NCBI GenBank assembly: GCA_950097015.1
Contig: CATNEN010000030.1
Coordinates: 1,426,001-1,490,000, forward strand
Length of the DNA stretch: 64,000 bases
Source of the DNA: Macrostomum hystrix
Lineage: Eukaryota; Animalia; Platyhelminthes
Direction of reading: 5' to 3'
The translations under genes and the position numbers were made by a program. How positions within the stretch are numbered: the stretch's first letter is position 1; each line of letters begins with the position of its first letter. The notes below the pieces were generated by a model. It searched no databases and had not been told where the DNA came from. It worked only from the letters and a program-made list of their open reading frames with translations. Positions 1 through 64,000 of the stretch are shown in pieces.

Positions 1-2914
1 CCGCTCACATTGAAGACCTCGTTCTTCTGAATGCGAATCAGAATACCAGAGCTGGCCTGGCTGATCTTCTGGTAGGACTGGTAGCCGGGGCTGCTCTGGT
101 CTCCGCAGTCACCGGTGAGGACAAACACCACCTGCGGGATGTAGGGGCGAGGGTACTGTCTCAATGAACGCACTAGATACTATGCCTTATTGATTCAATA
201 AACACCCTCGATAATCTCTATGCTGATTCAATAAACACACTGAATTATCTTTCCTACGTACTCAATACACACCCTGGATAATCTCCAATGAACTGTCCCA
301 TAAACACCCTGGATAATATACAATAAACTGTCCCATAAACACACTGGATAATATACAATAAACTGTCCCATAAACACACTGGATAATATACAATAAACAG
401 TCCCATAAACACACTGGATAATATACAATAAACATTCCCATAAACACACTGGATAATATACAATAAACATTCCCATAAACACACTGGATAATATACAATA
501 AACTGTCCCATAAACACACTGGATAATATACAATAAACATTCCCATAAACACACTGGATAATATACAATAAACTGTCCCATAAACACACTGGACAATATA
601 CAATAAACTGTCCCATAAACACACTGGATAATATACAATAAACTGTCCCATAAACACACTGGATAATATACAATAAACTGACCCATAAACACACTGGATA
701 ATATACAATAAACTGTCCCATAAACACACTGGATAATATACAATAAACTGTCCCATAAACACACTGGATAATATACAATAAACAGTCCCATAAACACACT
801 GGATAATATACAATAAACTGTCCCATAAACACACTGGATAATATACAATAAACATTCCCATAAACACACTGGATAATATACAATAAACATTCCCATAAAC
901 ACACTGGATAATATACAATAAACTGTCCCATAAACACACTGGACAATATACAATAAACTGTCCCATAAACACACTGGATAATATACAATAAACTGTCCCA
1001 TAAACACACTGGATAATATACAATAAACTGACCCATAAACACACTGGATAATATACAATAAACATTCCCATAAATCACTGGGCAGCTTTCGAGCGGACTG
1101 TATAAACACTCCATAAACGTGCTCAAGAAAAAGTACACTAGAGAAATTTGAGTCTGTCTAAATAAACGCCATGGTAAACTCAGGTATATTATCTAGCCTG
1201 ACTAAACTGCCCAATAAACACCCCAATAAACACCCACCTGGCTCTCCTTCTTCATTATGAGGTCCAGCACTTCGTTGGTCAGGTGAGGATCTTTGGCGCT
1301 GGCGTCAGTGAACACGTAGATGTAAGAGTGCGGCAAGGCCGCCTCCAGGGCGTATTTGATGCCAAGCACCGTGGCCTCCGGGCAGTCGCCGCCGCCCTGA
1401 ACGAAGATGTCGTCGATCATGTCTTGAAATTCGCGCGGATCTTTCGTCTCCTTGGCCCGGCTGACCACTGAATGAGTTGGACGGTGGCGGATGCGCCTGA
1501 TGAAACCAGTCAATCAATCAATCTATCTATCTATCTATCTATCAATTCTTAGAAAGACAAAAAGTACGTCTAGAAAAAGGACCTGCTAGATTGCATACTA
1601 AATAGTGATGATGAGAAAACTACATTTTTAAAAAAGTGATTTAAAGGGATAAATAGAGAATCAGATAGTTATTGAGAGTCAGAGAGGCAGAGAGTCAGAC
1701 AATCAGATATTCAGAGAGTCAGACAGTCAGAGAGTCAGAGAGTCAGAGAGTCTGTTAATCAGACAGTCAGAGAGTCAGGCAGTCAGAGAATCAGACAGTC
1801 AGACAGTCAGAGAGTCAGAGAGTCAGACAGTCAGAGAGTCAGTCAGTCAGAGGGTCAGTCAGTCAGAGAGTCAGACAGTCAGAGAGTCAGTCAGTCAGAG
1901 AGTCAGACAGTCAGAGAATCAGTCAGTCAGAGAGTCAGACAGTCAGAGAGTCAGTCAGTCAGAGGGTCAGTCAGTCAGAGAGTCAGACAGTCAGAGAGTC
2001 AGACAGTCAGAGAATCAGTCAGTCAGAGAGTCAGACAGTCAGAGAGTCAGTCAGTCAGAGAGTCAGTCAGAGAGTAAGACAGTCATAGAGTCAGAGAGTC
2101 AGAGATTTAGACAGTCAGAGAGTCAGTCAGTGAGACAGTCAGACGGTCAGACAGTCAGACAGTCAGAGAATCAGTCAGTCAGAGAGTCAGACAGTCAGAG
2201 AGTCAGTCAGTCAGAGAGTCAGTCAGTCAGAGAGTCAGACAGTCAGAGAGTCAGTCAGTCAGAGAGTCAGTCAGAGAGTAAGACAGTCATAGAGTCAGAG
2301 AGTCAGAGATTTAGACAGTCAGAGAGTCAGTCAGTGAGACAGTCAGACGGTCAGACAGTCAGACAGTCAGAGAATCAGTCAGTCAGAGAGTCAGACAGTC
2401 AGAGAGTCAGTCAGTCAGAGAGTCAGTCAGTCAGAGAGTCAGACAGTCAGAGAGTCAGTCAGTCAGAGAGTCAGTCAGAGAGTAAGACAGTCATAGAGTC
2501 AGAGAGTCAGAGATTTAGACAGTCAGAGAGTCAGTCAGTGAGACAGTCAGACGGTCAGACAGTCAGACAGTCAGAGAGTCAGAGAGTCAGAGATTTAGAC
2601 AGTCAGAGTCAGTCAGTGAGACAGTCAGACAGTCAGACGGCTGTGAGTAATGAAAGCAAGGTCGCCAGCAAACCTGGCTCGTTGACTTCAACCAGGATGA
2701 AATTCGCGATGTTTTTCTTGGTGATTTCAGTCTCAAGGATGCGCTGGGCCCCCCTCTTGACACCGTTGAGGTCGTCCTTCATTGAGCCGGTGGTGTCAAA
2801 CACAATGGCCAGGCTGGACCGGTTGACAGGCGGTCCTGAATCCTGAGCCACGGATCCATTTGAGCAGGTCATAGCCGCCAGCATCATTGCAAGCAGGTGC
2901 CAAAGCATTGTCAT
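1..2914 (-). CDS. HMCN: Hemicentin-like (vWA domain) protein, 5' part; exons 2674-2914, 1238-1467, 1-131 (continues off window)
   Basis: Signal peptide followed by SLAIVFDTTGSMKDDL...QGGGDCPE...SYIYVFTDASAKD...VVFVLTGDC, matching the hemicentin N-terminal vWA domain. GT/AG boundaries join in phase (G|TG, then phase 0). Confidence 0.85.
280..1080. repeat. 35-bp minisatellite (TAAACACACTGGATAATATACAATAAACTGTCCCA), about 23 copies, in hemicentin intron 2
   Basis: Direct tandem copies are visible; the 35-aa periodic ORFs equal 3 units. Confidence 0.95.
1505..1545. repeat. (ATCA)n/(ATCT)n microsatellite
   Basis: Seen directly. Confidence 0.8.
1670..2640. repeat. CAGT/CAGAGAGT/CAGA compound satellite with duplicated blocks of about 180 bp, in hemicentin intron 1
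   Basis: The block ending GTAAGACAGTCATAGAGTCAGAGAGTCAGAGATTTAGAC recurs near 2075, 2280 and 2485. Confidence 0.95.
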
Positions 2915-3019
2915 GGCGCCAGTCGCAGCTTTCTAATTCCTGGCACCTTGATCTTCAAAATAGACTCTATTCAGTGTGTGAATAGAGAGTCAGACAGTCT
3001 CTCTGATCCAGAAATCTGG

Positions 3020-3182
3020 ATTTGGATTTTGAAGGAAGGATCCGGATTTTGAGGATTTTGATTTACTGGGATCTGGATTATTGGGGATCTGGATTATTGG
3101 GGATCTGGATTATTGGGGATCTGGATTATTGGGGATCTGGATTATTGGGGATCTGGATTATTGGGGATCTGGATTGTTGGGG
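3020..3182. repeat. 16-bp minisatellite GGGATCTGGATTATTG
   Basis: Seen directly. Confidence 0.9.
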
Positions 3183-4069
3183 GTTGCGTATTTGTTGCGT
3201 CTTCAATGCTGGCCTTATTGATAACTAAAATAGGATTTTTTGGTTGCGGCAAAAACTGGAAGCAGTTAATGTCTGTGCAACTTTGGGCTGGCCTCACTTT
3301 TTCTAAGAATCGGAGGGTGGGTGAAATGCAGAAAAAGCGAACATCTGAAAGCACGCAGCCTGTCTCTGCTGGGTGCCGTTCAGATTGTGTGTTAGGGCCT
3401 TGGGGTGGGTGTCCGTCCAGTCTCGCATTAGGCACCATCTTTAACCCCCGATCTTTCGAGTGGAGAGGAGAGAGTGGGGAGAGAAGGTGAAGGCTAGGTA
3501 CGCATATTTCCCCATATCCTTCGCTTCATCATCAGACTTCCCTGGGATCCAATGGCTGGGTTTCCATCAAGCTGGTACAATGTGCCATTTCCATATCGTT
3601 AGGCAACTGCTGAGTCAGCGCAGCCATTTTTGCACACTTGGAACAATGCCTTCTTCTAGGAGGATTCTAAATTGACTTCCTAGACCACATATGGTCTAGG
3701 CCTTGTCCAGTGATCGTTAGACTTGATTATAAAACAGCCATACAAGGCTAGGAAATTATACAAGTGGAAAGAAAATCAAGGATGCAATTTTTCAGTGCAT
3801 TTGTTGCGTAAAACGGATTTTTAAGGATCGCAATTTCTGCGGCAAAGTTGCAGCTCTCATCTCCTTAATACTACTTCTGTCTCTACTAGGTCAGTAGTGT
3901 GTTGAGCCAATGCGCGATAAGCAGCCTCTTTTGTGACACAAAATTGCCTGTAGCATGGAATGACTGGGGACTTAGATGGGTTGGATTGACTGAGGACCTG
4001 AAGTCACTGGGGGTCTCTAGTGACAGGGGATCTGTAGTGATTGGGGATCTGAAGTCACGGTGGATCTCA

Positions 4070-4410
4070 TGTCACTGGATTATTGGGGATCTGGATTATT
4101 GGGGATCTGGATTAATGGGGATCTAGATTAATGGGGCTCTGGATTATTGGGGATCTGAATTATTAGGGACATGGATAATTGGGGATCTGAATTAATGGGG
4201 ATCTGGATTATTGGGGATCTGAATTATTAGGGACATGGATAATTGGGGATCTGAATTAATGGGGATCTGGATTTTTAGGGATCCGGATTATTTGTGATCT
4301 GGATTTTGAGGATTTTGATTTATTGGGATCTGGATTATTGGGGATCTGGATTTTTAGGGATCTGGATTTTTGGGATCTAATTTCACTGGGGATCAGGATC
4401 ATAGGGAATT
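4070..4410. repeat. Second, more degenerate array of the same GGGATCTGGATTATTG unit
   Basis: Same unit and orientation as 3020-3182. Confidence 0.9.
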
Positions 4411-4568
4411 TACAATCGGATGGGAACGGAAACCTTAAATGGGTTCGCAAAATGGCTCTAATTTTACTTTATAAGGCATATTTTCCGCCACAACTGAATA
4501 TTTTTATTTCGACTTTGGAAAGCAAGAAGCCAAACAGTCCAGCTTGTCCGCGCCCACTCGGAGGGCAG

Positions 4569-4958
4569 TCAGTCGGCAATGAACGCGCAACCGACGCCCC
4601 AATCTATGTACCCCTGCCTGTAACTGTACATCCGGGCGTCCGAGTCAGTGGAAGGCCTTCCCATCAGCTTCAGCACCGGCAGCCTGACTTTCTGCGTCTC
4701 GCAACGGCCTGGCAGTCCGCTAACTACCGATGTGCTGCAAGCACACTTCAGGTGCACCAGATGCACAGGAATGCGGTGAGGATCCGTGTCGTTCTTATTG
4801 CTGAACTTGCACAGCGAGCCTGATTCTTTAGGTTTTTCGAAGCAGGGCTCGCTATCCGTGAGGTCAGCTGGGTGTCTGCCAACGCTGCTGAACACACTGC
4901 TGTGAACGCACACTCTTGTGGAATCCAAGGCGTCTGCGGAGTCGAGTTGATGCTGCAT

Positions 4959-4989
<31 letters not shown>

Positions 4990-6444
4990 GGAAGAAGCGG
5001 TTGCGACAGAAAATGACTTTTCGCTGAGAGGGGTGTGATGAAGGATGAGAATACAGACGAGCTCATAGAAATGTCTCATCTCCTGTTCACTCGTCTCATA
5101 CTTGTTCACTCAACGCATCACTTGTTCACTCAACTCATCACTTGCTCACTCGTCTCATCACCTGTTCACTAATCTTATCAACTGTTTACTCAACTCATTA
5201 TCTGTTCACTTAACTCATTACTTGTTCACTCAACTCATACCTGTTCACTCAACTCATCAACTGTTCACTCAACTCATCAACTGTTCACTCAACTCATACC
5301 TGTTCACTCAACTCATCAACTGTTCACTCAACTCATCAACTGTTCACTCAACTCATACCTGTTCACTCAACTCATCAACTGTTCACTCATCCCATCACCT
5401 GTTCACTCAACTCATCAACTGTTCACTCATCCCATCACCTGTTCACTCAACTCATACCTGTTCACTCATCTCATCAACTGTTCACTCATCCCATCACCTG
5501 TTCACTCAACTCATAGCTGTTCACTCATCTCATCAACTGTTCACTCAACTCATACCTGTTCACTCATCTCATCAACTGTTCACTCAACTCATACCTGTTC
5601 ACTCAACTCATCAACTGTTCACTCATCCCATCACCTGTTCACTCATCTCATCACCTGTTCACTCATCTCATCACCTGTTCACTCATCTCATCAACTGTTC
5701 ACTCATCTCATCAACTGTTCACTCAACTCATCAACTGTTCACTCATCCCATCACCTGTTCACTCAACTCATCAACTGTTCACTCAACTCATACCTGTTCA
5801 CTCAACTCATACCTGTTCACTCATCTCATCAACTGTTCACTCATCCCATCACCTGTTCACTCAACTCATACCTGTTCACTCATCTCATCAACTGTTCACT
5901 CATCCCATCACCTGTTCACTCAACTCATACCTGTTCACTCATCTCATCAACTGTTCACTCAACTCATCAACTGTTCACTCAACTCATACCTGTTCACTCA
6001 ACTCATCAACTGTTCACTCATCCCATCACCTGTTCACTCAACTCATACCTGTTCACTCATCTCATCAACTGTTCACTCAACTCATCAACTGTTCACTCAT
6101 CCCATCACCTGTTCACTCATCTCATCAACTGTTCACTCATCTCATCAACTGTTCACTCAACTCATCAACTGTTCACTCATCCCATCACCTGTTCACTCAT
6201 CTCATCACCTGTTCACTCATCTCATCACCTGTTCACTCATCTCATCACCTGTTCACTCATCTCATCACCTGTTCACTTATCTCATCACCTGTTCACTCAT
6301 CTCATCACCTGTTCACTCATCTCATCACCTGTTCACTCATCTCATCACCTGTTCACTCAACTCACCACCTATTTAATCTATCATATATTTTTCACCTGCC
6401 CTACAGAGATCAGTGTCGAAAGACTTGGACTTACCTGGTCTCAT
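4569..6444 (-). CDS. Secreted IL-17-like cystine-knot protein, 154 aa; exons 6435-6444 and 4569-5023
   Basis: ATG AGA CCA G|GTAAGT joins to ctctcag|CG AAA AGT, giving MRPAKSHFLSQPLLPSLLLLLLLLLMQHQLDSA (signal peptide). The C-terminal SLCKF...DTDPHRIPVHLVHLKCAC...RCETQKVRLPVLKL...Y...WGVGCAF resembles the IL-17 pattern SxCPW...DPNRxP...EAxC...C...VL...VGCTC. Confidence 0.65.
5102..6365. repeat. Composite 18-20-bp minisatellite (CTGTTCACTCA[A/T]CTCAT[CA][A/C]) filling the IL-17-like intron
   Basis: Seen directly. Confidence 0.95.
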
Positions 6445-6904
6445 TTTAGCCCGTTAAAGCTAGCCGAAAAAATGATAATCAAAATAAAAATGATTCCGAA
6501 AATGACTTGCAAATCGGTGGTCCTGCTGATAGCGCGTTTAAATACTGATTATCGACGTTCAACGAAGATCAGATATTTTATCTGTTTATTTTTCTGCTCA
6601 TTAAAAGTGTCAATAGTTTTTATCACGGCCTTTGGTCCAATTGATTTTCCGTGTATGCTATCAGCTAGTCTAGCTCGTAAATGCAAAAAATTTTTGAGTA
6701 AACAAAACTGAGATAAATAGAAGGACGTAACTGCTTGATGACGTCAAGATCAGGAGAAACCGATAAGACTCGTGTTTAATTTCAAGTCAATATATTATCT
6801 TTTTCTTCATTAGATCGAAAACTAATGCAAGCCTTCGCGAAATCAATTTCACATGATCAATATCTCACATTATTAATTCCTCATATATCAATCTATCTCT
6901 CACG

Positions 6905-7250
6905 CGATCAATCGCTTACATGATCAATCTTACATGATCAATCTTACATGATTAATCTTACATGATCAATCTTACATTATCAATCTTACATGATTAATCT
7001 TACATGATCAATCTTACAAGATCAATCTTACATGATCAATCTTACAAGATCAATCTTACATGATCAATCTGACATGATCAATCTTACATGATTAATCTTA
7101 CATGATCAATCTTACATGATCAATCTTACATGATCAATCTTACATGATCAATCTTACATGATCAATCTTACATGAACAATCTTACATGATCAATCTTACA
7201 TGATCAATCTTACATGATCAATCTTACAAGATCAATCTCATATGACTTAT
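6905..7250. repeat. 14-bp minisatellite ATGATCAATCTTAC
   Basis: Seen directly, about 22 copies. Confidence 0.95.
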
Positions 7251-7737
7251 CTATCACACTGTCAATCTCTAACGCGATCAAACGCTCAAATGATCAATCT
7301 CTAACATAAGTCTCTCTCACTCGATTAATTAATCCCGCGTGATCAATCTCTCTCACTGAATAATTATCCCACAAGATCTCTAAGCCGGCCAATGTCAACC
7401 ACAGGCCCAACCCGCCTGTGCTTCCTCCATGAGCAAACATCCCTGCAGGATCTCGTCTGTTGACCTTGTTATTGCACAGGCAAAAACACTGAGAATTAGA
7501 TTTTCTCGCGCAAACCGGCTCACAGACACAGCCAATGTCTCTCCTAAAAGCAGAAACGCAAATTTATCAGCTCGTATCGATGCGAAGCTGACTAGTTATC
7601 TTGCTAACCGTAAAATAGGGACAGCGACTATGCTGAAGAGTAAGATGCGACTCCATGTTAGGCGACAGGACAATTACAAAATAGGGATGGGATGCGGAAA
7701 AGAAGACAAGGAAAGAGAGATGGGGAAATTAGAAGTA

Positions 7738-7820
7738 AGTCGTCCAGTGGTTAGAGCATCGGACTCACGACTTGAAGGTCGAGGGTTCAATTCTCGACTC
7801 CTCCAGAAACAATTTGCGTC
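7738..7820 (+). mobile_element. tRNA-derived SINE head (family A), 3'-truncated
   Basis: CAGTGGTTAGAGCATCGGACTCACGACTTGAAGGTCGAGGGTTCAATTC matches the heads at 44335 and 52158. Confidence 0.7.
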
Positions 7821-7962
7821 GAACCCGGACACCATACCCCGAACCCGGACACCATACCCCGAACCAGACCCGGACTCCATATCCCGAACCCGGACACCAT
7901 ACCCCGAACCCGGTGCTAAAACCCGACTGAAACCCGACCCGACATCGAACCCCGAGCACCCC
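7820..7962. repeat. Short CGAACCCGGACACCATACCC-type tandem repeat
   Basis: Seen directly. Confidence 0.75.
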
Positions 7963-8005
7963 TGATCCAATCCTGCATGGATTCGACCTTTAAAATTATA
8001 TTTTG

Positions 8006-8230
8006 ATTGGACGTATTTGATTGGGCCGAGTTGTTGCTATTTTTAGAGAAGCTTGCCGGAAAACCCACTGACCACGTGACTGGCCTTGGCCAATAAAAAC
8101 ATTTGGTTCTTCCCATTTATGTACGCCCGATCGTGTCCGTGTGAACGTGGGCTGCCTTCGGAGATTTGGGGAAGGCATCCAACGGCGTTGATTTAATCTC
8201 CCTCCCAGCCAATCTCCATCGGCCCCACCC
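8006..8230 (+). promoter_or_regulatory. Probable promoter with four CCAAT boxes and a CACGTG E-box
   Basis: ATTGG at 8006 and 8020, CACGTG at 8073, CCAAT at 8090 and 8209, and a CCCCACCC box, all just upstream of the 8332 ORF. Confidence 0.45.
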
Positions 8231-8331
8231 ACCCCCAAAGCCGGATCAAAGCGAGAGACGCGAATGAAACAGCGGGATGAAATCGGCGCAGAAGATCAGG
8301 GGCGGCGGATTCAGGGCGCACAGCAGACAGC

Positions 8332-9061
8332 ATGCAGGACGACGGGGAACTGGAAGCTGACGCCAAAGCTGGCGTTCAAATCAGCATCGACGCGCCGAAT
8401 CCGGCCAGTCAGATGACAAAGTGCGTCAGCTTTCAGAAAATCATCCAGCACCAGAACGACTTGGCGGAGGCGAAACTTAGCGAAGAAGTCGGAAGGGCGA
8501 AGAATTGCGCGCAGGCCATGATTGGAAAAAGTGCAACCGACACCCTCGAACTGCCGAGGCAGCAGCTCCACGGCGGTAGCTGCGGCTCTATCGGTGGCAG
8601 CGTGGCATCGCTGACTGGCTGCGGCTCGTCCGTTGCTGGCAGCCTCGACGTTCAAGCGCCTTCAGTCAGACGCGATTTCGGCGGAGCCAGCGGCGTTGAC
8701 GCCGACGAGAGAGATGCCGGTGACAGTAACGACGAAGGCGACGATGACTACGATGGCGGCGGCAGCGGAGCCCATCGATTCCATCGCCGCTCCAAGTCGT
8801 GTCCATTGCGTTAGATCGAACGAGGACGATGTCGCAAAGTCGCTGCCGCCAACACCGTCGCAGCCACCGCTACAACGTCGAGATGTGGAGGCCGTAGCGG
8901 TGGAATCCAGCTGCTACGCCGGCAGTTTGAGTCGAAGGACTCGCCAATCAAGGCGCAAATGTGAGGACTGGATCCGGCGCCTGGGTGACCAGTCCGAGAC
9001 AGCCGGTGCCGGCCAAGCCACGGTGGCGGAGGCCGCCGACAATGCGCGCACCCCGGATTGA
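8332..9061 (+). CDS. Uncharacterised low-complexity protein, about 242 aa after removing one T at 8811-8812
   Basis: Two GC-rich overlapping ORFs (8332-8814 and 8633-9061) join by a single-base deletion (CPLR-RSNEDD). No recognised family. Confidence 0.5.
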
Positions 9062-9563
9062 CTGAGAATGCCGAAGCTCTTTGACAATTTACTTTAAATT
9101 ATCAGCAGACAAACCATTCGATAGGACGATAAAAAAACTCTATGGCTTTTTTGTGGCCCGAAGTACAGCCTGTATAGAATCCAAGATACTGAGCTAGCAC
9201 GCTTGAACGAACAGGCGGCCTCCCATCGGATGTACAGGCCGAATTATTTATGATTAATCCCATTGGACTTGCCTATAAAGTGCAATTGGAGTCATTTTGT
9301 ATTCAAAACTAGCCCAGCCGAGGGAGCCCACTCCTTCATCCAATTTGTAGTCCGCTATTTTTCAAATCGACCCATCCCAATTCTTTCCCTGGAAGCAGAA
9401 GCAGAGTGGTCCTCTCGCTCTGTCTGGGCTGTCTCGGCTTCGGTTAACGCCCTGGATCATAAATCCAATCCATGAATTTCGAATTCTCCCATCTCTCCCG
9501 GGAGGATCTCATATTGGGCGATTGATAATAATCCCGCGCCCAGTCTCCTCACTCAAGCTGAAT

Positions 9564-9902
9564 TTATCTGTTCCGCGCAATGGCCTCTTCATTTCCATCT
9601 GGCTTGGATCCACACGCAAATATTGGATTATCAAATGACCTCATTGTGACCTCCGCAGTGTCCGACTGAGGGTCGGATTTAAACAAATCACCTGTGCGCG
9701 CAGGTGGGCGCAGATAAAGGCAATCACGCTCCGTTTCTTGGTTCGGCGAATCCAATTTCCGAATTGTTAATTTACATGTAAAATTTAATTTGTTTTTTTC
9801 TGTATTCAATAAACAGATCCGACAATCACCCAAGGCCGTTTCCAATGTCACTGGTGGGCTTTTTACATTCTGATCTCTTACGAAGGTTACTAAGACATTT
9901 AG
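9564..9902 (-). CDS. Possible exon of an unidentified gene
   Basis: A strong acceptor (tttctatttatttctatcgcag|CTA) is followed by an open, non-repetitive frame of about 112 codons. No homology recognised. Confidence 0.3.
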   Translation of the reverse strand, partial: LNVLVTFVRDQNVKSPPVTLETALGDCRICLLNTEKNKLNFTCKLTIRKLDSPNQETERDCLYLRPPARTGDLFKSDPQSDTAEVTMRSFDNPIFACGSKPDGNEEAIARNR

Positions 9903-10034
9903 CTGCGATAGAAATAAATAGAAATGTGCAAGAGAAATATAAGAATTAATACGAATTTTCATGGTCATTCCTCCATGGAATTCCTTCAAGGAGACAGTCT
10001 TGCCCGCTAGGGCAAACCAAAATCTATCATAATG

Positions 10035-10550
10035 GCAATCTACTTTCAAGGTCATTTCCAAGGTCATTCCTCCAAGGAAATTCCTTTAAGATACCAGAGA
10101 TAAAGGCAATCTACTTTCAAGTTCATTTCCAAGGTCATTCCTCCAAGGAAATTCCTTTAAGATACCAGAGATAAAGGCAATCTACTTTCAAGTTCATTTC
10201 CAAGGTCATTTCTTCATGGAAATTCCGTTAAGATACCAGAGATAAAGGCAATCTACTTTCAATGTCATTTCCAAGGTCATTCCTCCAAGGAAATTCCTTT
10301 AAGATACCAGAGATAAAGGCAATCTACTTTCAAGTTCATTTCCAAGGTCATTCCTCCAAGGAAATTCCTTTAAGATACCAGAGATAAAGGCAATCTACTT
10401 TCAAGTTCATTTCCAAGGTCATTTCTTCATGGAAATTCCGTTAAGATACCAGAGATAAAGGCAATCTACTTTCAAGGTCATTTCCAAGGTCATTTCTTCA
10501 TGGAAATTCCGTTAAGATACCAGAGATAAATGCAATCTACTTCGAAGTTC
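10035..10550. repeat. 71-bp minisatellite (TAAAGGCAATCTACTTTCAAGTTCATTTCCAAGGTCATTCCTCCAAGGAAATTCCTTTAAGATACCAGAGA), about 7 copies
   Basis: Seen directly. Confidence 0.95.
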
Positions 10551-11344
10551 ATTGGGAGCTTTTATCTACCGAGGTTGTAAAGTCTTTTGAGAGTGCGATA
10601 GAAATTTTTTTAAGGTCAATCGATTCTTTATATATTAAGTTTTTTATTTAAAGTTCTTATAATCCCTATTCGAAGGTCGTCTCGTTGGAAATGTGTGCTA
10701 AAAATGTAAACTTGCATAAACATCTAAGAATAAAATAGCAAAACATTTAAAATAAGAGCATCTCTTTCCAGTTTTCATTAAAAATAGATATTGGTCATTC
10801 GAGAAAAGTGGGCTATATTTATGTTCATGAAGCATATATTTACAAAATCAACTATTTGAATCATAAAATCACAATAATAGTCGTAATTGTTTGTTTGTCT
10901 GCACCAGTATTCTGCAAAAATAAAGATGTAATAACCTTTCCAGAACCAAACACCAAAGCCTATCATGGTTTGAAAATGAATTGCTGTTAAAAAATGTCAA
11001 TCTAAAAATGCCTTTTACAAATGTACTTTTAGTTAACGCAACTATGGGAAAACCTACCACGAGACGCCCATAATTTTACTAGATAAGGCCGTAGAATAAA
11101 TCAAAACATATAAAACACAAGTATAATAATAACTATTAGGTAACAGTAGCAAATAAAAAACTGGTTGGCCGAAATGTACTAATAGATAAGAATGAAACAA
11201 ATTGTTGCACCTTTACATTCTTGACTGCCGAAATTAAAAAACTGTGTTAAAATTATTTCGATTTAGAAAAACTACTATCATGGAAGCAAATTGTTTGGAA
11301 GACGACATTGTGGACGGCGACGCTATGGCGAGATTTGAAAAAAA

Positions 11345-11735
11345 ACGCTCGACACGACGGCGAGGCTAGGGCGAGAATGGGAACAACGCGCGAAACAACG
11401 GTGAGACTAGGGCGAGAATGGGAACAACGCTCGAAACGACGGCGAGGCTAGGGCGAGATTCGGAACAACGCTCGAAACGACGGCGAGGCTAGGGCGAGAA
11501 TGGGAACAACGCTCGAAACGACGGCGAGGCTAGGGCGAGATTGGGAATAACGCTCTAAACGACGGCGAGGCTAGGGCGAGATTGGGAACAACGCTCGAAA
11601 CGACGGCGAGGCTAGGGCGAGAATGGGAACAACGCTCGAAACGACGGCGAGGCTAGGGCGAGATTGGGAACAACGCTCGAAACGACGGCGAGGCTAGGGC
11701 GAGAATGGGAACAACGCTCGAAACGACGGCGAGGA
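11345..11735. repeat. 41-bp CpG-rich minisatellite (AACAACGCTCGAAACGACGGCGAGGCTAGGGCGAGAATGGG)
   Basis: Seen directly, about 9 copies. Confidence 0.95.
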
Positions 11736-11847
11736 GCTCAAACTCCGCTAAACTCGCTTAAGATAATAAACAAGATAATAAACAGACCAATAGCAATTTG
11801 CCATAGACAGACTTTTAGCAGCTAAGGTTTCTCTATAGACTCAACTG

Positions 11848-11932
11848 GAACTGTTTGTGTCCTTTAGAAAAGACACTTTTAATTCTGCATTGCTTTAGTT
11901 TAAATGGGTACCAGAATTAGCTGGGGTAATTG
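11848..11932 (+). mobile_element. SINE family A core fragment
   Basis: TTTGTGTCCTTTAGAAAAGACACTT...CTGCATTGCTTTAG...AAATGGGTACCAGAATTAGCTGGGGTAAT matches the bodies at 44400 and 52230. Confidence 0.65.
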
Positions 11933-12015
11933 ATCAGCATTACCTGTCGGCTGCACATCTAATCCAATTAGGGCAATTAGAATTAATTTATTAATTTTTC
12001 ATAGTCTTTCAGTAG

Positions 12016-13466
12016 CTAAGTTCTGCAGTCTTCGTCAGTCTTTGTTTCACTAGCAGAACTGACAGGCAGTAAAGGTGCTGCTGCTGCTGCTCCTGTATCC
12101 GCATCTGTCATATTAGTTGGCTGCAGCTCAATTTTTTCCACCCCTGAGTTGCTCGAATCGCCGCTAGTTGCGGTGGCCGCAGCCGCACCGCCTCCCATGA
12201 GGCGACCTCCGGCGTAGCCGGCAACTCCGCCCAGCAGGCCAGCGGCGGCCCCGGCTTTCAGGCCGATCAGCAGGCCAACTGGGCCGCCTAGTAGGGCGCC
12301 TGTGGCGGCGCCAGCCACGGGCAGGTAGAAGGCTCGGTAGCTGACGGCCTGGCGCAGCCAGCGAGCGCCGTCATCGGCGTTGGCCTCAGCCTTGGCGATG
12401 CTGGCCTCGACGCTGGCGACGCCGTCGCCTTGAACGGTGACAGCGGCGGCCAGCTGAGTCATGAGCTGCTCCAGGTCGGCTAGGTCGCGGGCCAGGCTCT
12501 CCGTGGCGGCCTCCAGGGCCAGGGCTGGCGTGGAGCCGGGCAGCGCGGGCGAGTCGTCGAACACGTAGGAGGCCAGCTCGGCCTGGGCGGCAGTTGCGGA
12601 GCCGACGCCGGAAGCCGCAGAATCAGCGTCGAAGTCCGCGGAGTCCAGAGAAACGGTAGCGTCGATGTAGGCCTGTTGGTGTATAATATGTATGATTATC
12701 AAATAAGACCTATGCTAATCCACAGTTAGTGATGGTCGATCTGATTTTTGCAGACATGGGTAACGCGTTTATTTAATCGTCTCGAGCTGCGGGCACTGGC
12801 ACATCATTTGGTGGCAGCGCACGCATGCAGATACCCCAAGCAGGCACGCACTAACACAGGTGTGTGTATCTGTCTTGACTTTCTCATCGTCAGGCAGTGT
12901 ACACTCTCCCTGTACGTTAGGTTGTGCAATCTCTGTAACTTGGGGTGTACACTCTCACTGTACCTCGTTGTTGTACAGTACGGAAATTGCACAATAAGCC
13001 CCCGAAGCCTCGACCCCGCGGAATCGAGCTCAGGGACCTTGGTGCGCGACGGGAGTCATAACTTTGAGTCAAGTTGGAAATTTAATGGTCATTGTCATAA
13101 GCTATAAGTTTAATAAAGCTGAGATTGAAAACTCACTTGAGTGAAATTGTGAATCTGCTCCGTCACCATGGCAACAGTTGGCCTAACAATGCTATCAAAA
13201 GCGGCCCGATCGGCTGGTCGGACGTGACACTGCAGCTGGCTCAGCTCCTGAAGGCGCAGCTTGAGCTGCCCCACGCACCGGCTTGCGTTAACTAGCTCGC
13301 GGTTGAGTCTGCCGCCGCCACCGCGCAGCTCGGACAGGTTGGCGCAGTGCTGCGCTAGCCTGCCGCTGTCCACTTCGGCTAGCCGGACAAACCGATTGGC
13401 CGAGTGGCGCAGCACCGCCAGGCTCATCAGCTCCGGCTGCTGCTGCTCGCGTAGGTCCGACTGGGA
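12016..13466 (-). CDS. STX17: Syntaxin-17; exons 13137-13466 (first ATG at 13427) and 12016-12672
   Basis: The N-terminal helices (LNRELVNASRCVGQL), the SNARE motif and the Gly-rich hairpin TM PVAGAATGALLGGPVGLLIGLKAGAAAGLLGGVAGYAGG are characteristic of STX17. Phase-0 GT/AG intron. Confidence 0.85.
12760..13075 (-). mobile_element. Degenerate tRNA-derived SINE, family B, in the STX17 intron
   Basis: Shares GCGGAATCGAGCTCAGGGACCTTGGTGCG and TCTCATCGTCAGGCAG(T/G)GTACACTCT with 25590-25870. Confidence 0.6.
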
Positions 13467-13489
13467 CTGGAAGTTTAGAGTAGAAAGAG

Positions 13490-14932
13490 TTAATGTCTGA
13501 CTTGAGAAATCCAGGGTAGCTAATGTCTGACTGTGAGAAATCCAGGGTAGCTAATGGCTGACTGTGAGAAATCCAGGGTAGCTAATGTCTGACTGTGAGA
13601 AATTCAGGGTAGCTAATGGCTGACTGTGAGAAATTCAGGGTAGCTAATGGCTGACTGTGAGAAATTCAGGGTAGCTAATGGCTGACTGTGAGAAATTCAG
13701 GGTAGCTAATGTCTGACTGTCAGAAATCCAGGGTAGCTAATGGCTGACTGTGAGAAATCCAGGGTAGCTAATGGCTGACTGTGAGAAATCCAGGGTAGCT
13801 AATGTCTGACTTGAGAAATTCAGGGTAGCTAATGGCTGACTCTGAGAAATCCAGGGTAGCTAATGGCTGACTTGAGAAATTCAGGGTAGCTAATGTCTGA
13901 CTTTAAGAAATCCAGGGTAGCTAATGTCTGACTTGAGAAATCCAGGGTAGCTAATGTCTGACTTGAGAAATCCAGGGTAGCTAATGGCTGACTTGAGAAA
14001 TTCAGGGTAGCTAATGTCTGACTGTCAGAAATCCAGGGTAGCTAATGTCTGACTTGAGAAATCCAGGGTAGCTAATGTCTGACTTGAGAAATCCAGGGTA
14101 GCTAATGTCTGACTTGAGAAATCCAGGGTAGCTAATGTCTGACTTGAGAAATCCAGGGTAGCTAATGTCTGACTTGAGAAATCCAGGGTAGCTAATGGCT
14201 GACTCTGAAAAATCCAGGGTAGCTAATGGCTGACTCTGAGAAATCCAGGGTAGCTAATGGCTGACTCTGAGAAATCCAGGGTAGCTAATGGCTGACTCTG
14301 AGAAATCCAGGGTAGCTAATGGCTGACTGTGAGAAATCCAGGGTAGCTAATGGCTGACTCTGAGAAATCCAGGGTAGCTAATGGCTGACTCTGAGAAATC
14401 CAGGGTAGCTAATGGCTGACTCTGAGAAATCCAGGGTAGCTAATGGCTGACTGTGAGAAATCCAGGGTAGCTAATGGCTGACTCTGAGAAATCCAGGGTA
14501 GCTAATGGCTGACTTGAGAAATCCAGGGTAGCTAATGGCTGACTTGAGAAATCCAGGGTAGCTAATGGCTGACTTTTCTTAACAGACTTGAGAAATTCAG
14601 GGTAGCTAATGGCTGACTGTGAGAAATCCAGGGTAGCTAATGGCTGACTGTGAGAAATCCAGGGTAGCTAATGGCTGACTCTGAGAAATCCAGGGTAGCT
14701 AATGGCTGACTCTGAGAAATCCAGGGTAGCTAATGGCTGACTGTGAGAAATCCAGGGTAGCTAATGGCTGACTCTGAGAAATCCAGGGTAGCTAATGGCT
14801 GACTTGAGAAATCCAGGGTAGCTAATGGCTGACTTGAGAAATCCAGGGTAGCTAATGGCTGACTTTTCTTAACAGACTTGAGAAATTCAGGGTAGCTAAT
14901 GGCTGACTGTGAGAAATCCAGGGTAGCTAAAT
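13490..14932. repeat. 30/31-bp minisatellite (CAGGGTAGCTAATG[G/T]CTGACT[G]TGAGAAATC), about 46 copies
   Basis: Seen directly. Confidence 0.95.
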
Positions 14933-15584
14933 CCAGGTGTATAATATGCCCACTATTATTTTAACTACTGATAACCTTTTATACGAAAAAACTGACTTTA
15001 TTTCATATGCAATAAAAGTAAGAGGAGCTAAATTATAAATATATGCGGAAATATAGTAAATTACATTCTATATGAAGTGAAAATCTTTTTCTAGTCAATT
15101 ATTGAAGAGAAATTACTTTCGAAATTGAAAATCGTTAAGAAATTTGATTGGGTCATCACGTTATTAACATTTATTCATATATATTTAGATAAAGTACAAA
15201 TAGTGACATTGCTAGATTATTGTTGACATAAAAATACCGGTTTTCTTAACACAGCAAAGTCTAGGTCACACTGAGTTCGCATTACTGTTAATACAAGCTA
15301 ATCAAATAATCCGATAATAAAGCTATCAGCCTTGTATTCAACAATAAAAAAGAAATTGAGAGGCGGCACACATTAAGGCTATACAAAAAGGTGTCAAATA
15401 TGAGCCCGTGAAGAGCATGACAACATTCAATATAAAGTACAAAGTATAATACTACTGCTTGGGTCAGTTGTAGGGGTTACAGAGCAGGACAGTACATGGT
15501 TTGTGCGATATAAAGCTAATGACTGTCGGCTGCTAAACAGCTGAAAGTGACGCGGATTTTCTAAAAGACACAAAATTATTGGAT

Positions 15585-16285
15585 TGGGGATTGTTAAAGG
15601 GATTGGATAGGGATTCTAGGATTGGATAGGGAATTCTAGGATTGGATAGGGGATTCTAGGATTGGATAGGGGATTCTAGGATCGGATAGGGGATTCTAGG
15701 AATGGATAGGGTATTCTAGGATTGGATAGGGGATTCTTGGATTGGATAGGGGATTCTAGGAATGGATAGGGGATTCTAGGATTGGATAGGGGATTCTAGG
15801 ATTGGATAGGGGATTCTAGGAATGGATAGGGGATTCTAGGAATGGATAGGGGATTCTAGGATTGGATAGGGGATTCTTGGATTGGATAGGGGATTCTTGG
15901 ATTGGATAGGGGATTCTAGGATTGGATAGGGGATTCTTGGATTGGATAGGGGATTCTAGGATTGGATAGGGGATTCTAGGAATGGATAGGGGATTCAAGG
16001 ATTCGATAGGGGATTCTAGGATTGGATAGGGGATTCTAGGATTGGATAGGGGATTCTAGGATTGGATAGGGGATTCTAGGATTGGATAGGGGATTCTAGG
16101 ATTGGATAGGGGATTCTAGGATTGGATAGGGGATTGTTAAAGGGATTGGATAGGGGATTCTTTGAAGGATTGGATAGGGGATTCTTAATAGGATTGGATA
16201 GGGGGTTGTTAAAGGGATTGGATAGGGGATTGTTAAAGGGGTTGGATAGGGGATTGTTTATGGGATAACTCAATGAATAGGGGAT
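15585..16285. repeat. 20-bp minisatellite GGATTGGATAGGGGATTCTA
   Basis: Seen directly, about 33 copies. Confidence 0.95.
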
Positions 16286-16469
16286 AACTCAAGGGATTGA
16301 ATAATGATTTCTCAGGATTCTGTAGAAATTCGCAGAAAATTTTATTACACTCTCAAGAGGATAGAGCGAATGAGATTCAGCAAGAAGACGGCAAGACCCG
16401 ACAAAAACAGCAAACCGAAAGTAAAAGTACAACTGTGTCCACCCAACAGGAAGCCAATGTACTCAGAAA

Positions 16470-19356
16470 TCAGTTATGCCCCACTCGATAACCGTGCATG
16501 TACTTCTCCCAGCGGGTCAGGGCGGTCAGGAGCCCGGGATCCGGTTCCAGGGTGGTCAGGGCTTGCAGCTGGGTCACGTGCACGCTGTGGTAATCCCAGC
16601 GCGCCCGGCGCGGCTCTTCGTCCGGATTGGTTACGTGACGCAGATCATAGTAGGTGCCGTCACCATGATCGAATAGGCCGATGGCGGATTTCAGTGACTC
16701 GATGCCGGCCGAGTAAAGCCGGCTAACGTTGGCCAGGTGGGCGCGAAGGCTTACACCGTCAATGACTTGGCCGTCGGCTTTCGCAGTCAGCTCAGCCAGT
16801 AGGTGACGGAGATCGTACAGGCCGAACAGAGAATAGATAAAGCCGTTAAGGACAAACAGGCCGCCGGGCACTGGGTACTCCTCGTACCAGGTGAGCCGGT
16901 CGAATAGGCGGGCCGTCACGCCGGTGGCCGGGTTCGAGGCGGCGTCCCGTTGAAACGGCGCCAGACCGCGCACCGCGGCAGTCAGATAGTCGCGCCGATT
17001 TGGCCAGCGGTGATGCAGGCGGACCAGCAGCGAGATGGCCTGGCCCTGGCCCATGGCGGAGCACCAGCCCGGCTGCAGCACCTGTGCGGGTCCAGCCGAT
17101 GGGTCAATGGGTCGATGGGTTTTTGAGTTAATGGGTCAATGGGTCGATGGGTCGATAGGTTATTGAGTTAATGGGTCAATGGGTCAATAGGTCAATGGGT
17201 TAATGGGTCAATGGGTCATTGAGTTAATGGGTCAATGGGTCAATGGGTTAATGGGTCAATGGGTCATTGAGTTAATGGGTCATTGAGTTAATGGGTCATT
17301 GAGTTAATGGGTCAATGGGTCAATAGGTCAATTGGTTAATGGGTCAATGGGTCCTTAAGTTATTGAGTTAATGGGTTAATGGGTCAATGGGTCGTTGAAT
17401 TAATGGGTCAATAGGTCGATGGGTCATTGAGTTAATGGGTCAATGGGTCGATGGGTTATTGAGTTAATGGGGCATTGAGTCATTGAGTTAAAGGGTTAAT
17501 GGGTTATTGGGTCAATGTGTCATTGATTTAATGGGTCAATGGGTCAATGGGTCATTGAGTTAATGGCTCAATGGGTCAATAGGTCAATAGGTCAATGGGT
17601 CATTGAGTTAATGGGTCAATGGGTCAATAGCTCAATGGGTTAATTGGTCAATGGGTCATTGAGTTAATTAGTCAATGGGTCGATGAGTCAATGGGTTTTT
17701 TAGTCAATAGGTCAAGGCAAATGAGTCAATGAGTCAACCGGCCAATGCCGTTAACTGCTGCAAGGGTTAAGATGCTGAGCTTAGAGCCTAAGACCCAAGC
17801 CGCTCACCTGCCGCCTCCGACGACGGCCGATCTCGCGCCTGGCCCGGATTGGCCAAGCGCCAGTGCTGGCGTTCTGATTGGCTACCAGCCAATCACCGGC
17901 TGCCCGGTAGAAATCCGGCCTGGCTGCGGCAGGCGTAACGAATTCCACGCGGCCCAAGTAGCCGACGCCGCGCAGAGAAATCCACTGCACTCGGCGAATG
18001 GTCACAGGTGGACCGCCGCCACCGCCACCTCGGCGACGTCGACGACCACCGGGGCGGCGGGAGCCACGACGCCCACGGCTGGCGCGCAGCTTTCGACGAG
18101 CTTCATCCGCCATCGGCGAAGCGTCTCGCCGTCGACGTCGCCGATGCGATTCTTCATCGCCATTTTCGACGCCGGGATCGGCTGCTTCTGAAGCATCGGC
18201 TGAACGATTATTGTCAACCTCGCCGTCTTGACTGTTGTCTTCGGCGAAATCCGAGTCGTCGTCATCGTCAACAAATGCCTTCTCAACGTCGATGGCCAAA
18301 TTGCGCGTCAAAGTGCGCCAAGCCTCGCCATTTGGCAAGCCGACTGCATAGTAGATGTCCGTCTTCTCGCCCGGAGCTCGATAATCGTCGACGAAACCGA
18401 CGCCATAGTGAAGCCGAACTGTGCCGCGTCTGTTTGTGACCAACTGGACTGTGACGCTGGCCCCGGCCACAGACAGGAAGTCAACCAGCCGAAGCACCGT
18501 TCGACCAGCCGATGCTAGCGACTCGCGCGCCAAATTTAGGCGAGCGCCGCGCGACAAATCTGCCGGTACGTTAAAGTGCAACAGCGAGCCGTCGCCGGGC
18601 GAGGCGGCTACGACTGGTCGAGGGGGCGAAAACGTAGCATTGACGGCCACATCCATTAGCTGGGCGCCGTCCGGCACCGTCCAGTCCGTAGTCCGATTCG
18701 CCGAACGAGCGCGTCGCCGAAGCATCGCCGCTGTTAACAAATCCGCTTCGGCTACTGTCGGCTTGTTGAGTTTCGGCCTTACTAAAATGACTCAGACCGT
18801 ACTGAGCTACCTGGATGACATACTCGTGGCCGCGCCGATCCCACTGCTGACTAACCGGGACGCCTCGGCGACCCGAAATGCGCAAGACTCGATCTCGCCG
18901 TTCTACGCTATAGTCGGCGAAGTGTAGGAAAGCGCCGTAGGGCGAATAGGGAAGCCTAGGCGGGTGCAGGCGGGCATAGCTGGCGTACCAGTGCAGTCGG
19001 CCATCGTCTGCTAGACCGCCGGACAGTTCGTAGCGCCGCTTAAGATAGTCGAACGGCACGTAGACTTCGGCGCCTCGGCGAATGCAGGCCACCCGTTCGG
19101 AGTCTTCAACTATGCAGTCCATGTCGTATAGAGACGGTGGCGCGGCTTTGTCGACAATGGCCATAACTGGCGGCTTGACCATTGCTGATATCTTATTCGA
19201 CTGATCTAAAGGCAGGTCATTGCTAAGAACTGGCGCCAATGGCACCGAACCGGGAGACAGAATCATAAAATAGATAATTAGGAAAGACAGCATCAGACAG
19301 GCCAGGATCAGCACGCGGCGCGGACTGAGCATACGCCGATGCGGCAGCAGCTTCAT
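16470..19356 (-). CDS. GLCE: D-glucuronyl C5-epimerase; exons 17808-19356 (one apparent extra base near 18686-18780) and 16470-17081
   Basis: Type II TM anchor, QVAQYGLSHFSK, DWTVP, GWCSAMGQGQAIS, WYEEYP, FVLNGFIYSLFGLYDL, YDLRH and ARWDYH motifs. Confidence 0.9.
17090..17735. repeat. Degenerate AATGGGTC/ATTGAGTT satellite filling the GLCE intron
   Basis: Seen directly. Confidence 0.9.
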
Positions 19357-20857
19357 CTAAGGGCGGGGGGTGGAGGGCGAGGCCCGGATCGGAGTGGACT
19401 GCAGCGGAGGCGGTGGCTTCGGCCCTTTTGTTGCGCCGCCACCCTCTGCGCGGACTAAGGGCTGTAAGGAGGAGTGCAAAAAAGCGGAAATTTTTTGTCA
19501 TACTGTCTACTTATCGACCGATATAAGTACTATGTTGAGAGCCTTGTAACTTCTTTTAATTTAAATAAATAATTCGCGACATGAAGAAAATTATTTTGTA
19601 AGGTAAAAAATGCACTGATTTACTAAAAAGCTATACTGGCCTTGCCTAGAAAGTTAGACTGTCCTTTACAATATAGTTTTAATTTGGCATTCCTTAAAAG
19701 TTATAATAGCCTTCTTTGAAAGACCTTACCTAGAAATTTACACTGACCTTTCCTTGAAAGTTGCACTGGCCTTTTCAAGCAAGGTATATTAGCCTTTCTT
19801 AGAAAGTTATGCCGGAATTTCCTAGAAATATACATCGGAATTTCCTAGAACATTATACAAGGCCTTTATTAAAATGTTATACCGGCCTTTCCTAGAAAAC
19901 TAAATTGACATTGCACCCCTTGCCTACAAAAGAAAAATAATTGACTAAATAAAGGCAAGAATTTGCATTTTGCGACTGGCACACGGTTTTTATTGATCCA
20001 AGAGATATTGTTTGCTATTATCGATAGCTTAAAATAGATGCGCATAAAAGTGAAGAGAAAACTACGGTCGCATTCGTGATAAAATATCGGGAATAATGCG
20101 TGCATAGAAACAGTTACCATTAAGCTTTATTAGACCACACAAAAAAACTAGAAATCTAAACAAAAGAAGGATAAGAATAAAATAGTTGAAGACATTGTGT
20201 GCCAGTCAAAAAATAGCAGAAAATGTTTTCGAAGCGACGAGTAGTACGTGAGGGACATCAGAATAAAACTTGAATAAACAATGAAACAGGCTTGAATTTA
20301 CACTTATATCGCAATAAAAACCAATTTTCAATTAAGTAAACAGTAGGTTAGTCTAGTGCTTTTATGGAACAGAAAATAAGCAGAAAGTGTTTCCAATCTC
20401 TAAGAAGCAATTTTTCCATTCCAATTTTTTAATTTGTTTTTGTCATAAAAAACCTTCGAACCGCGATTTGAAACCGCAAAAAATCACTTAAACTGCCAAT
20501 AAGTAGTATTTAAAGAATATTGAGGACAAACCTAAAAAACACACATATTCATAAACAAACACATGAACATCAAAGTCCGCAAATCAATAAATATGATATT
20601 GTAATTGTTTGATTAATAAAAAACACGCATTGAAAATTTTCAGTCTGCTGCAGAGGATAACACGGCGGACAGAGAGGGTTGCAGAGTTGGAGCAACGGAG
20701 CGGAGGGTGGACGCGCTAGGACGCTAATAGTTGATCTTTCGCACAGATTTTCTCCATTTATCGGCTTTTTCCCTAGAATATTTTTACATCGCTACTAACA
20801 GTAGGGTATTTTGTGAATGGCAATAATTTTTCTTAGAAAATGTCAACCTTTATTGAC

Positions 20858-21571
20858 TTAAACAGTAGCCAGCTGTTGCTGCTGCTGACGAGCCAATAAC
20901 TGGCGCCTACTGGAGAAAATCTGGCGGCACATGCTAATTAGGAAGCTGGCCTCAGTCTCGGCCGCCTCAACCCGGCTAGCTAGGGCGTCGACGCCCGACT
21001 GAAGCTCTTCGCGGCGCTGATCGACGATTGAGTCGCCGAGTCGCTGCTTCAACCGGTAGCGATAGGCCGCCTCCCGGTTGGCTTCCTTCTTCTTCTGGAC
21101 GCGGCCGACTCTGACGCCGCCGCTAATGTCCGAATCGACTGTTATTTTTGACCGCTTCGACATTGACGACATGGACGATGGTGTCGGCGAGTTAGGCGAC
21201 TGAGTCAAGATTGTCTCAGACGAGAAGCTGCCTGGAGGACTAGGCGACGACTCGCCGTCCTTGTCGTCCCTTTCTTCATATTGGCCTGCTAGCTGCGGCG
21301 TTAGGATATCATTGAGAAATTCGTCCAGCGCCTCAGCATCATCGGCGTTGTTGTCAGCCGGTTCAATTGTTGACATTGGCAGCGAGCCAAAGAATGCATC
21401 AAAATTGGCGTCATCCGCGACTACCCCGCCCGCTACCGACTCGAAACCCGCTCCGAATTCCGCCCAATCTATGTAGCAGTTAGCAGACTCGACAGTCGGG
21501 ACGGCAGCGACTGGAGCAGTCACCACCGACGCCTCCTCCGGCCATGATTGACTTAGCAGCAATTCTAGCAT
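20858..21571 (-). CDS. ATF4: ATF4/ATF5-like bZIP transcription factor, single coding exon
   Basis: C-terminal bZIP KKKEANREAAYRYRLKQR..., an acidic N-terminal half and an ATF4-type uORF leader. Confidence 0.7.
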   Translation of the reverse strand: MLELLLSQSWPEEASVVTAPVAAVPTVESANCYIDWAEFGAGFESVAGGVVADDANFDAFFGSLPMSTIEPADNNADDAEALDEFLNDILTPQLAGQYEERDDKDGESSPSPPGSFSSETILTQSPNSPTPSSMSSMSKRSKITVDSDISGGVRVGRVQKKKEANREAAYRYRLKQRLGDSIVDQRREELQSGVDALASRVEAAETEASFLISMCRQIFSSRRQLLARQQQQQLATV

Positions 21572-21810
21572 GCTGAATGTTCTGAGCTGGTATCAACGAT
21601 ATAATTGGTATGATCTGGTCTGGTTCTTCTTTAAACAGTTGGTACTGTTCTTGTGGCAGTGAAATCGACTGGTAGATTGTTGAGAACGCCATCTTGGCTG
21701 ATTTAATAAAGGCTCGGGGCCTTGCTTGAACTAGCGAGTAGAAACTTATTTTGTGTCTGGTGCACCGTAGTGCGGTTGCTTCGGGAGCTGGCGGCGACAA
21801 GCTACTCCAT
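21480..21810 (-). promoter_or_regulatory. uORF1 (21810-21802, ATG GAG TAG) and uORF2 (21692-21480, 70 aa, overlapping the main ATG out of frame)
   Basis: Both ATGs are in strong context (gcagccATGG, gccaagATGG). No other ATG lies between 21810 and 21571. Confidence 0.75.
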
Positions 21811-21889
21811 GGCTGCAAAGTCGAGGGAGATTTTTTGTTTTTTACTTTTTGGCATACAGAACTAAAGCTATCAATCACTTTCGTCAAGA

Positions 21890-22190
21890 GGGTGTTGGTC
21901 TGGCCAGGACTATGCACATTTGGGGTTAGGGGGTGTTGGTCTGGCCAGGACTGTGCACATTTGGGGTTAGGGGGTGTTGGTCTGGCCAGGACTGTGCACA
22001 TTTGGGGTTAGGGGGTGTTGGTCTGGCCAGGACTGTGCACATTTGGGGTTAGGGGGTGTTGTCTAGGACTATGCACATTTGGGGTTAGGGGGTGTTGCTC
22101 TGGCCAGGACTGTGCACATTTGGGGTTAGGGGGTGTTGGTCTGGCCAGGACTATGCACATTTGGAGTTAGGGGGTGTTGGTCGGGTCAGG
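21890..22190. repeat. 41-bp G-rich minisatellite (TCTGGCCAGGACTGTGCACATTTGGGGTTAGGGGGTGTTGG)
   Basis: Seen directly, about 7 copies. Confidence 0.95.
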
Positions 22191-23039
22191 GCGTGCGTAC
22201 ATTTGGGCTTAGAAAGTGGAAATAAAATTATTATCTAATTTAGCAGAATAACGTTGGGCAGTCGTTGAATATGCTATGAAAGTGAAATGAACTTTCTTTA
22301 TTTTTTTATAGTCTATAAGAAGCTATGTATAAATATAGATAAATATATATATGTAGAAAGATAATAGATACAAAATGCTAAGAAAATGAAATATAGGCAC
22401 AATATTACCTGTTCTAAAAATTTAAACACAACAAAGTAACTACATTCTAAGAAAATTTTGAGAGAAAAAAAATTCGCTAGCGAATACAAGTACGATAATC
22501 GTTTCTATCGAATTGCAATAATTTAAATATACTAAAAGAAATAATAAAAGTCCTTAAAACCGGATACTTTAATAAGTTTACTTTTTAGACACATAAAAAT
22601 GGACGGTAATTAAAAAACAAAAACTAATAATTATAGAGAGAGGATAGAAGTATCACAGAAGATAAGCAAAAACTACAGCATGAAACCTATAGGACTACAT
22701 GAATATCTTATGCTTGTAACATAATTGTGAAAAATTATTCTGAAAACAAACGACTGAATTCTCTATTTTGATAACAAAAATTGCAATAAGAAACATTCGC
22801 ATGGCACAATTACTCTGATGGATGGAATAAGAAATAAAATGTTTTTTTTTCTTTAACTACTTGTCCATTGAGCCAGCCAATGGGGTATCAAATGTATCGA
22901 ATCGTTAATTATTTAACTTCCCATTATATCAACAAGGTCATTCTAGAGGTCAATTAAAGCCTAAATTAAATTATCAAAGGTCTGTACATTAAATGTGCAT
23001 GTAGACGCACCTTGAATCTACATGTGGCTTAAATGTAAA

Positions 23040-23215
23040 TTAAAAGTACCCTCGAATGTACTTTAAATGTACATATGGATGTACACTAAATGTGCATATG
23101 GATGTACTTTAAATGTACATATGGATGTACACTAAATGTACATATGGATGTACACTAAATGTACATATGGATGTACACTAAATGTACATATGGATGTACA
23201 CTAAATGTACATCAA
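23040..23215. repeat. 23-bp minisatellite AAATGTACATATGGATGTACACT
   Basis: Seen directly. Confidence 0.85.
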
Positions 23216-23347
23216 ATGCACATAATAATGTACCAATTAATGCCCATAATAAAGTATACACGTACTCAATATAACCCTGGAAAGTTAATGAAACAAATTT
23301 TCGCAAGAGAGAACTATACATTACTTCCGACATACTCCACATACAAT

Positions 23348-26300
23348 TCAGCCTGTTAGCTCAAGCGCAACCCGTCCGCTATCATCCTCGAAGTCAATCT
23401 GCGCCAATAGTTGACGCAACTCATCTGAAGCAGCTGTAGTCGCAGTATTCAACTCTTTACGATTGGTCGTCAGTTCCATGGCGGCGAGCGCTGTGGCTGA
23501 AGTGGCTGCCGCCGCGGCGCCAACTGAGCTCCGGCCGCAGCGATTTATTCGAGCCTCGAGTCTAGCAACGGATGCGTCCCTGACAACTAGGCTATTATTG
23601 GCATCGTCTAAGGCCTGGTGCAGGACTTGAATTTCGTGTTCAAGTGAGCTGGCTCGCTTCTCAGCCGCTTGCAAATCCCTAATTAAAGAGAAGGAATCGC
23701 AGCAAAGGTTTCAGTGAGATATGTATTGGGATACTGTCAGTGGGATCTGTATTTGGATACTGTCAGTGGGATTCTGTATTGGGATACTGTCAGTGGGATC
23801 TGTATTTGGATACTGTCAGTGGGATTCTGTATTGGGATACTGTCAGTGGGATCTGTATTGGGATATTATATATGGGATCTGTATTAGGATGCTGTCAGTG
23901 GGATCTGTATTGGGATATTATATATGGGATCTGTATTAGGATGCTGTCAGTGGGATCTGTATTGGTATATTATCTATGGGATCTGTATTAGGATACTGTC
24001 AGTGGGATCCTGTACTGGGCTGCTGATATTGGGATTCTACTAATGAATAGGAGCACTCACCTGGCTGACTCAGCGGCAGCTACCCTGGCTGTCTCCAGCT
24101 GGGCCCGCAGGCTGGCCGCCTCAGTCGAGTGCCGCTCTTCGGCCCGGCGCAGCTCTTCAGCTCGTCGTTGACGCTCAACGGCTGCCTCGGCCTGAGCCTG
24201 ACGATGCCCGGCAGCAACCCGGCTCTCGGCATGGACCAGCGCGGACTTGGACGCCGTCAGGTCGTCGGACAGCTGGCGCCGTTCGGCTAGCAAGGACTCG
24301 GTGGCTTTGGTTAGCCGGCCAATGTCTGCTTCCTTCTGTGCCAGCTCACCGTGTGCGGCGTCCACGACTGAAGTCAGCTCCTTGACGCGACGCCGAATAG
24401 TCGAGTATTCCTGTGCCGTGAGAAAGCGGTAGAGATAGTCGGCATTAAAACCACAATAGAAGATCTTTGGAGAAATCACAAGAGGCAGGATAGAAAGATA
24501 GAAATCCCTAGAGGCTCAATAAATAAATCCCCAAAGATCCTCAATATAGAAGTCCCCCTAGATCCTCAATATAGAAGTCCCCCTAGATCCTCAATATAGA
24601 AGTCCCCCTAGATCCTCAATATAGAAGTCCCACTAGATCCTCAATATAGAAGTCCCACTAGATACTCAATATAGAAGTCCCCCTAAATCCTCAATATAGA
24701 AGTCCCACAACATGCTCAATATAGAAATCCCACAAGATCCTCAATATAGAAGTCCCCATAGATCCTCTATATAGAAGTCCCACTAGACGCTCAATATAGA
24801 AATCCCACAAGATCCTCAATATAGAAGTCCCACTAGATCCTCATAGAAGTCCCCCTAAATCCTCAATATAGAAGTCCCACAACATGCTCAATATAGAAAT
24901 CCCACAAGATCCTCAATATAGAAGTCCCCATAGATCCTCTATATAGAAGTCCCACTAGATGCTCGATATAGAAGTACCCATAGATCCTCAATATAGAAGT
25001 CCCCCTAGATCCTCAATATAGAAGTCCCACTAGATACTCAATATAGAAGTCCACTATAGACAGTCTATAATTAGCAACAATTAGCAAGTACAAGCTAAAA
25101 GTACACAGGTAGGTTTCCGAGCGAGCTGCAGAGCTTACCTGGCTCAGCTGCTTGAGCTTGGCCTCCGCCTCAGCCAACAGATCCGCCCGCTCGCTGGCTT
25201 GCGGTCTCCAGCGTCGCCGCTCGGCCAGCCTCAGTCTTGGCGCGCCGTCTGGCCTCTTTAAGCTCGGCGCGCAGACCAGCCGACTCTTCGGCTAGCCGGC
25301 GGACGTCGGCCTCCCGTCGGGTTTCGGCCTCGCGAAGGCGGTCCCTACAGGCGGCCAGCTGTTCGCCGGACACTGTGAGTTGGCCGCGCAGTTCGGCCAG
25401 CTGGCCGGAGAGATCCTGGGCTGAGCTGCGCTGCTTCTGAGCTGACTGCTCCTGCTCCGATAGTCTATGGTGGAACGGAGCGATCAACGTATTAAACTAA
25501 ATTCCCATAAAATCATAGGAAGAATGGGAGTTGTAACAGCTTGTAATAAAAACTGCACAAATATTATTATTTTTCGAAGGGCTCTGACACATTATTTGGT
25601 GACACTTGACCTGCGGCAAGCGAGGCAATTCTGCCCATGAATACTGAGATACTGAACGCAGGCACACGCTTACACAGGTGTTTACATCTGCCTGAAATTC
25701 TCATCGTCAGGCAGGGTACACTCTGACTGTGCCTGGTAGATACGCCCTCAAAAGCGTAATTTGCACGACAAGCCCCCAAGCCGTCTTTTCATGGCTGCGC
25801 CACAAATGAATGTCGCCTTGCAGCGGAATCGAGCTCAGGGACCTTGGTGCGAGAGGCGAACGGATTAACAGTAGAATGACCGGGGTATTTCAAATACCCA
25901 CACTTTTCTTTTTTTGCATCTCCTAAAATATTAAACCAATCGGTATAAAAATCCAGAACACGGCCCAAAATTTTCCGCTATCAGATAAAACAACTTCCAG
26001 AATCACAAAACATCGGCATTGTCGAGATATTCAACGATTCTCGTCGGGGGTGTCTGGTGGCAAAAACCACCAATATAGGCTTACTTTTTCTGATCAAAAA
26101 ATTTCATAATGGAACCATGTCGGCTAAAAGTACACAGGTAGGTTTCCGAGCGAGCTGCAGAGCTTACCTGATATGTCGGCTTATTAATAATAATAATAAT
26201 TGACACCAGAGCCAAGGGCCAGTGCAGGTGTTGTGTGTCAAGCACACTAGCAGGTGGGGACTGCACACCTATTGTACTCCCCGGCTCTCTCGGACACCGG

Positions 26301-29300
26301 TTGACAGCCGCGTGTCAGCAATGGAATTTAGTTTTTTCCAAACATATCGGCAGCATCCGAACCATACTGAATTGCCGCACAGAACTGCTTTAGTCCACGC
26401 CAGCCGGAATTATTATTACCCGACGAAATGTCGGTATTCATTTGCAGCTGAGTAGACTGTGTGCACATCAGGGCAAAGCAGCTTGCCAAAGGCTGCACGT
26501 CTAGTTCTAGACTAGGTCGGGAGTCGAACCCAGGACCATCTGATCCAGAGTCCGATACCTTACTGACTGAGCTATCCGCTCTGCCGGCTTATATTATTAT
26601 TGATATAAATATTATTCATCAACTATAAATAAATATTATTGATTATATTACATTGATTGTATTGTCAATTATTACAAGATTAAATTAATATGGACTCGTC
26701 AAAGAGGATTTGCACAGAGCAATGTTTGTTGTTCTTGTCACGAGGGTCTTCGACAATAATCGCTGAATATCTCGACGATGCTGACGTCGGACGGGTTTGA
26801 AAGTTAGTTCATTGTTATTAAGGGCAGAAAATTTCGAGCCATATTGTGGACTTTCACGAAAATCGGTCATTCGGCTTGGAAGCTGTCGTGATATTGAAAT
26901 ACACTCAAAATGGAAATTAGTCTATGAATTAGAAGACAAACCAAGTCGTACAAAGAGGTTTAGAGTTCGAATCTCAGCACCCCCAGAAGTCTATCGCTTT
27001 GCCACCGGCTGAGCACATGGCCCAAACTGCGTAAGCTAAAGTCTTCTCTATTCTATCGCGATTTAACTTAAGTGGGAAGAATCAAAGAGAGTCTCACCTG
27101 ACAGTCAGCTGTTGCGCCTCCCTCTGCAGCGTCTCGGCCTCCTGTCGCGCCTGCAGAGCCTCCGTGGCCGACCTGGCTGCCAGATCTTCAGCCGAGCGCA
27201 ACTGTCGCTCCAAATCGCGCACCGCCTTCTCCCGCTTGTCCGCCTGGGCCTTCAAAGCCAGCCGTTCGGCATCCAGCTCGCCGAGGCGCTCCTCGGATCG
27301 TCGGGCCCATCGACGATTCTCTTCGGCCTCTTCTGAGCTGGCTCGGAGGACGCGACTCCAAATCGGCGCGCTGCTTGGCCTCGCGTTTGGCCTCCTCTTC
27401 TAGTCGGGCGGCGCGGTCTTCGCTGGCTAGAGCCCGCTCCTGCAGCCTGGCCAGCTCCGACTGGCATTCTTGAAGTCTGGCGCGGAGGCTGTCAGCGGCC
27501 TGACTGGGCTCGCTGGGCCTGCGACTGCAGCGCCGTCCGCTGCTGCTCGGCCTGGCGATGCGCGGTGCGCTCCGAGCACAGCTGCAGCTCGCGCTCGCCC
27601 AGCTGCTCCTGGAGCTCGGATCGCTCAGCTTCCAGGGCGCTCTGGCGGGCTCGGCTGGACCGAAGCTCGGCCGACTGGCGCTCCCGATCCGACTCGGACT
27701 GGCGCAGGGCCGACTGGCACTGGTGGTTTGGGGAGCGAGGGTTGGGTGAATGGCTCGGTAAACTCTGGGGTATGACTGGGTGAATGGCTTGGGGTTGGTT
27801 GGCTGAATAGCTGTGGATGGCTTGGTGAATGGCTAATGACATTGACAAGCTAGTGAATGGCTAATGAATGGCTAAATGGCTAATGAATGGCTGAATGGCT
27901 AATGAATGGCTAATGAATGGCTAAATGGCTAATGAATGGCTAAATGGCTAAATGGCTAATGAATGGCTAATGAATGGCTGAATGGCTAATGAATGGGCAA
28001 TGAATGGCTGAATGGCTAATGAATGGGCAATGAATGGCTAAATGGCTAATGAATGGGCAATGAATGGCTAAATGGCTAATGAATGGGCAATGAATGGCTA
28101 AATGGCTAATGAATGGCTAAATGGCTAATGAATGGCTAAATGGCTAATGAATGGCTAATTAATGGCTAAATGGCTAATAAATGGCTAAATGGCTAATGAA
28201 TGGCTGAATGGCTAATGAATGGCTGAATGGCTAATGAATGGCTAAATGGCTATTGAATGGGCAATGAATGGCTATTTGGTAATTTTTCTCACCTGCTTCA
28301 ATGCAGCCTCCGCCTCGGCCAACTTGGAGGTCCGATCCGCCAACTGGCCAACCGTCCGCTCGTGAATAGTCTTAAGATTGGCCGTCTCGGACAGGCAGGC
28401 GGTCAAGGCCTCCTCGAGTTCGGCCACCCGGCCGGAGGCAGCGTCGGCGCGAGATTCCAGTTCGGCCATCGCGGCCTGGCTGGCTTCGGCTAAGCGGCCA
28501 ATCTCCGATTCCATCGCCGCCAACTTCTTTTCGGCTGTTCGAGCCGCCTGGCTTAGGTCGCGGTTCTCGCGGGCCAGCTCAGATAGACGGCGTTCGGCAT
28601 CTGCCACCGCCATTCTGGTCGACTGTGGGAGACAGTTTTTAATCTTGGCCCATTACCCTCATCTGGCCAATTACCTGCTACCCTCACCTGGCCTATTACA
28701 TGCTACCCTCACCTGGCCAATTACCTGCTACCCTCACCTGGCTTATTACCTGCTACCCTCACCTGGCCAATTACCTGCTACCCTCACCTGGCCTATTACC
28801 TGCTACCCTCATCTGGCCTATTACCTGCTACCCTCATCTGGCCTATTACATGCTACCCTCACCTGGCCAATTACCTGCTACCCTCATCTGGCCAATTACC
28901 TGCTACCCTCATCTGGCCAATTACCTGCTACCCTCATCTGGCCAATTACCTGCTACCCTCACCTGGCCAATTACCTGCTACCCTCACCTGGCCTATTACC
29001 TGCTACCCTCATCTGGCCTATTACCTGCTACCCTCATCTGGCCTATTACATGCTACCCTCACCTGGCCAATTACCTGCTACCCTCATCTGGCCAATTACC
29101 TGCTACCCTCACCTGGCCAATTACCTGCTACCCTCACCTGGCCTATTACCTGTTACCCTCATCTGGCCTATTACCTGCTACCCTCATCTGGCCTATTACA
29201 TGCTACCCTCACCTGGCCAATTACCTGCTACCCTCACCTGGCCTATTACCTGCTACCCTCAACTGGCCAATTACCTGTTACCCTCACCTGGCCTATTACC

Positions 29301-31792
29301 TGTTACCCTCACCTGGCCTATTACCTGTTACCCTCACCTGGCCTACTACCTATTACCCTCACCTGGCCTATTACCCATTACCCTCACCTGGCCTATTACC
29401 TGTTACCCTCACCTGCAACTCAGCCTTGCAAGCCTCGGTGGCAGCCTCAGCCAGCTCCAGCTGGTCACTCCGCTGTCCGGCCAATCTGGCCGCCTCCTCG
29501 AGCTCCGACTGCAGTTTGGCAATGCGCGACTCGGCAGCTGACAACAGCTGGTCGCCTTTGGCAACGCTGACAGAGGCGCGTTTCAAATCCGTGTCGCGTC
29601 GAAGCAGACGACGCTGGCATAAGCGCAGCTCATCGGCCAGGGCAGACGATGACGCAATCTGAAATGGGAGAATGACGCAATGGCAAGTTAGTGGGAACTG
29701 TTTCGTTTAAGTTTATAAAATGTGAGGGTGACATGTTACTAGAGCAATCCATAGTCGGCCCCACAAACCTGAGTCTCCAACTCGGCAATTCTGGCATCCT
29801 TCGCCGCCAGTCTGGCCTCAGCCGCGCCAAGCTCGCATTCGACACGCCCTCGAGCCGCCTCGGCCGTCTGGGCCGAGCGTTCGCTAGCCGCGGTCAGTTC
29901 GGCCAAACGCGCCTTCAACTTGTCGACTTTGTCGCGCAGTCTGGCAGCCTCGGCCTCGTAATGGTCGCGGCACTGGTCGCTAGTCGCCGAGTCCTCTAAA
30001 CGCTTCTCAACAGCCAGTCGCTTTGAAACTTCCTCGTCGGCTCGGCGCGCTTCCCGCTGCACGCAGCCGGCCCGCTCGGCTGCCAGCCGTTCAGCGGCCT
30101 GGCGTAGCTCCTCCGACTCGGCTAGTCGACGCAACAGATCGTTGCGCTCGGCTCCGTCCGCAGCCAGCTGACGCTCCAGATCGGCTAAGCGTGACTGGCA
30201 CCGAGCCAGAGACGCTTCCGACCGGCCGAGCGCCTGGCGCAGTCGGACCTGCTCGGCAACGTGGCCGGAGACGCGCGATTCGAGCTCCTGACGTCCGGCA
30301 TCCCGGCCAGACAGTTGCTCCTGGAGGTGCGCCACCTGAATGCGAATCAGTAAGGCTTTAAGTTAATCTGCAGGTGGATACACTGATTTTTCTGAGGGTT
30401 CTGCTAACGCACTCTCGAGCACACACTCGCCAACTAACCTTGGCGCGCAGTTCGGCCAACTCGGTCAAATCCTTCGCCGCGGCGTCGGCTTCGTCGCGCA
30501 GCATCCGCAATTCGCAATCGGATTGGCCGGCTTTTAATCGAAGTTCGCGAGCCTCGGCGCGCAGCATCTCGGCAGCGTCTAGGCTCTGCTGGAGCTTGGC
30601 GCGCCACTCGGATTCAGCCTGGTCCAGCTGCCGGTTCAGCTTGCGGTTCTGAGTCTCCAACTCGTCCAGCTGCTCCTGCCAATGCGGATGGAATTGTTTG
30701 GATGCTATGAATATCTAGCTATGAGTTAGCTTCATGTCACTGAATGCTGCACATTTGTCATTGATGTCACTAAAGTATGTCACTTTTTGCTGTGCCTTTG
30801 TGATTGGTGTCATTACAGCATGTCACTCCTTGCTTTGTCATTAGTGGCTCCACAAACAGCATGTCACTCCTAGCTTTGTCATTAGTGGCTCCACAAACAG
30901 CATGTCACTCCTTGCTTTGTCATTAGCGTCACCACAAACAGCATGTCACTCCTAGCTTTGTCATTAGCGTCACCACAAACAGCATGTCACTCCTAGCTTT
31001 GTCATTAGCGTCACCACAAACAGCATGTCACTCCTTGCTTTGTCATTAGCGTCACCACAAACAGCATGTCACTCCTTGCTTTGTCATTAGCGTCACCAAA
31101 AACAGCATGTCACTCCTAGCTTTGTCATTAGCGTCACCACAAACAGCATGTCACTCCTAGCTTTGTCATTAGCGTCACCACAAACAGCATGTCACTCCTT
31201 AGCTTTGTCATTAGCGTCACCACAAACAGCATGTCACTCCTTGCTTTGTCATTAGCGTCACCACAAACAGCATGTCACTCCTAGCTGCCTCCAAGCATCC
31301 AACCTTGTAAGTCTCGACTCCGTTAGCCGCCCCAGCCTGCTTGGCGTCCAAGTCCAGTTTGCGCATGCGAGACTGCAGTCGGGACAATTCCCAGGACAGC
31401 TTCTCCAGGTTAGTCAGCAGCTGGTGATTTTGCCGAACCAGCTCAGAATTCTCGTCCCGAGTCTCAGCCAGTCTGCGACGCAGCAAACTATTGTCCACGT
31501 CAACAGCCGACATTGGTGGCAGTTGTTTTAGCTGGTGCTGCTGCTGCTGAGGCGGTGGCTGCTGCTGTCGAAATCGACTACCCAGTGTTGCTTCCGTGGT
31601 TTGAAATTTCGACAAAGCCAAGAGTGTGACCAGCGACACTGACTGAGCATCATCGTCGATGTCTGGCAGGTCGCCAGCTGCTGCTGTTTCTGCTGCTCCG
31701 GCTCCATTTGTCGGAGTAGAGGTGCTTAAATCGTGTCGTCGTTTGGCAGCAGAAGCCGACAGTGTCGAATGCAGAGGCGCTGCCTGCAGCAT
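23348..31792 (-). CDS. Long coiled-coil protein, CCDC18-like; exons 31304-31792, 30439-30675, 29769-30335, 29413-29658, 28293-28622, 27098-27719, 25139-25464, 24061-24410, 23348-23678
   Basis: All introns are GT-AG and phases are consistent once three single extra bases (27506-8, 27348-9, 25199-200) are removed. LRRRLAETRDENSELVRQNHQLLTNLEKLSWEL recalls the CCDC18 N-terminal coil (from memory, unverified). Confidence 0.7.
23715..24020. repeat. About 26-bp minisatellite CTGTATTGGGATACTGTCAGTGGGAT (intronic)
   Basis: Seen directly. Confidence 0.9.
24530..25055. repeat. 25-bp minisatellite CCTCAATATAGAAGTCCC[C/A]CTAGAT (intronic)
   Basis: Seen directly. Confidence 0.95.
25590..25875 (-). mobile_element. 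tRNA-derived SINE, family B
   Basis: Homologous to 12760-13075, with the degenerate B-box GAGCTCGATTCC. Confidence 0.6.
26185..26584 (-). mobile_element. Full-length tRNA/CORE-type SINE (family C) with (TTA)n tail and candidate 8-bp TSD CGGCTTAT (26177-26184 and 26585-26592)
   Basis: Head GCGGATAGCTCAGTCAGT...GGTTCGACTCC (A and B boxes), CORE-like CCTTTGGCAAG...CTACTCAGCTGCAAATG, and a trinucleotide tail. Confidence 0.75.
27830..28275. repeat. AATGGCTAATG/AATGGCTA satellite (intronic)
   Basis: Seen directly. Confidence 0.9.
28630..29412. repeat. 25-bp minisatellite built from the 5' splice site (sense CAGGTGAGGGTAGCAGGTAATAGGC), about 31 copies
   Basis: The first copy is the genuine donor of exon 29413-29658. 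Confidence 0.95.
30815..31285. repeat. 41-bp minisatellite CAGCATGTCACTCCTAGCTTTGTCATTAGCGTCACCACAAA (intronic)
   Basis: Seen directly, about 11 copies. Confidence 0.95.
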
Positions 31793-32319
31793 AGCTTATT
31801 GCGCTAATGAGTTTACTTCACTATGCCACCGACAAACTGGCTTGCTGATTAGTAGAAGCGCTAGAAGGAGTTTTAACGACATGGCTAATTTAAATCCACG
31901 ATGCGAAATCTCTAAGATCAGTCTGACCGGTTTTTCAGTCTAATTAAGATACCATTTGCATTATTTCTTGAACTTCCTGAACTAAATGAGCAAAATTGGG
32001 CACCTTTAAGATTACAGGCAACAGTTTTAGCATAAGCGTGTATATAAAATACCTAAAAAATGTACAGCCAGTGGCAATCGCAGCTTTTCAAAGGCGCTTT
32101 AAACTTTGCGATGTCACGCAAAGTAGAATTTGCGACTCTATTTTGCGATCGTAAAATCCCACTTGATGACGCTTTCGTAACACGCCAGGCTCCTACACTC
32201 CTAAAAGAATAACGAAACATTCCCTCCTTAGTCGACCGCGTTAGGATAGGACCGCGTTATAACTAAAATCGCTCCGAACTACAAACACTTGTTTACAATA
32301 TGCATTTAAGCTAGGACAT

Positions 32320-32955
32320 TCTTGACTCCTAGTTCTTGACTCCTAGTTCTGGACTCCAAAGTCCTAGCTTCATAGTTCTTGACTGCAAAGTCCTAGCTTC
32401 ATAGTTCTTGACTCCAAAGTCCTAGCTTCATAGTTCTTGACTCCAAAGTCCTAGCTTCATAGTTCTTGACTCCAAAGTCCTAGCTTCATAGTTCTTGACT
32501 CCAAAGTCCTAGTTTCATAGTTCTTGACTCCAAATTCCTAGCTTCATAGTTCTTGACTCCAAAGTCCTAGCTTCATAGTTCTTGACTCCAAAGTCCTAGC
32601 TTCATAGTTCTTGACTCCAAAGTCCTAGTTTCATAGTTCTTGACTCCAAAGTCCTAGCTTCATAGTTCTTGAATCCAAAGTCCTAGCTTCATAGTTCTTG
32701 ACTCCAAAGTCCTAGCTTCATAGTTCTTGACTCCAAAGTCCTAGCTTCATAGTTCTTGACTCCAAAGTCCTAGTTTCATAGTTCTTGACTCCAAAGTGCT
32801 AGCTTCATAGTTCTTGACTCCAAAGTCCTAGCTTCATAGTTCTGGACTCCAAAGTCCTAGTTTCATAGTTCTTGACTCCAAAGTCCTAGCTTCATAGTTC
32901 TTGACTCCAAAGTCCTAGTTTCATAGTTCTTGACTCCAAAGTCCTAGTTTCATAG
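32320..32955. repeat. 29-bp minisatellite ATAGTTCTTGACTCCAAAGTCCTAGCTTC
   Basis: Seen directly, about 21 copies. Confidence 0.95.
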
Positions 32956-33318
32956 CACTGTCGTGCAATGACTTTCATTGTGCATAGCAAGTACACTGCC
33001 CTAGGTGGTTAGCTGACACTTTCGATCCGTTTGTTAGTTCTCATTTTACCCATGGTATTCGTTGCGTAGTCATTCAATAATTAAATTCAGTCAAAAATAA
33101 ATTTATATAATAGTCGTTGTTAAACGCAATCTAATGCACTAAATAAAATGAGCAATTTCATGTACAAAGACAGGGGGTCATCAAACCCTTTAAAGACAAG
33201 TACAGGGTTCGCTTACTCAAGTCCAAGACCTTTGCCGTGTCAGATAAGCATTCACTGTGCATTTCTACGTACTTTTGTGCGCAAAAAATATATTAAACTG
33301 TCCCGAAATCCAGAAGAA

Positions 33319-34021
33319 TTAGACATTTTCAAGACTGGCGCGATGAAAGCCTTGGCGACCGATGAAAACTGGATTATCATAGCCGCCGCTAATTCCTAAT
33401 CCTGACCCAACAACAGCAGCAACGGGCGGCCGTAGCTTATCTCGCTGCTCTGTCGTGATCGATGCCGACGGAGACACAGCCAGATGCGCCGGGATAAAGC
33501 TGGCGGCAGGCAGAGGCGACGCGGCGGTGTGAAATTCGGTCAAGAAACGGCTGCGCCTTCCGGTGCGCAATCTGGGCTGCGATGCGGGCTGTTGTACTAT
33601 CTATTGACGTATCAGACGATGAGGTCAACGAAGCATCGTCGTCGTCCTCGACGCTGATGGAAGATTCAGCGTCGCCGTCCAATCGGATAGTCGGATTGGA
33701 GTCGCCAGTCAAGTGTGGGGTTAGACTGATAACAGCAGCCGATGCAGAGTCTCCACTATTGGCTACTCCAGGATGCTGCTGCTGTTGCTGTATACCCTGC
33801 TTCCGGCGATGTCGACGCTTCCTGTGCCTACTGCGACAGCCGCGAACGGCTACGATGCCACAGTGCACTATGAAAGTTAGTAATATGACGCCAACTAGGG
33901 TGCCTAGAAACATAAACACGGCCAGGATTGGGTCGCCACTCTCCAGCTCATCTCTGTACGGTGTGCTGTCCGTTTCGGGATAATCTGTGTCGCAATTCAG
34001 CCATGACTGGGTGCCGCCCAT
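33319..34021 (-). CDS. Orphan single-pass membrane protein, about 233 aa after removing one base at 33556-33557
   Basis: Hydrophobic ILAVFMFLGTLVGVILLTFIVHCGIVAV, a basic stop-transfer segment and a Ser/Asp-rich tail. The corrected frame ends ...GGYDNPVFIG... Confidence 0.6.
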
Positions 34022-34609
34022 TGTGGCGAGCCTTTTGTCCGATTTTAGCTTAGTTAAGTTGCCAGATTTTGAATTTCAGTTGAAGCCCACAATTTCCTAC
34101 TGGATTTTATAGCCTTTCTGGTGAGAGAATAATTTATCCCTTCCGGTTTGCTTTTCAAGAGACGAGATTTCTTTTGGGAGAATTTCGGACACGCGAAGAC
34201 GCCACACCCGCGTTTAATCGCAATTGTGCGCTGGGATTTTTTTAACAAAGAGAACTGTTCCCAATAAATACTAGGGCTTGCAGCCAGAGAGAAAAAACAA
34301 TTAAATCTAAAATGCCTTTCTCTGACATCGCCTTACTTTGAGTACTTCCCTTACTGGGAAATTTGGAATGCGAGATTAGTGAGAATCAGCCCGCCTCACC
34401 TAGAGATTATCTAAGCAGCGCATGAACTCAAATCGCCCAAAGATAATCCGCAGCAGGGTTGGCCAACATTTGATCACAAAACAACAGCTTTCCTAGAATT
34501 TACTAGCAAAGTTACAACAAGAGCACTCAAAATTCACCAAAAAATCCTTCTATACTATTTGAGAGTGACTTCGTTTTTTGTGGTTGTACTCTTGAAGGAA
34601 CTAGGTGAG

Positions 34610-36148
34610 AGGAACAGCTGAGTCACTGAAGGACTAAAGAGAGAGGGGGAACAGCTGACACATTTAATGACTAGATCAATGGAACAGCTGACACATTTAA
34701 TGACTACATCAAGGGAACAGCTGACACATTAATTGACAAGATCAAGGGAACAGCTGACACATTGAAGGACTAGATCAAGGGAACAGATGACACATTGAAG
34801 GATTAGATCAAGGGAACAGATGACACATTGAAGGACTAGATCAAGGGAACAGATGACACATTGCAGGACTAGATCAAGGGAACAGCTGACACATTTAATG
34901 ACTAGATCAAGGGAACAGCTGACACATTGAAGGACTAGATCAAGGGAACAGCTGACACATTGAAGGACTAGATCAAGGGAACAGATGACACATTGAAGGA
35001 CTAGATCAAGGGAACAGCTGACACATTGAAGGACTAGATCAAGGGAACAGCTGACACATTGAAGGACTAGATCAAGGGAACAGCTGACACATTTAATGAC
35101 TAGATCAAGGGAACAGCTGACACATTGAAGGATTAGATCAAGGGAACAGCTGACACATTGAAGGACTAGATCAAGGGAACAGCTGACACATTGCAGGACT
35201 AGATCAAGGGAACAGCTGACACATTTAATGACTAGATCAAGGGAACAGCTGACACATTGAAGGACTAGATCAAGGGAACAGCTGACACATTGAAGGACTA
35301 GATCAAGGGAACAGATGACACATTGAAGGACTAGATCAAGGGAACAGCTGACACATTGAAGGACTAGATCAAGGGAACAGATGACACATTGAAGGACTAG
35401 ATCAAGGGAACAGCTGACACATTGAAGGACTAGATCAAGGGAACAGCTGACACATTGAAGGATTAGATCAAGGGAACAGCTGACACATTGAAGGATAAGA
35501 TCAAGGGAACAGCTGACACATTGAAGGACAAGATCAATAGAACAGCTGACACATTGAAGGACTAGATCAAGGGAACAGCTGACACATTGAAGGACTAGAT
35601 CAAGGGAACAGATGACACATTGAAGGACTAGATCAAGGGAACAGCTGACACATTTAATGACTAGATCAAGGGAACAGCTGACACATTGAAGGATTAGATC
35701 AAGGGAACAGCTGACACATTTAATGACTAGATCAAGGGAACAGCTGACACATTGAAGGACTAGATCAAGGGAACAGCTGACACATTAAAGGACTAGATCA
35801 AGGGAACAGCTGACACATTGAAGGACTAGATCAAGGGAACAGCTGACACATTGAAGGACTAGATCAAGGGAACAGCTGACACATTGAAGGACTAGATCAA
35901 GGGAACAGCTGACACATTGAAGGATTAGATCAAGGGAACAGCTGACACATTGAAGGATTAGATCAAGGGAACAGCTGACACATTGAAGGACAAGATCAAG
36001 GGAACAGCTGACACATTGAAGGACTAGATCAAGGGAACAGATGACACATTGAAGGACAAGATCAAGGGAACAGCTGACACATTGAAGGATTAGATCAAGG
36101 GAACAGTTGACACATTGAAGGATTAGATCAAGGGAATAGCTGACACCC
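34610..36148. repeat. 33-bp minisatellite GGGAACAGCTGACACATTGAAGGACTAGATCAA, about 46 copies
   Basis: Seen directly. Confidence 0.95.
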
Positions 36149-36365
36149 TAAAAGTATACATAACTTATAAAAAAAGAACTAAAATAACACTAAACAAATA
36201 GCAGGAAAAACAGAATGTCAATCGAATTTACTTTCATGCATTTAACAAATGTTAAACAACTGCTCGCAAGATTAGAAAATGCTTTCGCATAATTGCAAAA
36301 AACGAATTGCATTACTACTCTTACTACTAATATGACTATTTAAGTAGGCATGAATGCAAATCAGT

Positions 36366-38343
36366 TCATTCTAAAGCGCGCTGCTTAGCCAGATTAATCA
36401 GGAGAGTCATAAATTCCTCAGGCACTTTGGCAACCTTTCGTTTGTAAATCTGGCCGCTAAGCGGACATTGCATCTCCGACCAACTGATTGGCGTCAGCTG
36501 GCTACCGTTGACACCCGTTGCGAAGACAACGCCAAGCTCGTTCTGAGCCGTGCTCAACAGATAAGTGCCATTCTGGCCCAGGGTCAGCACCCTGGCCTGA
36601 ACGAAATCGCCAGCCCGGAAGCAGTCGGCTAGATTAACTCGATCCTTCTCAGTGGCGCGCACGTCCTCGCGACGAATTTGGCCTTTGAAGCCAGGGTGCA
36701 GCTGGACACGGTTGCACATCAGCAGGGTGCACTGAGCTACGCGACTGGTCACACGGACTACCTGCAGTCATTGTTAGGCATTATTCTAGTGTCATTTGGG
36801 TCACTTTGGGTCAGCCACAACAAAAGGTACTTTCTCTGTAGGTCATTTTGGTCACTTTGTGTCAGCTGCAACCACAATTACTTTCTCTGTTGGTAATCTG
36901 GGTCACTTTGGGTCAGCTGAAACTGAAACTACAAGTAAAAACTAGCACATTGGTTTTTAACAAATAAGTTAGTTATAGTTAAGAATTCAGAAAAAATTCG
37001 ACCAAACCTGAGCGATGACGATGGCATTGATAATTGAGGAAGGAAAGCTGAGGTTTGGCGAAATCACTTTCACAGTGGTCTGTAAATTTAATAATTGCAT
37101 CTGTAGATAGGCAAGCTAAACAATCAATAAAAAAGATTAATTGAATCTAACCTTCGGTTTGGACTGCTGCTTCTTGTCGGAATCTTTAGAGGTGGCTTCT
37201 TCGTTGCAGTCGAGTTCAACACGGCCAAGCATGCTGGCGTGAATCCAATTGTGATACTCGTGCGTGCCCCAGCCAGCAATGAGTGTTTCATCAGCGCGGC
37301 AGATTCGGTCACCTGAATGATTTCAATAGAAATAAAAGGCGTCAAGTTATAAAATTCGACAAAGACTACTTTTTAAGTTGCGAACTGAACTGTTGCGGAA
37401 CTTAGGAATTCTGGGGACTCGACAGCTTCTAATTCTATCCAAAAATGCACATACAAACCAGACATCTCTTGCCAAGGGAAAGTAATGTGTAGGCGCGGCA
37501 AATCATATGGAATTGCATTGTTAATTGCCTGCCATGACAAATAATTCTCATAATTCCAGTCGCAATACTTACTTCTGCCACCCTTTTCAAAATGCACAGC
37601 TTTTGCTGAGTATGATGTGGGCTGTAGTTCGAATGCATTCCCTATAATGCAAGGCCTTTTAATACCCCGGCCTCATCAATAAACTTTCCAAAACGTCAAA
37701 ACCAAAAATGCAATCACATTTCTCAAAGCCACACGTCTTAAAGTTTTGAAGCCATTCTTTTTACGTTGATGGGGTATCAAAAACAATGAGGCAAACGACA
37801 CCAGCAGTGCCAGTGCAGGTCGTGACGGGTGATATCATTATTATCGGACATTGATCCACGGGATCAGAGAGAAATCTCAGAGCCCGTGGTCAGAAGCAGG
37901 AGTGAGATGGCAAGAGTCAAGGTGCTGCCGACCATAATTGCCGGGCAAATCTCCATGGGAAATCCATTCGCGTGAAAATCGCTCTGCGGGCAAATCTCCA
38001 CGGGAAATCCATGCGCGGGAAAATCGCTGTGCGGGCAAATCTCCACAGGAAATACGTGCGCGTGAAAATCGCTCTGCGGGCAAATCTCCACAGGAAATAC
38101 GTGCGCGGGAAAATCGCTGTGCGGAAAAGCTCCTGCTGGCAAATCTCGGCGGGCAATTCTCATCGACCCGATTACTTTTTAATGCGAGATTTTTCAACTG
38201 ATATTTCTGCTTACTAAAAAGCTAAAATAAAAGCAAGGTGGTGAGAAGCTTGAGAACAGCAAAATGATAGCCATGAGATTGATAGCCTCTTACAACTTAC
38301 CAGGGGCAACTGCAGTGCCGGATAATTCTTTATTGCAATTCAT
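36366..38343 (-). CDS. EXOSC1: Exosome complex component CSL4; exons 38301-38343, 37152-37312, 37008-37079, 36366-36761 (223 aa)
   Basis: APGDRIC...GWGT...HASMLG, FKGQIRREDVRATEKD, FRAGDFVQARV, YLLSTAQNELGVV and ISWSEMQCP motifs; splice phases are consistent. Confidence 0.92.
37940..38140. repeat. About 45-bp minisatellite (GCGGGCAAATCTCCACAGGAAATACGTGCGCGTGAAAATCGCTCT) in EXOSC1 intron 1
   Basis: Seen directly, about 4 copies. Confidence 0.85.
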
Positions 38344-39015
38344 TTGATAACTGAAATGTGAATTCATCTCACTTATATAAACTAGGTTTGGTGAGCCTAG
38401 AACTAAATTATACATAAACTAAACTCACCCCCTCAATACAATATCCGTTTGTTTATTGAAATTGACATAACGATTAGCATTTGGGGTCGAACATAAAATA
38501 TTTAATTTACTTAAACTAATAGTTCCAAAAAGTACAACAAAAATAGCATAGGTAAAAAGAGTATAAATTACCAAATAAGATATTCTAGGTTCGTGCTTGG
38601 CAGGCCACTCTTCTGTCCATAGCAATAAACCTCCAATCAATGTCTGTTGCAGCAGAGTTTCACAAGTTCAGCTGACCCTAGAATATCTTATTAGGTCGAA
38701 ACACTATGGCAGCTGTCATTTATATACAAATACAAAAAATACTGTAGGCCCAAGCCTAAGGTCAAACATGAAGGTCAAGCAAATTTTCAAATACCTAATA
38801 GACTAAAGTGATCAAATTAATAAACTGTCTAAGCAGCCAATTCCAGATATCATATAATAAATGCCAGCTAATATGTCTATCATTGCACTTATTGGCTATT
38901 TTTCTACTATTTGCTTCTGATATAGGCCCTACATGACCCATTGGTCAGATCATGCCTCAACTAAAATAGAGATTAGCTAGCAAGACATAAAACATATAAA
39001 TATATGAACCTATAC

Positions 39016-39354
39016 TGGTAAAGTTGCTCGCTTGGCAAGTAATACAAAGATGAAAGCGAAAACCAACATTAAATTAGTTGCATGACGGTATTTCGCACTC
39101 CTAGGTGCATCTTCAGGTTTATTTTTTAAACAAAATGAAACAGGTTTTGTCGAATAAATATGTGTAGTTGGTTGACAAGAAAAGTAGAAAAATTATTAAA
39201 CAAATTTAAACAAGCAAATTAAACAAACAATTATTAAACAAACAAATTTGCAAAACATGTTTCATTTCATTTAAAAAATAAACATCTGAAGATGCACCTA
39301 GGAGTGCGAAATGTATTGTACAACTAATTTAATGTTGGTTTTCACTTTCATCTT
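39016..39354. mobile_element. Non-autonomous inverted-repeat element with hammerhead-like cores (Penelope-like pLTR pair) and 15-bp TSD TATATGAACCTATAC
   Basis: Arms 39046-39149 and 39251-39355 are near-perfect reverse complements. Each carries CTGAAGA-T-GCAC/CTAGGA/GTGC-GAAA. Direct repeats lie at 39001-39015 and 39355-39369. Confidence 0.7.
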
Positions 39355-40826
39355 TATATGAACCTATACATACCTCTATATATAATTCAGAAAAAACAAG
39401 TACATGTAGTTTAGAAGCATTGAAGTCAATATTTTTTCTTTAAACTAGTAGGCTTAAGGTAAATTATGAAGCCTAGTGCAGACTTAATGTGCACTCCAAC
39501 ACTAAACTACAGTCTGGCAATCTACTAGTTAATTGAAAAAATTATATTTTTATTTTCCTTTAACATGTCAGCAAATTTGCTGAATGTAAATGGGTAGAGC
39601 ATCCACTTTCAGTGTTCATGAGGCTAACTAAAGGTCAGCAGCAGAGCTTTGGGACATTAACATTACCTCCCACAAGGAAAAATATAGGCTTATGCATGGT
39701 ACTTCTTAGACTGTGTTAAAGCCATCCATCTAAATATTTATCAACTCTTTCCAGGGACAGACAAGGAGTTCAAATCAAATCCTATCTTTAACAACTTTCT
39801 GTGTTAGCTGCACAACACTACAACTGACTACTGACTAGGCCTATACAAAGATACTTACCCAACACTTAGGCCTAGCCAACATTTTTTATGCCTGAAAAGT
39901 TAAACATGAATGTAAAAATAATTTCTAACACAGCGAACTAGGAGATTTTCCTAAAATCAAAATCAACCTGTCACACACACACTAACACACACGCGCGTGC
40001 AGCTTCAAGAGTTAAGAGTCAGAAGATAAAAAGCAATTAAACAGACAGGGACCGAAGGACGATTACTGAAAATCGAAAAGCAAGAAGGGACTGAAACGAT
40101 CGGCACCGAGGTGCGTAACGGGTTCAACTGTGCAACAACCTTAAAATATTTTAGCTAAGACGCTGGTCCTAGTGACTCACTATTTTTTGTCGATTATAAC
40201 GTTTTTACATAAACAAATAAGAGTATGAAATAAATACCATTGTATCATCATAAATAGCCGAACTTGAACTTAAAGTGAATACGACATTATGACTCATGAC
40301 TCATGATTCTTGAGTCTTACGACTTGCTATTTTGTGAACATGATAACATGTAAAACTGCTTTTAAGAAACAAAATTATTACAGAGCTCATTGTTAAAAGT
40401 TTTCACAAATCCTTTTTGCACTTACACAAAAATATAACAAGAGCAGGACAAAAATGCTTTGTATTTATTATATTAGTATTTTTAAATTAAATTAGTTCTC
40501 TAGCACAGTTTTACATTTTCGCATCCATTTTTTGTTTTACAAGTGTTTCGAAGTCTTAAAATTATAATATTTCAAAATAGTCAAAGCTGATTTTCTAGCA
40601 ATCGCATATGTCAGATATCAGAAATCATTATCTAATTTCATCAAGTTTTCGGAACATACTACTGCTAAATCGCTTTTTATTGCGACTAAAAGTTGCTTTA
40701 GTTAAATCAGTATTAAAGCTACAATTTTCAGTTCTTACTCGGAATTTATATTTAAAGATCACATTTTTATAACTTACACTGACCTAAGACTTCACTCAGT
40801 TTAATTCAGACAAGAACAAAAAATAA

Positions 40827-42700
40827 ATGGGAGTCGAACGTATTCTTCGAGGCGTGCTTAACTACAGACATAGCGTTCAAAAACTCTTCCTTTATGAACT
40901 GCGAGACATTAAATCACATCCAAATGTAAGTACGATACTTCTAATCTAACGTGCATTTAACAATGAAAGTAGCTGCTATTTATAGTATTCTCAGTAGCCA
41001 GCTAGCTCAGTCATTAAATTTTGATGACTTTTAATTAGAAGCAAATCCAATGCTAATCCAATTTTAATATGTTTTGGAAAACACATTTTAACACATTGTT
41101 TCAACAGAGTTTAGAAAACTTAATTAATGATTTTTTCATTTATTATGGAGCACAACAGCTAATCAAAAGCTATGTAGAGACTAACACAACTTTACAGTCA
41201 CTTTCTAATCAAGTATATTAAGCATATAATTAGATTTTGGGTAGAATTTAAAATGATTAAAAAATCAATAGACCAAGCAATAATATAGGCTAATTTTATG
41301 TCTAATTAGTTGATATTGTGCTTCTTGATAAGTAAACAAAAAGAAAATGAAGACCAATTGTCATTAAAATATTTAAAGATAATATATATATATATATATA
41401 TATATATAGCAATTAGAAGTAACATAATTTGAAGACATTTTTAGGCCAATGACACATTGGAAATTAAAATAATAAAATCTCACTAAGAGATGCAAACTTG
41501 GGAAGTGCTTACTATCAAAACTGTGATGTTACAAGTTTAAAATTTGGCTTACATGGGGTAATTGTGAGCCATGCAGTAGATGATGTTGCTATCTGATGCA
41601 ACTGAAGGCTGTATAGCTATCCATAGTCTGTCCCTAGACTAAGGGGCAGGGCGACACACACATGACTAAGTACCCTAGCTAGTCCTAGTAACAATTTAAC
41701 AACAGGGATGAATTAAAGCAGTCTAGAGTTAAGGGATTTGTTAATGGACATCAAGTTGCTCTAGTTTAGATTTGAATTGAACCCTGACATTGAGTCTTAG
41801 ACTTGACTATAAAGTCACTAGGCTACAACCCCTTTAGAAAACTTAATTGATAGAGAAGCACTTAAGAAGATAGAATAGCATATATATGTAATGCTGTTTA
41901 AGGGCTGCCAGTTAATTTCACAAACATGCCTTTCAGGCACAAAGTAAAGTAGAGAGTATTGGAACTGTTTTCATCTGGTAGAAAACTTGAAAACACCCTT
42001 TCATTGTAACAAATCACATGGCCTGACATACATGCTTGTACATACATTCACATACTCCTACCACACCCAGCCATCGGCCGTGTTCATATCCTGCATGGAT
42101 GCCCGCCTATTTCCAAATGATTTCACCCTGACAAAAGCTGGCGATATGTATGTGATGCGTAATGCTGGCAACATGGCGCCGCCAGATGAGCAGGGTCGCG
42201 GCGCCACTGCCGCTGGCGTTGAGCTAGGCTGCGTGCACAACGACATCAAGGATGTGATCATCTGCGGCCACTCCGACTGCAAAGCCATGGCGCTGCTTTG
42301 GAAACTGCGGGACACCATCGACACGCCTAGACTGGACGCTTTAACCGAATGGGTTAGAAAGTACGGCCTGAGATCATTAAAGCACTACCTGGCTGAGAAG
42401 GACTCACAGCCAATGAAGTTTCCATCGCCCATACCTGGACAGTCTATTGCGGCTCACATTGATCCAGACAAGCGCTATGAGCCTCATGATCAACTGTCTC
42501 AGGTGCACTGTCTGCAGCAGATGATCAATTTGAGCACCTATCCTTTTCTTAGCGAGCGACTGCAACAGCGTCGCGTACGACTCAATGCCATGTGGTTCGA
42601 TGTGGACTCAGCCGATGTTTATATGTACTCCAGGATAGCGGAACGCTTTCTGGTTATCTGCGAGGACAATATTGAGAAACTGCTGCCCGAGCCCCTGTAG
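40827..42700 (+). CDS. Beta-class carbonic anhydrase; exons 40827-40925 and 42071-42700 (242 aa)
   Basis: MGVERILRGVLNYR N-terminus, Zn ligands SCMDAR and CGHSDC, and RNAGN; typical invertebrate beta-CA. Confidence 0.92.
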
Positions 42701-42769
42701 GCTGGAATGAATGCATCCTCTTCTAGCGCGCTCTCACCGACTGTTATTCCATGTTGCTGTACTTAAGTC

Positions 42770-43020
42770 ATGTGACTGCTTCCGCTGCAGAGCGACTGCC
42801 ATAGATTTATTGGTTCCTTTGATTGACTGCTTCCGCTGCAGAGCGACTGCCATAGATTTATTGGTTCCTTTGATTGACTGCTTCCGCTGCAGAGCGACTG
42901 CCATAGATTTATTGGTTCCTTTGGTTGACTGCTTCCGCTGCAGTCTGACTGTCATAGATTTATTGGTTCCTTTTATTGACTGCTTCCGCTGCAGTCCGAC
43001 TGCCATAGATTTATTGGCTC
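42770..43020. repeat. 51-bp minisatellite downstream of the beta-CA stop, about 5 copies
   Basis: Seen directly. Confidence 0.9.
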
Positions 43021-43981
43021 CTTTGAAGGGGTGAGAATTGCTTGCTGAAAATGTAAACGTTAGATGAACAGGATGTATTCATAAATCATTATTTAGTTTA
43101 CTATGTCAACTATAGACTATTGCGCTCTTGCCCAGCTCACCCCTATAAGAAGTGGACTCAACTTTTCAGATTTGACTGAATTCGAGTTGCGAGCAATGTC
43201 TGTTGTTCTAGCTTTTCCTTAGCTTTAATTGTCTAGGCTCTTTAGTTCCAGGTATGTCTTCTTATTTTGCTTTTGCGTGTGTGTAAATACGGATTTGGTT
43301 GAAGAATGCGACTCATTTTCTATCGGTAATTTAAATATTGCATAGTTGTTGTTTTAGATTTCTCACTTTATATTCTTCCTCTTTACTTAGGTATTAGGTT
43401 TCCTGAGTCTTTTATTTTATTGGGCAAACTAGCGAGACCTTAAGTTAGCTGGCCGCATTTTCCCATAGTACACTGTGTTTCTTAATGTTTTCATTACTTA
43501 TTTTTAATACCTTCAGGTAAGGAATCTCGACCATAAAAAATCAAGGCAAAAAAGTTAAATTCTCCCTGTTTCCTTTTACTAATGCACTAAAGCACTAATG
43601 CTTGAAAAACTAAAACTAGGCCTACTAAATATACTACTGCTTTCTGTGAACACAGTAGACATATAAGCGAATGATCAGCGCTGTCTTTAATGTTGTTCTG
43701 TGTCAACTAGAATGATCCTTAAACAGACTCTAGATTTTCAATAAATGCGCAAAAAACTTTCATTATAAACCGTTCAGAATGCGTTTCGGTCTCTGTTACA
43801 TTTTTTGCTACCATTTTTTCTATTCGCTTTTTCTGGGTTTAGGAGACAAGACAGTATGGGCTCAGGTGTGTAAAATATAAATTAGAGACTATTCTAGATT
43901 CGGTGTGTGTGGTGTGTAAAGTGAATTGCAGACATCTGAAAGCTGATTTCTGACTATGCAAATATTTCATTTGTGTACCAG

Positions 43982-46013
43982 CGGCCAGTCCCAGTCAGCA
44001 TCAGCAGCGGCAGCGACTGCGCCACCGTGTCACTGCGCGCCTTCCTGGCCGGCCTGTCGGCTTGCCTGCCCGGCGCTCTGCTGGCCGCCCGCCTGTCGCC
44101 CTGGCCGTCTATTTCGGCCTGCGTCAATAGCGGCGTCGTTGGCTGCGACGCAGTCGACGACGCTCTGTGCTGGCTGCCGCCGGTCCTAGCCGGCTGCTGT
44201 CTGGGCACCCTGGCCTGTTTAGCACTGCTGCGCCTGATGCTACCCTGGGAAATTGGCCAGTGAGTCTTTGTCTGTCAGGTTCAGGCAGTTCGGGGCGCTA
44301 ACTATTGGGCTGGGATTTTTTTACAATGACAACCGCCATGTAGCCTAGTGCTTAGATCATCGGACTCACGATTTAACGGTTAGGGGTTCGATTCCTGACT
44401 AAAATGGAACAGTTTGTGTCCGTCAGCAAGACACTTAACTCTGCATTGCTTCAGTTCACCCAGCTGGTTAATGGGTGCCAGCATTAGCTGGGGTAATCTT
44501 GGGTTTGTGTGGCGTCCCCCCAGTCCATGGACTGAACAGCCGTACGCAGCCTTCAGATGCGCATATAAGCTATTATTATCGTATTTTTCTTGTTTGACGC
44601 TAATTTAGTCACAATCTTTCTACATATTTTATTGGGCATTCATTGGCCAAATGGTTAGAGAGACTTTTGCACCTAGAGATCGCAAGTTCGACGTCAGTTT
44701 AGAGCAAGACATTTCAGACATATTGAGTACTGAGTATGCTCGCTGTACTATTCCGCTGCAGCAGCGGCCGCTGTCCTGGCCGAGACCCGGCACATCTGGA
44801 GCACCTGCGACAGAGCGCCGCCTGCGCCTGCTTCCTCGGCTGCGTGTTCGGCACCGGCCTCGGCCTTGCCTCCATAGTTTTCTACAGGACCTGCCGCTGC
44901 TGGCCAGTCGGCCTGTACGCCTGCTACCTGAGCGGCTTTCATTGGTCGGAGTATTACGTAACAGCTGTGGCCAATCCGCCAGCTGCTCTGCGGCTTGGCA
45001 CCTACCTGTTGGATAACAGCACCGCTTATCGTGTGGCCGCTTTAATTAGCTGGCTGGAGTTCGGAGTCGAGTACTCTGTGGCGCCACATATGAAGGTGAG
45101 ATCCTCCATGAAATCAGCTTTTTCCAATCGAATCTCAATTGGATCTATTATTTGTATCCGATCTGTTCTTGCAATCTCCATGAGATCTATTGGAATCTCC
45201 ATGAGATCTATTCGAATCTCGATGAGATCTATTGGAATCTCCAAGAGATCTATTGGAATCTCCATGAGATCTTTTGGAATCTCCATGAGATCTTTTGGAA
45301 TCTCCATGAGATCTATTCGAATCTCGATGAGATCTATTGGAATCTCCAAGAGATCTATTGGAATCTCCATGAGATCTATTGGAATCTCCATGAGATCTTT
45401 TGGAATCTCCATGAGATCTATTGGAATCTCCATGAGATTTTTTTTATATCAATCTTCTTGTAAAGCTGCTCTGATAAATCTCTTTATTTATCGCTATTAG
45501 ATCTTAGTTAGTTGTCCCTCGACTTGCAACCGTCTCAGTGAGCTAAGCATTTCTATGAAACTTCGCAACCTTCAGGCCAGCCCGGCAGCGGTGGCTCTGG
45601 GCGCTGTCCTGTGCACAGCAGGCGAGGCCATTCGCAAACTGGCCATGCTGACAGCTGGTTCAAATTTCAATCATACAATCGAATGGCGCAAGCGCCCTGA
45701 GCATGCGCTAATTAGAAGCGGAGTCTACCGGCTGGCCAGGCACCCGGCCTACCTGGGCTGGTTTCTGTGGGCCTGCGGCACCCAGCTACTGCTGTGCAAT
45801 CCGCTCTCTCTGATTTGCTACGCTCTGGCTAGTTGGAATTTTTTCAATCGTCGAGTTAGAGAAGAGGAGCGACTGCTAGTGGCTTTCTTTGGCAAAGACT
45901 ATGTGGATTATAGACGGCTGGTCTGGTCAGGTGTACCATTTGTTAAAGGCTACGCCGACGCCGACAATGGATGGGAGGCTAAGGGCGATAGCCATTGCGA
46001 CTCGCTTATCTAA
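43982..46013 (+). CDS. ICMT: Isoprenylcysteine carboxyl methyltransferase; exons 43982-44259, 44762-45095, 45576-46013; start codon unresolved
   Basis: FHWSEYYVTAV, YLLDNSTAY, SWLEF, GEAIRKLAMLTAGSNFNH, GVYRLARHPAYLGWF and EEERLLVAFFG motifs. Exon 2 has a NAGNAG acceptor. Confidence 0.9.
44335..44565 (+). mobile_element. Full-length tRNA/CORE-type SINE, family A, in ICMT intron 1
   Basis: A box TAGCCTAGTG, B box GGTTCGATTCC, core GTGTCCGTCAGCAAGACACTTAACTCTGCATTGCTTCAGTTCACCCAGCTGGTTAATGGG. Near-identical copy at 52158. Confidence 0.8.
45165..45437. repeat. 21-bp minisatellite GAATCTCCATGAGATCTATTG in ICMT intron 2
   Basis: Seen directly. Confidence 0.95.
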
Positions 46014-46755
46014 ATTAGCCAGTTATTAAGGCGTCTTAATATCCATATCCTAAATATCCTTAAAAAACATTTTACTATGGTCCCTAATGTCTTTACCAGC
46101 TTTTTGCCATTTAATTCAAAATTCCAACCATTTTCTTCCGGTTCTAGCGCTTTCCTTCTCTGACACAGTTCCTTGCCAGCACTGTAAACGCTGTTCCAGT
46201 AAGTCTTCCTTTAAAAGATCTTTTTTGAGTCAACTTTTGGCTTTAGACTTGTTTTGTAGGAATCTCTTGCACTTACTGTTTTTAGATATCTGGCTGTGTA
46301 GACTTCCACTCTTATTGTTTTCATTGATTTGTGAATTCATTTTTTCTCACGGATAAATCCTTTTTACTGTTTTTAATTAATGAAACTGCTCAGTTGGTGT
46401 TTTACTAAGTGCAACATAGCTAACAAATAAACTAAATAAAAGTACACTTTTAGCCTGTTTACTTTCGCATTTTTCTCATATTTTTTCTTTGGAGTTTTGG
46501 CAATTGCTTTTAGAGAAAGAACTTATCTTTTTCATTTCTTTGCTTACTAAAAAAGTACAAGGCCAGTTAAAGCGGTCCACGTTGCAATTTTTAATCCAAT
46601 TGCGCAATCGTGCCTCAAAGCAGTTGTTCTGCTATCTTTTAATTCAATCAGTTAAAAACCGCTCTCAAAGCGAACATTGGAGAAACAGAAATAGCACTGC
46701 CAGTCCGCCAGATCTTGAGAACTGAATCTTCCAAACCGATACTATACGAGTCGGC

Positions 46756-48438
46756 TTAGTCCCAGTTGGTGTCAGGCGCGCTGGCCGCCCAGTCGGTGGG
46801 CCCGGAAGCCGCGGCGGCCACCTGGGCCCCCCAGGAGTCCGCACCGGCGCCCCAGTCCTCGCCTCCGGCACCGCCGAGAGTCGGCTGGCCGACAGCGCCG
46901 AAGCCAGTGGCGGCAGCGGCAGCCGGCGCGACAGTTTCGCCCCAGTCCTCGGCGGTTTGAACTCCGCCAAGTCCACCGGCTGCGGCAGCCGACACCGGCG
47001 CCTGCTCGACGGTTTCGTCCTTTTGTTCCTTCTCCTGCTCCTCTGGTGTGCGGAAGAAGAACAGGTCGGGCATGACGTCCCAATCGGTGTCGTATGGGAT
47101 GGTGCCCCGGATGCGCAGCACCTGCGGTACGGTTGCAGCAGTGGCGGAGAGCAGAGCTCAGCTTTGCTAACTACTTGCTAGTAGACAACTTAGTATCTTT
47201 CTGAAGCAGATCGTTTCAGTCTTGTCGCGAAAAAGGAAAAACAGGACGAGATAATTGGCTGATCTAGTATAGGATTGGATAAGTGACTGATAAACTGTCT
47301 AGGATGGGATAAGTGACTGATAAACTGTCTAGGATGAGATAAGTGACGGATAAACTGTCTAGGATTGGATAAGTGACGGATAAACTGTCTAGGATGGGAT
47401 AAGTGACTGATAAACTGTCTAGGATTGGATTAGTGACTGATAAACTGTCTAGGATGGGATAAGTGACTGATAAACTGTCTAGGATGGGATAAGTGACTGA
47501 TAAACTGTCTAGGATGGGATAAGTGACTGATAAACTGTCTAGGATGGGATAAGTGGCTGATAAACTGTCTAGGATGGGATAAGTGACTGATAAACTGTCT
47601 AGGATGGGATTTATTGACGGATAAACGGTCTAGGACGGGATAATTTACGGATAAACGGTCTAGGATGGGATAATTTACGGATAAACGGTCTAGGATGGGA
47701 TAATTTACGGATAAACTGTCTAGGATGGGATAAGTGAATGATAAACTGTCTAGAATGGGATATATTGACGGATTAACGGTCTAGGATGGGATAATTTACG
47801 GCTAAACTTTCTAGAATGGGATGTTATGCTGTAGGGAAGCAGCAATCAATTAATGATCCAATAATCTGTTAAGGAAGCTAGAATGCAGTGCAAACCTGTC
47901 GGGTCAGCAGCCACCAGGCCAAGCCCACGCTGTTCACGCTGTTGTTGTTGCACGGCACAGCGATGTCAACGTAGCGCAGGGAGGCGTCCGAGTTGCACAG
48001 GGCCACAACTGGCAGGTTGACGTAGTGCGACTCGGTGATGGCCTGGTGGTCCTGGCGCGGACAGCTGGCAATAAGCAGGCGGGGCTCGCGGAAGGCCGCC
48101 TGAATCTGGTTGGTGAATGTGCCGGGTGTGAATCGGCCTGCAATGGCGGTGGCGCCAGTGTACTTGGCAAACTTAAGTACGGCCCGCTGGGCGTGCTGGG
48201 TGCCGGCGATGGCGAACACATCAGCTGGATTCTCGATGGCGGCGATTGCCCGTGCGGCTAGTACAATCTTCTCCCAGGTCTTCTTACAATTAAAGATGTT
48301 GAAGCCAGCCTTGGTGCGGCCGAAAACATAGGGCTCCATCTGGTAGTCGGTGTTGCGCGCCCCGACATGCATCTGGGCTGCGATCATCAGCCGAGCGTCG
48401 GAGTCCTTCAGGGTTAGGCAGTCGATTCCGGAAGTCAT
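46756..48438 (-). CDS. RPSA: 40S ribosomal protein SA (uS2); exons 47896-48438 and 46756-47121 (302 aa)
   Basis: [53 protein letters not shown]|VLRIRGTI and [11 protein letters not shown] motifs. Confidence 0.97.
47265..47822. repeat. 30-bp minisatellite TAGGATGGGATAAGTGACTGATAAACTGTC in the RPSA intron
   Basis: Seen directly. Confidence 0.95.
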
Positions 48439-48524
48439 CGCGTCGCTGCTGATCTTCTTCTGTGGCGCTGTGGGTGGCAACGATTTCGCTTTTTGGTATT
48501 TGGGGATGGTGACTACAAATATGA

Positions 48525-50297
48525 GAGTGGCGGCTGCAATCTGGGGATCTGGGAGAGTGACAGCTGCAATCTGGGGATCTGGGAGAGTGACAGCTGCAAT
48601 CTGGGGATCTGGGAGTGACAGCTGCAATCTGGGGATCTGGGAGAGTGACAGCTGCAATCTGGGGATCTGGGAGAGTGACAGCTGCAATCTGGGGATCTGG
48701 GAGTGACAGCTGCAATCTGGGGATCTGGGAGTGACAGCTGCAATCTGGGGATCTGGGAGTGACAGCTGCAATCTGGGGATCTGGGAGTGACAGCTGCAAT
48801 CTGGGGATCTGAGAGAGTGACAGCTGCAATCTGGGGATCTGGGAGAGTGACAGCTGCAATCTGGGGATCTGAGAGAGTGACAGCTGCAATCTGGGGATTT
48901 GGAGAGTGACAGCTGCAATCTGGGGATCTGGGAGTGACAGCTGCAATCTGGGGATCTGGGAGAGTGACAGCTGCAATCTGGGGATCTGAGAGAGTGACAG
49001 CTGCAATCTGGGGATCTGGGAGTGACAGCTGCAATCTGGGGATCTGGGAGAGTGACAGCTGAAATCTGGGGATCTGGGAGAGTGACAGCTGCAATCTGGG
49101 GATCTGGAGAGTGACAGCTGCAATCTGGGGATCTGGGAGAGTGACAGCTGCAATCTGGGGATCTGGGAGAGTGACAGCTGCAATCTGGGGATCTGGGAGT
49201 GACAGCTGCAATCTGGGGATCTGGGAGAGTGACAGCTGCAATCTGGGGATCTGGGAGAGTGACAGCTGCAATCTGGGGATCTGGGAGTGACAGCTGCAAT
49301 CTGGGGATCTGGGAGAGTGACAGCTGCAATCTGGGGATCTGGGAGTGACAGCTGCAATCTGGGGATCTGGGAGAGTGACAGCTGCAATCTGGGGATCTGG
49401 GAGAGTGACAGCTGCAATCTGGGGATCTGGGAGAGTGACAGCTGCAATCTGGGGATCTGGGAGAGTGACAGCTGCAATCTGGGGATCTGAGAGAGTGACA
49501 GCTGCAATCTGGGGATCTGGGAGAGTGACAGCTGCAATCTGGGGATCTGAGAGAGTGACAGCTGCAATCTGGGGATCTGGGAGAGTGACAGCTGCAATCT
49601 GGGGATCTGAGAGAGTGACAGCTGCAATCTGGGGATCTGGGAGAGTGACAGCTGCAATCTGGGGATCTGGGAGAGTGACAGCTGCAATCTGGGGATCTGA
49701 GAGAGTGACAGCTGCAATCTGGGGATCTGAGAGAGTGACAGCTGCAATCTGGGGATCTGGGAGAGTGACAGCTGCAATCTGGGGATCTGGGAGAGTGACA
49801 GCTGCAATCTGGGGATCTGGGAGAGTGACAGCTGCAATCTGGGGATCTGGGAGAGTGACAGCTGCAATCTGGGGATCTGAGAGAGTGACAGCTGCAATCT
49901 GGGGATCTGAGAGAGTGACAGCTGCAATCTGGGGATCTGAGAGAGTGACAGCTGCAATCTGGGGATCTGAGAGAGTGACAGCTGCAATCTGGGGATCTGG
50001 GAGAGTGACAGCTGCAATCTGGGGATCTGGGAGAGTGACGGCTGCAATCTGGGGATCTGGGAGAGTGACAGCTGCAATCTGGGGATCTGAGAGAGTGACA
50101 GCTGCAATCTGGGGATCTGGGAGTGACAGCTGCAATCTGGGGATCTGGGAGAGTGACAGCTGCAATCTGGGGATCTGGGAGAGTGACAGCTGCAATCTGG
50201 GGATTTGGGAGTGACAGCTGCAATCTGGGGATCTGGGAGTGACAGCTGCAATCTGGGGATCTGGGAGAGTGACAGCTGCAATCTGGGGATCTGGGAG
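48525..50297. repeat. 28/30-bp minisatellite GAGAGTGACAGCTGCAATCTGGGGATCTGG, about 60 copies, upstream of the RPSA ATG
   Basis: Seen directly. Confidence 0.97.
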
Positions 50298-50731
50298 AGC
50301 CAAAAAACAAGACCTAGCTAAACCACGACAGATTGCAAGTAATCAAGTCTATTACAGAAAAGAATATTTCATATATTTTAGGAAGTAAATCATTGTACAT
50401 GCAGCTTGAATCAGAAACAAACATGTTAATCACTGTGACCAATGGCAAGCAAATAGAATGACGATGAGCGCCTGAAACAGCAAGAGGTGAACGCAAGCAC
50501 TGACCGCCGAGTTCAATTATATTTTTAAGATAGATACAGTTAATAACATCTGGTACTTTTCTCTGTTTAAAAAGTCACCTAAGAACGTCAAAAAAGTTAA
50601 ATAATCGGTAACGGAAGAATCGTTTAAGAGTTTCAGAAGCGTTTTATTTCTACTGGCCAATAATCTCTAATAGTACATTTGGCAGGGTGATTTGAGGACA
50701 CTGGTGACTAGGAACAGCCCAGCGCCTGCGA

Positions 50732-51304
50732 CTAATCTGCAGACTCTAACTGGTAGTCCTCCACAACATGATATTCGGCAAAGGATGTCCAGAGTAGAAC
50801 AACAGCCGTGTACCACAGCAGCAGCTGCAGTAATCCGCCAGTCATCTTAGCGTAGTGGACATGCGGGGGCACGGCAAAGTCCGCGCGCATAATGTGCAAA
50901 TTTCTCGTATATAAAGCGGTACCAATAGTCATTGCCACTGCTGAATAAGCGAATAGGCACAGGCAAACCCACTGTTCGTGCTGGGGACACTGTATGCCGT
51001 GAGCTGTGAGTGCAGCAATGCTGCTCATCATGCCATTGCGAGTCCAAGACAGATAACTATTGTCATTTGATAGGCGATTCGCCACCCAACTAGCTTTGCG
51101 AGCTTCCATCTGCTGCTGCTGCTTCGTGTCCTGCTGATCGCTTTGCAATTTTTCGCGCCATTTTAAGCAGCCGCTACGACTGGTGCCGCGGCCAATTCGA
51201 CCGGTTGCTAAGCAACGGCGCAACCTTGGCAACAAGCTGGCCTTTTTAAAGCAAACGCAAGTCGCACGCCCGCTAGCAGGCAGCAGAATCGGGGAAATTA
51301 AAAG
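50732..51304 (-). CDS. TMEM160: TMEM160-like membrane protein; frame open from the acceptor at 51304, first in-frame ATG at 51109
   Basis: SYLSWTRNGMMSS matches the TMEM160 motif FLSWFRNGLLAS and is followed by three hydrophobic segments. Confidence 0.65.
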   Translation of the reverse strand, partial: LLISPILLPASGRATCVCFKKASLLPRLRRCLATGRIGRGTSRSGCLKWREKLQSDQQDTKQQQQMEARKASWVANRLSNDNSYLSWTRNGMMSSIAALTAHGIQCPQHEQWVCLCLFAYSAVAMTIGTALYTRNLHIMRADFAVPPHVHYAKMTGGLLQLLLWYTAVVLLWTSFAEYHVVEDYQLESAD

Positions 51305-51924
51305 CTGAAATTTTGAAAAAATCAAATTAATGTGTATCTATAAATTTTTATTCAGCTATCGACCAATTTTCATAATAGAAAATGAAAATGAAATTGAAAA
51401 CAAAATGATTGTGTGCAATAAATTTTCCTGCATTCATCTGATCAGAGCTATCAATCAGACAATAGATTGGTTTTCCGCTTTTTTAACAAATGAGATTAAT
51501 AAGAATAGCATAAAAAACTAGCTAGTGACACAGCAGCGAATGCAAAATTCCATCAATAAACTTACAAAATTATTGGAACATTGTCAAAGTGCATTTCACT
51601 CGAATAACAATATCATGACGGCGTCATAATATGCTAAAATAAAAAGCTGTTACAAGACTGTCTTATGAGGAAAAAGCAGCTGGACAGGATAAATACAGCA
51701 AAAATACACTAAACATGAAAATGAATACTGACAAGTATGACTAATAGGTCATCACTGGAGATTTTTTGTTGATACGCATTTGTAGGGTTCATGAAGCGGG
51801 CTATTCTACACGGTACAATTTGTGCAGGTAGGCTACATTACCACATGCTTATTTTCTACACTCTGAACTTAATTGCTGGCTGGATAAAACTAATTGTACA
51901 CAAGATGACGAATTGATGATAATT

Positions 51925-52135
51925 AACGGGAGATAACAGGTAGGTTATAATCACCTGGGAGATAACAGGTAGGTTATAATCACCTGGGAGATAACATGTA
52001 GGTTATAATCACCTGGGAGATAACATGTAGGTTATAATCACCTGGGAGATAACATGTAGGTTATAATAACCTGGGAGATAACAGGTACGTTATAAATACC
52101 AGGGAGATAACATGTAGATTATAATTACCTGTTAT
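51925..52135. repeat. 29-bp proto-unit array GGGAGATAACAGGTAGGTTATAATCACCT
   Basis: Seen directly; related to the 39-bp array. Confidence 0.85.
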
Positions 52136-52157
52136 CTGTTTGGGGGTTTTAAGAGGT

Positions 52158-52385
52158 TATAGCCTAGTGTTTAGGGCGTCGGACTCACGACTTGAAGGTC
52201 GGGGGTTCGATTCACGACTCCACTGAAACAATTTGTGTCCTTTAGCAAGACACTTAAATCTGCATTGCTTCAGTTCACTCAGCTGTTAAATGGGTACCAG
52301 CATTAGCTGGGATAATTGAAGGTAGGTGTGGCGTCCCCCCAGTCCATGGACTGAACAGCTGTACGCAGTCTTCAGATGCGCCACG
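52158..52385 (+). mobile_element. Full-length SINE family A inserted between the 29-bp and 39-bp arrays
   Basis: Matches 44335-44565 over the head, core and 3' part. Confidence 0.8.
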
Positions 52386-52387
52386 CA

Positions 52388-55300
52388 ATTTTTGTTAGCT
52401 GTTTGGGAGATAACAGGTAGGTTATAATTACCTGTTAGCCGTTTGGGAAATAACAGGTAGGTTATAATTTTTGTTAGCTGTTTGGGAGATAACAGGTAGG
52501 TTATATTTTTTGTCAGCTGTTTGGGAGATAACAGGCAGGTTATATTTTTGTCAGCTGTTTGGGAGATAACAGGTAGGTTATAATTACCTGTTAACCGTTT
52601 GGGAAATAACAGGTAGGTTATAATTTTTGTTAGCTGTTTGGGAGATAACAGGTAGGTTATAATTTTTGTTAGCTGTTTGGGAGATAACAGGTAGGTTATA
52701 TTTTTTGTCAGCTGTTTGGGAGATAACAGGTAGGTTATATTTTTGTCAGCTGTTTGGGAGATAACAGGTAGATTATTTTTTTGTCAGCTGTTTGGGAGAT
52801 AACAGGCAGGTTATAATTTTTGTTAGCTGTTTGGGAGATAACAGGTAGGTTACATTTTTGTCAGCTGTTTGGGAGATAACAGGCAGGTTATAATTTTTGT
52901 TAGCTGTTTGGGAGATAACAGGTAGGTTATAATTTTGTCAGCTGTTTGGGAGATAACAGATAGGTTATATTTTTGTTAGCTGTTTGGGAGATAACAGGTA
53001 GGTTATAATTTTTGTCAGCTGTTTGGGAGATAACAGGTAGGTTATAATTTTTGTTAGCTGTTTGGGAGATAACAGGTAGGTTATATTTTTGTCAGCTGTT
53101 TGGGAGATAACAGGTAGGTTATAATTTTTGTCAGCTGTTTGGGAGATAACAGGCAGGTTATAATTTTTGTTAGCTGTTTGGGAGATAACAGGTAGGTTAT
53201 AATTTTGTCAGCTGTTTGGGAGGTAACAGATAGGTTATATTTTTGTTAGCTGTTTGGGAGATAACAGGTAGGTTATAATTTTTGTCAGCTGTTTGGGAGA
53301 TAACAGGTAGGTTATAATTTTTGTCAGCTGTTTGGGAGATAACAGGTAGATTATATTTTTGTCAGCTGTTTGGGAGATAACAGGTAGGTTATAATTTTTG
53401 TCAGCTGTTTGGGAGATAACAGGCAGGTTATAATCTTTGTCAGCTGTTTGGGAGATAACAGGTAGGTTATAATTTTTGTCAGCTGTTTGGGAGATAACAG
53501 ATAGGTTATATTTTCGTTAGCTGTTTGGGAGATAACAGGTAGGTTATAATTTTTGTCAGCTGTTTGGGAGATAACAGGTAGATTATATTTTTGTTAGCTG
53601 TTTGGGAGATAACAGGTAGGTTATATTTTTGTCAGCTGTTTGGGAGATAACAGGTAGGTTATAATTTTTGTCAGCTGTTTGGGAGATAACAGGTAGATTA
53701 TATTTTTGTCAGCTGTTTGGGAGATAACAGGCAGGTTATAATTTTTGTTAGCTGTTTGGGAGATAACAGGTAGGTTATATTTTTGTCAGCTGTTTGGGAG
53801 ATAACAGGTAGATTATATTTTTGTCAGCTGTTTGGGAGATAACAGGTAGGTTATAATTTTTGTTAGCTGTTTGGGAGATAACAGGTAGGTTATATTTTTT
53901 GTCAGCTGTTTGGGAGATAACAGGCAGGTTATATTTTTGTCAGCTGTTTGGGAGATAACAGGTAGATTATTTTTTTGTCAGCTGTTTGGGAGATAACAGG
54001 CAGGTTATAATTTTTGTTAGCTGTTTGGGAGATAACAGGTAGGTTACATTTTTGTCAGCTGTTTGGGAGATAACAGGCAGGTTATAATTTTTGTTAGCTG
54101 TTTGGGAGATAACAGGTAGGTTATAATTTTGTCAGCTGTTTGGGAGATAACAGATAGGTTATATTTTTGTTAGCTGTTTGGGAGATAACAGGTAGGTTAT
54201 AATTTTTGTCAGCTGTTTGGGAGATAACAGGTAGGTTATAATTTTTGTTAGCTGTTTGGGAGATAACAGGTAGGTTATATTTTTGTCAGCTGTTTGGGAG
54301 ATAACAGGAAGTTATAATTTTTGTCAGCTGTTTGGGAGATAACAGGCAGGTTATAATTTTTGTTAGCTGTTTGGGAGATAACAGGTAGGTTATAATTTTG
54401 TCAGCTGTTTGGGAGGTAACAGATAGGTTATATTTTTGTTAGCTGTTTGGGAGATAACAGGTAGGTTATAATTTTTGTCAGCTGTTTGGGAGATAACAGG
54501 TAGGTTATAATTTTTGTCAGCTGTTTGGGAGATAACAGGTAGATTATATTTTTGTCAGCTGTTTGGGAGATAACAGGCAGGTTATAATTTTTGTTAGCTG
54601 TTTGGGAGATAACAGGTAGGTTACATTTTTGTCAGCTGTTTGGGAGATAACAGGCAGGTTATAATTTTTGTTAGCTGTTTGGGAGATAACAGGTAGGTTA
54701 TAATTTTGTCAGCTGTTTGGGAGATAACAGATAGGTTATATTTTTGTTAGCTGTTTGGGAGATAACAGGTAGGTTATAATTTTTGTCAGCTGTTTGGGAG
54801 ATAACAGGTAGGTTATAATTTTTGTTAGCTGTTTGGGAGATAACAGGTAGGTTATATTTTTGTCAGCTGTTTGGGAGATAACAGGTAGGTTATAATTTTT
54901 GTCAGCTGTTTGGGAGATAACAGGTAGATTATATTTTTGTCAGCTGTTTGGGAGATAACAGGCAGGTTATAATTTTTGTTAGCTGTTTGGGAGATAACAG
55001 GTAGGTTATATTTTTGTCAGCTGTTTGGGAGATAACAGGTAGATTATATTTTTGTCAGCTGTTTGGGAGATAACAGGTAGGTTATAATTTTTGTCAGCTG
55101 TTTGGGAGATAACAGATAGGTTATATTTTCGTTAGCTGTTTGGGAGATAACAGGTAGGTTATAATTTTTGTCAGCTGTTTGGGAGATAACAGGTAGATTA
55201 TATTTTTGTCAGCTGTTTGGGAGATAACAGGCAGGTTATAATTTTTGTTAGCTGTTTGGGAGATAACAGGTAGGTTATATTTTTGTCAGCTGTTTGGGAG

Positions 55301-56285
55301 ATAACAGGCAGGTTATAATTTTTGTTAGCTGTTTGGGAGATAACAGGTAGGTTATATTTTTGTCAGCTGTTTGGGAGATAACAGGCAGGTTATAATTTTT
55401 GTTAGCTGTTTGGGAGATAACAGGTAGGTTATAATTTTTGTCAGCTGTTTGGGAGATAACAGATAGGTTATATTTTTGTTAGCTGTTTGGGAGATAACAG
55501 GTAGGTTATAATTTTTGTCAGCTGTTTGGGAGATAACAGGCAGGTTATAATTTTTGTTAGCTGTTTGGGAGATAACAGGTAGGTTATATTTTTGTTAGCT
55601 GTTTGGGAGATAACAGATAGGTTATCATTTTTGTCAGCTGTTTGGGAGATAACAGGTAGGTTATATTTTTGTCAGCTGTTTGGGAGATAACAGGTAGGTT
55701 ATAATTTTTGTCAGCTGTTTGGGAGATAACAGGTAGGTTATATTTTTGTCAGCTGTTTGGGAGATAACAGGTAGGTTATAATTTTTGTCAGCTGTTTGGG
55801 AGATAACAGGTAGGTTATAATTTTTGTCAGCTGTTTGGGAGATAACAGGTAGGTTATAATTTTTGTCAGCTGTTTGGGAGATAACAGGCAGGTTATAATT
55901 TTTGTTAGCTGTTTGGGAGATAACAGGTAGGTTATAATTTTTGTTAGCTGTTTGGGAGATAACAGGCAGGTTATAATTTTTGTCAGCTGTTTGGGAGATA
56001 ACAGGTAGGTTATAATTTTTGTCAGCTGTTTGGGAGATAACAGGTAGGTTATAATTTTTGTTAGCTGTTTGGGAGATAACAGGTAGGTTATAATTTTTGT
56101 CAGCTGTTTGGGAGATAACAGGTAGGTTATAATTTTTGTCAGCTGTTTGGGAGATAACAGGTAGGTTATAATTTTTGTTAGCTGTTTGGGAGATAACAGG
56201 TAGGTTATAATTTTTGTCAGCTGTTTGGGAGATAACAGGTAGGTTATAATTTTTGTCAGCTGTTTGGGAGACAACAGGTAGGTAG
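52388..56285. repeat. 38/39-bp minisatellite (GT[C/T]AGCTGTTTGGGAGATAACAGGTAGGTTATAATTTTT), about 100 copies, 3.9 kb
   Basis: Seen directly. Confidence 0.98.
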
Positions 56286-56961
56286 CTATGGATCGAATGC
56301 AATAAAAAAGCAAAAAGCGAATAGAAAAAATTGCCATATATGAGCTCAAATACTAAAAATATAGGTTGATGAGTGGAATAACGATGACAATTAAAAAAAC
56401 TGGTTGATTAGAACACAGTATTTACTACCATATCAACCCAGAGGTTTCAGAGAGATTACTGCTTAGAAACATGCCAACTAAAGCAAGCGGATAAAAGACA
56501 AAGAGCAAAAATCTGCAAAGGCAGGTGTGAAGAGATTTCTTTAACAAGAATTGATAAATGGATTTCATTCAAGGCCCAGTTGTTATAAAGTTAAACAGGT
56601 TTGATCAGCAAGCATACTGCAGCGTTCTGATAATTCTCCAAATAAATGATAGGTACAAAAATTAGCAGATTCAAAACAACTAGGACAGGATTTAAACGCG
56701 ATAGCGAAGTAGACCCAAGAGACACTTAAGTACTCTACGCAGATAGGTTTTATCAAATAGAATCTATCTTGTAAAAGCACATTCAATCTTGTTTGCTACT
56801 GTGTAACTACAACCAGGAAAAAACACATGACCAGTCAATTCTGATTTTTTTAAATCGAGACAAAAATGAAAACGAAAGATTCATCAGCTCTCTAAGTGCA
56901 ACGGGCCAGCATCTGTTTTTTTGTCTAATCGCTGAGATTCTCAACGACGACTATTAAAAAA

Positions 56962-59435
<2,474 letters not shown>

Positions 59436-61272
59436 TTAACTATTGCTGCAAAGACAGAGCAAGCTGATAAGGAGCAGCCCTTTGGTAGATGGTCAGATAG
59501 ACAAAGCAGTTAGTATTAAATAACATGTAACAATGTTTTCAGTGTATGTGTACTATCCTTTTCGGTCATTAATTTCCTTCCCTTCCCTGGCTATTCTACA
59601 TGAGATGAGTCTGAGGAAGGGACTAATGTGAAACTTTGTTTATTTAGCACAGGATTTACTGTATTTTACAAAAAGTAGCATAATAGCGCAGCTAAAACAA
59701 AATAGCGCAATAGTGCTAAAATAATGCAGGAGTGGCAACTATGCCTGCCAATAATATCATCTATATTAGCACATTTAGGTCACCAATGGGCACATATGCC
59801 ATGATCCTGGCAATTGAGTATTACTTGACCTACTTGTGATAATCTCAATTTTTCATGCTGTAATGTCACAGAAATAATTAGCACCACTGCCAAGGTCAAT
59901 TGATGGTTGAGTGCAAGGCCTAATAGATTAGTCTTTGATAATTGACATTTGATATTTTGATTTGTTACATAAATCTGTATAAATATATATTATTTAAAAA
60001 CATACAAATCATTAAACCAAAACTATCTAAGACAAAATTAGCTTTCAAAAGTATAAAAGTTTGAAAGTTAGGGTAGGCCTAAGTAAAAAAAATTGGCCTA
60101 GGCCCTATGCTCCAGTCTATACACAGAAATCTTATTTCTTACACTTAATTCGTTGAACAAATAATTATTATAAAGAGTATTATAATATACAATATATTAA
60201 GGTAATTTTAAGGTAAGGTAATTTAAGGTAACAAGTTTAAGACACTGATAGGGCCTATGTAAATAAAATTGAAACAAATTTCAAGAAATACAATTTGAGG
60301 TCAAAATTAGATAATGTTTTGTTCTTTAGGTGCCATCAGAAGTTCAAATTTCGATTTATATTTAGAAAAAACTTAAAAAATTGCGATTTCGATTCAGTAA
60401 AATTTTAATTGGAGGACACTTCCTGTGGTGTGCCGCCCAGCAATTTATCCACTTTAAAAGAAGCTAACAATCAACCTAGCATTCGTTATTGTTAAATTTG
60501 TTATTCCCACTCGTTATTCATTACTGAAATTACTTGCAGTTTTGTTTTTCGAAAAGAAAATAATTTAACGAACGAAACGACACATGACAATTCTCAACAT
60601 TAACTGAAGGCAAAAGTTTGCCATTAGCAACATGCAATTTTTTTGCAAAAAATTAACTAAATTTCTTAATTAATATATTTTAAATAATTGTAAGCAATCC
60701 TTACACTGCAGCTAATATTTTGTTTTCTAATGGTTAGCTAGACATAGGGCTAGCAGGGCGGTTCGAAGATGCAGCGAGGAGGCGGGAGTCGCGTATATCG
60801 CTATAGGCCTACGGCTACGATGATCTGCTAGATAGAAAGTAAACGTAATGTAATGTGAATTTAACGTAGAACTAGAAACGTAGATATAGATACTACATAG
60901 ACACTTACATCGCTAGATTGTACAATATAGAAGAAGGAAGATATTCTGTAGGGTGATAAAAATGAAAAAACTTCGGAAAAAGGAGTCATTTAGAACAATT
61001 TAAATTTTTCAGCAGTTTAACTAAACATACTAAGAAAACGTAAATTTTATGCCAAAAACATAGTAAGCAAATACTTTTTGCTTTTTGTTTCAGATTATAT
61101 TATTTTATCATTGTCCATCATTTGCATTGAAACATGTTTACAGGGACGCTGTTGTCTATTTTAGTTTTTAATATACGCTATTATTTCTACTGTCGTGGAA
61201 CGCATCCAATAAAGCAATAAAAAAGTTTCAAACCATAAAATCACAGTAGTATTTACCATTTATATATCTGAA

Positions 61273-64000
61273 ATGCCGAAAAAAGGCAAAAAGGGAAAGG
61301 GAGGAGGAAAAGGAAAGAAAGGGTAAGAAGGCTGCATTTGTTTTGCTTTCGATCTGGACGATCTGGTGCATACATTTATGAATATCTTTTGTCAGGCTTT
61401 TTTTCTCAATCAATGTTCATTTTTAAGTGTTTAAGGGATCATCTTTTTTATACCGACCTGAATATTTATATATATCTGTTCTCAAGGCCCTTGCTATTTT
61501 TTCATATTTGTATGTCATAATTTAAGTATGATCTACCAGAAGTATCGAATACATTTTTGTTGTTGAAAATGAAAAGGTGGCGTTTAAAATCAAGTTGAAA
61601 AAAACAAAACAACAATAACTATGGCTTTCTATCTATATTTTTTACTAGTTAAACTATTTTTTTTCTTGTTTACAAAAATTATACGTACTGGATCTAATCA
61701 CAAAAATGGATACCATAGCTATAACTATTGAGTGCAATAAACAAAAGCGGAAAAAAATCTGTAGGAACATGCAGAAATTATAACTTATAGTTCTAATGCT
61801 GGTTATAGTACCGAGCTGATGTGAATTTCACTTTATCTATTAAATATACAGTGAGAAGGGCAGCAAGAAGGCCGATAAGAAGGCAATGAAAGAAGAGAGT
61901 GCACTGAAGCTAGCCGAGCGCAGCGTTCTTGTTTGGGAGACTCGTGCCCAGGCGGCTGAAAAGCAGAGGGCGGAGTTCCGAGAGTCAGCTGTTGCCCTGG
62001 CCGACCAGAACTCTCAGCTGAAGGACCTTATGCACAAAACAGAGCGCGACACCATTGAGGTTATCACGTACTTAAAGAAGCAAGATCAAGAAAAAGAGGA
62101 TCTGGTAGGTTGCTTTCAATGTTTCGCACTAGTTTTTCGAAAATAGAGAATTTTCACTATGAAGCTTTCCTCGTTTTATAACACTCTTAGATTTACAAGC
62201 TCAATGAGGGCATCAAGGAGATGAAGCGACAGCATCGGGATGAGAAGGCCGCCATTGTAAGCATTTAACACTGTCTTCCTTATTTTCTTAAGTAGATATA
62301 TGAATGATACTTGCACGTAATATTGCATAAAAATCCGACCGAAAATAAACCTCGACTACAGATCGCCGATTTGGGCCAGCAGATCCAGAAATTGGAGGCA
62401 ACCATTCAGCAGAAGAGCCAGGATGTGCAGCTGCTGCAGAATGAGCTCAAGATGGTGAAAGAGTTTCGCAAGAACCGCCAGCAGATGCAAAAGGAGCTGG
62501 ATGAGGTGAGTATATAGTTTGCATCATTTAACCACGTGAGCGAAAAATATTGAGAGTTGGATAAAATTAGGATTTGGATCATAATTTTTAAATTGAGTTT
62601 TTTTATTTTGGTTTCCAAAATCATGAGTTAGCGACTCAGTTTATCAAAGGCTAATGCAAGATTTAAAAAATTCTGATTAGAAATGAGAGTTTGCAACAAT
62701 TTTAACTGAATAAGTTTCATAAATATTAAAACTTTCACGAACTGCACTGCCCATTTGCCACGCAGATCAAAGACTCTCTGTTTTACGCTGGCCGCGAGCA
62801 CAAGGAGACGCTGGCCAAGATGGAGCAAAAATTCTTCGAAGAGAAAATGCGTCTGCAGCAGGAGGCCAATCAGAAGATTGCCGAGCTGGCCGAGAGGGCT
62901 CACGCTGAAGCAATCACGTGAGCAGTCACTCTCTTGCAATCCTTGCCAATCTGGTCCTTCATGCTCTATTGCAATCCTTGCCAATCTGGTCCTTCATACT
63001 CTGTTGCAATCCTTGCCAATCTGGTCCTTCATGGTCCGTTGCAATCCTTGTCAGTCAGGTCCTTCATGGTCTCTTGCAATCCTTACCAATCAGGTCCTTC
63101 ATGGTCCGTTGCAATCCTTGTCAGTCAGGTCCTTCATGGTCTCTTGCAATCCTTACCAATCAGGTCCTTCATGGTCCGTTGCAATCCTTGTCAGTCAGGT
63201 CCTTCATGGTCTCTTGCAATCCTTACCAATCAGGTCCTTCATGGTCCGTTGCAATCCTTGTCAGTCAGGTCCTTCATGGTCTCTTGCAATCCTTACCAAT
63301 CAGGTCCTTCATGGTCCGTTGCAATCGTTGCCAATCTTGTCCTTCATGCTCTGTTGCTATCCTTGCCAATCTGGTCCTTCATACTCTGTTGCAATCGTTG
63401 CCAATCTTGTCCTTCATGCTCTGTTGCAATCCTTGCCAATCTTGTCCTTCATGCTCTGTTGCAATACTTGCCAATCAGGTCCTTCATGCTCTGTTGCAAT
63501 ACTTGCCAATCTGGTCCTTCATGCTCTGTTGCAATCGTTGCCAATCTTGTCCTTCATACTCTGTTGCAATCCTTGCCAATCTTGTCCTTCATACTCTGTT
63601 GCAATCCTTGCCAATCTGGTCCTTCATGCTCTGTTGCAATCCTTGCCAATCTGGTCCTTCATGGTCTCTTGCAATACTTGCCAATCTGGTCCTTCATGCT
63701 CTGTTGCAATCCTTGCCAATCTGGTCCTTCATACTCTGTTGCAATCGTTGCCAATCTGGTCCTTTATGCTCTGTTGCAATCCTTGCCAATCTGGTCCTTC
63801 ATATTCTGTTGCAATCGTTGCCAATCTGGTCCTTTATGCTCTGTTGCAATCCTTGCCAATCTTGTCCTTTATGGTCTTTGTTAACTTTTCCCGATCGTGT
63901 GATTTTTACAACCTCATCAATTGCTTTATCTTTTCTATACTATTCGTACGTACCCTTTTCCTCTCGACAGAAACCTGGACGAAACCACCCGCTCCGTGTA
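61273..64000 (+). CDS. BBOF1: Basal body orientation factor 1 (CCDC176); exons 61273-61322, 61852-62104, 62191-62256, 62362-62505, 62766-62917, 63971-end
   Basis: MPKKGKKGKG start, VITYLKKQDQEKE and FFEEKMRLQQEANQKIAELAERAHAEAI match BBOF1; phases are consistent. Confidence 0.88.
62930..63880. repeat. 35-bp minisatellite TGCAATCCTTGCCAATCTGGTCCTTCATGCTCTGT in a BBOF1 intron, about 27 copies
   Basis: Seen directly. Confidence 0.95.

What the first reader, a model, noticed from the sequence alone, without database searches (positions are those of the whole stretch)
50732..51310. TMEM160-like gene has an ATG-less presequence-like extension that starts in frame at a splice acceptor: candidate spliced-leader AUG start
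Seen: on the minus strand the acceptor aaaatttcag| is followed in phase 0 by 65 open codons before the first in-frame ATG (LLISPILLPASGRATCVCFKKASLLPRLRRCLATGRIGRGTSRSGCLKW...). This stretch is rich in Arg/Ser/Leu and has no acidic residues over about 50 aa, like a mitochondrial presequence. Known: TMEM160 is mitochondrial with an N-terminal presequence, and flatworm spliced leaders end in AUG, which can act as the initiator Met in schistosomes. Inference: trans-splicing supplies the start and hence the targeting peptide. Alternative: start at the out-of-frame AAAATGG (51161) with a +1 error in an A5 run.
Basis: partly seen in the sequence, partly recalled or inferred. Interest (0 to 1): 0.72.

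Follow-up and report, generated by a model that had tools for sequence, protein, structure and literature searches.

The report
TMEM160 start codon from spliced leader

Summary
On the minus strand the acceptor tttcag| (51305) is followed from 51304 by 190 open codons. The first in-frame ATG is codon 66. An in-frame TAG at 51340-51338 closes the frame upstream with no ATG in between.

In two runs (one study), a 729-nt contig covers 50599-51305 and carries 22 non-genomic letters at 51305. With the G at 51305 these letters spell GCGAAGACTCAATTTATTGCATG, the last 23 nt of the published M. lignano spliced leader. The mRNA therefore reads ...AUG|CUU UUA..., in phase 0. The contigs show no indel, so the "+1 error in the A5 run" alternative is refuted.

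The product is a TMEM160 orthologue:
- It is 68% identical to an M. lignano protein carrying PF27853.
- The downstream neighbour, RPSA, is the same in both species.

No in-frame ATG is conserved among the three Macrostomum copies, and one copy has none before the conserved core. The extension stays open, basic and acid-free in both species, and a CLATGR motif is conserved.

Translation from the leader AUG and mitochondrial targeting remain inferred. The mechanism has been known since 2006 in schistosomes and was called likely for Macrostomum in 2023. This scan has already found it at other genes of this genome. It is a new member of a known kind, of low to moderate interest.

The parts
51305..51314 (-). 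Trans-splice acceptor aaaatttcag. Its last six bases TTTCAG fit the [T/C]TNCAG motif reported for M. lignano SL acceptors.
   Evidence: Sequence. The motif is from PMC8629364. The leader is joined here in contigs of runs X4 and X5.
51110..51304 (-). ATG-less N-terminal extension, codons 1-65 of the genomic ORF. It is basic, Ser/Leu/Cys-rich, and has no acidic residue up to residue 51.
   Evidence: It is covered without an indel by the SL-bearing contig.
51197..51214 (-). Codons 31-36, CLATGR. This is the only well conserved motif of the extension. It lies upstream of every in-frame genomic ATG of the window.
   Evidence: Invariant in the window, P0001 and P0002. At the DNA level the block differs by one synonymous change, TTA versus CTA.
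51090..51161 (-). Out-of-frame ATG in a strong context (AAAATGG) with a 23-codon ORF and its stop. It overlaps the in-frame Met66 codon, so a ribosome that skipped the leader AUG would meet this ATG first.
51107..51109 (-). First in-frame genomic ATG (Met66, MEARKASW). The matching residue is Ala in both M. lignano proteins.
50735..51106 (-). Conserved TMEM160 core (EARKASWVANRLSNDNSYLSWTRNG... to the C-terminus), with hydrophobic segments around residues 112-134 and 154-177.
   Evidence: 99 of 125 residues are identical to M. lignano, and changes are concentrated at third codon positions (0.19/0.09/0.56). P0001 carries PF27853. ESM Atlas features match TMEM160.
50732..50734 (-). Stop codon TAG.
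50643..50648 (-). AATAAA in the 3' UTR. Contigs nevertheless run on to about 50350.
51338..51340 (-). In-frame TAG in the outron. It closes the frame 12 codons upstream of the acceptor, with no ATG in between.
   Evidence: Read.

Best explanation
This is the single-exon TMEM160 orthologue of a Macrostomum flatworm. Its pre-mRNA is trans-spliced at the acceptor TTTCAG| (51305/51304) to the genus-wide spliced leader, which ends in AUG. The leader's AUG lands in phase 0, giving AUG CUU UUA AUU..., and so becomes codon 1 of a 191-residue protein. That protein is Met, then a 65-residue basic, acid-free extension, then the conserved TMEM160 membrane core.

Shown: the leader-exon junction in RNA assemblies, the phase, the absence of any indel, and the absence of an in-frame genomic ATG upstream of codon 66.

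Inferred: ribosomes start at the leader AUG. It is the first AUG of the mRNA. The next AUG is out of frame in a strong context and overlaps Met66.

Inferred with less confidence (about 0.6): the extension is the mitochondrial targeting peptide that brings TMEM160 to the inner membrane.
For: -: in runs X4 and X5 a 729-nt contig lies on 50599-51305. It has 0 gaps and 0 or 1 other letter, and carries a 22-letter loose end at 51305. Reverse-complemented and joined to the g at 51305, this reads GCGAAGACTCAATTTATTGCATG. That is identical to the last 23 nt of the M. lignano SL, CGGTCTCTTACTGCGAAGACTCAATTTATTGCATG (PMC8629364).
- the exon begins CTT at 51304, in frame with the ORF.
- an in-frame TAG lies 12 codons upstream with no ATG between.
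- in-frame Met positions differ in all three Macrostomum copies. The window has M66, P0001 has M27, and P0002 has none before residue 81 inside the conserved core. All three ORFs open at the homologous nucleotide, and CLATGR sits at codons 31-36 in all.
- the junction-to-core distance differs by 33 nt (11 codons), so the phase is kept.
- 'open and acid-free' arises in only 0.9% (window) and 0.4% (M. lignano) of shuffles.
- TMEM160 clusters in the ESM Atlas have representatives of 187-202 aa. This matches 191 aa from the leader AUG, against 125 aa from Met66.
- flatworm leaders end in AUG, and more than 40 S. mansoni cDNAs need it as the start (Cheng et al. 2006, as cited there).
- the M. cliftonense/M. 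hystrix genome paper calls the leader's final ATG a likely translation start.
- human TMEM160 is an inner mitochondrial membrane protein.
Against: - No translation data exist (no Ribo-seq, no N-terminal peptide).
- The leader AUG has a weak context (U at -3, C at +4) and lies about 32 nt from the cap, so leaky scanning is possible.
- The first 30 codons are saturated with change at all three codon positions against M. lignano (0.67/0.63/0.63). There is therefore no codon-position signature of coding. Only frame, length, openness and composition are kept.
- The RNA evidence is from contigs of two runs of a single study that are not on record as RNA. Contigs cannot show isoform proportions and drop rare variants.
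- No targeting predictor was available. The very N-terminus (MLLISPILLPASG) is hydrophobic and uncharged, and could also be read as signal-peptide-like. The hydrophobic-moment result was not informative.
- In the M. lignano assembly the base pair before the homologous start is TG, not AG. Conservation of the trans-splice site itself is therefore unproven.
Confidence: 0.8

Rival explanations
1. The extension is an untranslated 5' leader, and the protein starts at the internal Met66 (51109). This would give a 125-residue TMEM160 core without a presequence.
For: - Met66 sits directly before the conserved core.
- The leader AUG has a weak Kozak context.
- The first 30 codons show no codon-position bias in their divergence.
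- 65 open codons arise in 6% of shuffles.
Against: - The leader AUG is the first AUG and is in frame with no stop.
- A ribosome that skips it meets the strong-context, out-of-frame AAAAUGG at 51161, whose ORF overlaps Met66.
- Met66 is Ala in both M. lignano proteins, and P0002 has no Met before the core at all.
- CLATGR is conserved upstream of it, with a synonymous change.
- Acid-free, basic composition is kept in two species.
- Family members are about 190 aa long.
Confidence: 0.12
2. The extension is translated from the leader AUG, but it is not a mitochondrial presequence. It could be a signal peptide or anchor, or a tolerated junk extension.
For: - MLLISPILLPASG is hydrophobic and uncharged, and ends in a small-residue A-S-G motif.
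- The extension is unusually Cys-rich in both species.
- No amphipathic helix was clearly found.
Against: - The M. lignano N-terminus is not hydrophobic, yet is equally basic, Ser-rich and acid-free.
- Human TMEM160 is in the mitochondrial inner membrane.
- Net charge is +10 and +8 over the first 50 residues, with no acidic residue up to 51 or 56.
Confidence: 0.15
3. An assembly error (+1 in the A5 run 51149-51153) hides the true start at ATG 51161.
For: AAAATGG is a good Kozak context, and a homopolymer lies 8 nt downstream.
Against: - Independent contigs in two runs match the window with no inserted or missing letter over 50599-51305 (table 4).
- The M. lignano frame runs uninterrupted through the homologous region, and it has no ATG at the homologous place.
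- CLATGR upstream of 51161 is conserved in the main frame.
Confidence: 0.01
4. The main mRNA is cis-spliced at 51304 from an upstream exon that carries an ATG. The SL-joined form would then be a minor by-product.
For: Contigs of the same runs also cover 51352/51413-51957 upstream of the acceptor, at depths of 13-18. That region is therefore transcribed.
Against: - No joint to any upstream place was reported.
- The only sequence found joined at 51305 is the leader, in both runs (tables 5 and 7).
- The M. lignano gene models also start at the homologous nucleotide and are annotated as 5' partial.
Confidence: 0.03

Closest known systems
[quoted passage not shown] 2023)
   Same: The leader ends in AUG. 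It is joined at a canonical acceptor in phase 0 with a conserved ORF that has no suitable ATG of its own.
   Different: This is a free-living macrostomorph, not a parasite. Translation from the leader AUG is not demonstrated here. The donated AUG opens a 65-residue, presequence-like extension rather than just replacing Met1.
Macrostomum SL trans-splicing (Wasik 2015; Wudarski 2017; Ustyantsev and Berezikov 2021; Wiberg et al. 2023)
   Same: The last 23 nt of the leader are identical to the 35-nt M. lignano SL. The acceptor TTTCAG fits [T/C]TNCAG. Wiberg et al. state that the final ATG is likely a translation start.
   Different: In the text I could read, those papers do not document individual genes that depend on the leader AUG. 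This is a specific, RNA-supported case.
TMEM160 (Pfam PF27853; human inner mitochondrial membrane protein)
   Same: The protein is 68% identical to an M. lignano protein carrying PF27853. ESM Atlas features match at 0.94, with 221 of 256 features shared with TMEM160 clusters. The length is about 190 aa with hydrophobic segments.
   Different: The Pfam copy available here lacks PF27853, so the window's own protein gave only a sub-threshold DUF202 hit. Localisation in flatworms is untested.
Alternative trans-splicing for dual targeting of isoleucyl-tRNA synthetase in Trypanosoma brucei (PMC3273800)
   Same: The trans-splice site decides whether a mitochondrial presequence is part of the translated mRNA.
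   Different: In the trypanosome the AUGs are genomic, and two acceptors give two isoforms. Here the AUG itself comes from the leader, and only one acceptor was seen.

Membership tests
SL-donated initiator AUG (flatworm slORF) | The mRNA is trans-spliced to the spliced leader at the 5' end of the ORF. | tested here: met
   contigs of X4 and X5 carry 22 non-genomic letters at 51305 that match the M. lignano SL.
SL-donated initiator AUG (flatworm slORF) | The leader ends in AUG, and that AUG is in frame with the ORF with no stop between. | tested here: met
   The junction reads ...TTGCATG|CTTTTA. CTT is codon 1 of the 190-codon open frame.
SL-donated initiator AUG (flatworm slORF) | No genomic in-frame ATG can give the full conserved protein. 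| tested here: met
   An in-frame TAG lies at 51340-51338 and no ATG occurs before codon 66. CLATGR is conserved upstream of it. The Met is not conserved in P0001 or P0002.
SL-donated initiator AUG (flatworm slORF) | Ribosomes actually initiate at the leader AUG. | not testable with these tools
   This needs Ribo-seq, N-terminal proteomics or a reporter.
TMEM160 (PF27853) | Significant match to the family profile. | tested here: inconclusive
   The local Pfam copy gave only DUF202 at E=0.0078, below the cut-off. The 68%-identical orthologue P0001 carries a precomputed PF27853 hit. ESM Atlas top clusters are TMEM160.
TMEM160 (PF27853) | Orthology by gene order. | tested here: met
   TMEM160 is followed about 2.2 kb downstream, on the same strand, by RPSA in both the window and M. 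lignano.
TMEM160 (PF27853) | Inner mitochondrial membrane localisation. | not testable with these tools
   Known for the human protein only (PMC9714381).
Mitochondrial matrix-targeting presequence | N-terminal, net positive, lacking acidic residues, rich in Arg/Ser/Leu. | tested here: met
   Net charge is +10 (window) and +8 (M. lignano) over 50 residues, with no Asp/Glu. The shuffle probabilities are 0.009 and 0.004.
Mitochondrial matrix-targeting presequence | Amphipathic helix and an MPP cleavage motif. | tested here: inconclusive
   The hydrophobic-moment peak falls in a Gly-rich stretch that is unlikely to be helical. No cleavage-site predictor was available.
Mitochondrial matrix-targeting presequence | Drives import into mitochondria. 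| not testable with these tools
   This needs a fusion-protein localisation or import assay.

The most novel reading that the evidence does not exclude
In Macrostomum, dependence on the leader's AUG may be concentrated in genes for mitochondrial presequence proteins. Presequences accept almost any basic, acid-free sequence and are removed after import. Once the leader AUG is in phase, a gene could therefore lose its own ATG without cost and recruit former 5' UTR as targeting peptide. Trans-splicing would then be obligatory for importing a whole class of proteins, and the presequence could turn over completely, as seen here between two species. The scan's notes on this genome list many such candidates: TOP3A, a neurolysin-like peptidase, mt-TyrRS, D2HGDH, MRM2, TFAM-like, CDK5RAP1, RCC1L and PIF1.
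Probability: 0.25. Interest if true: 0.55.

Novelty: new member of a known kind. Interest (0 to 1): 0.3.

Why it matters
For annotation, gene finders that demand a genomic ATG will truncate this gene to Met66 or call it "partial", as happened to all three M. lignano copies in GenBank. They would lose the probable targeting peptide. Macrostomum gene models should therefore be built with the leader's ATG prepended at mapped trans-splice sites.

For biology, this is a clean case in which a protein's probable organelle address exists only after trans-splicing. It also adds to a growing list of mitochondrial genes in this genome that behave the same way, and that pattern could be tested genome-wide. 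The mechanism itself is not new.

Tried and rejected
- **Frameshift alternative.** An A5 error putting ATG 51161 in frame is rejected, because there is no indel in the contigs of two runs.
- **Rfam scan of the window.** No family reached its threshold.
- **Spliced-leader gene.** No SL gene copy lies in the window (0 matches with up to 3 mismatches).
- **Pfam scan of the window's protein.** It gave only a sub-threshold DUF202 hit. The local library appears to lack PF27853, so family identity rests on the orthologue and on the ESM Atlas.
- **Word-based protein search.** It found only the M. lignano cluster. No other flatworm TMEM160 was available to compare N-termini.
- **M. lignano acceptor.** All three loci read TTCCTG|CTT, with no AG at the annotated start. 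The nearest AG is 15 nt upstream and is also in phase. This could not be resolved without reads.
- **Codon-position divergence.** It gave no coding signal in the first 30 codons, where change is saturated.
- **Hydrophobic-moment scan.** It was uninformative.
- **Cheng et al. 2006.** The paper is not held in the library and is cited only through papers that summarise it.
- **tRNA-like stretch at 52150-52380.** ARAGORN found no tRNA.

Full report
**The observation.** I read 50400-51700 on the minus strand. The sequence aaaatttcag|CTTTTAATTTCC places the AG at 51306-51305 and the first exon base at 51304. From there the frame is open for 190 codons, to TAG at 50734-50732. The first in-frame ATG is codon 66 (51109-51107, MEARKASW). 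Upstream of the acceptor the same frame is closed by TAG at 51340-51338, with no ATG in between. An unspliced transcript therefore has no in-frame start either. The out-of-frame AAAATGG (ATG at 51161-51159) opens only 23 codons, and the A5 run is at 51153-51149. Every sequence statement of the finding is correct.

**What the gene is.** The local Pfam copy gave only a sub-threshold DUF202 hit. The word-based protein search found one cluster, Macrostomum lignano BOX15_Mlig022501g1 (P0001, 181 aa, "partial"). It is 68% identical and carries a precomputed PF27853 TMEM160 hit. ESM Atlas feature search put three TMEM160 clusters first, scoring 0.94-0.92 with representatives of 187-202 aa. In M. lignano the gene is followed about 2.3 kb downstream, on the same strand, by RPSA (Ribosomal_S2/40S_SA_C). 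The window has the same arrangement, with RPSA coding from about 48440 downward. This is therefore the TMEM160 orthologue of a Macrostomum species other than M. lignano. [quoted passage not shown]

**The decisive test.** The single run search found four runs of one study that hold the stretch, plus three low-share runs. I laid X4, X5, X1 and X3 on 50330-51920, kept short and clear of the flanking tandem arrays. In both X4 and X5 a 729-nt contig lies on 50599-51305 with no gaps and 0 or 1 other letter. It continues beyond 51305 with 22 letters that are not in the genome: ATGCAATAAATTGAGTCTTCGC on the plus strand. Reverse-complemented and joined to the g at 51305, this is GCGAAGACTCAATTTATTGCATG. 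That is exactly the last 23 nt of the published 35-nt M. lignano spliced leader, CGGTCTCTTACTGCGAAGACTCAATTTATTGCATG (PMC8629364).

The mature mRNA thus reads ...UUGCAUG|CUU UUA AUU UCC..., with the leader's AUG in phase 0 with the ORF. The acceptor TTTCAG fits the [T/C]TNCAG motif reported for M. lignano trans-splice sites. No joint to another genomic place was reported, and no contig bridges 51306-51351. These runs are not on record as RNA. However, the leader joint, the missing outron junction and their small total contig size (39-47 Mb) show that they are RNA.

**Is the extension coding?** There are no translation data, so this is inference. It rests on five points.

- The leader AUG is the first AUG of the mRNA, and no stop follows it. 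The next AUG is the out-of-frame AAAAUGG in a strong context, and its 23-codon ORF overlaps Met66. Leaky scanning would therefore not deliver ribosomes to Met66 efficiently.
- M. lignano has three loci encoding two protein variants (P0001 at L001 and L002, P0002 at L003). Aligned with the window, the in-frame Met positions before the core are M66 (window), M27 (P0001) and none (P0002). The first Met of P0002 is residue 81, inside the conserved RNGM. Where the window has Met66, both M. lignano proteins have Ala.
- All three ORFs open at the homologous nucleotide (CTT...). CLATGR occupies codons 31-36 in all, with a synonymous TTA/CTA difference. The junction-to-core distance differs by 33 nt, a whole number of codons.
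- The first 30 codons are saturated with change at all three codon positions (0.67/0.63/0.63), unlike the core (0.19/0.09/0.56). Sequence is therefore not conserved there. Even so, both species keep an open, basic, acid-free stretch. Net charge is +10 and +8 over 50 residues, and the first acidic residue is at 52 and 57. "Open and acid-free" arises in 0.9% and 0.4% of shuffles respectively. This pattern of conserved composition, length and frame with free sequence is what a targeting presequence shows.
- From the leader AUG the protein is 191 aa, the family's usual size. From Met66 it would be 125 aa.

**Caveats.**
- The leader AUG has U at -3 and C at +4.
- The extreme N-terminus of the window's protein is hydrophobic and uncharged, so a signal-peptide reading cannot be excluded without a predictor.
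- The hydrophobic-moment scan was uninformative.
- Contigs cannot give isoform proportions.
- In the M. lignano assembly the two bases before the annotated start are TG, not AG, at all three loci. The nearest AG is 15 nt upstream, separated from the start by five open, in-frame codons.
- The M. lignano annotation pipeline cuts genes at mapped trans-splice peaks and also uses 5'-end data (PMC5730564). The annotated start could therefore be a TG acceptor, a slightly misplaced junction or a transcription start. Either candidate junction keeps the leader AUG in phase, but conservation of the trans-splice site is not shown.

**Comparison with what is known.** All reported flatworm spliced leaders end in AUG (PMC12582326). 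Cheng et al. 2006 reported that it is in frame in 28% of S. mansoni trans-spliced transcripts and that more than 40 cDNAs need it as the start (as summarised in PMC9851317). [quoted passage not shown] This scan has already noted the same pattern at other genes of this genome. Follow-up agents reached the same verdict for TOP3A, a neurolysin-like peptidase, D2HGDH and others. Those are unchecked AI notes, used here only as leads. The finding is therefore real, well supported at the RNA level, and a new member of a known kind.

**What might be new.** Many of the ATG-less genes noted in this genome encode proteins that are mitochondrial elsewhere. This may be reader bias. It may also reflect a real tendency, since presequences tolerate sequence turnover and are removed after import, so a gene with an in-phase leader AUG could lose its own ATG neutrally. 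A literature search for a link between spliced leaders, AUG and mitochondrial targeting returned only trypanosome and dinoflagellate work. One example is alternative trans-splicing for dual targeting of T. brucei IleRS (PMC3273800), and no flatworm study turned up. I rate this reading at about 0.25.

Noticed in passing
window 51352-51957 (minus-strand outron side): Contigs of the same RNA runs cover 51352 (X4) or 51413 (X5) up to 51957, at depths of 13-18, against 19-37 for the mRNA. Nothing bridges 51306-51351. An AATAAA lies on the minus strand at 51352-51347, 45 nt upstream of the acceptor. This could be the 3' end of an upstream cistron (an operon), a stable outron, or another transcript.
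   Followed up: partly
L001:2981-3001, L002:2981-3001, L003:1481-1501: All three M. lignano TMEM160 loci read TTCCTG|CTT at the annotated 5'-partial CDS start, which is homologous to the window's TTTCAG|CTT. There is no AG at that position. The nearest AG is 15 nt upstream and in phase. The start CTTTCC also resembles a TCT/TOP-type initiator.
   Followed up: partly
window 48523-50299 and L001:4735-5696: A 30-bp tandem array fills the spacer between TMEM160 and RPSA in both species. The window has 60 copies and M. lignano about 32, and the units are roughly 60-65% alike. A positionally conserved satellite in a possible repeat-filled operon spacer fits the report that repeats inflate intergenic distances in M. 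lignano operons (PMC8629364).
   Followed up: partly
window 52387-56283 and 51928-52131: A 3.9-kb array of a 39-bp unit (about 101 copies) lies here, with a related 29-bp array of 7 copies nearby. On the minus strand the unit contains both an acceptor-like CCCAAACAG and a donor-like CAGGTAAT. In M. lignano a different 26-bp array abuts the gene's 5' end (L001:2556-2986).
   Followed up: no
window 52150-52380: A stretch with tRNA-like T-arm and acceptor motifs (gaatcgaacccccgacc... on the minus strand) lies here. It may be a tRNA-derived SINE fragment. ARAGORN found no tRNA.
   Followed up: partly
window 50487-50628: Two allelic contig versions of the 3' UTR are present in both runs. They differ by 4 substitutions and a TT insertion behind 50561. 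Transcripts continue past the AATAAA at 50648 to about 50350.
   Followed up: no
window 51109-51110: Run X1 (labelled as another organism, 95-99% alike) has an extra CAG (Gln) in the poly-Q run just before Met66. This is an in-frame length variant.
   Followed up: no
window 43960-44259: A first-stage note on this window says that ICMT also lacks a genomic ATG and opens in phase 0 at an acceptor. It would be a non-mitochondrial case of the same habit.
   Followed up: no
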